From: Xylographa opegraphella
Lineage: Eukaryota
Assembly (NCBI GenBank): GCA_022813865.1
Contig: JALDZX010000012.1
Coordinates: 62,001-126,000, forward strand
Direction: 5' to 3'
Length of the DNA: 64,000 bases
Position numbers and translations under genes: made by a program. Position 1 is the first letter of the stretch; every line of letters begins with the position of its first letter. Shown in pieces: positions 1 through 64,000 of this stretch. Under the pieces are notes generated by a model. The model was not told where the DNA came from, did no database searches, and was given only the letters and a program-made list of their open reading frames with translations.

Positions 1-292
1 CTCATTGGTGGGGCAGACATCTGGAGACCCCTGCCCCACTTCACGGTACTGGGATATGCAGGGTCCGATGCAGCATTGGTAGAAGTATGCTCAGGTAACG
101 TAAGGCACCTAAGCTGTAGTGGTCGTCGAAAAACAGATTAGGTAGTTACCGTGGATTCCAAAGCTCATGCTGGCCTTATAGATAAGCTATAATACATTGT
201 TAACTATCGCTTATGCTTTTATATAAGACCTTAACGCCGTCTTATTGACCGCATTGTACAGCTTGGAGAAGTAGTCGAGTATCCAGAAATGC

Positions 293-1819
293 TCAAAGCT
301 CGATATTCTCAACAAAAGGCTCAAGGCGCTCCATGAGGTCTTCCTCGCTGAGTTCCTCGCCTTCCCATTGTTGCATGACAGCTCCAATTTGCTTTGGAGG
401 AATGAGCACGCTGCTGATAACGTGAATGACGCCATCTTTAGCTACGCCGTCTTGTACTGCCACGCGGCTGAAGCCGTTAATCTTGATATCGATAAGCCGA
501 CCATAACGAGCAATGTCGATGCTCAAGGAACGATCCTCGAGAAGAGTGGGGAGATCAACCTGGTCAGGTGTCAGTCAAGGAAGAAATTTAGGAAGATCAT
601 GCCTTACGTGAAAGTATCCTTTAGGAATGTTCGCTGCACCAGCGTCATCGGACGCTTCATACCAGTCCGAGTAGAGAGTCTTATTCGCGGCGACGTGGTA
701 CTTCAACAGAGCCTTGAGGTATTTGAGACCGAATCTGCTGAAGAGGAAACCATTGATTTTTGGGCCAAGCTTCTGGAAAGCAAAGTTTGACGGGGCGAAT
801 AACGTACCACCGACGTGAGTATCGGTATCGTTGATGGCTGCATCTAAGCCGGTTTTGACCAACGCAAGCTCAAGCGTGCTGAATTCGCCGGGCAATAATC
901 CGATTATAGTTGCGCTTTTTGGTGGTGGAAGAATCAGACTATCGACGCCGTGAATAACACCGTTACTTCCAAACTGGAAATGTCAGTCATCTCGGACGGG
1001 AAGTAATGATAGCGAACATACAATGTCGATTGCAACGACTCTGCTATAGAAATTGACTGTCAATCCTCTCAACCCGATATTGGTGCTCAATCTCTGGGCA
1101 GCTCCTCCCAGACGTTCTTCCAAAAGCAAGCTGGGGATTGTATGGGAGACCAAGACTCTGGCCGCCGGGTAGAAGTCAGCTGAGACGTGGTATGTCAGTA
1201 CCTTCTTGAGGACTTCCTTTGATGGCTTCGGGGCATGTTCGGGGATCTTCTCGAAGGCCTTGTCGGTTGGCGCGAAGACAGTGTAATTGGCGGTGGTGCC
1301 GTTAAGAAGTTCCACAAGGTCATCAAATTGGTTAATAAGACTCGCGAGTTTTGTAGTGTATTTGCTTGTGGCGATCAGCTCATAGACAGTCATGTTCGAC
1401 TTGTGGTGGGGTTTGTTTCCACGGTGAGGACCATGATGAGGTCTTTTGCGTCCAGGATGATCTGTATCATGATCTCCATGACCTTCATCCTCCTCACCCT
1501 TCGACTCGGATAGACTGTAGATACTATCCAGCCAGGCTTTCGTGTCAAAGTATGAAGCTTCGTTGAATGTTTGCTCAGCAGTGTCCACGGTTTCAGTGAA
1601 AGACTCGATGGCATTATCGAAAGCATTCTTGGAGCTGTCCACTACCCGGGAGAAAGTGTGCTCAAACTCTTTCACAAGCTGATCCTTTGAGGGAAGGGAG
1701 TCAAACACAGAGCCGGCAGACCGATGTGATTCGATCCCAACCTGGCTCATAATCTGCTCATCCGGGATGACGAGGGCGGTCGAAAGCGCCGCAAGCGGCA
1801 AAATATTGGAGAACCGCAT
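293..1819 (-). CDS. Secreted fasciclin (FAS1) domain protein, two FAS1 domains, 3 exons
   Basis: Signal peptide MRFSNILPLAALSTA. FAS1 motifs YTVFAPTDKAF, LTYHV, GTLFAPSNFAF, LLKYHV and DGVIHVISSVLIP are spread over three ORF pieces joined by GT..AG introns. Confidence 0.9.
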
Positions 1820-2412
1820 GTTTTACAGAGACTCTTATTGTAAATAGAAGATAAAGATCGGAAACGTCTTATGAGCCGGGTTGGAGACTCAAATATGTAG
1901 CGGAACTACGCGCGGCCTACGCCGCCTGAGCTGCCTACCATATGATGACGACTTCACTCCCAGGATGGAATCTAGCAAGTCGGAGTTTCAGCCCTCGGCC
2001 GATCCGACTCCGCCGCTAACGGGTATATTCTACTGTTCAGATTACTTCAGGTGGGCCGTCATGGCGAACTCAACCTAAAATACATGCATAGTAGGCCCTC
2101 TTGAAATATCAGTAATTAATCGAAGTGATGGTATTGGTGCTGGTGTACGAAAAATGGTTCTGTGTGAGGTACGGAGTAGTAGCCATCATATACTGAGGCG
2201 TAGCCACTACCCCACGCCAAGCATATCCCATCGGTCTAATGTATTTCCGATATTCGATCACAAGCAACCTAATATAGCTTTCGTAGGAGTCGCTCGTACT
2301 CCTCAACCACATATCTGAGGAGTAAATATGCTAGGAACGGCAGTGTACTAGTATAACTGGTGGTCCAGTGCTCTAGTCGGATATTTAATTGGTCTGGAGC
2401 ATTGCCTTCAGC

Positions 2413-3255
2413 ATGTCGTCGCCTATGCAGACAGCAACTTTACAGGCGGCCCTTCTGAATATCACATCGAGCATTATTGCTCAACTTCTTATTGCTTACC
2501 GAGGGTCCACCTTTGGCACTTCTTCTTCTGTTTTGAATCCTCTTGGTCTTAACTTCGTCGCAATCCTTCAATACCTCGCCTCCACTCTTCTGTTGACACC
2601 ACCAAACTTTAAATGGCAAGAGTACTTGGAGACAGCGTTCCCTGGTTATCCTGCCCAGAAAGGAAAGCAGAAAATGAAACTGGATGATGATGGAAAGGTA
2701 CCAGTGCCAAAATTTGAACTCACACAAAGGGTTTCACGCTGATGCTCGAAGCAGGACCTCATTGTTGAGCCGAAGCTGAATCTCAGGAACACGGCAATTA
2801 AGTTCACTCTTGATCAGACCGCCGGGGCAGCACTTAATACGAGTCTTTTCCTCGTCATCATAAAACTCCTAAGAGGCGGTACGCTAATGGACTGTATGGA
2901 GGCTATTCGTGAAGTATTGTTACCCCTCTATACTCTGCATTAGATATACAGTGTCTTTCTCGGCTTCTTTTCATGTCACAGCCGATGCATCACACCCTGT
3001 CTTCCTAAATATCCTTGAAATTCTGCTGACGGCGTGATCAATCTCCTAGGAATTCTGGCCGATTATGCTGGCAGGATACAAGCTGTGGCCGCTTGTAAGT
3101 TTGTTCAACTTCACAATTGTTCCAGGTGAGGATGTCCATAACAGCAAGTATCTTTCTCCAGCCTTACACGGTGTTTAGTGGAGAAGCGAGTCGTAGTGGG
3201 CAGCCTAGTGGGTCTTGGGTGGTCAACATTCTTGGCCTTGAAAACGGCTGCATGA
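2413..3255 (+). CDS. Mpv17/PMP22 family integral membrane protein, 4 exons
   Basis: Manual splice gives TPPNFKWQEYLE..FP, KLNLRNTAIKFTLDQT, FWPIMLAGYKLWPLVSLFNFTIVP and VVGSLVGLGW, all typical of the family. Confidence 0.85.
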
Positions 3256-3609
3256 TTGCACACCGAATGCCCTGAAGCTTCTCGGACTTCGTGAAACGAG
3301 CCCACTTGTGGACGCGAGGTACTTGGGAGAAGCATCCCAATAGACGTATGGCCCACGGTCGTGATAGAATCTTTTCGGGGAAACATCATATGATAGAGGT
3401 AGACTACATACTCTTTTAATTATCTTTCTGCCGACCATACTTGACAATTCTACTCACTGCCACCCCTAACATCGGCAATGTTTCCTTGGCCTTATGTCTC
3501 GGTTGAGCCTTCCCTGATACCAACAAGCTAGTAACCGCCTTACGATCCATTTACAACACCGCTCAACGCGTAAATGATCCTTCACGCCGCACCGCCAAGG
3601 TCAATTACG

Positions 3610-5895
3610 ATGTCACAAACTACTCCTTCCCGTCTGCGCCCGGATTTCCATCTCAATTTCACTCCTCTTCTAGGCTCTCCTACCCCATCATACCCAGTTT
3701 CTCCTGGTTTGACATCCCTTACAATACCCCGAGTCCCACCATTCGCAACAAACTACTCTCCATTTCGCTCCGCAGGATTGAAGCCTCCGACGCCTTATGG
3801 CGGTTCGGTACAGTTCAGTCCCAGACCGAGGCACAGTGAACGCGTCTGCCTTAATATGTCATGGATCCGCCCGAAGCGTCTCTACAGTAGCCGACTGTTG
3901 GTCTTAGTGATGATGACGATAGGGATATTGTGGTGGTGGAGAGCTGGACTGCATCATGAGCTTAAGATCGTGAGACTCGGGGCTAGTGAGTTTGGTTTTG
4001 GAGGTCAGCTCTTTGAGATGGAGGCTACAAAAGATCTGCAGTTTTTTCCGGCGGTCAATCCCAAAATCCATGTGAGCTCCAACTGTCATCTTAACAATAT
4101 CATCTCAGTTAATATGAAGTAGTATATTGGACGATGGACCCCTACTCCTAATCGACTTCGAATCGACGGGACATTTTCCGGTGCGCCGGAGAAGATCCTC
4201 GTTCTGACTCACTACTGATCATGTTATCTAGGAGTATACTTTGATCTCAATGTGGTCAACACAACAACGGTCTTCTTGTCCCTCCGTAACGCCCCAACGA
4301 CTCAAGATCTTGCGCCACCATCAGCATTGTCAACTAAGGCTAATCAGAAACCAGCTATCAATGTGAAACCTGGTCACTTGTCCTTCCGTCATTCTCCTCT
4401 ATTGGATATACCGGCGCCCCCTGTATCACTTTTAGCACGGGTCGACCAAGAGGAATATGTTCTTCTCCCAAATTCGTCTCTACTTGTTAGCATTCGCGAT
4501 AATGACCTTGATCCGCATCTTGAACATCGGATTCGTGTAATTGTACCATTGATGGATGACGATGGCAATGGGGTTATCCAACTGGAAGGTGTATGGCTTA
4601 GCAAATATGGCAGACTCGCCCGTGTCAAAGGTTCTTTACTTGATGAAGACTTGGCAGACGAGGACTCCCTATATGCAGAAAGCGCAAAAGTTGGAGCGAA
4701 GCATCAGGAGGAGCTTAAAGAGCTATTGAGAAGCAACCTTCCAGATAATTCGGAGGACCTTAAAGAGGAGGAATCCGAAAGTGTAACATTCTCTTTGGAG
4801 TACAGGAAGAAGATACTAGAGATTATTACAGATGCTCCAGGTTCTCCATGCGGAAGGAACAGAGGCAAGCGAAAAGGAGGCTCTGAAGGCTTGCTAGCTG
4901 GAGTCATGGGCTGGGAGTATTTACTTGGAGAGATGTTTGGTGTTGATCATGTTGCAGTCGGCGTCGATGGAATGTGTTTGACACAAGATTGTATCGGTGC
5001 TGTTGGAACTCCTTCTGGGTTAGGAGACGTGTTCTTTCGAAGGTGTGTTTGGCCACGACTTAACTTCTTGTATGCTGTTTAGCTGACAGCTCAATTATGC
5101 AGCGGGCCTCCCCAATCTGCGTATTTTGAGCATCCTTGGATGTTTCATTCCTACATACCCGATGTCTTGGTTGGTAGTCATCAATATCTTCACACGTGCC
5201 TCTCACTTACACCTTAGTAGGTACTCAACTTGGGATCATCTGATGCTGCCTCTTTTGCGGCACATGAGTCTGAGTATACTAAGAGTGCTTGGGATCTCTC
5301 AGCAGCTTTTGAGGATACCTATGTATCGCTTGTACGAGCCCTTCGGCAACTAGCCTATCCAAAGCATCCCGCTGTTGTTCATAGCGAACGAACGACCTCC
5401 TCAGGCATTGTTTCCCCAGGAACACCTGCTGTAATTCCTATCTTCATCATGCGCCCTTTCCGCGGTGAACTTGAGCATGCTACTCAAGGGGTAGTATCTA
5501 GACTTAGAGCCGATGGAGACAAAGCAGTGTTCTGGCTAGACACATCTGGCTGGCTCGCAGACGTTGATGATGAAACCGACAATGAAGACTTTTACATCGA
5601 CGATACTGTCACCCCACCAGTCTGGAGACTGACTGAGCAGGGTAATCAGAGAGTTGCAATCTTTCTTCACGTGCACGTATGCCGATATCTGGCAGACCTG
5701 GGAGACAAGTGTGCTTTTCTACCCCCTAACGTCTACCAGGGAAAGGTTTTTGATCCGGAAGCGGCAAACTTGGATCGGTATCTCGAAAACGATAAAGAGA
5801 AGAAACTTAAAGAGCTGTTTTGGGAAACCAGCAACGAAAAGTTCATTGACGTGCCATCTGTCAGGCCACCAGACGATGGGGCACATGGGAGCTGA
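3610..5895 (+). CDS. Conserved fungal type II membrane protein with CE2/SGNH-like fold (catalytic motif degenerate)
   Basis: Pro/Ser-rich N-terminus, one TM segment (LLVLVMMTIGILWWW), NPKIHYIGRW, then SGNH-like blocks (LEIITD, VLVLNLGSSD, IFIMRPF, LTEQGNQRVA). Four introns. An alternative ATG lies at 3574. Confidence 0.65.
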
Positions 5896-6572
5896 GAAAG
5901 CTAATTTGGGGTTCAGGAAATGTAGGTGTTTGAGGCATGATCTGCGTGGAAACTGTGGAGTGTAGCGGTTTTCATCATGTGCATGATACTCTGTAGTGTA
6001 GCACAATATTGCAGAGCTTACTCTATATATATTTAACGAAGTCTCACAGTACTTACAGGATGCATAACAAGTGTGATTCAACTTATCAAAATGCCACTCA
6101 AGAATATCCAATCTGTCTTTCCCAAATTGTGCATTTCAGATGCTACAAAGCTAGTCCAATGCTCAAGCCTCAGTGGAGCCCTGGAAGCCCTCGGATAACG
6201 ATAGTCTAGGCTGTATACGGCTTAGACTAGCCGACTGACAAAAGAATCCCATGGCGGTGTCATCCGGATTATTTCGAGATTCAGACAAGTGCTCGATTAC
6301 TCGTTCCTTCTGGAGACAGCCTGCTCTAACAAGCCTGTCCTCAAACAATCGCATCCCTGTATAGCCATGGAATGAGGCGCTCACCTGTCACGCTCGTTTT
6401 GTATAAGGAAGACCTTGCAATTGAACATATGGAGATAAAACCAATACCACAAGTTCATAAGTTTAATAGGAGGAGCAGCGGAATACTTGGGGGAAACAAA
6501 ACTCGAAACTTCAGGCTTACAGACTGCTAAGGTAGACTGCTCACTGCAGCATATGTTCTAACTGGCGCCGTG

Positions 6573-8371
6573 ATGAAGCTGTCAAGACCATCTGCCAGTG
6601 ATCGCCGCAAGTCATCCACTCCTCATTACCACACCTTTCCTACTGCGCCGCCGAAAACAAAAGGACGCCCGCCTTCAAGCTCCCCACCTTCATCGCATAC
6701 TGGCAGAGGGCATGCACGTCAAGGCTCAAATGACTCAAATCACAACCAATCGCCGTTACCTACACGGCAGCTGTTAGTACTTGCTGTTATTGCGCTATCA
6801 GAACAGACAGCTCTCAACTCTATAAGTCCATACCTTCCAGAAATGACATCCAGCTTCCCAGAAGTTGACCCGAGTCGGGTGGGGCTTTATGTAGGGACAA
6901 TTGCGTCCTCATATGCGCTTGCCCAATTTACAACAGGGTACTTCTGGGGTTGGTGTTCGGATAAGGTGGGAAGAAAACCTATTGTTTTGACAGGCACTCT
7001 ATTAACAGCTGTTGGATTCGTCGCGTTCGGTTTCTGCAGAACGCTTTGGCAGGCGGTTCTGGTGCAAATATTCATGGGACTGGTTAACGGAAACCAGGGG
7101 ATTATCTCAACATGTCTCGGCGAGATCACGGATCGGAGCAATCAGTCGAAAGCTTTTACATATTTGCCTGTCATTTACGGCATCGGGGGAATCACTGGAC
7201 CAATCGTTGGAGGTCTCCTCTCCAAAAAAACATCGGCGGAAGGAACAATTGGGTCATCGTACCCATACCTAGCACCAAATCTATTCTCAGCGGCAGTTCT
7301 TATCGTGGACCTCACGATTACCATGATCTTCTTGGAGGAAAGTCTTGACGAAGCTAGAGATCTCCCCCCACTGGGGAAGCGAGTTGGGAGCCTTTTCAGC
7401 TGGGTTTGGCAATTCGCAAGTTCAAGCCGCCCGAGTTATCTCCGGCGTAAGAAGAATCATAGCCACTCGCACGTCTCGGGCGATGCCACTGTAGAGGAAG
7501 AAGAGGATGATAATGACGATGACGACAACTCCGACTTCGAAACTGCTTCTCACACTTCAGCGCCGACTTTACTTCCTCACAATACCAGTGATCTCACAAG
7601 AAAACACATTTTCAGAAGAGATACTATTCTACTTTTAGTCACATACCTTGTTTTTCAGCTATCAAATATATCCTATAATTCTTTATACCCGATCTTCGCG
7701 CAAGCTCCGCCTCCGACAGGCAGAAATCTCTCACCAGAAGAGATAGGTCTATCTTTAGCTTTTGCAGGAGTCGTAACAATTCTTTTTCAAATTGGTATCT
7801 TTGGTAGGTTACGTGAGAAGATTGGCAATAGAACAACCTACCGGGCATCTATTGGGGGCTTTGTACTTGCTTTCCTATTGATGCCTTGGATCGGCTACAA
7901 AGATGCAGACATCGGGGTTCGCGCTGCATCAAAAGGCAAAATATGGCTGTGGGTTGAGTTAGGATTTGTCCTCCTGGTCAAAACTCTTGCTGCAGTCAGT
8001 GGACTGACCAGTGCACTTTTACTAGTAAGTCTGTCTAATTGATAACTGCTCTTACATATACATTCTAAGGACGGTAGATTACCAATTCCGCCCCCAATCA
8101 TTCCGTCTTAGGGACCCTAAATGGACTTGCTCAGACTCTTTCCGCAGCTGGACGTGCTGTAGGGCCATTCTTATCCGGTGGTCTGTTTTCAATAGCCACT
8201 AAAGTCCACCCTAAAGGCGAAGCCCTAGCCTTTGGGGTCTTTGGAGGTATAGCATTTCTAGGCTTCCTCGGTAGCTTTGGAATTCGTGGAAGTGACCTGG
8301 AAGACGAGTCCTGGGATGAGGAAGGTGGAAGCGATGGCGAGGATGATGAAGAAGAAACTCGTTCTCAATAA
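6573..8371 (+). CDS. Major facilitator superfamily transporter (12-TM, ZIF/YCR023C-like)
   Basis: Motif A WGWCSDKVGRKP, GLVNGN..STCLGEITDRSNQ and an acidic central loop. Intron 8025-8077, then ITNSAP..LGTLNGLAQTLSAAGRAVGP to TAA at 8369-8371. Confidence 0.9.
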
Positions 8372-8845
8372 CTACTTCAAAAGAGCCAATTGCAGATCTG
8401 GCCATAGAACTCATTTGCTATATGCTATACTAGAGTCTTGTAGCGGCGGGACGGCGTTTTTAACGTGAAATGCCATAACTAGGTGGAATCCTGTGAGTAC
8501 TATATTTCATGTCTCTATGACGATGTTGGAAGGTTTAGATAATGAACCCAAATAAGGGATACAATGCTACATCTTGAAAGTATTCGACTTTATCGATAGT
8601 GATCATGTACTCCGACAACAGGCTTTATCTGTATGTCGCACGATTGCTGGTTTATGTTGCATAACACGTATTTGTGTGCTATCATTTAGGCCAGGTCCGA
8701 GAACGAGGACCATCTTTCTGTTTGCATTAAGCTTACCCTAAGTGGATGAGTGGTACGCGAAGTCCAACGTCACAGCACACTGCCATCTCTCGATCCTTAT
8801 CAACACTCGAATTTACGAGTCTCCAGACCTGATTGCCTGTGCGTC

Positions 8846-10648
8846 ATGATCTTCTTACCATCATCTCGTCGCCATCTTCTGTCGGCAGTTGCTATACTTG
8901 CCCTAATCTTAATCTGGCGGTCGAGTTCGAGAGTCCCTACATCAATTTCGGCGCTTGTCCTTCATCAACCCAAAGCGCCACCTGTAGGTATCCATGTCCC
9001 AATTAGGGATCTCAAGCACCATTTCCTCCCATTGGCTAATACCTCTGCCAATCACCTCTCACCACCCAGTCAATATTTCTATGGCTCGCGCAAGGATGCC
9101 CACCCGCAGTCCTCGAATGGCACGTTTGAGGAAGCGTTATGGTCGCAGCCAATACTGAATCCCCAGTTAGAGGTCTTGTGGCGGTGCCCAGTGCAGGCAA
9201 ACAGATTCACCAATCATATCCGACTTCCCAATATCATTCAAAACATCTCGCAGGTCCCGCCTCACCCGGCCAAGCTCGAGACAAGGATTTTCTGGAACCC
9301 TACTATCATTGCCCTGCCATATTGGTCTGAGAACCAGTACCTGGTAGTCAGCAGGATTGTCACTGATGGGAATCATCAAGAGAATGTTATCTGTGAAGCC
9401 AATATATGCTATACCGGGTCCAGCGACAATATACACCCTGGGGAGAAGCCATGCACAGATGAGGACCTGCAGTATCTTGGTCCTTCCGGGGGTCTCAGAT
9501 GTGCCGCAACTCCGGAACGTCTCAGTGTCCCACCTACTCCTGCGGAACGATGCGAGGGAAAGTTTGGGACATATGTGGATATACCTGGTTTCCATGATCC
9601 ACGAATCTTTTACAGCGGGAAAGGCGAGCCTTTGATGATGGTGAATACACAGTAAGCTCTATTTCTTGGTGTCTCCGGTACGTGATGCGAGACTAAGATC
9701 CTCAGATCTCGGTATGCCTGCTTTGGGTTGTGGCTGATCGACCTTCGATCTCTAAATCAACACTTACCTTCATTGCTTTCTTCTTCGCCCAAACACCTCT
9801 CCCTTGGTCCCCTGAAATCATATCCATCACTCACGGAATTGACACGCAATCCGCCCTCGACACGCTCTCCGATTGAGAAGAACTGGATGCTCTTCTATCC
9901 CGAGTCCGGAGAAACTTTCATTCACTACGATATCTCCAACCCCCAATATCCGCTTAGAGGACGCACCTTCGCCAAGGTCATTGGAGACGGCTTGACCACT
10001 ACGAATCTGACCGACCCACTGGAGATCCCCTGCATCCCCGACATTCCAGCAAACGAGCCCGACGCAGTCAAGCGAGGCGGGACATGGCATCAGGCCACCA
10101 ACGCTCTGCGTCTGGTGCTGTGCGACCGCGCGGACAAGAAGTGCAAGCGCACGCCGCACAACACCGTCTTCTTCGCCATCATCCACCGCAAACACCCCAA
10201 CTTCCTCCACCTCCCGCTCCGGTACGAGCGCTACTTCATCGTCTGGGGCGCCAGCCCGGCGTACGGCATGTACGGCATCTCGGCACACCCCATCCTCATG
10301 GCCAACGAGACGGCGAGCGGCTGGCCCATGGACGAGAACTGGGACGACGATCCGACCAATGCAGCGACCGTGGCCGCGCACAAAAGCATCTACGGCGCGA
10401 ACTCGACGGACCCCCACGGCGGGAAGAGGTACTGGGCGTATTTCACCTACACGGTCAGCATCGCGTGGGCGTGGGGCCGGGAGGTGGAGGCGGCGGACAT
10501 GAATGTGGGGTACTTGGATGACGAGGTCGTGCTGGCGATTGGCATCGACGACAAGGCTCAGGGCATGGCGCGCGTCACGGCCCGGGATCTGCTGCAGTGC
10601 ATGAGGGCGTGTCCTGGCCGAGCGCGGTTCGGCGGCAAGGACGGGTAG
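8846..10648 (+). CDS. Type II membrane protein, putative five-bladed beta-propeller glycosyltransferase/phosphorylase-like (GT91/GH130-like), 2 exons
   Basis: N-terminal anchor LLSAVAILALILIW; FWNPTII, GFHDPRIF and IEKNWMLF motifs; intron 9652-9705. The CDS is clear, the function is tentative. Confidence 0.6.
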
Positions 10649-13600
10649 ACTGGGTGTACGCTTCTAAGTTGGGTGTAGTTGTATGTCTAGACAGAGGAAT
10701 GTGCTTGATAGCTAGCTAGGCGAACAGAAACGCCGCATTCACTCAATTCCCAGGTTCCAGCGGATTGGATACTTGTGCTGCTGCTTTATGAAACTATGTG
10801 CAAATCGGCGTGTGGAGAGATGTTCGATGGATGTAGATGAGGCTTAAAGCGAGCGGCGGAGGAGCTTCGCGTGGAAGCCTTTCTACGGGCCAGGAAGGCC
10901 AGAACTGCATGGAGACCTGAGCTCTCTGCTATATGGCTTGTGCTCGCGTGCACCTGACGGTGGTTGATACGGGCTGTACGAGGTGCCAATGCCGGCGGTC
11001 TCGCACGCGAAGACTGGACCGAAGTCATGTTCCAGCGATGATGGCACCCGAGAGACCGGATGGAAAGCGGGAGGGTAGGGCTCCGAGCTCCGAGTCACGG
11101 CCGTGGTGTAGGACACGGGGAAATGCCGTTGGGTGCATTTGATTTCAGAGTCACGGAAAATGTGTAGGCCGTGGGAGAATCTCGTTGGGTGCTTTTGATT
11201 AGTTACATTGGCTTTGATGAAGCAGGACATGATTGTGGTCATGGCTTCAAGATGATGGCTGCACCGTGGCGGCCTTGTGCCTGTGGGTTGATACAAAGGG
11301 CAGGAGAACGAGGTTGAGTGCATTGCCAAGTGCTGTCAGTCAGCTGGAGGATGAATGCATGCCAAAAGCGGAAGATCGTAAACAGCTAATTGCGTCACAG
11401 ATGACGGCCGAACTACAAGACTATTGCTTGTGGAGAGAGATGGAGGCCAAACCATGGTTGTAATGCAACGCAGTGGAGAGAATAATTTCCTTGAAATATT
11501 GGCTGCAAGTGCGTAGCACACTGTGGACAACCCATGCACTCACGCTGCCTCCATTGGAAACTTCTTTCACATTGCACGTGTTTGACGTTTTCAATGGATA
11601 AGACAAGGAATGAACATTGGTGATGTAGCAGTATTGCCCGCAGATATGAAGGGCGACTGGTGGCTTTTTTCCGAACAGTGTGCCACTGCTTCATGGGCTT
11701 CCCCTCGAGATCCAGCACACCCGGTCTGCTCCGGCTGCGCGAATCGAACGAAGCAGCGTTGACATGGAGAGTCAGGCGGATCGAAGGACGCAAGAGCAAG
11801 CGCGATGCTGGCACAAGCAGTCACAGCCGGTGAGGAACGGCCTCTGCTTCCGCTCGGGCTTCGAGGCACCCATGGTGGGAGAACAAAGGGAAGGCAGATC
11901 GATGGAATGTGCGATGATAGATCTCAGAGGGCTCGATCCGGGCAGAGACGGTTATGAGGCGACGACGAGGTGAGGCTGTTCACCGTTCATCAGCGGCTGC
12001 GAGTCTGGCCTCTCCGCAGGCGGTGACACTACCACTAATTGGCCGCACCCGCTGTCAGTTTTCCTCCGTTGGTGCATGCACGAGCAAGCGCATGCATTCT
12101 TGTTCGCTCACGTGCGTTACATCGCGTGCCCCCGGGGCCAGGAGAGCGATCCCCTTCGAGAGCACGGCTAGCCTGTTCTGGGAGGGGAGGACGACTTGAA
12201 AATGGGCGTGGTTGTTTCTGCGTCTTTCCTCGTGCAGAAGTGGTGCGGACCGGAAGCAGAGGGCAGAATCCGGGGGACGGTGATGCACGTCCGTGGTGTG
12301 ATGGGGAGCGGTGCATTGCAGTTGCAGTCGCAGTTTGCAGTTCTGACTTCACTGGGCCCGCTGCGCCAGAAAGAGCAGCTCAATCGGCAATTGTCCGTAC
12401 ATATCTCCCAAGCGGCAAGCATCATCAGATGGCATTGAGGGCATGGGGAAAGGTCTCGGACGCTAGTTGGCCCGACGGTGGCGGCGATCCTCGGACCCTG
12501 GCTGCTGTCGTCGATCACGCGCTGGCTCCAGCCCTGATCCTAGCGTCGATCTTGATGTTCGGGTCGGCGTACAGCTCTACTACCGTAAGGTACCTTACCA
12601 TAATAAGTTACTAGTGGACGTCCAGACCCCACTTGAGCCAGATGTGGACGGAGCAAATAATACGTAGATGTAAAGGTAGATTACCTTACCTAATACAGGA
12701 TCAGAAGTCTACATACCTACGCAGCCACAACATCTACTTCGCTCTCAACAAAAGCTTCAATGATCCTTCCGGCCAAATGAAGCACTGCTGAACCAGGTCA
12801 AGACTTACACATACACAAGAGCCCCTCATGTACATTATGCGTGGCTCTCAACCGTCTACGGCTTGAAAAACCGTGCACCGGCCCCAAGCACCCTTCGTCA
12901 ACGCTCAAACCTCCTCGCCTAGATCTGGCGGAGCTCTTGTACGTGTCCCCATCCCCCGTTCGCTTAGTGGAGATGAACTGATCGATCTCGGGCGTTTCAT
13001 AAACGTTCCTGTCCCGCATCGATCTATCGACCCATGGGAATAGTCCACAGATCTCGAGGTCAAAGCCTTTTCGCCTGCTGACCACGCTTGTAGTCATCGC
13101 CGCAGCACCGAACACGAACCGTTCGTGTGCAGGCAACATATGCGCCGCGAATCTACTCGTAGCCGGGCTTGGAATCGTGCCGGGATCAAATGAACCGGAC
13201 GTTGACCAGCCGCTCGAATTAGGTGGATATAAAGGAGGTGAAGTGCTGGAGTCGGGCTCGGCTTGACGGCAGCATTGGGACACCGGTAGTCTAGATGGAC
13301 AACAACTACCGATGAACGCCACCATGCTCCATGCAGGAAACCAAAGGCTACTCCGTACCTCGTATCATAGAGAAGCGGAATAGCTATGATCAATCGGACG
13401 ACGTGAGAGTGAGAGAAATCCAATAGATGGAAGTGTTAAAAAGGAGATTTGATCACAATCTGTAATGTGGGTGAGCTTAGCAGATCTGCTTCGTACACTA
13501 TAACCCATTGGTGCCTGATCGTCGCCTCCGGCAATTCCGCCCCTCCAGAGCGGAGGCTTCTGGGGAACTTTTACCGCTCCGCAAGGTCAACACCAGGCTA

Positions 13601-15569
13601 CCCTGCTGTAGATATTATCAGTCTTTGGTAGCGAACGGAGATCCTCGAATCTCAACTTCCGACTAGGACGACAGAGGAAACGAGCCATGCCCTGCCCATC
13701 CGTGGCTTGGCGGTTGTAGATGTTCCGGCCGCGGGTGGGAGAGTGACTGTGGAGACTAAAAAGGTAGGTGATTGGGGTGCCAAGGCACCTACTTTCAGAC
13801 CGTTTCCTGCTCCACCGACCACAGCTATTCGACCCCTCGTCCGCTGTCATGAACGAGACCAGTATTTCACCTTGGTGTCGAGGTATATCCAGGTATGGTA
13901 TGTACATTGATCTGTGCATGTTTACGCCCACGGACGGAGAATTGTTTTTATTATTATTATTGATCCTCTTAACGTATTCGTTGTTGACTTTGGGGCGTGC
14001 TTTCCGCCCGCCATGATCGACAGTCCCATGCTTCGCCTTAGCTTCAGCGGGGAGTGGCCCCGGAGAATCGCACGGTCGGAAACGGCCTTCGGTTTCTGCA
14101 CCACACCCACAAATTTGGATGGCCGGAGATCATCACGCATGCTGACGGGGGCAAACAACTGGCAACATGACAACGTTCGTCCAAGAACCCAACCTGGCAT
14201 GAGCCCCAGCCATTCGGCGCAGACTGCAGACGAGCTTTGACAGTTGTACCTCCGTAGAGAGTACTAAGTACAAGATGTGTGCTCCGTACCGAGATACCGA
14301 GGGACACCGTACGGACTATATATATCTCTCTCCATCGATACTACGTCCCTTTGATCGTCCGGGGCCGAAACATCGTATGACGGAGGAGAGACCGTGCTGA
14401 CGATCCTCGGCCACCAATGAGAGTCACCGGCACAACTCCTCGGGGACAGCTGTCAGAATCCCCTTCGCGAAAAGCTAGAACGACTCTCGGTCTCCATTTC
14501 GAACACTCCTCGCCACGACCACTAATAATTGCTTGTTTCGTCCTTGCTTGCCTCCTTCTCCTTTTCGCTCTCCCCTCCCACACCGGCTCTAGAATGGGTC
14601 CCGTGCACTACATCCCTACCTCCCTTTTGGCCTTTCCGCTGTCCTCGAGCAGCTTTCCCATGCTTCGGAGGATCCAGAACAGCAGCATAAGTAGCATAGT
14701 CTTCCGGGAGTAGCCCGTCCGAAGAATGTTTCGTGGCCGAAGCAGCGACTGTAACATCGGTGCCGCAGTGTACCGTCCCGGTCACTGTCTGAGTGTCGCA
14801 GCACATCCGAATCGCTGCTCCGCTTCTCGTCCGCGCTGACTTTATCCGACCGTGCCAGACCAACGGCGGCGGGGAAGCAACCTCCCTCAGCTGCACCAGG
14901 AGCCGGGCTGATGCAAAAGCTACCGGGCAGGACCATCTAAGGCTGCTTTGATGTTTGAGGGTCGGAATAGTGGATGGGCTAGTCTTTAAGTGCTTTCTTG
15001 GGCTTGGGGGTGGACTGGGATGCGGCGGGTCAGCGACCGTTGGAGAATTCTGGGCTATGATCCACCGAAACTGCTGAAGATCTGCTGGAAAATCATATAT
15101 CATGCAAGCTTGAGGTCGCTAGCTGCGGGCACCTTCTGCGAAGCGTGGCACTGTGCGCGTTGGACAACCACGATTATTGGGAAAAGCTCTCCCACCGTAG
15201 CAGCGAGTGGTGTGGAAGCTGCTATGACCTCGAAGCAATTGCTTGGGCTGCGAATGGTACCTCTCAATGGCTAGCAGAGAAACCATACTTACCTAGCTCT
15301 GTTACCCCGTTGGTTGGTTATCAATGTGAGATTATTTCCCTTCCTTCAATATACAGCTCTTGGCGGTATCGGCCTTCTTGTTGCGTCGAACTTCTTGGTC
15401 TGCACGTACTGTCAACCTGATCCATCCTGACCACGCTGCGCGGATTGAGCTTCATATATATATCTCTCAGGCCCCTCCAGACACCGTGTTTCTGTCCGTG
15501 CTTTAGCTCATTCACCGAGAAGCCAATTGGTGAATGGCAGTTGCTGACGGAGTCACCTGCCGTGCAGAG

Positions 15570-16682
15570 ATGAAACTGTCCAACCTGATACACAACAGTC
15601 GCCATCAATCTCAACAGTTCCCTCCAGGTAGCTCACACGCTTCAGGTCGACCATTCCAACAAGACATGGCATCTGTGTTGCTTGCGACCCCATACTCCAC
15701 CTCGCAATCCACCAAGTCACCCATTTATCCTCGATCGCCTGAACCCCCACCTTCACCTCCAGTTGATGAAAATTCTACCTGCACTTTACCGTCCATTCAA
15801 AGCTTGATCGGGATGGCAGATGGAAAATCAGTTCGTGGCTCTCAACCCAGTAAGACTTTCTTATTGACCAAAAGCGGTTCTTCAAAGACTTACAATGTGC
15901 TATAAGGCAATGCGGAACACCTTGATTTACAGGCAAATCACGAAGGAGGAAGTACGCAGGCGGTTGAGCACCGTCAATTTATATACGGTGCACCCTCCGT
16001 GAGCAGCCCAGAAACGTTGCCGCCAACCCCTCCACAACTCCTTGAAACTGGAGTTGACAGTAGTAATCAGTCTCCTTCTGCCACATCATTGCGATCGCCC
16101 AAGTCTTCCGCTCAACATCCGGTAAATACGATGCACAAGGTTGAACCTTGCAGCCAACGGCAGCTCCCAACTCAAGCATCCGATCCGCATCCTACACCCG
16201 GGCAGTCATCTCACCCTTCATATCTCAACTCTCCATACACTTCTTCTCCAAGGACATCGTCGAGCTACTCTTATCATTCTCAAGCCAATCCCTCCGGCCC
16301 GACGCCCGGCCTCTATTACCAAAGATCTCTGCCAGCCACATTTCCACCGCCAGAATATACATCATCAATGTCACCTTCAATATCCAGCTCCCACAATGAG
16401 TCACCTATCGATCATAATAACCCGTGGCAACATCACCACTATATTGCACCTTCCGCGTCAGTGGCTTTGGCCGGCCAGCCACAAGATCGTTATGTCTGCC
16501 AGATTTGCAACAAAGCCTTTTCACGGCCGTCGAGTCTTCGAATCCATAGCCACTCGCACACTGGGGAGAAGCCGTTCAAGTGCCCGCATTCAGGCTGTGG
16601 CAAGGCTTTCAGCGTGAGGAGCAACATGAAAAGACACGAACGCGGCTGCCACGGGGCTGGCGGCAGTCCTGGAAGTTTATGA
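15570..16682 (+). CDS. mtfA: C2H2 zinc-finger transcription factor, MtfA-like
   Basis: Two C-terminal fingers [52 protein letters not shown], plus N-terminal [14 protein letters not shown] and LPPTPP motifs as in Aspergillus MtfA. Frame-compatible intron 15850-15906. Start uncertain (15534, 15570 or 15666). Confidence 0.8.
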
Positions 16683-19600
16683 ACAGCTTCCGTACATTCG
16701 CCTGTGTCGTTGGGAGCTATCGACAGAAAAATCTGCAACCTGTATAGCGATCCAGCTATCGCAGCAAGCATGAACGTGGTCCATAAACATATCTTGGATA
16801 TCTAATGTCTCGCCCCTACACATATCAAAGCAATACAAACATAGAGCCTTGGATAAAACCGACTGCGGTTACAGTTGGCGTTGGTGCTCTAAAGAATGAT
16901 ACCCCAGATCTCCCGTACCTGCAACAAGTTGAGGGCGTTTTTTTGGCATAATAATTGTACATATTTGCTTGCTATTGTGTACAGCAGTGGTTTTGCTCTA
17001 GACTTCTAGGAGAGCATAATTTATGTTACGAGTTTGGATAATGCTACATTGCACATCGAGCACATATACCGTGTGACAGAACTGGATGGAGAAGCAAGTG
17101 TTCCTATATCGGGGGAGAGTATGTTTGCTGCTACTACCCTCACGAGCGAATTTGCCGCTCGAATGCATAATGACGTCCTAATGCTGGATACACAAAGTAG
17201 CAAGAGACAATGGATGTGCTTCTTGTATGTAGTACCACATTATGATCCAACCCATATCCTACACGGTCCGATTCAGGTGCGGCTATGTCCAAACCAAATT
17301 TACAGGCTCGCAACATATCTTCTCATAGTTTTCTCTGACGACAAGCACAGAAAATACGTCTTATTCTCTTACTTACAAATACCCTGACCTACAGTACTCT
17401 GTCGAAAATCTTTACTGGGGTAACATTGGATACGCTCGTACAGAACCTGGACATCCAACCAATGCGCCCTTATTCCTGACCTCTATATGATATCCATCTG
17501 TTTCGTAGAGGAGAGGATATACTCTACCATAGTGTTGATTCAAGATACTCACACTGTAACCCACCAAGCCGCCGCACTTCTCTACCGGGGTATATGCATC
17601 AAAGAATGATGCGGTGCGCGGCAAGCAAACTTACCCCGGAGGATTTCGGCATGGACGGTGGATCTTTCCACGTTACGAGAATTTACGATATAAGAAAAGG
17701 ATTCTCGAAAAGAGGAACGCCTGCACGGGAGGGACGATCTGCACTTCGAACACTCTTATTTCTTCTTCTACGGGAAATGGGATAAGACTGGCTCGAGTTG
17801 AACATCTCAATAGTACCATCATATCTCATGACGATGACCTCATGGAGTGAAGCCGATTTTGAGAAGTCACTATCCTCATCAGGGTTAGTCCTAGCCTTGA
17901 AATCCTGAACCGAGCTTACTTTTCGAGCAACGTCAAAGAGCAACGAGTATCCGGTAAGCCGGTGATTGAATTGAAGCTTGATGTCAGGCATGTAGAGTAA
18001 CTTTAAGGCATTAGCCCTTTGTTTTCTGCTCCAGCCGTCACTTAATGTCAGATTTCACGCTTTCAGCAGGATTAGCTCAGTGAACGTCACTAAAGGATTA
18101 TATGCCCACAACTAGCTCAGCAATATTCGTTGCAATATTCCTGCCTATCTGCTTACACATTCTACATAATCAGAGACTTAGTCTGCAGACGATAACAGCG
18201 ATCATGCGAATTATATGATCCCATGCTGTGAATGTTGCAGACTCTTGATTTCCCAGAAGACTGGTGGATCCAAATAATCTGAGCAGATATTATACGATTG
18301 CTATACTTGGAAATGCTCAGATAAGATTAACTGTATTGCCTACCAGTCACTTTGCTGAAGAGAAACATCTCTGGAATTTTATTACAAGGTAGAAAGATCA
18401 TCAGCACTAAACGCTGTGGATCTCGTCTCAGGGTGGAAACGAATCACGTCCATAGTTACGGAGAACAGTGTGTAAGTGATAGCTTGAAGCCCCGTTGCAA
18501 GTTTTATTGCCTCTTTATATTGCCTATAGATACTGCTGACATATTTTCCGACTCCCATATCATAACTCTTGACCAGTTGGCGGTTTCTGGCTATGGATCG
18601 AACATTCTAATCTCGTTTACCAAGCTTGAACTCCTCCGCAGAAGTGAATGATCTCGATGTCGAGCTTCCACGCCTGCAGATGCACCCGTGAACTAGACCC
18701 TTACCAAGTCCACTTGCTCGGTTGGTGCTACGTTTGAGACGGAATGTGGTGAGAGCACGCCACAATATTCTACCCGCTGAAGAGTATGCGACTCTCCAGA
18801 CAAATTATGATAACTTGTCATGGCGATCGTCCATACACACACAGTAGGTGAGCTGCCCTAGAACTCATCTACGCTTAAAATTGATTGAACTATATATACC
18901 GTTGCTACATCCCCCATATACAAAGTCGTCAGAACCAACTGCAAACGTGGAGGCAGCCGCCCATAACAGCAGTCACCATTCTTTGGTATAACCTCAGGCC
19001 ACGACTGCCTACTCGGGGCAGATTCTGACGCGTAATTTACCCGGTCGAAGTCGCAAATGTTGGCATATTCATCATTCAGCTAAGGGGACTCATTCTCCAT
19101 AGTTCAACAATAAGGTCTTCCAACAACAAGTGCTTCGCGCCGCTTTACTCGGCGCTCGTCAGCCAGCGCCCAGATATTCTAGCCAAGCTGGCCGCGATGC
19201 GAGATGTCAATATCTATCAGCCTCATCAAGCAAGGCAAGCAAGAGCAATCCACATGCAGCTGTTCTGTCAGCGATTCTGGCATATCATGGCACAAACTTC
19301 TGATTTTCTCAGATGCCCTCTCAATTTACGTGCAATCCGCACCTGTTCCGTGGGTCCATGATTTCTCATTGAATTCAGATTCCATACCAACGTAAGCCAA
19401 CGGGCAACAGCAAAATTTCACATTGGAGACCCTCTTCACTGGAGCCTCACTCCGTCGATGCCCCCCCGCTTTCGCAATATTCATTAGTAGCCTAAGCGAT
19501 CTCTCGAGAAACCAGTGTATCCGACTTTAAGGAACACGGGAGATTTCATCCCAAGCCCCTAGAAATCTCAGCACATCTAAACCTGTGCTTTACTATCATT

Positions 19601-20730
19601 GAACTTTGTCAGTAATGTCATATTATTGATCAAATACTTCACTCAAGATCGGGAAGCTCTTGTTTTTACTGGTATAAAGGTTCACGCTCGCTTAACTCTG
19701 TTCATATCACTAGCTTTATTTCGAAAGCCAATAATGAAGGAGCTGTCTACCTTAATCTAAGTCTGATCCTGGACGGGATCTTGTCACTAATCTTTCGCTG
19801 GTGGTATTCTAATCTGCTTCCCATACCTTACTTTGAACTCTCGTAACAAAACGAGGGCTAACTGTTGCAGGTTCCCCAGGCACGCAGCACAACTGAGGTC
19901 ATTTTCTGAAACTTTGCACTTTCGAGAAGCCAGTCTGTGATTCTAATTCGATTATGTCTTAAGCTTGTTTTGAGCGGAGAAGGCTGTCCAGGAACTCAAG
20001 CAGAAGGATATTGCCGTGCTCCTCTTTGACTGGGGGCGCACAAAGGTGGCATTCGGCTTTCGACGTGTCAATACAGATCGATGAAGGGGTAAAACAGGCT
20101 GCCCTGATGCACTAGGCATCTGATGTAATTGTGATCTTTGCCGAACGCCAGTCTGGCCACTTTTTGCGTTTCCAAAAGCGTCGTTCTCCCACAGTATCCG
20201 TCATAAGACATGTACCTTATTCAAAATACCGAGTGTCCGCGCGGGTAATACGTAACATCGGAACAGTAAGCTATGTTACAATGCAGGGTAGCGCGTCTGT
20301 GGTCTCACGTCGTCCGGATCGGTCGATGGAAAGCCACCCGAGCCACCTTTTGATACCGATCAGACCCTGAATCGCGATCTCAAAGCAGGAGGGCTCGTGA
20401 GAATCACTTAGATTCTGCTGACGTTTCTCCGCATAACATCGAGATGTTGTCGATCATGTGTGATCGGAGAAGGATTGCTTGCGCTTTGTGGCGGGATGCC
20501 GTCTTCTGCCCTCCTGATCTCTTCCCCAGTGTCGAATTCACTGCTATCTACCTCAAGCCCCGATCAATCTTCACGGCAGCGCGCAACGTTCTTCTAGGGC
20601 CCACGCCTGCTCCAGCCTCGACAATTCCTGTCGACAGTTTGGGTGTTCTATCAGAGTCTACCGAGATCTGTGTGGACTGCCTTTGAGCTACACATTGAGT
20701 GGATACTCGTCCTTCATACCGGGGATCGAA

Positions 20731-21649
20731 ATGGCGACAGAACACCGCAGATTGGTAGGGCCTGTCACCCCCAATGCGTGTAATCCTTGCAGACGAAGGC
20801 ATGCAAAGGTGAGCCTGTAGCTGGGACCATTTGTTCCATTGTTGACTGATCGTTTAGTGTGATGGAGAACAGCCATGCAAACGATGTGCCAAGGGAGACG
20901 TATCTGACTGCACATATAGTGTCCAGCACAATCTAGCCAAAGATGAGATGCGCCTTGAGATCACTCGCCTTCGTCAAGGAGAGATTTCTTCTACCCGAAT
21001 CCTCAACGCTCTGGCTTCGAACCACCAGACACCCCAAATACTTCAACGATTGGCAAATAGAGAGGATTTAGAGGATATTGCTCGCGATATTAAATCGACT
21101 CCAGTGATACAACATAACGATAATTTAAAAATTGTGGCAAAAGATCTTACATTACAAGTTGGACCCGACAATTATTCCCTGCTACCTACAACTACAAATC
21201 AAATCTTCGATTCTTCAATTGTGGGGGAAACATCCTATCAGACTGCAACTTTACCAGATCCGCCGCTGCTTGGGCATCTGCTCTCTCTTTACACAATTTG
21301 GATACATCCCCAATACCCGCTATTCAGTATGCCGGACTTTCTCAAAGACTACGGAACAGGTGGCACCACCCAATGCTCAACATTTCTGGTCGCCGCCATC
21401 TGTGCTGCTGCTTCACATTTCTTGAATCCTCATTGGGATTCAGCTTCGGGAATGGCTACAGATGTAGCGAGGCTGAGGCAGTCTCTTATAACACAAGCTG
21501 AGATACAGGAAGGGCTGGCAGAACCTAATGCTGAGACAACAGCTCACGCATTGGCGGTGATGCTAATTGTAAACTCGCATTCTGTTCAACGCTATAACGT
21601 CGGTCATGTTCCAGCAGAAATGAAGGATTTCTCATCTGGTGGCACTTAA
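20731..21649 (+). CDS. Zn(II)2Cys6 transcription factor, short (about 289 aa), 2 exons
   Basis: ACNPCRRRHAK | intron 20809-20857 | CDGEQPCKRCAKGDVSDCTY, then a coiled coil and the start of the middle homology region (HLLSLY..WIHPQYP..FLKDY..CSTFLVAAICA). Confidence 0.85.
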
Positions 21650-24600
21650 GGTCCACTGCCAACTTTCACTGAAGCATATCCAATCGGGAAGAGCGCGGCA
21701 TGCACCAACTTTGAGACCTCCCCGTTTCCGACTTAGCTATACGTTTATCACGATACCGGCATACACTTCGTTCCCCACACGACAAGAGAAATAAGCGAAA
21801 CTTCATATCGAACCTAAGAGTACACAAAGCAAACCTGGGTCGGTTGTTATGTCAAATTGATTGCACTGAACTCCTGGAAATTTTGACTCTTGCAATCAGA
21901 CGTCGCTTCCGAGCAGACTCGAGATTCAGTAAAGGTTACGCGTGTCCCGGTCTTCGACTCACTGGTGGCGAACAAGTATGGTATAAAGGGGAAGCACGTA
22001 ATAGCTGGGAAGTAGCCCAAGACCGCCGAACAAGAGTCGGTCACCTGAGCTCGATCAATTGGTCATCAGCGAATTCTAATTTCTCACTAGGTAGAGTCGC
22101 TTGTCACTTTATTTTGTTTATCACAATTTTCCATCTTCGTCAACAGCAATACTCATCGCAACGCTGAATACCCTGCTCTTATAGAAGCCGCTATCTGTTG
22201 AGTGCTCATGCGCTTCCCTCATAAAGTTCTCTGCAAGCTGTGGACGCCATCGTTAGGAAAATCCAGCTGACAGCAAACTTGGTTATGATATGAAAGATAT
22301 CACTTTCCTTAAACAGAACCTGATCAGTGCCTATGAACACTCTGGATATGCCAATGGCATGGTCCAATTTAGTTCCATTTCAGTTTCCCTTGTGAACCCC
22401 GGCTTCTGTCTCCGCCCACCACAACATAGCACCGCAATGGAAGAGCGGTATCAGGAGATGATGGGCCCTCTGGAGAGACTCGGTGATGATGCCATGTACA
22501 AGGGCATGCTGCGAAGCGGTTGCGCGCGTGGATTGGGAATTTATCCTGTATCTTCGAGCAGGAAAATCGTTCGATGACATAAAACTGAAAGAATTGGAGG
22601 GGGATTGTAATTTGTTGATCGAACAAAGCTTCTATCAGCTCAAAAACCATCTCCATTGTCTATTCTATCAGCCGTGCTGATTCGGATTCTATGGGCTCTG
22701 CCGTATCGCCGGGTCAGCCTTGTTGAAATGTGCTCCCACTGCCAGCAAACATATTTGGGTGCCCACTTTCGACCCGGGCTCCAATTCGAGTAGTCCAATC
22801 CTACGATCGTGCGGTGTGCCTTTTACCAATACATTGCCCCCGTCCCAAATTTTGACTTTGTCAGCCTCCATCCATATCTTCCAGTATACCTTCAGTGGCG
22901 AAACGCCTCATTTGGGAGAGCCGCGACGTGATTCCTGATACAGGTTACACCGGAGACAACTGGGCCAAGCGTGGATATTGCTGCTAGTCTCGTTTGGGGC
23001 GAGGGCCTAACGGGTGGTCCGAGCGTCATGCAGGCAAGCCTTTTCGGGGCCGCCGTTGCGGAAAAGCGCTTCGTTAGGTAAGGTAGGCATGGACTTCACC
23101 TACCACCTTATATGCCGACGGTTGAGAAGGAGAAAGGTGTGCTTCTGATATGGCCCATGGTCAATTATGGACATACCGTGCCATACGGATGGCATGATCC
23201 TGTGGGGGATCACGACATTGCGGCGTGATACTAAGCGCGACGAGCTCGTAGATGTGTTGACCAGTACTCTCGAAACGCTGTAACTCTGAATCTCCGTGAC
23301 TGGCATTCTTAGGATCGTCTCATAACGCAATGGCTCGCAGTTCCTTCTACGGTTTGGCTTGGCCTTCAGTTCGAGCTTGATTGCCCCCCCCTTCGATTTC
23401 ATTATTTTTGAGATTATTGTAGTATCTGAGCTCTATTGTTGTCCAAAAAAACATCTCTACCCTCCTCATTGTCAATTAATATAACCACTAGCCTCAGGCG
23501 AGGAGCCTCTGGTTGTTGTGCTGCCCACTTTCTCAAGTGTACAGGGAAACACCAACATCATTCACGGTGTGAGCCGCTCTATAGCCATAGCTAATAAGCT
23601 CCGGACGGGAGTGGAGCGAAGAAAAGATGCAAATGAGAGTATGAAGTTTTGTAACGGCGACGACGGGTCATCATTCAGGCTTGGACTGAGTAACCTGGTT
23701 ATTATGACTGGGGGTGGAAGTTAGTGCGCTTCGATCGCAGGTTTTTATAGGAGGCGTTTCTAGCTACAAGGGCAGCGGTTTGGCAGGTCGTGGAAGGTGT
23801 GACTTGAGTAAGGTGGATCGTGACGTGGGCGGCCGTGAGGAGAGTAAAGGGAAGCGAAAGCAAACGGGGGGGGGAAGAGGTGGCCTGGAGCCTGGAGGCG
23901 GGAGGTAATACTGGCTGATGACAAGTATAATGGGGCCATCGAAGTCACATCTTCTTCTTCGCAATCGGCAAGTCAATTCGAGACCAATGATTCTCTTCCT
24001 CGAGTTTTGTGATGGACGGTGTGGGTGAATATGGTCATTGCGGGGACTTTTGATGCCAACGAGATTTGTGATTCTTGCCCATACCCATCGGAACTCTAGA
24101 TATCAAACCTCGTGCTCTGCACAGCACCGATCTTGCTCTCGCTATCCTTGGCCGCAGGTGATCAGGCACTGACAGCTGGGGCTCGTCCTCACCCGCGTGA
24201 GTATGCGGTCTGACCGCTTTGTCGAGTTCAAGTCCGCTTGGCCCGCGTCGTCCCTGACGACTCCACCGGTGCGACTAAGGCAGAGGTACGGCTAATACGG
24301 ATACCAGGGCCAAGAACTCAGTCATTGGATCACGTGATCTGATGATTGGAGCCCTGAGCGAAGTAGTTTACTTACGAGTATGGAGGTATGGCACCGTGCG
24401 TTGTCACCACACATATGTGGATGCGGAACTTCGCAGCTGAATAATCAAACGCCAGCTCGAAACCGCATAGCGGATAGTCCAGATGCAGTTAAGGTAAGTT
24501 CAACGACCCACCCGCGCCCTACAGCCTCGTACCGAAGAAGCTCCTTCATCCCAATTAGTCGGGCTTAAGCGAGAGCGGCCGCCACTGTCTTGGCAAGCCC

Positions 24601-25154
24601 GTTCTGGGCTCTGGGGCCTAGATTTCTGAGAACGCTACGGAGTGTTGAATGGCGTTTTACAAAGGCATTGTCCGAATAGCGTTTGCGCTTTTTCTTCGAG
24701 CTATCAGGTACCTGCAGGCTACCTCCTGGTACCTACCTTACCTAAGGTATGTACCTTAGGTACCATATGGAGGCCAAGGAATGCGGAGACTGGGCAAGGG
24801 CCAACGGAGAGTGCCAAGGATTTGTAGTACAAGTCTAGAGTAGGTAAGGTAATTATGCAGGACTAGCGTCCTCGCTCTCACGTCGTCGTGAGGGTTTCCG
24901 CTAACTTGTACATAACTGTTACTGCCCGTCTCCTACGTGCGCAGTGGTTTGGATTCGACCAAATGTGCAGTGCTACTCACGGACCAAGTCAGACCGTGAC
25001 AGAGTGCAGTGTGGCCGCAGATATGAGGCTCGAGAGTCATTCGACTTGAGTCCGGGAGCGTGTGAACTCTAGTTCATGAACCAATTTCAATAGTTCATCA
25101 CCCATTATTCCACCGCTGTCTTGGCTTTCTTGCTCCGTTGACCCAAATGGGAGC

Positions 25155-26559
25155 ATGGCTTTACAAGTGAGCTCAGCCTCATGCCAGCTGAACCCACCAG
25201 AACTTCTAGTATGCACTGTTGGCAGAAACCACTGGCCTTTCCCTCTTGGCTTGCATCGGCGTTGCTTATATTTACCTTCTTGATTTTCCTCTGCCGTTTC
25301 TGCACAGTTTCTTATATTTCCTGTAATCCTCACAAAGATGGGTATTCTATTCTCTTCGCCGCAGATACAAGACGCGCAAACCGCCTATCCGTCACCCACA
25401 TTCTCTACCTCTTATGGCTTTGCCGCTTCTGATACAAACGCTTTTGGGGTATCTGCCACAATTGACGTGTTTGGTAAGCTCGGGCGAGAGTCCTTTCACG
25501 GAAGCATTCTGCTAACAAGCTTGAATTACAGATGGCGCAGGGCCAGTGACCCCTATTGGTATATACATCTGTAGTTTGTGTTTCAGAGATCTTTATTGCT
25601 GATCTTTTCTAGTCACTGTTCCGGGGTCTACGGTCGGACAATCTTCGGTTTATACATGCAATACCTTTCCTATATCTGTCTCGACCGCCTCTCTGGACTG
25701 TCCTGGTCTTTACAACTCCGATATACTCCCCGGCACAGTCACAATCTTGTTGACCTCGTCTGGCCTCTATAGTGGCGTTTACGTATTCTCTGTAGCTGCT
25801 ACACCCACTTCTGTGTATGTACATTCTCGAGTCCCTCTTCTTCCTGTTTAGGCATACTCTCGCACTTTGATACATGTTTGGACACATACCCCAAAGGATT
25901 TCAATTCCGACTTCCCGGGAAAGGCTGACTCCAATTGTCCACGCAGCGTAACCGCTACAGTAACGGGAGCAGCATCTGTACCTACTGTGACTGTGCCAGG
26001 AACCTGCCCTACTACTTCCTCAACCACATCAAAACTGGTTTGTAATGCAGGTAATATCACTCACAACTGCTTCCTCTAAACATTTCTAAATCCACGCAGA
26101 CAATTGCCTCCGCGCTCTTCGCGCCACCCAGACGCCAGGCCGTCTCTCGTCTGCACAAGCATTCTGCAGCTCATACACCAATGGTGCCGCCGTAGCTACA
26201 CCAACCTACATACCTGCTACGTGCAACCCATCCCGGATCTCCAGTGCATGTACCTGCATCGCAACGACTTCTGCCCCGACACCTACGATGGGTAGTGGTG
26301 GTGTCTCTCAGGTCAAAAGAGACGCAGGCTTTGCAGGTCCCGATTTCACATATTCCAACGGCGACGGTCCGGCTGCCGTAACAGTCACGACCACGGCAAC
26401 GGAAGCGCCAGTGATAATGTAAGTCTTTTCGTCCTTGGAGTGCATAACTCCGAGCAACTAAGAATCCGTGCGTGCGGCAACAGGTCTACCGTGACGATCA
26501 CTACACCACCGATTGGCTGTGCTACCACCGTTGCACCGGGCGCTAGTACCATTACGTAA
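25155..26559 (+). CDS. Thr/Ser-rich extracellular protein with Cys-rich CNADNCLRAL..FC..SSACTC module; multi-exon, 5' end uncertain or frameshifted
   Basis: Five consecutive GT..AG introns downstream of ATG 25338 splice in frame to give CNADNCLRALRATQTPGRLSSAQAFCSSYT..CNPSRISSACTCI, a KR site and a stop at 26557-26559. The signal-like segment upstream is out of frame. Confidence 0.7.
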
Positions 26560-27627
26560 CAGCCTTCAAGTCCGTATATGGGCGAGATAATGCCGCCAAC
26601 GGAACTTTGCCTTTCTCGGGCGCGAGGTTGGGCAGAGTGATCGCTATTCATTGTACATATGGGGGAAAGCAGAGCTGAGAGGAGTAAACTCGGCTAAGAG
26701 TTATATTCCTCGGTGGACCAACGTCTTTAGATTTTAGAATCTGATACTCCGTCTCCCAAGAATAGTATAGTTCAATGAAAGAAACTCATGTACCGTTTCG
26801 CTCAAACCAACCTTGTCCAGCGGGACAAGTATATGTTCTTTGTCAGCAATTCTGTGCATCTGCTTTCCCAGAGCAATCGGTCATGATGCTACAATGCCAG
26901 GAATACCAGCGGAGTTCTGGAGAGGTTGTAGGTTTTACTATTGTAGCACTGCATGATAGCTCGTAGAAATAGAGCGGCACGGATGCAGGAGGGAGAGCGA
27001 TGTCAAGCTGTGATTCGGTATCGCTTCGCACACGTCTGGGGGAATTGGGACCTTGGTTGAGCTAAGGTAGGCTACACTGGTCTTCGGGGTATAAGCCTAC
27101 ATGCCGCCAAACATGGTACATCATAAGGTAGGATGAATGGCCGTGACGAACGCCAGTGCTAGAAAGGATTAATTGCTATTTTTTATTGGTACTTCAGTAC
27201 TTCTTAGTCTATAAAAAAGATCTGATGGCGCACATAGCCTATAAAATATAGCAGTGCCTCGCCCCAACTCCCATGACGGGCTCGTAGCCCTGTCTTACGG
27301 GACCGCACACTCGTCTGAGGGGGTACGACTGGTCGTACCTGCCGTCTTGAAGTGGTTGCTTCGTCGATGCGGTAATGAGGGATGTGCCACCCAGTTCCGG
27401 ACAACTGTCGTGAGGAAAAGTCGACGTGGTGGTGATCGACATCCATATTCCAGGCTAGCGGCTTCAGGCCATACCACGGGGCCATGCCTATAAAGAAAGA
27501 TTCTGGTTTCTCTGGATCAAGAATCGCTATCCGATCGCTCGAAAATGCGCCGATAAGTCCGTCACTGTTTCATCCATCGTCGATTCTCCACCGAGCGAAC
27601 AAGCGGAATGTGCTGAAATGCGCTGGT

Positions 27628-28165
27628 CTAAACTCCGTTGACGAGCACGTTTCCTTCGTGGCCTCGAAATTCGCTCATTATCGCCTCAACAGCAGCCCGG
27701 ACACCCTCGACCTTCTCCTCCACAGTCGCCTCGCCGAAAGTTGCACTGCAGCCCACATACGTCTGCTTCCCCGTCCTCCGAGCCAGGATCTTAGCAACGA
27801 GAATGGCGAAGTCAACGGTCGCCGGAACAGGCAGGAGCGCCGTGCTCAGAGGATCCGATTGGTCGAGCCGCTGATGGCCCGCACCCATTTCATCAGCAGG
27901 ATGCCTTGTAGGTATGGAGACCGAGGCTCACATTTGGCATTGCGCAGACGAAGGACCCCAGGGCGCTGCTGGAGGAGGACGTCGCATGGTCGGTAGTGGT
28001 GAGGAAGATGAGGTTGGAGGTCTCGAGCCGGGTCAGGCGGATGTGGAGGGTGGTATGTGGGAAGCGAGGAAGGGGCAGGGCGATGTGCTTGGCGGGAGCG
28101 GACGGAGGGAGAAGTTGGACGCCTTGGCTCTCAAGCGGTGGTCCATTCTGCGTGGTATACGACAT
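27628..28165 (-). CDS. Proteasome assembly chaperone 4 (Poc4/PAC4)-like protein, 2 exons
   Basis: LPLPRFPHTTLHIRLT..LIFLTT, LGSFVCAMP, PLSTAL and AKILARRTGKQTYVGCS motifs. Confidence 0.75.
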
Positions 28166-28471
28166 TGCGGTGGAGGATGAGTTGTCGGGTGGGATCTGAA
28201 GCAACGAGGAGGGTACCTACGCTACTCGGCCCTGCCCTAACTAAGGTAGTTCGGTTCTAGTGAAACGATTAGATACGGGCTTGGTGAAAGGATACCGCAA
28301 TCACCGGACGGAATATCCCTCCCTCCTCGATCGTCGGCATATGGTGGAACAATGATCCGACGCATCCTACACGAGGGTCGGAGGAAATGCGAACGATTCT
28401 GATACGGCCGATCGCTGGTGACAGCGAAGCTCTCGTCATACCTTGACCTACCACGGCCGGGATACCTGAGC

Positions 28472-29954
28472 ATGCAGAAAACGTGGTGCGAAGGGCAAAG
28501 CTTCCAGTCCGACGAAGAAGAACGAAGGGTGCTGTTCGCTGCTCTGGACTCTTTCCGGTAGGTTCTTCGCCAATGCGGCTTTCGTTGTTCCGCCACCTTA
28601 TCAACTGCCAGTGGGAGATTCTTTACTCCGTACGCATGCACTCAATCTCACCCTATCGACATGCACTATAGAATTGTATCAGAAAGGCTTTGAACTGAGT
28701 GCTTTCAATGTATCAGCAGCGTCTACCCACTGATATGCCACCCTCTTCTGATGCAGCCACAAAGTCCAAATATTTCTTGATGACAATTTTAGACAGTATC
28801 GCCGAGCGGCTCACTACAATGTAACCCATCGACGACGGCAAAACTTCTATGCCCTGCCTACATCTCAATGGCAGCTCCTCGCTGCTGCTCCCTTTGACAT
28901 TCTGTCGAGCTTCGATCGCGTGGATGATGCAATCGATGCGAATGCTGATATCGCTTCAGAGATCCTGAGGTCAAGCTTGGAAGCCTTTGGGCTTCAAAAT
29001 GAAAATCTCGATCCTGCCGTGAAGTGGAAAGGTGCGGCTCAACCTTCGGACATGGACAAAGCTCGTAGTACCATCCGACAGCTATACCGAGATTGGAGTG
29101 CCGAAGGTGCCGCTGAGCGCAGGCAGTCCTTTGAGCCGGTGCTCTCGAATCTTGTCAACCTCTTCCCCGTCGAAAACAGCGGGACTACCAAGGTCTTGGT
29201 CCCTGGAAGTGGCCTCGGTCGACTTATCTTTGAGGTGTGTAAGCTGGGCTACGACGTAGAGGGCAATGAGATATCGTACCATCAGCTCATGACAAGCAAC
29301 TGGATCCTGAACAAGGTCGTAGCTGGTCAGCACTTCGACCTCTACCCTTTCGCTCTCTCCTTCTCCAACCACGTAAGCCGCGAAAACCAATTCAAATGTG
29401 TCAAGATTCCAGATGTTCATGCAGGGATAGAACTAGATCTCTCTAGCTCTGGAATGGCAACTCATGCCTTTGAAAGAATGAGCATGACGGCTGCGGACTT
29501 TGTTGTCTTGTATGGCGATGCGCAGAACCGTCGAAAATTCGATGCGGTGATAACAGTATTCTTTCTGGACACAGCCCCCAACGTATTGAGATACATCGAA
29601 ACAATCCATAACTGCCTAAAGGACGGTGGATATTGGATCAATCTGGGGCCCCTGCTATGGCACTTTGAGGAGACTCGAAGACCTCCAGCGGAGCGAGGAA
29701 GTCCAGACCAGAATTTAGCTGATGCAGAGGTGCTTACCACGACACGACCTGCGGCAAAGCGGCGAGAAAAAGTAGGGATAGATGAACCTGGCAGTATAGA
29801 GCTAACGCATGAAGAGATATTACTACTCGTGGAACGAATGGGCTTCAGCATCCAAAGCCACCGCTTGCAGGGCGAGATCGGGTATATACAAGATCCGGAG
29901 AGCATGTTGAAGAACTCATATGCGGTCGCGCACTGGGTGGCACGGAAAGAATAG
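28472..29954 (+). CDS. N2227-domain SAM methyltransferase (carnosine N-methyltransferase CARNMT1 family), 2 exons
   Basis: EERRVLFAALDSFR | intron from 28558 | QYRRAAHYN; IRQLYRDWSAEG, KVLVPGSGLGRL, EGNEISY, TVFFLDTA and WINLGPLLWH. Confidence 0.92.
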
Positions 29955-31015
29955 TATCTTCGTTAAGTCTAATTTGGGCCTCAACAAAAAGAATTACACT
30001 CCATCTGCCCGTCCCTTTCATCATGCAACTCGGATGCTTCCCGCCTGTAGATAATATGTTCCGCTTCGCCCATTGCGTTGTCACCCACTGTGCAGGCATC
30101 GGACGGCCTAAGTCCACAGAACACATTAAAGCCCCAATAGAACTAGTCCGACGAAGAGAAAGAGCCGGTCCTCCACTTGTGCTCCGTATTTGTAGGGTGG
30201 ATGAGTTGTATCTTCATTGTCTATCGCGGCGACTGTTACACGTGGATCAAGACCTACCAGTCTCATGGCCTCGAGGCTGAATCATAGAGGAGATTTTATG
30301 TCTGCCCGATATCGTAGGCCTGTGGAATAGATTGGGTACATGATTTTCTTCCCGGGTTGTCGCGAGTGGGATTTGATACTTAATTGTAAATACAGTAAAT
30401 ACACGGAGAGTCAACCAAAGAACCCTGAAGTGGCGCCTCGCAATAGTGGCGTAGCCCCTATGAGGCTGCTCAGCTTGGGTGAACCCCGCTAAGGCATTAT
30501 TAAGCACGCGAGCCCTGTCATTTCGTCTACCTTTCTCCGCTCTCTTTATTTCTATTGTAGATGTACGCTGTGACTCAATGCGAGACTGTCTAGCACGTCA
30601 AATCGATAAAAGTACAACCTTGGAATCTACCGCGACTGCTCAAGTTGAAATTTGGGACCGAGAAAACGAGGAATAACATGCGTACTCACTTTTGTAGAGA
30701 CCGGCCCAACCAGCCATCTCGCATACAAACAGGATAGTAGTAGGGCCAGGGAAACTGTAGGTGATTCGATCGCCTCTGTATGTCAAGCATGGTAAGGTAT
30801 CAGTCGGCAACATCACTTCCACTTGAATGTTTCATTACACAGAATGTCAGGACGTCAACGTCTTGCTTGTTCCTTCGAAGCTCATGTCATCATGTATCAA
30901 ACATCTGCTGAGTGTAAATCCACCCAACATCATCTCCTATCAACAACTTATGGACAACTTCAAGAATAGCATTGCTTCTTGAACCTCGTCGATCTCTTTC
31001 GTGTCCACAGTCGTC

Positions 31016-32545
31016 TTAATCCTGCTTGAGTTCCTCGCCGGACACTGGGCTGTCTTTTCTCACGCTACCTGTCGCCATTCCCCTATCCGCAATAACGGGG
31101 ATCCCTTCAGTCACATTCATGTGGCCCAACTCTCCCCCGTCGTGGACATGGTGTCGCTCAGTGTCGCCATATAACAAGCTGCGCTGCCCATCGTGAAAGA
31201 GAGCGTAGGCCTCTTCACCATGAACTGCGTCATCGCCAATCTCCAAAGCAGCGTCGGACATACGAAGTGGGACGACCAGCCTAAGTAGGGCAAAGATGAT
31301 GGAGGTCATAACAATGTTGAGGCCGATTATGAACAGAGCTCCAACAAGTTGTAACCACACTTGTTTCCAATTTCCAGCAATAGCTCCACCAGGATTGGTC
31401 AAACCGAATGCGGCACATCCGTCTGGAGTTGCGAAGACACCTGTGAAGATACCTCCTACGAAGCCTGCGACGGCATGAGTGTGGAAAATTCCAAGACAGT
31501 CGTCCACGATCCTGAATAAGCGGAAGTTTTTGCCAGTGATATTCATACTGAACCATGGGATGCTGCCGGACAAGAATCCCATGACGATAGCAGCCCAGCC
31601 ATCGATGACACCAGCTGCAGGAGTGATTGCTACCAATCCGCATATCAGACCGTTGACTGCGCCGATAACGGAGGGTTTCTTGTGGTATACGATATCCCAG
31701 ACAGTCCATGTCAGGAGACTCATAGCGGCGCAGATGTTGGTGTTGAGCACAGCCACACCGGCATCGGTACTGGCAGAATACGGATCACCACCATTGAAAC
31801 CATTCCACCCAATCCAAAGGATACCTGCACCGACCAAGACCATAAGAACATTGTTGGGCTGGAAATCTTCACGGTCCTTATCGAGGCGTGGTCCGATCCA
31901 CCATGCCCCCACGAAACCTGCTGTGCCTGAAGACACGTGGATGACATAACCGCCCGAGTAGTCTATAACACCCATTGCGGCCAGAAAGCCGCCGCCCCAA
32001 AGGCTGAAAGCGCCAACAACGTACGAAAAGGTAATCCAGAGAGGTACGAATATCATCCAAGCAGTAAAACTGATGCGACCAAGGAAAGCGGCGGCCACAA
32101 TGATTACCGTAATCGCAGCGAACACGAATTGAAAGTATACCATTGTCGCCATAGGATAATTCGCCACAGTGCCCGAGGTGGGGAGGATTGCTTGAGCGAG
32201 CAGTTGATCGGACGTGAGGACTGGACCCGGAGTGCCTACGAACGGTGCATGTCCCCATTGGACGCCGAATGCTGACTGCGTGTTAGCGATGGCTATATAT
32301 CATGAGAATGAACTGGACCTCATACCCATTTTGTACCCCCAGATGACCCAAACAATCAACACGCAGGAGAATGCATAGAAAACCATGAAGGCCGAGTTGA
32401 TGGCCCATTTCTTCTTGACAATTCCAGCATAAAGAACGGCAAGCCCAGGGATGGATTGCAGGCCGACCAAGCTGGCCGCTGTGAGCTGCCAGGCATTATC
32501 GCCGGGAATATTCCACGACGGGAACCCAAGCGGATTGGTTGCCAT
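31016..32545 (-). CDS. Ammonium transporter (Amt/Mep), MEP-alpha / plant-AMT2-like type, 2 exons
   Basis: [57 protein letters not shown] and [10 protein letters not shown]. Intron 32272-32325. Confidence 0.95.
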
Positions 32546-33450
32546 GGAGGAAGACTGGAGCAAGCTTTATAAACCGTCGAGACGACGAAGATTGAGCAAA
32601 AAGCAGATGAGGCAAGCAAGGAAGAAGTAGCGATCTTACGAAGACCGAAAGCAAAAGAGGTGTCGAGCTCAGAGGTTTGTGTGGACGGTGGTGTTAGGAA
32701 TGTGAGTCGGGTCCGAAGCCGGAAGGCTGACAGTGAGGTCAGGTAGGCGGCCCGTATCATTCACACAGGACCCCAAGGCGCAACCGTCTCCGTCAACAAG
32801 TCGTGAACGGGCGATTCGAGCAAAGCAGATGCGTCTTGCGTCGTCAGCACCTATCTACGCGTGTCTGCACACCCCAGGACATACTCCAAGTAGATAGATA
32901 TACAGTGCTGCCCTGCGAGACCATCCGCAATTCTCGTCCATGCGTGCGCACTCCTCGCTGTAGCACCCTCGCTTTCGCGAGCAAATAACAGCGTACGCTG
33001 TACGCCATGAGGGCCTTGTCCTTCCTGGCCTTTCTACCTCCCCCCCCAAGCCCGGTAGCTGCATCCTCCTCATCCCTCCCATCGCCGCGCTGCCCAAGCT
33101 CCACGAAAACCCCTTCCGTCCCTTCGCCTCAGCATTCGCCGATACCAAACGTAGGTACCTCAGGTAGTCACCTGCACACCACCTGCACCTGCACCCACCC
33201 ACCGCGCCTCGCCTCAGCTCAGCTCCCGGGCCCGCGGCTCCCCCACGTGGCCACAGCCCAGCGCGTCGCGACGGAGCCCACCAGGCGTCCGTGCGGGGCG
33301 CCGTCGCTTCGGCGACCTACATCTCCTACCGCCCGTCCACCACCTGGCGTCGTACTGTACGCACCGGGTCGGGGCGGGTCTGATTCGTCCGGCTGCGTAG
33401 GAGGCTGGCGGGTAGGGGCGAATGAGAACCAGAGCAGGGGGAGGGGAGCA

Positions 33451-33638
33451 GCTTATCGGTAGGGAAGGTGTTTTGACGTGTCGGATGGGAATGTACTCTG
33501 TATGTGAAGGATTGTAGATGCGGGCTGGGCGGATGACTGCTGGTAGGGTAGGTTTTACTCTTCTGGATCTGTCAGGGGGAGCTGGGAGGAAGGAAGGGAG
33601 GAAGGGGGTTTTGGTGGGGGTGCAGGGTCGCTTATCGG
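33451..33638 (-). promoter_or_regulatory. Two identical CCGATAAGC GATA sites upstream of the ammonium transporter (candidate AreA/Nit2 sites)
   Basis: GCTTATCGG at 33451-33459 and 33630-33638 (+). HGATAR is the established nitrogen-regulator site; function here is not shown. Confidence 0.35.
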
Positions 33639-34029
33639 AGGAGAGGGTTGATGGGGAGGGGAGAGGATGGGAGTGGTGGGTAGGCAAAGCGTGTTCCGAG
33701 GGCAGGGACCTAGCCTTTACGCATTGCAGGATGGGAATCCCATCTCGGTGGTGCTGAGACTTCCGGCGGCATGGTGAGGCGGATGCAAAGACTTCGTATT
33801 TATGCGCTCAGCCGCGTCCCTTGCTTTTGGATTGGGGATCGGAAGCAATCATTGAAGACTAAGACATGGGAAGGATCTGTGGGATACACATGCTAAGAAT
33901 TGAGTCTTGCAAATCCCAGTAATCCATTTGAATCCATACGACCTTAATGATGCATTGCCCCTGCGCAATGCAAGACGACTTCGTTACACCGCATGCTTTT
34001 TTGGACTTACGGTACTCCATAAGTGAATT

Positions 34030-35873
34030 CTACCCCTGCTCGGTTGTGTGACCTGTTGGACCTTGGGAGGCATCTATACTCGATGTCAGTAACAACACAT
34101 CGACAACGAATTGGATTAGGACTTACAATCTGTCGTTACGAAAGCCCTGTCCACCTCGCTGAGACCTGTTGTACGCGTCTATTAGAACGATAGACGATAG
34201 GGTGGTTCATGTAGAAATACCTTCGGCGCAGTACTGTAGAGTCTCCGCGATATCGTGCGTACGGCGTAACGGGGTCTTTTCATTAAGAAGCACGTCATAC
34301 TCAACCCAAACACCATCTCCTGCGTGGTAAGCAGTCAAGCTTTTGAAGCCATCGACTACTGGTGAGAAGCGGTACGCGAGATAGGTCAATTTCTTCTGCA
34401 ATCCATCGTCGACCGCAGATCCACTGAGTCTGGTGACATTCTCGAAGCAAGTTCCAGCCCAGTCGTAGATAATGAACAGTGACAGTAACGAGGCGCCGAG
34501 GGGATCTAGCCACCATAGATTCGCTTTGCTACCTATAAAGGGAAACAAGAGCGAAAGTGTGTTGAAGTACACGTCGGTTTTGCAATCTGTCTACGAATGA
34601 GTGACGATCGAATGTTGAATTGTGGGACAGCTTCATCGTACCTTGTGCCAAGGCCTGAACTTGAGTCGTCTTCACTCTTATGCAAGCAAACCATATTATG
34701 CCCTTCAAGATGACGGTCCCCGCCATTGCCCCGACTGCGATTAGAGGAAGTTCGGCTGCCTCTTGGTCACCTTCGGAAATTCCCTCTATTATTTTTTGAA
34801 CGGACTCCTTGAGGACTTGCAGGAAAGAAATGACCATGAGCTTTTGGAAGCGTTAGCATGAAAAATGTGGTATCAAGACAGAAGGACTCACAATCGAGAA
34901 GACTAAAATGCCGAGAGGCTCCAATCGCCTTCTGCCAACCTAGAACATACACATTAAGATCTGCGCGAAAGAAAGGTCTGCCATTGAACTCCTACTGGAA
35001 ATCTCCGCCTGAGGCCATTTAGTCGCCACAAGACAAGCCTGTTGGTCGTCCATACAATAAGCGTACACAGGAGATCGAGCGCGGAATCCACAAGAGAAGC
35101 GATCAAGGAAAGGGAGTTTGAGTAGAATGCCGCCACCAACTTTCCAGTGAGGAGGAGTATGTTAGCAATGACGTTGATCTGCAGTGAAAATTCGTGAGCC
35201 AGATGGTCAAATCGTAGTGGGATCGAGACCAACATTTATTGTCCATCGAGCCTGCTGCTTTTCTTTTCGCCTTTTCTCTCTTTCATCTTCTGGAAGTAAT
35301 TCTTCGATGTTCTCTCCAGCCCCTTGTAAAGCACCCTGTCTTTCTAAAGCCACGATTAGACTCGCCCTGATCACTGCATACTTTACTAACCGGCAATCCC
35401 ATCGTGGTCTATTCAAATGTTCGTAATTAGTAAGAGTGGAGAGTCCAGGCAAGGCACCGACTGACCAGCATCTGGATTCATAGAATCGAGCACATCGTCG
35501 GCTACACTTTTGACAAGCGTATCAACCTCTAGCCAGTCGTTGAGTCGGCTGTTTTGATTCTCATAAAATTGCCGAAGTTTCTTATTTTTGATGTCTTTCA
35601 GCTAATTGATTCGTCAGTTTCATAGTAACAACGAAGCACATTTACTGTCCGCACTTCATCTTCTGTCTTCCGGAATCTCTCTAGATGATCATTTTCTATG
35701 CCTTCCCTCAGTGCTTTCTTTACGTCCCGAGTACGGCGGTCCTCGAGTGCAAGATTCGCAATGTCCTTGAAGCGGTGCTTTTGAGGCTGTGGGGGCTTGC
35801 CAGTCTCCAAGTCTTTATGGTCCTCCGAATGTTCCTTGTATTCCGTCGTGGAAAGCGATCTTTTCCCGACCAT
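34030..35873 (-). CDS. Cation diffusion facilitator (Mn-CDF/MTP-like) metal transporter, multi-exon
   Basis: RQFYENQNSRLNDWLEVD, SLSLIASLVDSALDLL, VQALAQDCKTDV, WWLDPLGA, AYHAGD..VEYDV and HDIAETLQ..VDRAFV. Confidence 0.92.
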
Positions 35874-36473
35874 CTCCGCTGCTTGTCTGGGGAGGTTAAA
35901 TGATCATATCAAGGAATAGATCGAGTGCAGCACAAAAAATGTGGACATCTTGGACACCCGACGTGCAACCAGGTTTGGGAATCAAACACAGTGATGTCAC
36001 TGATTTCGAGCTGCACTAGGGTACGCGTCCCAGGGCCCGTTGTCGCGAAAAATACGCGACCCTTCAAGGTACGAAGTAAAGTAGGTTTGCGGGTACAATA
36101 TACGCGCAACCTTTCTGCGATGCATAACCTGATTTGTACGGCCGTCTGGTGGTGAAATAGCTTCTAACATACCAAAGTATCCATTGGTATATTTATCAAA
36201 TGACAAAACTATCAAGTGTGTTCCTCAGGAACTCAATGTAAATTCCTGGTATCACAAACCTGTTGAACATCTTGTTCAAGATGTCGTGGAAAGCCTCCAG
36301 TCCTAGCACCACCCATCGACCATATATCTCCTACAAATCATGTGGGATCCAGACCAAGTGAGCTAACAGCCGATTGACTATAAAACAGAGCCCTAGTCCT
36401 ATATTCATGCACGAAGCCCTCCTTTATGCTGATTGCCCTCGACGCCGGTTCTACACTGTGCGGATTAAATACC

Positions 36474-39400
36474 TCAATATCTCAGCTTTCCCACAATGGA
36501 AAAGGTGTAGGCTGTTTCCGCCTCACCCTTCATCTGCACAAACCACGAACGTCAGCACATACGAGGATGCGAAAAGTTTGAATAACGTAATGGTCGATCG
36601 ACCACATACCTGAATCATGAATACCCTCAGCTTTCCGCCTACGACACCCCCCTCTTTCGCTACTAAGCCCCCTTCGAATGCTTCCCACACACTGACTGCA
36701 ATTCCTGTTCTCGCTACCCTTTCAAAGCAGCTTTCTCCCAGAGTGACGTCAAGTAAAGTCTCCCCCTTCGCCTTTCCAATGACCACAATGCGCTTGTCGT
36801 TCGTAGCTTGCTTTTGCTGCGACGTGTTACCAGAGACAAGAAGTGGGTGTGCATCATTTGTAGGCCGCATAATGGTCAGCCGTGCAGAACCCAGATCTCG
36901 CCACTTCGAGGCCGTTTCGCGGATGTAGAGGCGGATCTTGGCGTTGCTGAGACCGATAGGACCTGCACCTCCAGCGGGAGGTAGCTTGCTTTCATCCGCC
37001 GGAGGACCGCTGATCGGATTGGGCGTTGTAGCACCACTACCACTGGAGTTATCAGAAGAGGTGTAGATACTGGCAGCACGACTACCATTGCGTGATAGTA
37101 CTGTAGACCGAGGGATCGAAAAGCGGCCACCATTCATGCTGAAGCGCTTGAGGGCTGACAAAGCGCTTGACATACTTCCAATGCTACTATCACTCATAGA
37201 AATACTGGGGGTAGGTGCACTGCTGGCACGATAGCTGCTTCTGCTGCCTTGGCCAAGGTTGAACCAGCTGGTGGTTCGGGCACCTCGCGTTGAGTGACTA
37301 CGGTCAAAGGAGGGCACGAAGGAAGAGGTAACACGAGCATTCTGGAGGGCGATATAGGTCGGATTGTTGATGCGAGCGTGATTGATGAGTGCGTAGAGAG
37401 CTTCGCATTCCTCCGGGTTTCGGCTACGGAACATGATGTTGTTATTAGAAACTGTGGTTATTTTGGATTCCGCAGTTGGGGGTGAGCGAATTGATATATC
37501 GAGTGCAGTGCCGCGACGAATCGGGACCAGAGGAGTGAGTTCGAGAGCTATGAGAGGTCGCGGAAGCTTGGAATGTGAAGCTTGGCTTGCTGAAGATATA
37601 CTTGAGGTTGTGTCAGCATCCGGCTGAGAAGCTGAGCCAACATTGTCGGATTGTGAATGCGCTGCTGACATCTCGAAAGCCTCTATCAAACCGGGAGTAA
37701 CCACTACGCTACACTCATCAGGATGAAGGTTTTGCCAAGAGCCTTTCTCAGACCAAAAGAAAATGGTAGCGATCGTCTTCGATGCTTTGTTGGGCTGACA
37801 AGGCACCTTTTTGAAAGGAGCTTGCGAAGCAGACTGTGAGGGTGACAGTGTGCCGTTTGGGAGTGAATATAAAGAGCCTTGTGAAGAAATCTTTGGTGGA
37901 CGTTGAAGCGCACCGAGGGGTACTAGAGGAGTAGGTGCGTCGCCATCCTCAAGTTCTTCATCGTCAGAAGAGTCCGAAACTGAGGTGGCTTCGTTCCGTT
38001 CCACGGTCGATGCGTCCGAATCTGACGATGATTCGGATGCAGTAGATGGCTCATACTCGTGCTTCAGTGGCGAGGAAGATCTTCGGCGAGCGTTACGGCT
38101 TGCTACAGGTCCAAGAACTGGAGTCTGTGGTGAAATTTCATGCACATTGTTCGGAGTGGTATGAAGAGGAGCAGGAGGTGGCTTCTCAGATGAAGGGATT
38201 AGACTGGCAGGGCGTTTCTTGACCAGTCTAGTAGGCGTACTGACAATCAGTTCCTCTTTCGTAGGCTCTTTTGGCCACTCGATTTCCACATCGGGCTGGT
38301 AGATTGGAGACGGCGGAGGGCTCTCTTTTCGCACTTTAGGAATGATTGGCAGCTCTAAGGAAGGCGCAGATGATCGCGATCTGTCATAAGATGGCCGCGC
38401 ATCATGTGGCGGCTTGCTTGGGGTGGGAATAACATTCTTTTGCTTGGAACCTTTCTGTGAACTGGGAGATTCATGGTGTTCGCCTCGTAGTGACTCAAGG
38501 GTTCGGAGAGAAATTTCATGTTCGCGAATTCCATCGCCTGTGGACGTCGGTGATATGGGGCTGCTAGGAGTTTCAGAATGTCTGGGATGTCGTTTTGCCG
38601 TTCTTCGCTTCAGCCCAGAAGCTGAAGTGCCAGCCAAACGTAGAGCTTCGTTTAAATTTCTTGGCGAAGGAATCTCGGTGAGGCATACGTTTGCTCTTTC
38701 TTCAATTTGGTGATTTGAATAGGATTGAGGCCTCGTTAGTGAGGGTGCTGAGCTTGTGACAGGCTGAGGCGTTGGACTTGTTGGAGATCCAGGAGGTCTC
38801 TTCTGCAACCTAGTCCGTTCTCTCGGCACTGGGGATGCTGGCGATGATGATGTCGCGCCATGTTTGCCAGGATTTTCTATCCAGGCATTTGCCGTCGAAA
38901 GTGGCTGTTCTCCAATCGGTACTTCAATCCCCCGAGGGCTTGGGGTTCGACTTTTGCCAGTAGTCACTGGCACTGGAGGTTCAACCGTAACAAGTCCACA
39001 AGTAGGAGTTGTCATTAAAGTTTTCCTTCTTTCGTGTTTAGCTAAAAAGCTTTGTGATCTTATAACCTTGGGAGGAATCGGTATTAATCCTAGCATCTGC
39101 ACCCATTCAAACCCTGTAGACTCGTCGTCACTGTATAGGGAAAGAAGCTCGTGCCATTCAAGTCCATGTCCGTTGGCCCCTCTGATCATAACAATGATTT
39201 CGTTTTCGACGTCTCCATTGCGCGCTGAAGCTTGATTGAATTGCACAGGCGGGAAAAGAAGCCATCGGCCAGTACCATCAACCTCGCATATAAGTAAATC
39301 ACCACTGGTTCCTATGCCTGGAGGATCGTCCCGAAGGAGAAGCTCTACGCGGCAGTCGATCTTCTGACCACTCGAATGTTGGAAAGAAAGATTGAAGTAA

Positions 39401-42018
39401 TCCCTTGCTCTGACACGACGTCGTTGATCGATAGTGACGCCTGCAAGCGGAGCAAGAGTGCGTGGATCTCGGGCTCGCGTGGAATCAATACTCGCAGCTG
39501 CTTGATCTTCAAGTCGAGCACGTTCTTCATTCGATCGGTGCCGAGCGTCTATCACTAAATTTTGATATTTTGTGGCTAGAGTCTCAGACTCTGTAGATGG
39601 CCTGACAAAGTTGACCCCTTTCAGCGTCTTAGCAAGATACTTCAAGCGGACAAGAGGTCTCTTCAGCAGGTATGCCACGTCTACACGCTCGCCATTTGTA
39701 TCCACAACGTCACCATTCTCATTTCTAGGCAGCCCAGCCTCTATTCCATCTTCTTCAGTAGCAGAAGGTCGTGGATTTGAGTCTGAAGCATCTGTATCAG
39801 GTGCCAGGTTTACAACGACGTCCTGAAAACCCATTCGCCACGCCTTCAAGTATTCTGAGTACACTTTCTGCGCACCCTGAGCCCAGGTTAGTAAAGCATT
39901 GACGTCTTGCAGCGGAATGCGCTTGTGTAATGACTTGAGCCGTTCAAGGGCAATGCCCATATTGATTATGGGTCTTGTAAAGTTCGGATCATTTTTTCCA
40001 TGTGAGAAACCATCAAAGAGTCCAGCAGCAATAGCAGAATCTGACTTTTTGAGGACGCAACTGAGCAACACCGGAATTACACCGTCGACAAGTGTACGAA
40101 GCTCTCGCATGTACTTGCTCTCGTCCGATGTCAATTCCTTCATCAAGTCTTCGATGGTGGCATTAGCAAGCCGACTTCGATTTGTTCTAATGCTCCGAGC
40201 GGATTTTATACTCTTACTAGGACCTGTCGGCAAGGAAAGAGCAGATATCAGGTCAGAGTGCTTAGCCAAGCGAGTCTTGCTTGGTCTCCGCTCAAGTCCA
40301 TCCACATCAAATTGATCACTAGCTTCATGTTTTGCGTCATGATCCTCGTGAACGAGTCCATGAGCTTGATCTGTAGTCACTGGTAATGGTAATGATGTGG
40401 TATTCTGCTTCCTAGCCTCAAACGTTTCGACGGAGGCGATTGTAGAGAGTCTGTGATTGCCAGTGTACGGGAATGGTCGTCTTATATTCAGGCCTGGCGG
40501 TCGTAGTGGAGTTATGGAGGCCGAAGGCTCAACAGAAGACGCGGTGTTTGCCGAAGAGATCATCGAGGTTTCATCCTCCGCGACGAGAGGTTCCCTCAGA
40601 GGGAACAAGTATGATCGGTCTTTGGGTGATGACGAGGATGTTTGATTACCGCCTCGACGGCCTAATGAGCAGGTTGATATCTCGGAAGTACCTTCTACAA
40701 GATCTACCAATTTTGCAGCCGACATACCTCCTTTATGTGAGCTGCCCAACGGTGACCCAGAGTCCAAGTCTGTGGGAAAAGGGTTATCCTCAGCTAAGAT
40801 AACGCTCGGTACTCTTCTCCGCCTTCGAGCACTGGTGTCGCTGGTCCTAGGGCTAAGTTTTGCCTCTATCACCTCCCATATCTTATTAGGATCATCAGTG
40901 ACGACTTCTACTCTTTTCCTTCGTTTTGAAGGTACTTTCAGTGGTGCTGGAATCTCCACGGGTAGTTGTTCGTCGTCAATGAACGGGTCTGGAGTTTCAC
41001 TCAGCCATGCTTCGATAGTAGGTAGGCGAGGCGTAGCTATCACAATAGGCTCTGCCCTTGAAAAGATTTTCTTCGACTCATCGAAGACATGACTCAAGAT
41101 TTTTCCCCTTGAGGATATTCTTCCCCCTCTGTTGCCAGCCAGGCTTCTAGAGGCAGTTCGTGGAGGATCTTCATCGGCGCGTGTTCTTGAAGCAGTGTTT
41201 CGCCTTCGTGATTCATCTTTCCCTATTAATGAGCTTGATTGAGAGGATCCCACAACCGAGCGTTCATGGTTGGGCTCTTCTAAAAGTGGATTCTGGCCAG
41301 AATTTTGAGTAGCTATTGGTGAGCCTCGTATTCCTCCATCACTTCCTTCAGAGAGAGTCTTGTAGTCCTCGTTCACCGGTGGCTGCAGGCATTCAGGCTG
41401 CTTTCGTTGGACATGAGGCGCATCGTAAACATCGTTGTCCTGTGCAGTACTCTTTCTTTTTGCTCTGGTTGCTCTTTGGGCCACTCTAGTGCTCCTTTGG
41501 CCCGGTTCTGGGATTGGGGTCACCCGAATCCCATCATCAGGGTATACCCTAGTGCTTGATTGCTTTGGAATTCTGGGCGACGTTCTTGGGGGGCTTCTCC
41601 TCTTTCGCCAGTGTCCATCACTCACAACTCTCTTCCTCGGCGCGCTACCACTCTTACTGCGAATATGCCCTTCCACGCCAGTTTGGGCAATAATACGTCC
41701 ACTCCGCTTTGCTGATGTTGCAGACCCCTCAGCTTCGACAGCATCTAATTTGTCAGGCTGCAAAGGATCTCGGACGATCTTCTTCGGAGTTGTAGTCGTA
41801 GACATGCCAGACTGTTTCTTATTGTCGTCCTCTGTGTAAATGTCCGGGGCTGTGATAACTCCTCCACCTTGCGCTTGCCATTGCCGAACACGGTCACGTA
41901 CAGTGTTTGTGTCGTAAGGACCCAATGGAACCCCGACATCCACCGACTTCGACTTCGAAGGAGTGCTTTTCCCATCACGACGGTTTGAGGTGCGACGAGC
42001 AGTCGCAGGAGAAGGCAT
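36474..42018 (-). CDS. Large protein with Dbl-homology (RhoGEF-like) domain and PH-like domains, 2 exons
   Basis: ELTSDESKYMRELRTLVDGVIP and YLLKRPLVRLK (DH-like); C-terminal KWRDLGSARL (PH/RanBD-like). Intron 36534-36609 leads to terminal exon MKGEAETAYTFSIVGKLRY*. Confidence 0.8.
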
Positions 42019-42857
42019 CGAACTTTGTTAGCTTTCGGGACCAAGCTGCTACGAGAATATTAGGTTGGAGACAATGATCTAAAATCTTGCCCGGACATGT
42101 TCCAGCGGATTGAGTTGTGTGTTGATAAGCCTCTCAGCAAGCACCCTCACCCAAGTACAGTCCGAGGTAGATTCGATACACGTTTGCCAAATTAGCCAGA
42201 CCTCCGGGCTTTCCACCGACTCATCCAGCGACCGACTCTGCGACCATGAATGACGATGGCAAATTGGCTTCACGTGAAGATCAATCCCATGGCAACCGCA
42301 TGCCTTGAGACTGGCGCTAGATAAGCAGGGGTACTCCGTACTACTATCTACCAATGTACGAAAACCCTGGTCTTTGATTCTTTGAAAGCTTTTTAAATCT
42401 ACGGAGTATCGACAAATCAGTCTTTACTTTAGAGATTATGGTATTCATGAAGTAAAGGTGACAGTCATTACAGTACAAAGAAAATTCTGATTGCATGTTC
42501 ATCTCTCACCAATTCGTCCTGCTAAATAAGCTTTTGTTTACATTCGTTCGGCGTCGCTTGAACTTTTATAGACAACAAGATTTATCCTCAACCAAGTCTA
42601 TGCTTATAAACGGCATCGATAGGCTTCTGATCCACCCAAGAGCCTCCTACGTGTCATAGTTTCCGCCGCTCGTACAAAGGTTTCATCAATGCCTCGTCAA
42701 TTGCGCAAAGAACAATCGCTACAAATCCAGTGACCAAGCCTCTGGGGATAGCTACGTTGTAGCCACATACCGATGACGAGCAGTACAGCAATTTGTCTCC
42801 GATATTGAATCGGAAATGCCCTGCGCGAACACTTCCAAGAACACTTGCGGAAGCTAA

Positions 42858-43824
42858 TTACTTTTTTTGGTATGTCCATTCGCTTTTAGAGTATGCGACA
42901 TCGTATTGACAGCTTTGAAAGCCTTCGCGCTTGCATCGATACTATTGTAGAGAAGAACTGGAGCCGTGTTATTCAGTGTTCACTCGCATCCGCGTAATAA
43001 GTTCTCAAGGTCGATTGACTTACCACCAGGAATAACTATCCATATAAAATTCATGAAGAAGTAGTAGCACCAGAAATAATATGGCTCTGGTCGGCAGTAA
43101 ATGGTGCCTTTATAATAGAGGTCGAACATGCTTGTAGCATAGTAGAGAATATCCCCGTATATTTGTCCAGTAGAAACGAGGGCTTGTAACGGATGACGCA
43201 GCGGATGATTACCCAGAATCATGACAGCAACAATAAACGAAAGCGGGCCCCAAAGCGCCTATATCTGTATCAGCTTCATGAAGCGTCTGGTCGCAATGTG
43301 TCCTGCATCGTAATGACATACAGCCGTGACCGTCTCCATACATAACACAAACGGATCCGAGGTAAGGTATCGTGAGTCCGAAAATGCATACTCTTTCCAG
43401 AGCTGCCCGAAAAAGTCGGTCATGCCCGCCATACGTGTATGGTTGAGAGAAAAGTACCCTGCCTCGGTCAGCCACAATACTCCGCCTATAGCAGCAAGGA
43501 AATTGTGGCGGTACCTTCGAAGAAAAGATGGATACTGCCAGCTTAGCACGAGATCAGCTTGGGGCCAGGCACATGAGGGTGAGAAGACTTACAGAGTATG
43601 AACCAGCAGATAGCGGCTCTCTCCCAGCCTGACAGACCAGGATTGTACCGTCTTACCAGCCCCTGAGTTACTCCAAAAAGGCCCAGGCACCCCAAAAAGA
43701 AGAGGCCCAAGAGCACAGGTACTGATTGCTCATTTGCAAGATAGCCGACTATTTCTGCCTCAAGTGGGTAAAATGGATGAGGCACCTTGGTGGCAGTGGC
43801 AACATACGAGCTGATAGACTCCAT
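42858..43824 (-). CDS. Emopamil-binding protein family sterol delta8-delta7 isomerase, multi-exon
   Basis: HPFYP, GQLWKEYAFSDSRYLTSDPFVLCMETVTA, VSTGQIYGD.LYY and YFWCYYFFMNFIWIVIP; C-terminal KKK. Confidence 0.92.
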
Positions 43825-44724
43825 GATGGCAGACGTCTGACGAGAATTGTGAGTCTCGAATGTGGCTTGCAAATGATTGAGAAGGTGGGAGCTCAACAGC
43901 CTGGGGAGGACCCTTTGGCTGGAGGGTCGTAATGCAAGCGAGACTCTTTATCCTACCTAGGTATCCTAGCGCACCGAGGCGCTAAATGCTTGGGGCCGAT
44001 TCCTTGATCTAGCCGTACGCTGAAGAACAAGCCATTTCAGAGGCAGCAGAGTACCGTACCTATGAAGTAGTAAAGCGGTATCGAACGTTGCAATGTGTCA
44101 ATGGACTGGTCCAGAGTCCTTGCCTTGCTTCCATCGTGGATCGTGGCTGAATCGGCAGCCAAGCTTTTGCCAGCAATAACGAAGCTTCGCGTAAGCCCGT
44201 CGTCATCACAATCGCACCACTTTTTGCACGTGTCAGATCGGCGAGCAGCCGTGGTGCCTGTTTAGCTTCACAGACCTGGAGCACGGCGAATAACCTTATT
44301 AGGTAACAACTAGCTGTAAATTCACGAATCACGACTCTAATGATATACCTACCTTACTATTCGACGATACGGCTCTAATTGTTGCGAGGTTGGCGGTGCA
44401 TGGTAATAGGTAGGTAAGGTAGGCTGATAACCGGCAGACTGCTTTATCTATACCTCCATAGAAAATTAGGGCATCTAGACAGATTCTCCGCAAAGCTAGC
44501 ACAAAACATATTGCAGACTTTGCAATAAATCTTTCCTTGAGGCTCACGGCGTATGTAAGGAGTGAATGTGGTTACATTTTCGACTGTAAATACATAACCC
44601 GCTCTCGTCTGATTACCATGTTGAGGTAAGGAAGTAGTAGAAGACCGCAAACGCCCGGCTGACATGCTTTCGATAAACAAACATCATTGAATCGCTCATG
44701 TTCGGGGATTTTCTATCTCCGACC

Positions 44725-45600
44725 TCAGAACAACCAGACACTCCTTCCCTTTATTTTTGGCATCCTGACCATGGCCGTGGGCGCGCTCGGCGTCTCCGTG
44801 ATTGACGCTATTGACGCAGGTAAGCTACCCTTGAAGGTGCCATTCTGTGCCTCAGCCATCTCGATGAACCTTTCCATCTGAAGTTGCGACTTAGGGTTGA
44901 TAGCAAAGACCATGCCTTTGCCACAATGGCTGACGCCGACTGTTTGTTTGCAGTAGAACCAAAGAGGGTCAGCAACATTGACGTCGAAATATTCAAATAT
45001 CATACCCGTGACGTTCTTCTCATTGGGCTGCAGCTGAGTATCGAAGGAACCATTGTGGATACAGGGTCTGGCGAACTGGGATTGAGTCACCGAATGAGTT
45101 TTGCCAAGCATATTGAATCGAACCACGTCTCCTATGTCAGCAGTGATGTTGTTAGGCTTGAACAAAAAGTCTGTGCCATTACCCTCAACAAAAGCGCCGA
45201 CCAGGACATCATGAGTCTTTTTGCTTGGCGCTGCAGTCATTGTGGTGCTTGAGGTGAAATCCTGTGAAAAGCGAATAACCTCTGAAGTAGACTGACTCGG
45301 CGTGCCAGTTACAGCATATGTAACTGTTGCAGTTTGAGTGACGGTGACAGTGTCTGTCACAGTCGCCGTAATAATGGTATCGCCAGCTTGCGGGCTGCAG
45401 CTGACCATCGTCGACCCCGCGCCGTTACCAGTGGATTTTGTTGGCGCTGTTGTTTGCACAGGATTACATTGTTCTTTGATTGTTATTGTTATTGCCGGAC
45501 CGTCCGTACAGAAGACGCTTGCTGCACTCTGAAAATGACCTGGAAAGGCAGAGGTAATGATAGCAAGAGAAGTGAGCGCGATGGTGGCGAACGCCTTCAT
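44725..45600 (-). CDS. Secreted Ser/Thr-rich protein with cupredoxin domain
   Basis: Signal peptide, Thr-rich region, then F.PNNITADIGDVVRF, HSVTQSQFARPC and PLWFYCKQ..HCGKGMVFAINP (type-1 copper ligand pattern). Confidence 0.9.
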   Translation of the reverse strand: MKAFATIALTSLAIITSAFPGHFQSAASVFCTDGPAITITIKEQCNPVQTTAPTKSTGNGAGSTMVSCSPQAGDTIITATVTDTVTVTQTATVTYAVTGTPSQSTSEVIRFSQDFTSSTTMTAAPSKKTHDVLVGAFVEGNGTDFLFKPNNITADIGDVVRFNMLGKTHSVTQSQFARPCIHNGSFDTQLQPNEKNVTGMIFEYFDVNVADPLWFYCKQTVGVSHCGKGMVFAINPKSQLQMERFIEMAEAQNGTFKGSLPASIASITETPSAPTAMVRMPKIKGRSVWLF

Positions 45601-48428
45601 TATAAGTACAGACTTGCCTGGGGAACTGGAACAAGTCCTGGAGGATAAATCTGTTGTAAGCCAAAAGAATAACCAGCTATGTGTTTTAAGGAGAAGCAGT
45701 GAAGCGACAAAACCTAAGAAAGAAACTGAGGATCGTGATTTCGAGTGAGGATGAAATTCTCATTGGGGCCATCGTGTATAGTTATACTTCACAACATCGA
45801 GGAGCGGTCTCACTGTCATATTAGAGGGGCTTCCTTGTGTGCTGATTTTGGATACAGATACAAAAATGGGTAGAAAGATAGGCCGCGAATGCAACGTGGG
45901 AGCCTCGAGGAAGAATTGCTACCATAACGATTTGGCGACAGTGAATAGCGTATCAGGCATTGCAAGCACAGCAAAGGTGCCATATTTAGAGAGCTGTGGT
46001 ATTGCATTGTCCAAATACAGTATGAGCCTTCTAAGAAATTGATAGCGAACGTTGGTCAGTGTCTAAGGTTGGTAGTACGGTACCACACGTAAGTACGTGC
46101 CTATTTCCAGAATGCTAAATCTAGTTAGCGCCTGAGCAAGAAATAGGATATCACACGCTGTGGCGCATATGACCAGCCTCGGGCCAACAACGGTAGATCT
46201 GCATCACAGCCACTCGATGTTCACGTAGAGCCACAACGACCATAGTGAGCCGCTTCTTATGCAACTCGTATTTCTCTAAGCTTTGGGCATGTGCAACATC
46301 TATTCTGACCCTAGGATAGACTTGGCATATCGAACCAGGAGTAGTAAGACTCTTCTCTCCGAGGTCTAGAAAAAAGTTGCAAGCTACAGCTGCCCCAAAA
46401 AGTCGCGGAAGGTGTTGATCCTTGGATTACCGGCTCAGCTGGTAACGATCGACTTCATCAACGGACTTCCCGCATATTATCACCAGGTACTCCGTCGATC
46501 ACGACTATCTGAGTCATCTTACTTGAAGATATAGAATTTGTGGTAAATCAACTTTGATATCTCACCAATAATCCTCGTACCCGCAATGTCGCACTCAAGC
46601 AATCTTCAGCTTCGGCCCTGTACACACCCAATTCTCTGTTCTTTTTGCTAAATTTGATTGTGGAGTTTGTACATATTCACGGTCGAGGCTTCAAGCTCGC
46701 GGAATAATATATTCATTGAGGCAATAAACGAATATCTAGGTATAGGATGAGTATTTAAAGCTAAGAATTTTCAAGAAAGTTATCTGCCAGTCTATTACTA
46801 CCGTTTTTATACATGACAGCAAGACCTGAAGGACAAAGCTTTCTCGAGATAATTTTAACATTCGAGCTCAACAGAGAAGTTATTTCCTACATTAGCCTAT
46901 TAAAGCTGAATCGAATCGCAAGATGAGCCAGTTGCTGGCAGTGATTCAGAGAACTTGAGGCATGGGTTTCGGTATGAATGAGTTGAGTTTGGATTGAGAC
47001 CAATCTCGAGATCTATGAGAGGCAACCCTTTTGCGGACATCCTTTGTTGTTAGCTACTCCCTTTGAGGCGAACCATGATGGAATCCATTCGCTTTCTCTT
47101 GGTACTTCAGGGATTTCTCGCACCGTCCACAGCTCGGACGCTGCGGACGCGGTGACCTTGTCACTCAAAAGAATCTTATGTCGGACTGCTTCGACATTAC
47201 GTATCGTCATGAAGAATAATATACGCCTTGTTCGCTCCCTCCTTTTCAGGGCGTGCATTCTCTAGCTTAGTAGTCTATAATCCATACGTACTCAACAGAC
47301 TCTTGTGGTCTCCTTCCATCTTCATATCCACCGTGTACATTAGTTTGCTTTACTGAGATTAAGCTGGCGATACATTTTGCTATCCGAAAAGAATCACCTA
47401 TATCATCGTCACTAGAGGACGTGCAATCTGAGCTTTCCAATATTCCCGCCGGGAACTGCAGGAGATTTGTCAATTCTTTATCATGATCCTCGGTTTTGCG
47501 TCCAATCGAGGCTTGGGCATTAATGTTTGAGATGCCTTGTTTCATATCCGGGACGATGGCGAAAGTAAGCACGGAAGTGGTAGGTATCAAACCCGATTTC
47601 TGATCTCTCGATAGACAAAATCTTATAATCATATCGGCGATGACAAGATTGACTGGTACCATATAGGTTCAATGGTCATTGGTAGAATGGTATATCTTGG
47701 TAATGCGCAGGCGATTGTTGTAATTCAAATCTGCACCGAGAGCTTACACCGATCTCAGACTTGGTTAATCTGGAACCTGATATCTGAAATCAAATTATGA
47801 ATAGACCTACACCGTATAGTATAAATATGGTGAATTCCCAATAGTCCTATGTTGACAGGACGGGACTCGCAGTCGTTTCGCAAGACCTAGCCCATTGGCC
47901 ACAGTCTGATCACATGATGAGACCGCTGATAACGTGCAGTTGCGTAAGAGTTGCTATCTTTTCGCTCCAAGTGGTGTTGTATGGCTGGCTCCTGACAACC
48001 TATCATCGATTCTGAAGGCGTTCGGAGTAGGCACAACGCTGCTCACGAGAAGTGGGGTTGAGTTCTACCAATCTAACTCTCTAGAGACTTGATGTTCGAT
48101 GCAAGAATTACGATGGTGCACAAATGACTAGACTACCACAGGCGCAAAATGCGGACGATGAAACGCTGGTACCACCATCTGTGCTACCTTATTACCAAAG
48201 TCCCGGGAGATGATCCGCGTCCCATGACGAAGCTTTCTCGTTCAGCGGGAAGAGCGCGATGGAAAAGATTAATAAAACCCTCGGACCCATCAGAACGAGA
48301 TTTATTCTTTCACCGAATTCACGAGCTTTAGCCAATAATCAAATCTTGCTGCATTGTGATAGAGCTTCTAAGGAGCACCGTAGCAGGTCTCAGAATACAG
48401 CTTGCTTGTCGGTATGGAAAGACCCAAT

Positions 48429-50063
48429 ATGGCACAGAAACCTGTCTTTGTAGCGACTCATCCTCGAGCTTGCTCCACGGCATTCGAAAGGGTTTGCTCC
48501 GGTTTTATGTTTGATAAATGTAACCAACTGACTCGAGACATCAGGTCTTCATGACTCGCCGTGATACTCTAACTTGCGTACATGAGCCCTTTGGCGACGC
48601 CTTTTATTATGGTCCCGAAAGATTGAGTACGAGGTTCGAGAGTGACGAAGAAGGGAGGACGAAAGGCGGATTCGGTGGTTCAACATATCAAACAATACTC
48701 GACAGATTTGAAAAAGAAAGCGCCGAGGTCCGATCCACTCCCCCTCTATTCACGACTGTGGCCGAGACTCCTTCATCAGTTGATTTGTCTACAATTTCCT
48801 TGCTACATGGATGATGCTGTATCGATATCTCGTTGTCTTGTCCGTGAGCTCTTACTCAGCGGGATGGCAGTTGCGACCAGGCTCAACAACGACTTACGCG
48901 CTTCTTGACACATGAAATTTGTTATGATACTCCTGCTTATCTTTCTCCGGTCTGGGTTTCGGAGCCATTGGTGACGCGACTTCACAAGCAACCAAAGTCA
49001 ACTCTCACTTCATTCAAAATGCTTGCTTCAAAATGTTTCGTGTATGGCGTTCATCTGAAATATTGTGTTGCTAAGTATAACTTTATCAAATCAGTTTACT
49101 TACTCGATTCAGGGGAAACGTCTTTTCATCAAGGACATGGCTTACTACCTTGTTCCCCCGGACAACAAATTGGCATCAATTGTCCCGTCTCTTTCGCGGC
49201 TAGAGAGAGGTGTCGGTACGAGCGGTTGTGAACAGCATCTAACGAACGATCGGACACATGCGGAGAGCGACGACGGCAAGGGCACAAATCAAATGGAAAA
49301 AAGTATCAAATCCAGTAATCCAACTGTGATTCCAGTAGCTATTTTGGAAAATTTCCATTTCACGTTTCTGATTCGTCATCCCCGATCAAGTATTCCGTCG
49401 TACTATCGATGCACGATTCCTCCTTTGGACGAAGCTACAGGATTCTACAACTTTATGCCTTCCGAAGCAGGATACGCTGAACTTCGTCGTCTCTTCGACT
49501 ACCTGCGTTCTCTTGGTGAGATTGGACCTCATGTTGCAGGGCAGACTGAACACAAAGCTATTTGCGGCAAAGCTGCAGAGCTAGCTGGGAAAGCACAAAT
49601 TTGTGTGATTGATGCGGATGATTTATTAGATAAGCCTAACGAGGTCATCAAGACCTTTTGTGAGTCTGTCGGTATAAAATACGATCCCGCCATGTTGGTA
49701 TGGGACTCTGAAGAGGATCTCAAACATGCGAGGCAAGACTTCGCAAAGTGGAATGGCTTTCACGAAGATGCCCTTGCCAGCTCGTCCTTGAGACCTAGAC
49801 AGCACGTAAGTCACCAGAACCCCTACACGATAGATTACGCTAGGCTCGCTTTCGTGGCTATCTTTGTTTTCAAAACTTGCTCCTTAGAAAAGCCTAGAAC
49901 TGACTTGTCTTGCGGGAAGAAGAAAAAAGTAAAAAGCACGCACGAAGAAGACGCAGAGTGGCGTGAAAAGTTTGGAGAGGATGCGGCCAATATGATCCGG
50001 GAGACCGTCGATGCTAATATCCGTGACTACGAATATCTAAAGCAATTCGCCATGAAAGTTTAG
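48429..50063 (+). CDS. P-loop sulfotransferase-like protein, 4 exons
   Basis: MAQKPVFVATHPRACSTAFER|VFMTRRD..HEPFGDAFYYGPE, LFIKDMAY, FTFLIRHP..SIPSYY and VIDADDLL. Introns at 48492-48544, 48728-49112 and 49806-49919. Confidence 0.85.
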
Positions 50064-50293
50064 ATTTGGCTCTGCACTGATAGTGGCAACGGTATTAGCA
50101 AGAGCGAGGTTTCGATTTATGAACCTCCCTGGTCTGTCAGTCACGATCCAGTGGATAAAGTTAGCAAAGCACGAGTTTGCACGATATAAAATGCTGTCCG
50201 CGGTCAGGGCAATAGAAAGAATATGTATCTTGTCATCAGCACACCATGTACGCAGTCACTATAGATGAACCTGGGGGCTTGATCAAGTATGCA

Positions 50294-51168
50294 CTATGAG
50301 ACCTTCTGCTTCTCCATCATCGCCTCCACATCCTCCCCATCTATACAATCCACATTATTGGTCGCTACCTTTTCCACTGCCTCCTCTACTACATCTCCCC
50401 CTTCCAAGAGATCAAGCCATCCATGGACCCCCTCCTTCTCCAGCAGTCTCACAGCCACATCGGCCACATCGCCTCTCGACACCTTGCCACTCGCTCTCGT
50501 CTTCCCCAGGTTCACCATCCCTGTTGCATTGTCATCCGTAAGATTCCCTGGCCTTAATATTATTGCTGCAAAGTCCCCGCCCCGACCTTTTGCCAGCGCG
50601 GTCAAGCATTCATCCGCTTCCACCTTCGCTGCAAAATAATGAGGCAGCACCACCGTGTTGACGTGTTGACAGGATGCCCAATCCTCGTCTGTCCACCAGG
50701 GCGCACGTTGCCGGCGGCTGCCGATATAGGATATCATAAGAAACTTCCGCACGCTTGGAGTATTGGCACAGGCGGTGATGAAGTGTTTGGCCGCGTCTCG
50801 GTCAATGGCATACGTGAGCCGTGAGCCACCCTTCCCGCCAGCTCCTAATTGCGAAAACAAGGTAAGCAATTTCAATGTACGCAATTTATCACCTTGAGGA
50901 TTGGTTCTCTACCGGCTGACCAAACCACATAGTCAGGCTTGGCTTCATCAATGATGCTCCTTGCTTCTTGAGAGCTCTTGACAACCTCCAAGCTACGGAC
51001 TAGGATTTCGAGCGTGCCTGGCTGACCGTGACTTTTACCAAGGATCTCATCCGCTTGGGCGGGATTTCGAATCAGGCTTGTGACAGTCCATGAGCGACGG
51101 AGGAGCAGTGGCGTCATAAGTAGTGAGACCTTGCCATGGCCGCCAATTAAGAGTACACGAGGTGGCAT
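50294..51168 (-). CDS. NAD(P)-binding Rossmann-fold atypical SDR (YMR090W-like), 2 exons
   Basis: VLLIGGHGKV, VVWSAGAGGKGG, AIDRDAA, YFAAK..AD, ILRPG.L and VSRGDVA. Confidence 0.9.
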
Positions 51169-51336
51169 TCTCGGGGACAATGGAATCGTTGCTCAGAAAG
51201 CTGCTTCAAGACCAAACTGTTTTTTGCATCAGAGCAAGAGGTTAATTTTGATAGATCCCGGCAGGCCCGGAACAAGTCAAACGTACATCACACCCAGAAT
51301 TTCACAGTTTGGACCTGGAAATCTGGTGCATCTTGT

Positions 51337-51363
51337 ATCACGGGTATCACGGGCATCACGGGT
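51337..51363. repeat. Tandem repeat (ATCACGGGY)3 in a divergent intergenic region
   Basis: ATCACGGG at 51337, 51346 and 51355, with a fourth copy at 51457. Confidence 0.9.
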
Positions 51364-52197
51364 ATTAGGCTCGACACGGCGACAGCAGTCGAATCACCGA
51401 AGACATTTCGCAAATTGCTTAATTCGACCCAGCCTCCCAGCTCGTGGTCTTTGTACATCACGGGACTGCGCGATTCGCTAAGGCTCCAGCGTCGCGCCAG
51501 TCCTAATACTTGTATTACCTCACTACTCATAAGGTATCTCGCTGTAGCAGTCGTGATTTCATAACCACCTCATGCCTACCCTACCTATCAGGTGGCTTAG
51601 ATGGGCCCACTTTAAGCCCAATAGCGAGGAAGCTGAGTGCGGATCATTCCAAAAATATTACTGTCATTTATACACGGCGTGTCCACTGTTTCTCCATCGA
51701 TCGTGGTTTGGAAACATGCTGAAGTGCCTATCCGCGCTATTAGATCCTGTCATTTGAACTGCTCCAATTGATCTGCTTTTTTCTTTACTGTTGTAGTTTC
51801 AGCTCTCTTCTGATCTATCTCCTGGGTGACATCTAGCTGGTGCTGTGAAATTTAATATAGTGTGTCAGGAATGGACTCCACTTACTTCATCAAATACCCC
51901 ACAGCTAGGCTTCAATGGAACCACTGCAGATCCCCAGGTCTGATTTGGCTCACCGCTTGATCAGCACTGAGACATGGACGCCTATCTGGATCCCATTGAC
52001 TGGACCTAACGTCATGGAATCGAAGTTCAAGTAGTCATAGGAAAGCGACTGCTGACGACAAAGTCTTCACGAAGGTTATAATATACCGGCTGCATCCGTC
52101 TCCAAACTCTTCAAGCTCAGAGCAATTCGAAGGCAACAGAACGACCATCTACATATCATCGACCCTTTTAAGTCACTACTAAATATAATCTATTAAA

Positions 52198-52707
52198 ATG
52201 TCTAATCCGGGGAACGTCGTGTGAGTATCCTTGGAGCTCTCTGATTCACATCTAAGTAGAGATGCGACCATGATAACATGATTTTGCTGCACTACCGTCA
52301 ATATGCATTTCAAGATTCGTGTTGCGAGCCAATAATTTTTCAGATAAGCAACGCTGATATTGAATCCTACCCAGTGGCGGCCACAAGGCGAACCTAGCAA
52401 ACCCCAGTATGTCCGAGCGAATGCTTCGCAACTTGTTCCTTGCGAAGTTTATACAACGCAGACACATCTGAGGAGTCGAAAGCCCACTCAAAAGAAATCC
52501 TCGACGGCGAACTCGCAGATGTCGAGACCAACGTCAACAGCATGGACGGGAAGAATCCCAACAATGTCGCTGGCGGCTTGAAGGCGTAAGCTTTGGTTCC
52601 TCAGCCAAACCTATTGGAGATTCTAACAGTGTGGCAGTACCATTGCCAACCCCAATGTCACACAGGAGGCGAAGGATTCAGCGAAGGAGCGATTGGATGC
52701 CATGTGA
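52198..52707 (+). CDS. con-6: Conidiation protein Con-6 family (LEA-like), 4 small exons
   Basis: Manual splice gives MSNPGNVVGGHKANLANPNTSEESKAHSKEILDG..KNPNNVAGGLKATIANPNVTQEAKDSAKERLDAM*, i.e. two Con-6 repeats. Not in the ORF track. Confidence 0.9.
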
Positions 52708-53564
52708 AAGCAAGGTCATTGACAGTATTGGCTGGGCGTTATTGACAGGTTGATGACTGGAAGTCAATTGAAAGCTAGTCAAATCCTCTAAGGCCAGTGG
52801 AAGATCCGTAAAGGCACGACTGCTTTACTATTATTTTCTATTGGTAATGTTGAACGTCGAAGGCGCTGGAGGCACTTTATTGTCTGTCTGATTGCTGGAT
52901 GGAACTATATTGAGTATGCATGCTAGCCAATGGGCCCGCTCATCAATTATCATCATTTTCTATTTGCTTTGCACATTACTTGCTTCACCTAGATTCACCG
53001 CCTCCTCTTATTTCATATACATTGCTGTCCAATCTAGTTCACGAAATTATTTTGAAGAGAGACGTCTTATAGAGAATAGTGAACATAGGTAGGACATTCA
53101 ATTGTAAATCTAAGTACTGTGAGCCAGAGGATGAGACAATATTCACCATTCTCGCAAAATAGTTCTCCTTAATATGCAGTGATGGTGTTACATCAGGATA
53201 CAGTATGATAGAAATCTAGTGAATGTAATCAACTGCCTCAGATTCGAGTAAATCTGGAAAGACAAATATGCATTGTTGAATTTGTGATTTGCATGACTGA
53301 CCGCCACCGCCAGTTTCAGACCATGAGCAACGCGGATTGGTGCATGAATCAGCGACCGGTCGCAGTGTATATACCGGCAAAACGGACTGTATACTCAACA
53401 ATTTGTGATTAAAGGATTGACCGTCTTGTGTATTACTGTGTATTACTGCTGTAAATAGTACTGTAGTCTTTCCCTTGATGATGAGCATGGACTTCTAAGC
53501 TCCGAACTGGAACAATATTCAGTTACGACGCTTTAATAACCCACCCAGAGTCAGCTTTACGATA

Positions 53565-54425
53565 ATGGCAGACTCGGAACTCCGGCTACGGCCAACAACG
53601 TCGTCCAAGAGCAAGAAGATCCTGACGCCCACAAGCTCCGAGTCGGAGGACGAGGAACCCAAAATCCACCACCGTCCAGAATCACTGTCTCGCACGCGCA
53701 TCACCGTTGTCGACGTCCTCCGTGTGCTGGGCGGGCTCTTCTTGCTATCGTGCACCCTATCATACTTCATCACCAATGACTCTGTTTTCTGGGGCCATCG
53801 CCCTAGCTTCACTCGTCCGGCGTGGCTCAAAGCTCGCATTGTAAGCCTGGCCCCTTTCGAGTATGCTGTGCATTCTAGGCCTCGCTGATAACAGTCGTAG
53901 CGGGGCCCTCTCCTGCTGACGGAGGCAGAGCTTAGCAAATATGACGGTTCGGATCCGACACTCCCTATCTACCTCGCCCTCAACTCCTCCATCTACGATG
54001 TCTCCGCGTCGCCGCACTTCTACGGACCTGGAGGCTCGTATCACTTTTTTGCCGGGCGGGATGCCACACGTGCTTTCGTGACCGGTTGTTTTGAGGAAGA
54101 CCTCAACGGGGATCTACGAGGTGTGGAGGAGATGTTTGTTCCACTTGAGTTGGAGGAGCAGCCTCACCCGAGAAATATGCCCGAAGGCAGGGCGAGAACT
54201 GCGAGGGGGAGGTGGAAGGTTGATAGGGAGAAGGCGTACAGAAAGGGCAGGGAAAAGGTAAAGGAGATGGTGGAGCAGTGGAGGCAAACGTTTGATGGAG
54301 GGAAGGAGGGGAAGTATTTCTGGGTAGGAACGGTGAAGAGGGAGGAGGGTTGGGAGGGGCCGAAAAAGTTGCTGTGCGAGAAGGCGGCGATGAGTCGGCC
54401 GAAGACTAAGGCAGAGGTTGTATAG
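53565..54425 (+). CDS. Cytochrome b5-like heme/steroid-binding (MAPR) membrane protein, 2 exons
   Basis: TM segment; intron 53841-53900; LTEAELSKYDGSDPTLPIYLALNSSIYDVS..YGPGGSYHFFAGRDATRAFVTGCF. Confidence 0.92.
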
Positions 54426-54710
54426 TGGCGTTGAGTTTGGTAGTAAGAAACAGCAACTGCGAAGACGTTATCGAGAAGTATTCTGAAAATGGTATATCAA
54501 TCTTGATGCTCGCATGTATGCTCGAATCCTAACTCTTCGTTGTTATCGGAAACAACGGTGGCGTACCGAGGATCTCAACTCTGCAACAGGAGCCCACATT
54601 CAGCTGGATTGAAAGATCAACGTCTCAAATTAGTGTCAAATACATCATAACATGCACGTAGATTATATCCCAAATAAGTGAGTATGCGGAATCAAGGCAA
54701 TTTTCGCTAT

Positions 54711-55196
54711 CTACTCGGCGGCTGCAACGGCTCGTGCTGGGATAGTATCAGTATCAATGTAAAAAAGGAGAGCTAGCCTATTTATACGACTCACTGTAGA
54801 TGCTCAACTTGCTGTGCCCCACAATCTTCTTGATCTGACCCTTCTCCTCCAAGTCGTTCAACGCCTTCCTTGCCAGGCTGCCATTGATCTTTAGCCGATC
54901 CACAAGTGTTGCGACTGTGATAAGACGGTAGGATTGGACATCTTTGTAGAGTTTATCGGAGGTGGCTTTATCGAGAATAACGGCGTGGTTGGCCTTGTCC
55001 TTGACTATAGAATAGTGCTTTAATTAGGTCGTGCGTCCACTTTTGGATATGAAATGACACAATGGCGAAGCGGATCTCGTAGCATACCCTTCCCCTTCGA
55101 CCACTTCTTCTTCTGCTTCTTGCCTCCAGTTGCTGACGGAGCCTATCACTAGAATCAGTTGCTGAAATGGTAGCGACAATAAGGAGTGCATACCAT
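54711..55196 (-). CDS. RPS25: 40S ribosomal protein S25 (eS25), 4 exons; first coding exon is the ATG only
   Basis: M|APSATGGKKQKKKWSKGK|VKDKANHAVILDKATSDKLYKDVQSYRLITVATLVDRLKINGSLARKAL..QVEHLQ-frame exon ending IY|TRAVAAAE*. Confidence 0.95.
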
Positions 55197-56066
55197 CGTG
55201 AGGGAAATACGTTATGAGGATGGTTGATGACTTGACAATGAAACGTAGGTAGACTACACGATGAATTTCAATGTGGGGCATGACTAAGCTATATCAGCCC
55301 TACGCTGTGTTTCGCGAGAGCACACTTTGTCCTCAACTATCTAGACTCATCTCTGAAGCACACTTCTAACAGTTGAGTCTTGTATGTAGCCTACTATTTC
55401 TGAAGCTTCCGGTCGCAAGAATTCGTCCTGATGCTGCTTCACTTTATGCTACGATTCAAGAACACCACTCCGTAATCCCATGCGACAACCGCTTGTCCGA
55501 GAGTCGACGGGTGGTCCTCTTCATGTGCAGATGGAGAATACGAGGCTGCTTTTGTTTCTAATCTTCAGACTGTCTAGTAAAGGTGTTCTTTGAGTTCCTT
55601 ATGCTCATGTGTTCCATTTCGTTTGGATGGCAGGTCAAGCTAGCTTGTTGGGTATGAAGGCGCAGCAGATTTGCTGACTTCCGACGTTCACGTGTACAAA
55701 ATTGTGCTCCAGAAATGTCTCTCGGAACTCTGCAAGTGGACTGAAGAATTTGTTGTAATGATCCGAACTGTTGCATATTGTATTGGATTCAACTGAGCCC
55801 AATTCTTGCAGACTCTTTCATCAGTTGTTCGTTCTTTGAGCGCAGCCACGCAACGGGCCCAACTTCCCAAACCAACCACCAACTTTCGTTAGGATCAAAA
55901 ATCAACCACTGAGCGTTGGGGAGAACACCCGTCTGCCCTAGTCGTAGGAGATATTATGGTCAACTGCCCTTTCTTGTTCCACTACACTCTGGACAGTCTA
56001 CATTCTTATTCCATAGCTCATTGATTTAGCATCTTTTGCGGGTCAAAAGATCTGACTATACCCGTC

Positions 56067-57383
56067 ATGTCTAATTGTAGGCTATACCCTTTATGTGGAC
56101 CTAATCACACCCTTTACTAACGGTGTCCGTATAGCAACTGGAAACTCGACGATGACTGGTACAACGGTCTTGGCGGTCTTTGGCTATAGTCCATCCATGC
56201 CAATGGCATGGATAGGGGGAGTGGTGTTCACGCTGTCCGCGCTTGTCCATATATTCCAGTACTTCAAACACCGAGCTTGGTATTTCTATCTCATGATGCT
56301 GGGCATCATCATGGAGGTTTTTGGGTACTGGACCCGAGTTATTGCGATTCAAAATCCAAATAATAATGCGGCTGTCTTTATGACATTCCTTCTTACTACG
56401 TAAGATCTTTCTTCTACTGGTGGCACAACTTGAACTGACACTCTTCGGAAGAATCGCTCCATCGTTTCTAGCTGCGGGTTGCTATATGAGTTTTGGCCGC
56501 ATCGTCTACTGGGTCACTCCTGAAAATCGTCGAGGCTTCCGACAAATCTGCGTTCCAGCACGTTTTATTACCATAATTTTCATCGCCCTGGACATGTTGT
56601 CGTTCTCCGTTCAATGCATTGGCATTTTCTTCTTGATTGGCAAGCTGAGCAGTCAAGGTCAAACCGCTGACCAGCAAAATCAAGCTGTCAAGACAACTTA
56701 CGATATCCTGAGGGTTGGTTTTATCATGCAGAATATAGTTTTCGGTGTCTTTATGCTTGTTGTATTCCGGTTCATGTTCGCAAGCAAAGCTTGGAAATTT
56801 GATTGGCCCGAGGCTGGAAGTAGCCGCTGGAGAACTGCTGGATGGGCGATAGTCGCCGCCGCTTTCATGATTGCTGTGGGTTTTCGTTCGGCGGAGTCGT
56901 GGTTCATTTGCTAATCTATTTTCAGGGACGTTCATTATTCCGGTGCCTTGAGTTCACCCTCAACAGAGGAGACAACTACCTCCGATCACATGAGTGGCCT
57001 TTCTATCTCTTTGATATGGTACCTATCATTCGTACGTTGAACCCAATTTCCTACATCGTCCATTCAAACTCGGTCATCTTCATATACTAATATGTCTTGC
57101 AGTTGTTTTGATGATCTTTAATGTTGCCCATCCTGCCAGATTCCTACCGCCCGACTACTGCACCGTTCGTCACGCATATAAGAAGCCAGGATATAAAGGG
57201 GCCTCTGCGACAAAATCAGAAGAGAACGATCAGCCTGCCCCTGGTTATTCCCGTGTTTCTTTGGTTCCTCCACCACTGGCACCACCTAGGAACAACGCCG
57301 GCATGACACAAGCACCGAACTCATCAGTAACTTTTTCCAGTCCTTGGAACAGCCGTCCATCACCGGGTGCAGATCGATACTGA
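56067..57383 (+). CDS. RTA1-like (lipid-translocating exporter family) 7-TM protein, multi-exon
   Basis: YSPS, MEVFGYWTR, IAPSFLAAGCYMSFGRIV, FIALDMLSFSVQ..G, RSLFRCLEF, YLRSHEWPFYLFD and HPARFLP. A 10-nt first coding exon starts at 56067. Confidence 0.9.
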
Positions 57384-59177
57384 ACACACATGTGTATGAG
57401 TGAAGTGAGTAAGTGCCAATAAGGTAGTTGTTGGAGTAACCATAACATAATCAACTGGCTTTATATAAGGAACAGATTGACCACCCAGAATCGACACCGA
57501 GTCGGACAGGAAACGGAAAAATTAGCTATGAAGGTCCAAGACCTGGGAGAAATTTTGAGCCAAGACGGCAATATCTCTAGGCCAGGCAAATAGAGTGATC
57601 AGTTGCTACGTTCTAGAGAACGAGCATAATCAGACCGTGTTACAATCTATCTTTACTCCATCGCTAATGACCACGGATTCGTAACCTTCGAACACCGTAA
57701 ATTCTAAGAGTGCATGTTCCAGTTTGAATTTTGAGAGAACTTCCCCCGCCTTTCATCGTAATCACGCAATCTCTGCATTTCGGCTTATAAGGGGTTATTA
57801 CGGCACCAAAACTTTGTATGGATAGCGTCATATTCGAGAATTGTAGTTGCATCCTACGGGTCGGCCCGGTTGGCTTGCGCTGAATGGCCAGATCGCCACA
57901 TAGCTTTAGTCTGCGCTGCTGGCCTGCTACATGGCCCGACAAATAAGCTCGCATGATGTATACAATTCTGCGTTAGACCATTGCTTGGTCCAACAATTAT
58001 CTGGGCCACACTCGACAACCGCGACGGATGTCCACACGTCCTACCTTTCAATTACGCCGCCTTCATCTGGACATGGTTGACACTATCCTGGCGAGCGGAC
58101 TGGGGAAGCTGTACGGAGTAGGCCTATTTCTTGTTGGCGCATTTTTGTGGTGCGGTCATACAACACTGGGTTGCAGATATCTACAACCTCCAAGAGACCG
58201 CGAGGGTGTGGACGGCACACTCTTCTCTCCCAGCGGTCTTCCATTTGTGGATGAGCTGTTGTGAAAGACCCCACTAATTGCGTTGAGTACCTTCAATCCG
58301 TGTCGGTCAACGCAGGACAAACCATTAAAGGCCCAGGTACAGAGGCACCGCAGCGATTATCCAATCCTATACTTCGATCTCTTCCACTAGACTCGAGGAA
58401 CACTGTGAGCACGCCCTTGTCTCTGCATCACTATGGTGCAGACAAAGTCACAAGTTGGTCTGCTTAGGGGACAGTAAAACATTAAAGAGTCCGCATTGAG
58501 CTCTACCAGAATCTTCCCTGCCAATTATCAGAGTCTGATTAAATTTTATCAGAGACTTCGTCGTATGCTATTCACCGCAGGTTTAGTTATGGCCAATATT
58601 CATCATATCGAGTCAGATAAGATTCATGTTAAAACTCTTCACCTAACATCAGGCTTGTACCCACACAGCCTCATTCGCCAAGGTTTATCCAGTTTGGTGC
58701 CCGAAATATCATACATGTTGGGAAACTTTGCCGTCAACCATCTCCGTATCAGTGCGGCCCGAACATGAAGTCCATGTAATGGTTGGCGTCTCAATGTCCT
58801 GCATCAGCAGCCTTTGGCACGATATTCCTGGACATTCCGCTAGTCGTTCGATATCCCAACACTACTTGCCAAGCTCAATTTCTTGGTCGTTGTAGATGAG
58901 ACGACAGTATCATACTCGTGCATTCATGGCTGTGGTGTTACATATATCTGTGTTGATCCCCAATTAATATTTTCAGAGCAAATTTCAAGCCCTTCGTCTG
59001 TTACTTACTCCCTTTCGAAAATCACGACGGTGCTCCGGTAGCACTTGTCATTTTTTTGTCTCTTGTTGTCTATATTCTCGTGACCCATCCTCACATCAGG
59101 TGACTCCCTGTGTGTACAGCACCCCTTCCGGTCAAATAGGACAACTAGTTTTTTGGATCTCTTGCTCCATCTTCAAG

Positions 59178-60794
59178 ATGAAATACGCTGTACATCCTAC
59201 TGAGCTACAAATGGCGAGACAATGCTGATAGTATCAGTTGGTATTCGTCGCATCGACGCTCCTAGTCCCATCAACGCTTGCAATAGAAGGTTTCAGAGGT
59301 TCGGTTGTCCGTGGTACGAGCCTCTATCCAGTAAGACATACAAGGTCCGAGCATGGCTCGATATATGGTCCAATGCAGGAGGCTCCGCTACTTCGTAGGG
59401 GCGCGAATGCAGACACGGAAGTTCTATTCGAAGAACGTTCAGCTCATGCCGACGCTTATGCGTTTCCAGAGGCGGCTGCTGCAATCCGTTCTAACGGTAT
59501 CTCGAGGAGGAATCTAGCTACGGTGGGTAGGACTACCACCAAGCTCGGGAGACGCTACGCCAAAACGACCTCGGGTCGTACCTCAAATTCGGAATCTTCA
59601 AAGTCGAAAAAGCCTGACCGGGTAGGACAAGTCCTCAACAATGCCGGACCTGTACTCGACGGTGCAGGGTATGTTATGCAGGGACTAGGTGGATTATTTG
59701 GCCGTGAACTCATCGTGGAAGAAAACACGGTACCTCATGTACACAAGAGGACTGCCAAATCAACCTCGAGTTCGAGCGCAAAGACTCACAAAAGCTCTTC
59801 TTCCCACCATGACCGTGTGGGACAAGTCCTCAATAACGCAGGCCCTGTACTTGACGGTGTTGGGTCAGTCATGCAAGGAATCCAAGGCTTGTCACTACGC
59901 GACCTTACGATGCAAGAAGCTGCCATCTTGCGCGCACGGAGCCTCCGAGCACAAAGACGTCATGCCAAAAAGACTTCCACAAAGTCTACTGGGTCGACTG
60001 GGTCGACTGGATCTTCGCGTGCAAAAAGCGGCACCTCCTCCGGAAAGACCAAACCACAATCCAGCATCGCGAAGCCCAAGCCCAAGCAGAAGACCTCAAG
60101 CTCAAAGTCTTCTCCTCACCGAGATCACGTCGGCCAGGCTATAGAAAACGCAGCACCCATCCTCGACGGCGTCGGCTCTGTCTTGCAAGGTGTCGATTAC
60201 CTCACACAGCGCGATTTGTCGGGGGAAGAACTTGGTTCTCTCGAAGCCCGAAACTTTGGATCAGCCGCAACCCGTGGCCGTTCATTCAACCATTTCTATA
60301 CCGATTCGCTGCAGAACAAGGTCACAACAACTCCTCAAGAGTCGCGAGTGAAGCTCGAGGCGGAGTCGAAACAGCTAGGCAAGCCTAAGTTTGTACGACG
60401 TTCCGCAGCCGTCGGTAGCTACTCCCAGCCTCTTGAGAGAGATGTCGAGAACATCGTAGGCGGTTTGATTGCCCGCGAAGCGGAAGCGGAAGCGGAAGCG
60501 GAAGCGGAAGCGGAAGCTGCAAATGAAATCACCGTCTTACCCAACAGCACCACAACCACGACGACATCCGCAGCTGGCGATCAAGTTGTGAACACCGTCA
60601 GCATTTCTGAGAGCGCAAAGGACGGAAGCTCCGCTGCAGAGATGGAGACCAAGGATGGAGAGAAGAAAGGAAAAGAACACGCGGTCGAGGAGCAGAAGCA
60701 CGATGCAGAGCCTGTACCGAGCATTCCGGCCTCAGTCACCAAGGTTGCTGCACGCGCCGCGGAGATTGTCCGCAGCTGGACCGGGTCGCAGTAG
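59178..60794 (+). CDS. Secreted repeat-containing precursor with Kex2-type sites (KEP-like), 2 exons
   Basis: MKYA | intron 59190-59237 | LVFVASTLLVPSTLA signal peptide; three 30-aa repeats; multiple RR/KR sites; AR-(EA)7 tract. Confidence 0.8.
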
Positions 60795-61280
60795 ACTGCT
60801 GGTGAATGGGACAGGGCAGATGGTGGACATGGAGTTTCATTGGTGAGGTTGGAAATGCTCATTGTTTTCATTCAAGATAGATCATTGGCGTTTCTCGGAT
60901 TTCATGGGAGGGAGGCGGAGGTGAGATCCAGGGGTGCAAAATCACAGCACTGGCGTTTGGTGGTGGGCGTTCAGCAAGTCGGCAAGAGGCTCTTGGGATA
61001 TGTGAGACCGGATTCTTGCATCTTCAGATACATAGGGTAGCTCGAGCAATGATATTGAGATTTACGTATCAGTAAGCAAGAAGCTATGTAAAATTTATAA
61101 TACTGCTATTGTGGTGAGATGGTTGTATATGTACTCGGGTAATATTAGCACCGACAACGGGGATATTGTATCAATGTGAAGCCCCAGAGTACTGGATACT
61201 GAAATATGTGCAACATTGCAATGAATTAACAAGCATAGAAACAATAATGTAAGAGCTAAGCAGGCATAGCATAGCGAATA

Positions 61281-61580
61281 TCAGTCGCTTGCGTGGTTGT
61301 GGGTTCGATGAGCGGAAAAGGGATATATTTCGTAATTAGGTGTCTGCTCTTCAACAAGGGTGGTGCACTGGTATGAGCGCCTGGGCGTAAATTGGTCTCG
61401 CCTATCCTGCAACGGGTTCAAATCCCGGTGCAGGAACCCGCAGTATGTTAATGCCACTGCATATGCCCACAGCTCATCCCAGTGAGGCAGCAACACAGGC
61501 TGCTCCAATACGAAACATGTAGGGCCTTTTCATGGTGATTGGTCGGGATGTCAATCACTGACTGCTGCTCGAAGTTTTTT
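61281..61580 (+). ncRNA. Candidate structured Pol III-type ncRNA with tRNA-like four-way-junction core (unassigned; could be a tRNA-derived SINE)
   Basis: A-box-like TGGTGCACTGG (61361-61371), B-box GGTTCAAATCC (61415-61425), abutting helices, a long enclosing stem and T6 at 61575-61580. G-U pairs favour the + strand. Ends are approximate. Confidence 0.55.
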
Positions 61581-62242
61581 GCCTCCTTGAAGCTTGGTAG
61601 GGAGGGATCACGGAGTAGACGCCTCGGCCCTTTTTTGTTTTGTGGTGACCATACCGGGCTTAGCAAACACTGATTATTTTTTTGTTTCCTTCGTGTCATT
61701 CCCATTTTGACCCACCAAAACGCACCGAGAACTATATGAAAATCCTTATGATTCTTTGCTTCGAGAAACAGGAAGGACAATGATCAACAACATACACAAA
61801 ATCTCTGGCAAGCAATGCTTAAAGTATATACAAGCAAACAAGGGTACGTACAGACTTCCCTTCTTTATACAACGTTATATACCACGGTTTCCCAGATGAT
61901 TATTCAATCAGAAGGCGTGGAACGACCTTTTGCCTCCCTGTGATACCATCAAAGAGGCCTTTCGCCATGCACAGAGCAACATCGAATATTTCGACCAGTG
62001 TGAATTTGGCTGCTTGGCTTCTGGAGCGGCAGACACATTGACAGTCACACCGAGGTGGAGTAAGGAAGCACTCCGAGCTCTGAAGGTTCAGCATTCACGT
62101 AGGCTTCACCAGTATCGGGAAGCTCCTTCCGTTGTGGGCGGTGATGACATCCATCCAATCTTTAGGCAGTTCCTGGGTGCGCTCTCTGTTCTCCAAACAT
62201 TGCTAAAGTGAGATTCCCTTTACGCAACACTTTGGTGGAAAA

Positions 62243-63496
62243 GATGGCCGTAGCACTAAATCGAAATGAGCTCCGGACATGGAGTCAATACATTCGAGAC
62301 ACGTTGATTCCTGAGCTTAAAGATGGGATCGCAGTCGCATTGACCACCAGCATCATAGATGCAATCCGTACCTTTTTGTATGAGCTACGAACCGCACATA
62401 TCGATGTTGACGTTCTCCGATACTCGCGCCTTCACACAGCGCTCAAGGAAGTTTGCGTGATGAGTGATAGATGGCCAACGATGATAACATTACCAGCTGC
62501 AGCGCTGCTTAAGACGTGGGAGATGAGATATGGGCCTCTGAGCGACATTACAGCGGATCTGTGGGGACCTGGAGGTAGATTAGAGGGTCTGGTTAAGCTC
62601 ACGGATGCAGGGAGACTCTCGAATGATGGTACATCCAGAAGGGTTTCATCACCCGTAATGACGACGATACGGCCAAAGAGTACGAAATCTTCTTGGAGTG
62701 TGGAAGGAAGCAATGGACCGTTCTTCGCTATGAAAACAGGCCATAATGGCTTCAGCGTCGGAGAGTATGTAAAGCACAGAAAGCAATACCCCTAGTTGAT
62801 TTTGTACTGATTGACGAGGAAGCTGGTGGATTAAGCCCGCGGCTGCTTACCGGGATGGGATCATACATGGGTCGACCAACGGGATAACAGCAGATATGGA
62901 TGGAGCATACGCCATCTTGATGACTGACATGGAAGAGGTGGAAACTGGTGAGGAAAACATTATCCGTTACTGGGCATCACGAAAAGACCCCGGCTGCCTC
63001 CAGCTAATGAAGAATGTGCATTCGCGCGAAATGGTACGGGTGCTCCGTAGCTGGCGGCTCTGCTCTCGATTGGCGCCAAAGGCAGGTTTGAGATACGACG
63101 GGCTGTGAGTAGGCCAGCCTCTTTTCAATCATTGAGCTGGCTAAACCTTTGCGTAGATATCGCGTATCGGGCTATGGAGTCAAATTGGCAGTCAACCTCC
63201 TTGGCGAGGACGAGTGGCAATACACTTTCGTCCTCGAACGATATCATGACCAGATGAAGCTCGAGAAAGCGCTTTGCCACCCTACTGCGGACGAGATGGA
63301 CGACTGGAGAGCTTACAAGCAGACCAGAGACAGCATCTCGGACAATAGCAATGATGGACCGTCTCCAGCATTTCAAGACGGCGACAAGAAGGTTATGGAT
63401 TGGATGCAAAACAATGCAGGCCAAATCGACGATGGTAGTTTTAAGAAGCCGAACGAGACTGAAGCACGAACAATAACAGAATGGCGGTCTGAGTGA
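62243..63496 (+). CDS. SRA/YDG (PUA-like) domain protein, at least 3 exons; N-terminus uncertain
   Basis: GHNGFSVG.WW..AAAYRDGIIHG..GI..GAYAILM and VRVLRS..APKAGLRYDGLYRV..F.LER..Q. Confidence 0.8.
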
Positions 63497-63836
63497 TTGC
63501 GGCCAGTGGCCGAAGCAAGCAGCTGCGTATCGAAAAAGCAGTCAAAGAAGATAGCGGAGAGCGAAAGCCATTCCAAGCCGTTCCAAGATCCGAAGCCTTT
63601 TCGGGAACTGTGTGTTCTTTCGGCATGCGATGTTGTGTTAGCACCTGCGTTGTGTGCTATTGGTGACTGGAAGCAAAGCGCAGAGCAAAGGTGAAGGCGG
63701 TTGGGCCGTTTGGCTTCAATTGCTCCGACATGCGCAGCAGGACTAGGACCTAAGCCCCTCGCGGTTAGTGGGATTAACTGGCCGTCGCAGGGGCTTAGTG
63801 CGCCCACATCTGAAGAGCCGAGGCCACTCCTGCTGC

Positions 63837-63879
63837 GCTGTGTCGCTGTGTCGCTGTGTCGCTGTGTCGCTGTGTCGCT
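63837..63879. repeat. Tandem repeat (GCTGTGTC)5
   Basis: Five exact 8-nt units followed by GCT, read directly. Confidence 0.95.
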
Positions 63880-64000
63880 TGTTAACCACCTCAAGATGCG
63901 AGTATATTCAAGATGGATAGCCTTGTCTAGGTTACAAGAGACCGATTTTGATGGAATTAAGCGACCTTTGGAGTTCGCCAGTTTGAGGCATTAGCAAATG

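Follow-up and report, generated by a model that had tools for sequence, protein, structure and literature searches.

Positions 61281-61580 of the Xylographa opegraphella DNA analyzed here, a stretch of 64,000 nucleotides to which we refer as the window, raised the question of whether a sequence that can be drawn as an elaborate tRNA-like structure is a conserved RNA gene or a sequence of another class. The original prediction had proposed a structured RNA of about 295 nt with a gap-free four-way junction, a product of RNA polymerase III (Pol III); it had named a tRNA mimic and a tRNA-derived SINE as further options.

In the open reading frame (ORF) listing of the window, the candidate locus lies in a gap of about 1.1-1.4 kb between two plus-strand ORFs, one upstream (59232-60794, 520 aa) and one downstream (from 61930 or 62166 to 62795), neither of which has a Pfam match. 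The window is eukaryotic: its ORFs are broken by introns, and its domains are of fungal type (DH/PH RhoGEF, ammonium transporter, carnosine N-methyltransferase and MFS transporter). One exon product is 100% identical to a protein recorded at NCBI for a Xylographa species and 78-84% identical to proteins of four other named Xylographa species. Judged by these sequences, the host is a lichen-forming ascomycete (Lecanoromycetes) or a very close relative. A scan for bacterial-type promoters and terminators returned 0 and 0, which is not relevant to a eukaryotic host.

The flanking ORFs showed features of their own. Positions 62244-62435 are matched at about 83% (32 differences in 192 nt) by a low-depth contig of X2, a run from another organism; therefore, the ORF at 62166-62795, downstream of the element, is conserved in a relative despite having no Pfam family. 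Within the upstream ORF, a 109-nt direct repeat (59615-59723 and 59810-59918) is 71% alike at a distance of 195 nt, and a stretch of about 40 nt (60477-60516) is matched by several contigs in X1, X2 and X3, with a depth of about 300 in X2. The latter stretch probably represents low-complexity coding sequence that repeats, rather than a mobile element.

A dispersed short repeat and its extent

Contigs of X1, X2 and X3 were aligned on positions 58500-63500 at 80% likeness. Run X1 comprises 31 million letters and contains 95% of the sampled words of the stretch; it is probably the data behind the window's assembly and therefore counts as the genome itself, not as independent support. The X1 depth was that of a single copy (157-164) in all bins outside 60337-60670, a short low-complexity stretch, and 61339-61672, where the mean bin depths were 841 and 606. 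Around the candidate, the depths summed to 549 at 61427-48, 1370 at 61461, 1522 at 61496, 878 at 61500-12 and 716 at 61518-23; by the tool's own warning, such sums at single positions are not copy numbers. X2 and X3, which the same study obtained from different organisms, gave no cover of 61339-61672 at 80% likeness, and X2, in which the relative is present at a depth of only about 2.6, is therefore uninformative.

Six of the 18 X1 contig pieces were less than 99% alike to the window. Among the matches listed, one copy lies on a 125-nt contig (61395-61477, 9 differences), one on a 17.6 kb contig (61401-61492, 10 differences), one on a 23.8 kb contig (61452-61564, 17 differences and 1 gap) and one on a 15.2 kb contig (61471-61580, 7 differences). 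Because overlapping X1 copies differ from each other, positions 61395-61584 match at least three other loci, at about 85-94% identity, and since three of the copies lie in contigs of 17.6, 23.8 and 15.2 kb, they are dispersed in different unique surroundings. Additionally, an exact 81-nt piece (61471-61551) has an X1 depth of 392, about 2.4 times that of a single copy, and a further X1 contig with a depth of about 162 is implied by subtraction at 61501 and 61508. The assembly path of the window itself breaks within the element, at 61477 and 61555, and the 64 kb of the window hold no second copy. Divergence from the window is graded, at 0% (the 81-nt piece), about 6%, about 11% and about 15%, a pattern that fits a family whose copies are of several ages. 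The locus is one copy of a dispersed short repeat, not a unique conserved RNA gene.

The repeated part spans at most 61339-61586 and is non-coding, and the unit is about 230-245 bp long. On the right side, the loose ends of other copies start behind 61580 and 61584, and all flanks differ beyond; past the run of six T, one copy carries two extra T and then a hexamer one letter off the window's GCCTCC, and another is aligned up to 61584. Therefore, the unit ends at 61584-86, with GCCTCC (61581-61586, plus strand) as the last bases shared with the loose ends of other copies. The T6 run (61575-61580, plus strand), a possible Pol III terminator, lies just within the unit, with 4-6 nt between it and the 3′ edge. 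On the left side, the alignments stop at 61395 and 61401, in both cases on insertions or deletions, and the 30-letter loose ends are still related to the 3′ strand of the D-like hairpin and to the AC-like hairpin described below; one copy carries about 14 inserted nt and another a deletion. The tRNA-like head thus belongs to the repeated unit; it is carried by at least two other genomic copies, with indels in the AC-like hairpin, and is found in fewer contigs than the body core.

Downstream of the head lies a body unrelated to tRNA (61440-61574, plus strand), with the hairpins GCAGT/ACTGC, GCAGC/GCTGC and GTGATTGG/TCAATCAC, whose X1 matches show 7-17 differences per approximately 100 nt. The element contains only short stop-to-stop frames without protein relatives: a 57-aa minus-strand frame had no match in a protein search, and a 45-aa minus-strand frame had none when compared with longer proteins. 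A 43-aa plus-strand frame had 2 matches among 1.84 billion representatives, one of them a 2435-aa protein in 30 stretches; we took both as probable low-complexity noise.

The immediate surroundings of the element contain further short motifs. Downstream T-runs (T6 and T7) occur at 61626-61637 and 61686-61692, within about 110 nt past the element, and GGCCCTTTT (61626-34) echoes GGGCCTTTT (61522-30). The single-copy DNA some 60 nt upstream from the head holds another, degenerate B-box-like stretch, GGGTTCGATGAG (61294-61316). No stem surrounds it, on paper it pairs with 61434-42, and it may be what is left of a decayed tRNA or a product of chance.

The predicted fold and the changes in other copies

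By inspection, all of the pairings in the original prediction are present in the sequence. On the plus strand, the head as drawn (61358-61439) consists of a closing stem GGGT/ACCC (61358-61 and 61436-39), a D-like hairpin GGTGC/GCGCC with a 10-nt loop (61362-66 and 61377-81), an AC-like hairpin TGGGCG/CGCCTA with an 11-nt loop (61382-87 and 61399-404) and a minihelix (61405-61435), and the head and body were enclosed in outer stems that pair 61315-21 with 61525-31 and 61328-34 with 61509-15. For the isolated 96 nt of 61350-61445, the minimum free energy (MFE) structure is exactly this gap-free four-way junction, at -39.3 kcal/mol (z -3.10, with 1 of 200 shuffles as good). Against the background of the window, an equal or better fold occurs in 23 of 5326 segments of 96 nt (both strands) and, after regression on G+C, in 8 of 5326, which places the piece in the top 0.2-0.4% of folds, but with equals. 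Better GC-adjusted folds of 96 nt occur at 11681-11776 (minus strand), 38137-38232 (plus strand) and 10097-10192 (minus strand), with residuals of -17.1, -16.8 and -16.6 kcal/mol. The whole 300 nt fold modestly better than their shuffles, with a z-score of -2.65 on the plus strand and -2.81 on the minus strand. The equal quality of the fold on both strands points to inverted repeats at the DNA level and not to a strand-specific RNA.

The gap-free junction held for the isolated 96-nt piece but not for its surroundings: in contexts of 226, 231, 300 and 301 nt, three stems out of four, namely the closing, the D-like and the AC-like one, had a mean pair probability of 0.00. The minihelix paired with a probability of 0.94-1.00 in every context computed, and the GCAGC/GCTGC hairpin reached 0.99 in long contexts. 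Enforcing the cloverleaf cost 7.5 kcal/mol (-79.4 versus -86.9). The winner over its stems is an imperfect inverted repeat between 61366-61389 and 61463-61485 (plus strand; duplex energy -34.7 kcal/mol), which appears in the MFE structure of every long context and whose core (61366-78 and 61472-84) is 92% complementary. Its left arm overlaps the D-like and AC-like hairpins, and its right arm lies within the most conserved part of the repeat family. The pairing of the long outer stem likewise exists, but its left arms (61315-61334, plus strand) lie outside the repeated unit, in a bin of single-copy depth (61172-61338, depth 164), and their partners (61509-31) lie inside repeated DNA. This stem is specific to the candidate locus and is probably fortuitous. 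The four-way junction and the 295-nt outer stem are a false lead and are not features of the repeated unit.

An internal inverted repeat that dominates the predicted structure, together with a fold that is equally good on both strands, would suit a short repeat of another class (foldback or MITE-like, a solo LTR or the terminus of a larger transposon) that captured a tRNA fragment and spread at the DNA level, the B box and the T-run being incidental. We regard this as a possible but not a probable origin. The inverted repeat is internal rather than terminal, and likeness among the copies continues for about 100 nt on its right side; near the ends there is a single inverted pair (61349-59 and 61582-92, 82%), which lies partly outside the shared region, and TG...CA ends are absent. 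Of the usual marks of MITEs and foldback elements, neither terminal inverted repeats nor a duplication of fixed length was found in the candidate copy, whose 5′ end is undefined. We also considered CACTA-type ends at the internal inverted repeat and rejected them, the flanking triplets being different and the copies running beyond. Additionally, in the 17.6 kb contig copy, the left arm of the long-range duplex has diverged and the right arm is unchanged, which speaks against this origin; the long-range duplex is therefore unsupported as well.

The changes in the other copies bear on a second alternative, a lineage-specific family of Pol III noncoding RNA genes in which the window copy would perhaps still function and the others be pseudogenes. 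In the window copy, the stems are flawless and the T arm is that of the consensus. A core of 38 nt (61462-61499) has no substitution listed in the X1 contigs and a single 1-base insertion behind 61496, which would favor such a family, but this invariance is partly an effect of contig collapsing and of the 80% cut-off. The head of the 17.6 kb contig copy carries 61431 C>T, 61432 A>G and 61439 C>T, and all three of these listed changes stay paired as G-T, a faint hint of constraint that also speaks for this family; the AC-like hairpin of the same copy is seemingly rebuilt as a different 5-bp stem. Against it stand stem-breaking changes that are uncompensated. In the body, 61441 C>G (2 contigs) breaks GCAGT/ACTGC, and 61500 C>G, 61501 T>C (3 contigs) and 61502 G>A each break GCAGC/GCTGC, with no compensating change on the partner strands listed in the X1 contigs. 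In the head of the 125-nt contig copy, 61427 G>T and 61432 A>T both break pairs, and the 23.8 kb contig copy has a degenerate T arm in its loose end. The copies look like sequences in neutral decay, of several ages and with at most a faint hint of constraint. With the outer left arm single-copy, the junction lost in context and the body hairpins broken without compensation, the conserved structured RNA that headlined the original prediction is not supported.

The minihelix and known RNA families

The minihelix (61405-61435, plus strand) resembles an acceptor stem on a T arm and consists of 7 bp, an A.G mismatch, 4 bp and a loop of TTCAAAT, followed by A and CCC (61436-39). A search for a T-loop motif capping 11 of 12 Watson-Crick pairs (5+7 register) had a single match in the window and succeeded in 0 of 1000 block shuffles; with G-T pairs allowed, it succeeded in 20 of 1000 shuffles. 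The minihelix is beyond chance, and it is the only robust part of the structure as originally drawn. It may resemble the 3′ half of a eukaryotic tRNA-Glu, and the A and CC (61436-38) after the acceptor-like strand would fit descent from a mature, CCA-tailed tRNA via reverse transcription.

The T arm of the minihelix contains a match, GGTTCAAATCC (61415-61425, plus strand), to the B-box consensus GGTTCRANNCC. The window has 2 matches to this consensus versus 1.0 expected, and 23 of 100 shuffles reach 2; the match is meaningful only because of its location in the T arm. A weak A-box-like stretch (61361-61371, plus strand) agrees with the consensus at 7 of 9 specified positions, and matches of this kind with at most 2 mismatches number 289 in the window versus 277 expected, which is the chance level. 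On their own, the A- and B-box motifs occur at chance frequency.

Chance structure in ordinary intergenic DNA would agree with motifs at this frequency, with folding z-scores as modest as -2.65 to -3.1 and with the 8 of 5326 segments that fold as well after GC adjustment. However, the stretch is repeated elsewhere in the genome and the minihelix was reached in none of the 1000 shuffles, and we find chance hardly credible.

As the original prediction had anticipated, the element matches no known RNA family: a scan of the whole 64 kb against Rfam 15 at gathering thresholds gave 0 matches, including those for SRP, RNase P/MRP, snRNAs, snoRNAs, Y RNA and vault RNA. The best permissive local match scored 20.5 bits versus a gathering threshold of 68, on the opposite strand and to a bacterial sRNA model. 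The statement that it is not a tRNA was likewise upheld. ARAGORN with default settings found no tRNA in the window, and the Rfam tRNA model recovered only the T arm (61413-27), at 11.2 bits versus a gathering threshold of 29. With relaxed settings, ARAGORN called a 'tRNA-Glu(ctc)' at 61368-61435, which we rejected, as there were 41 such calls in the window versus 20-30 in each of 5 shuffles. A C/D or H/ACA snoRNA in the body was also considered and set aside; CTGA and a flanking 4-bp stem are present, and a C box and an ACA motif were not seen by eye. A metagenome scan with a 22-nt word from the body core returned one match, on a high-GC, bacterial-looking contig alike only in that word, which we ascribe to chance, and a search of paper texts for three sequence strings of the element found none.

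Compared with tRNA genes, the element has a T arm with 15 nt identical to the consensus, and its D-like and anticodon-like hairpins follow the usual order. Unlike in tRNA genes, its 5′ acceptor strand lies between the anticodon-like hairpin and the T arm, and the middle loop has 11 nt. The mascRNA/menRNA family is known from vertebrates. Its Rfam model (RF01684) matched 61405-35 as an acceptor and T arm with nothing between, at 11.4 bits versus a gathering threshold of 42.5. The element shares with this family the 7+5 stacking, a T loop of consensus sequence and, after a discriminator-like A, the bases CC, whereas its D and anticodon arms lie upstream and are absent between the two strands. 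Type-2 Pol III noncoding RNA genes with tRNA-like internal or leader promoters include that of vault RNA and, in yeast, the SCR1, RPR1 and SNR52 leaders. These genes are single-copy or conserved, and their partners are known. The element resembles them in the B box within the putative transcribed region, the oligo-T end and the size of 200-300 nt, but it is a diverging multi-copy family with no Rfam match.

These comparisons bear again on the Pol III gene family raised above. In such a family, the minihelix would serve as an internal promoter and as a handle for RNase P, RNase Z and the CCA-adding enzyme. A T6 run downstream and an AT-rich, TATA-like stretch (61323-61330, plus strand) about 30 nt upstream of the head, in the single-copy flank, where it would have only a presumed role, are in keeping with it. 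The lack of an Rfam relative speaks against it, as does geometry: the T loop caps a helix of 11-12 bp, and because of this it would be out of reach of the D-like loop, so the two could not meet as in the elbow of a tRNA and the junction as drawn would fail as a tRNA mimic. On balance, we consider such a gene family unlikely. A more specific form of it, very unlikely in our estimate, is a lichen-fungal Pol III family whose RNA of about 225 nt would carry a free-standing tRNA top half with A-CC at the tip of a long stem; the window gene would be intact and the diverged copies retro-pseudogenes, and the top half would act as a promoter by recruiting TFIIIC and might undergo cleavage, CCA tailing or binding by tRNA enzymes.

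Origin of the repeat

Overall, we favor the reading of the element as a low-copy, dispersed, tRNA-related SINE-like repeat that contains a B box and a T-run, at a probability of roughly 0.55. The 5′ third would be its tRNA-related part, a near-perfect tRNA top half in which an acceptor-like stem of 7 bp and a T arm that doubles as the B box are followed by A and CC. The B box (and the weak A box) would be the binding site of TFIIIC, and TFIIIB would sit some 30 nt upstream of the start, on the AT-rich 61323-30 of the unique flank. Transcription by Pol III would begin near 61350-61358 and end at T6 (61575-80), which would yield an RNA of about 225 nt. In this putative RNA, the 61366-89/61463-85 stem would carry the minihelix at its tip; now and then, a trans-supplied reverse transcriptase may return a copy of the RNA to the genome.

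Of the parts expected in the head of a tRNA-derived SINE, the acceptor-like stem and the T arm with its B box are convincing. The A box does not exceed the chance level, and the head fails tRNA models. In PMC5063351, the fungal tRNA-related SINE AfuSINE2 is described as 140-493 bp long with 1-5 copies in A. fumigatus, nrs1 has 11 copies, and the head of MgSINE folds as a cloverleaf. As far as these descriptions go, the element is like MgSINE, Foxy, nrs1 and AfuSINE2 in being short, non-coding and dispersed at low to moderate copy number, and like fungal SINEs in combining a tRNA-related 5′ part that holds a B box with an unrelated body, a degenerate A box and ages that differ from copy to copy (PMC5063351). 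This likeness rests on descriptions; by eye, we saw none of the element's motifs in the SINE sequences printed in Table 1 of that paper (PMC5063351). Unlike in fungal SINEs, only the top half of a tRNA is recognizable in the element, and a LINE-like 3′ part was not found.

The ends of the element are a difficulty for the SINE-like reading and favor the rival of a repeat of another class. Target-site duplications and an A-rich, simple-repeat or LINE-derived tail are defining features of a SINE. In the element, there is no A-rich or simple-repeat tail, and the unit ends in T6 and GCCTCC, with shared homology extending 4-6 nt beyond the T-run, which counts against a SINE since a transcript ended in the T-run would not carry those bases. 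A target-site duplication around the candidate copy was not found above chance, in what is a weak test, as the 5′ end is undefined and only one copy is readable in full. Exact matches of at least 6 nt between 61250-61400 and 61570-61640 amounted to a single hexamer, as many as chance would give, and it lies 17 nt past the shared boundary. Additionally, the presence of the head in fewer contigs than the body core might reflect a body that belongs to another element, which again favors the rival. The SINE option of the original prediction is thus supported by the dispersed, diverged copies in the genome's DNA run but not by target-site duplications.

A search of the full-text literature for Lecanoromycetes, SINE and transposable elements gave, among the matches listed, none on SINEs by title, and short Pol III-type retroposons are hardly described in lichen-forming fungi. 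The well-kept tRNA top half matters only if a copy is expressed and processed. If the SINE-like reading is true, the finding would be one of routine repeat annotation, with a small added value for lichen-forming fungi.
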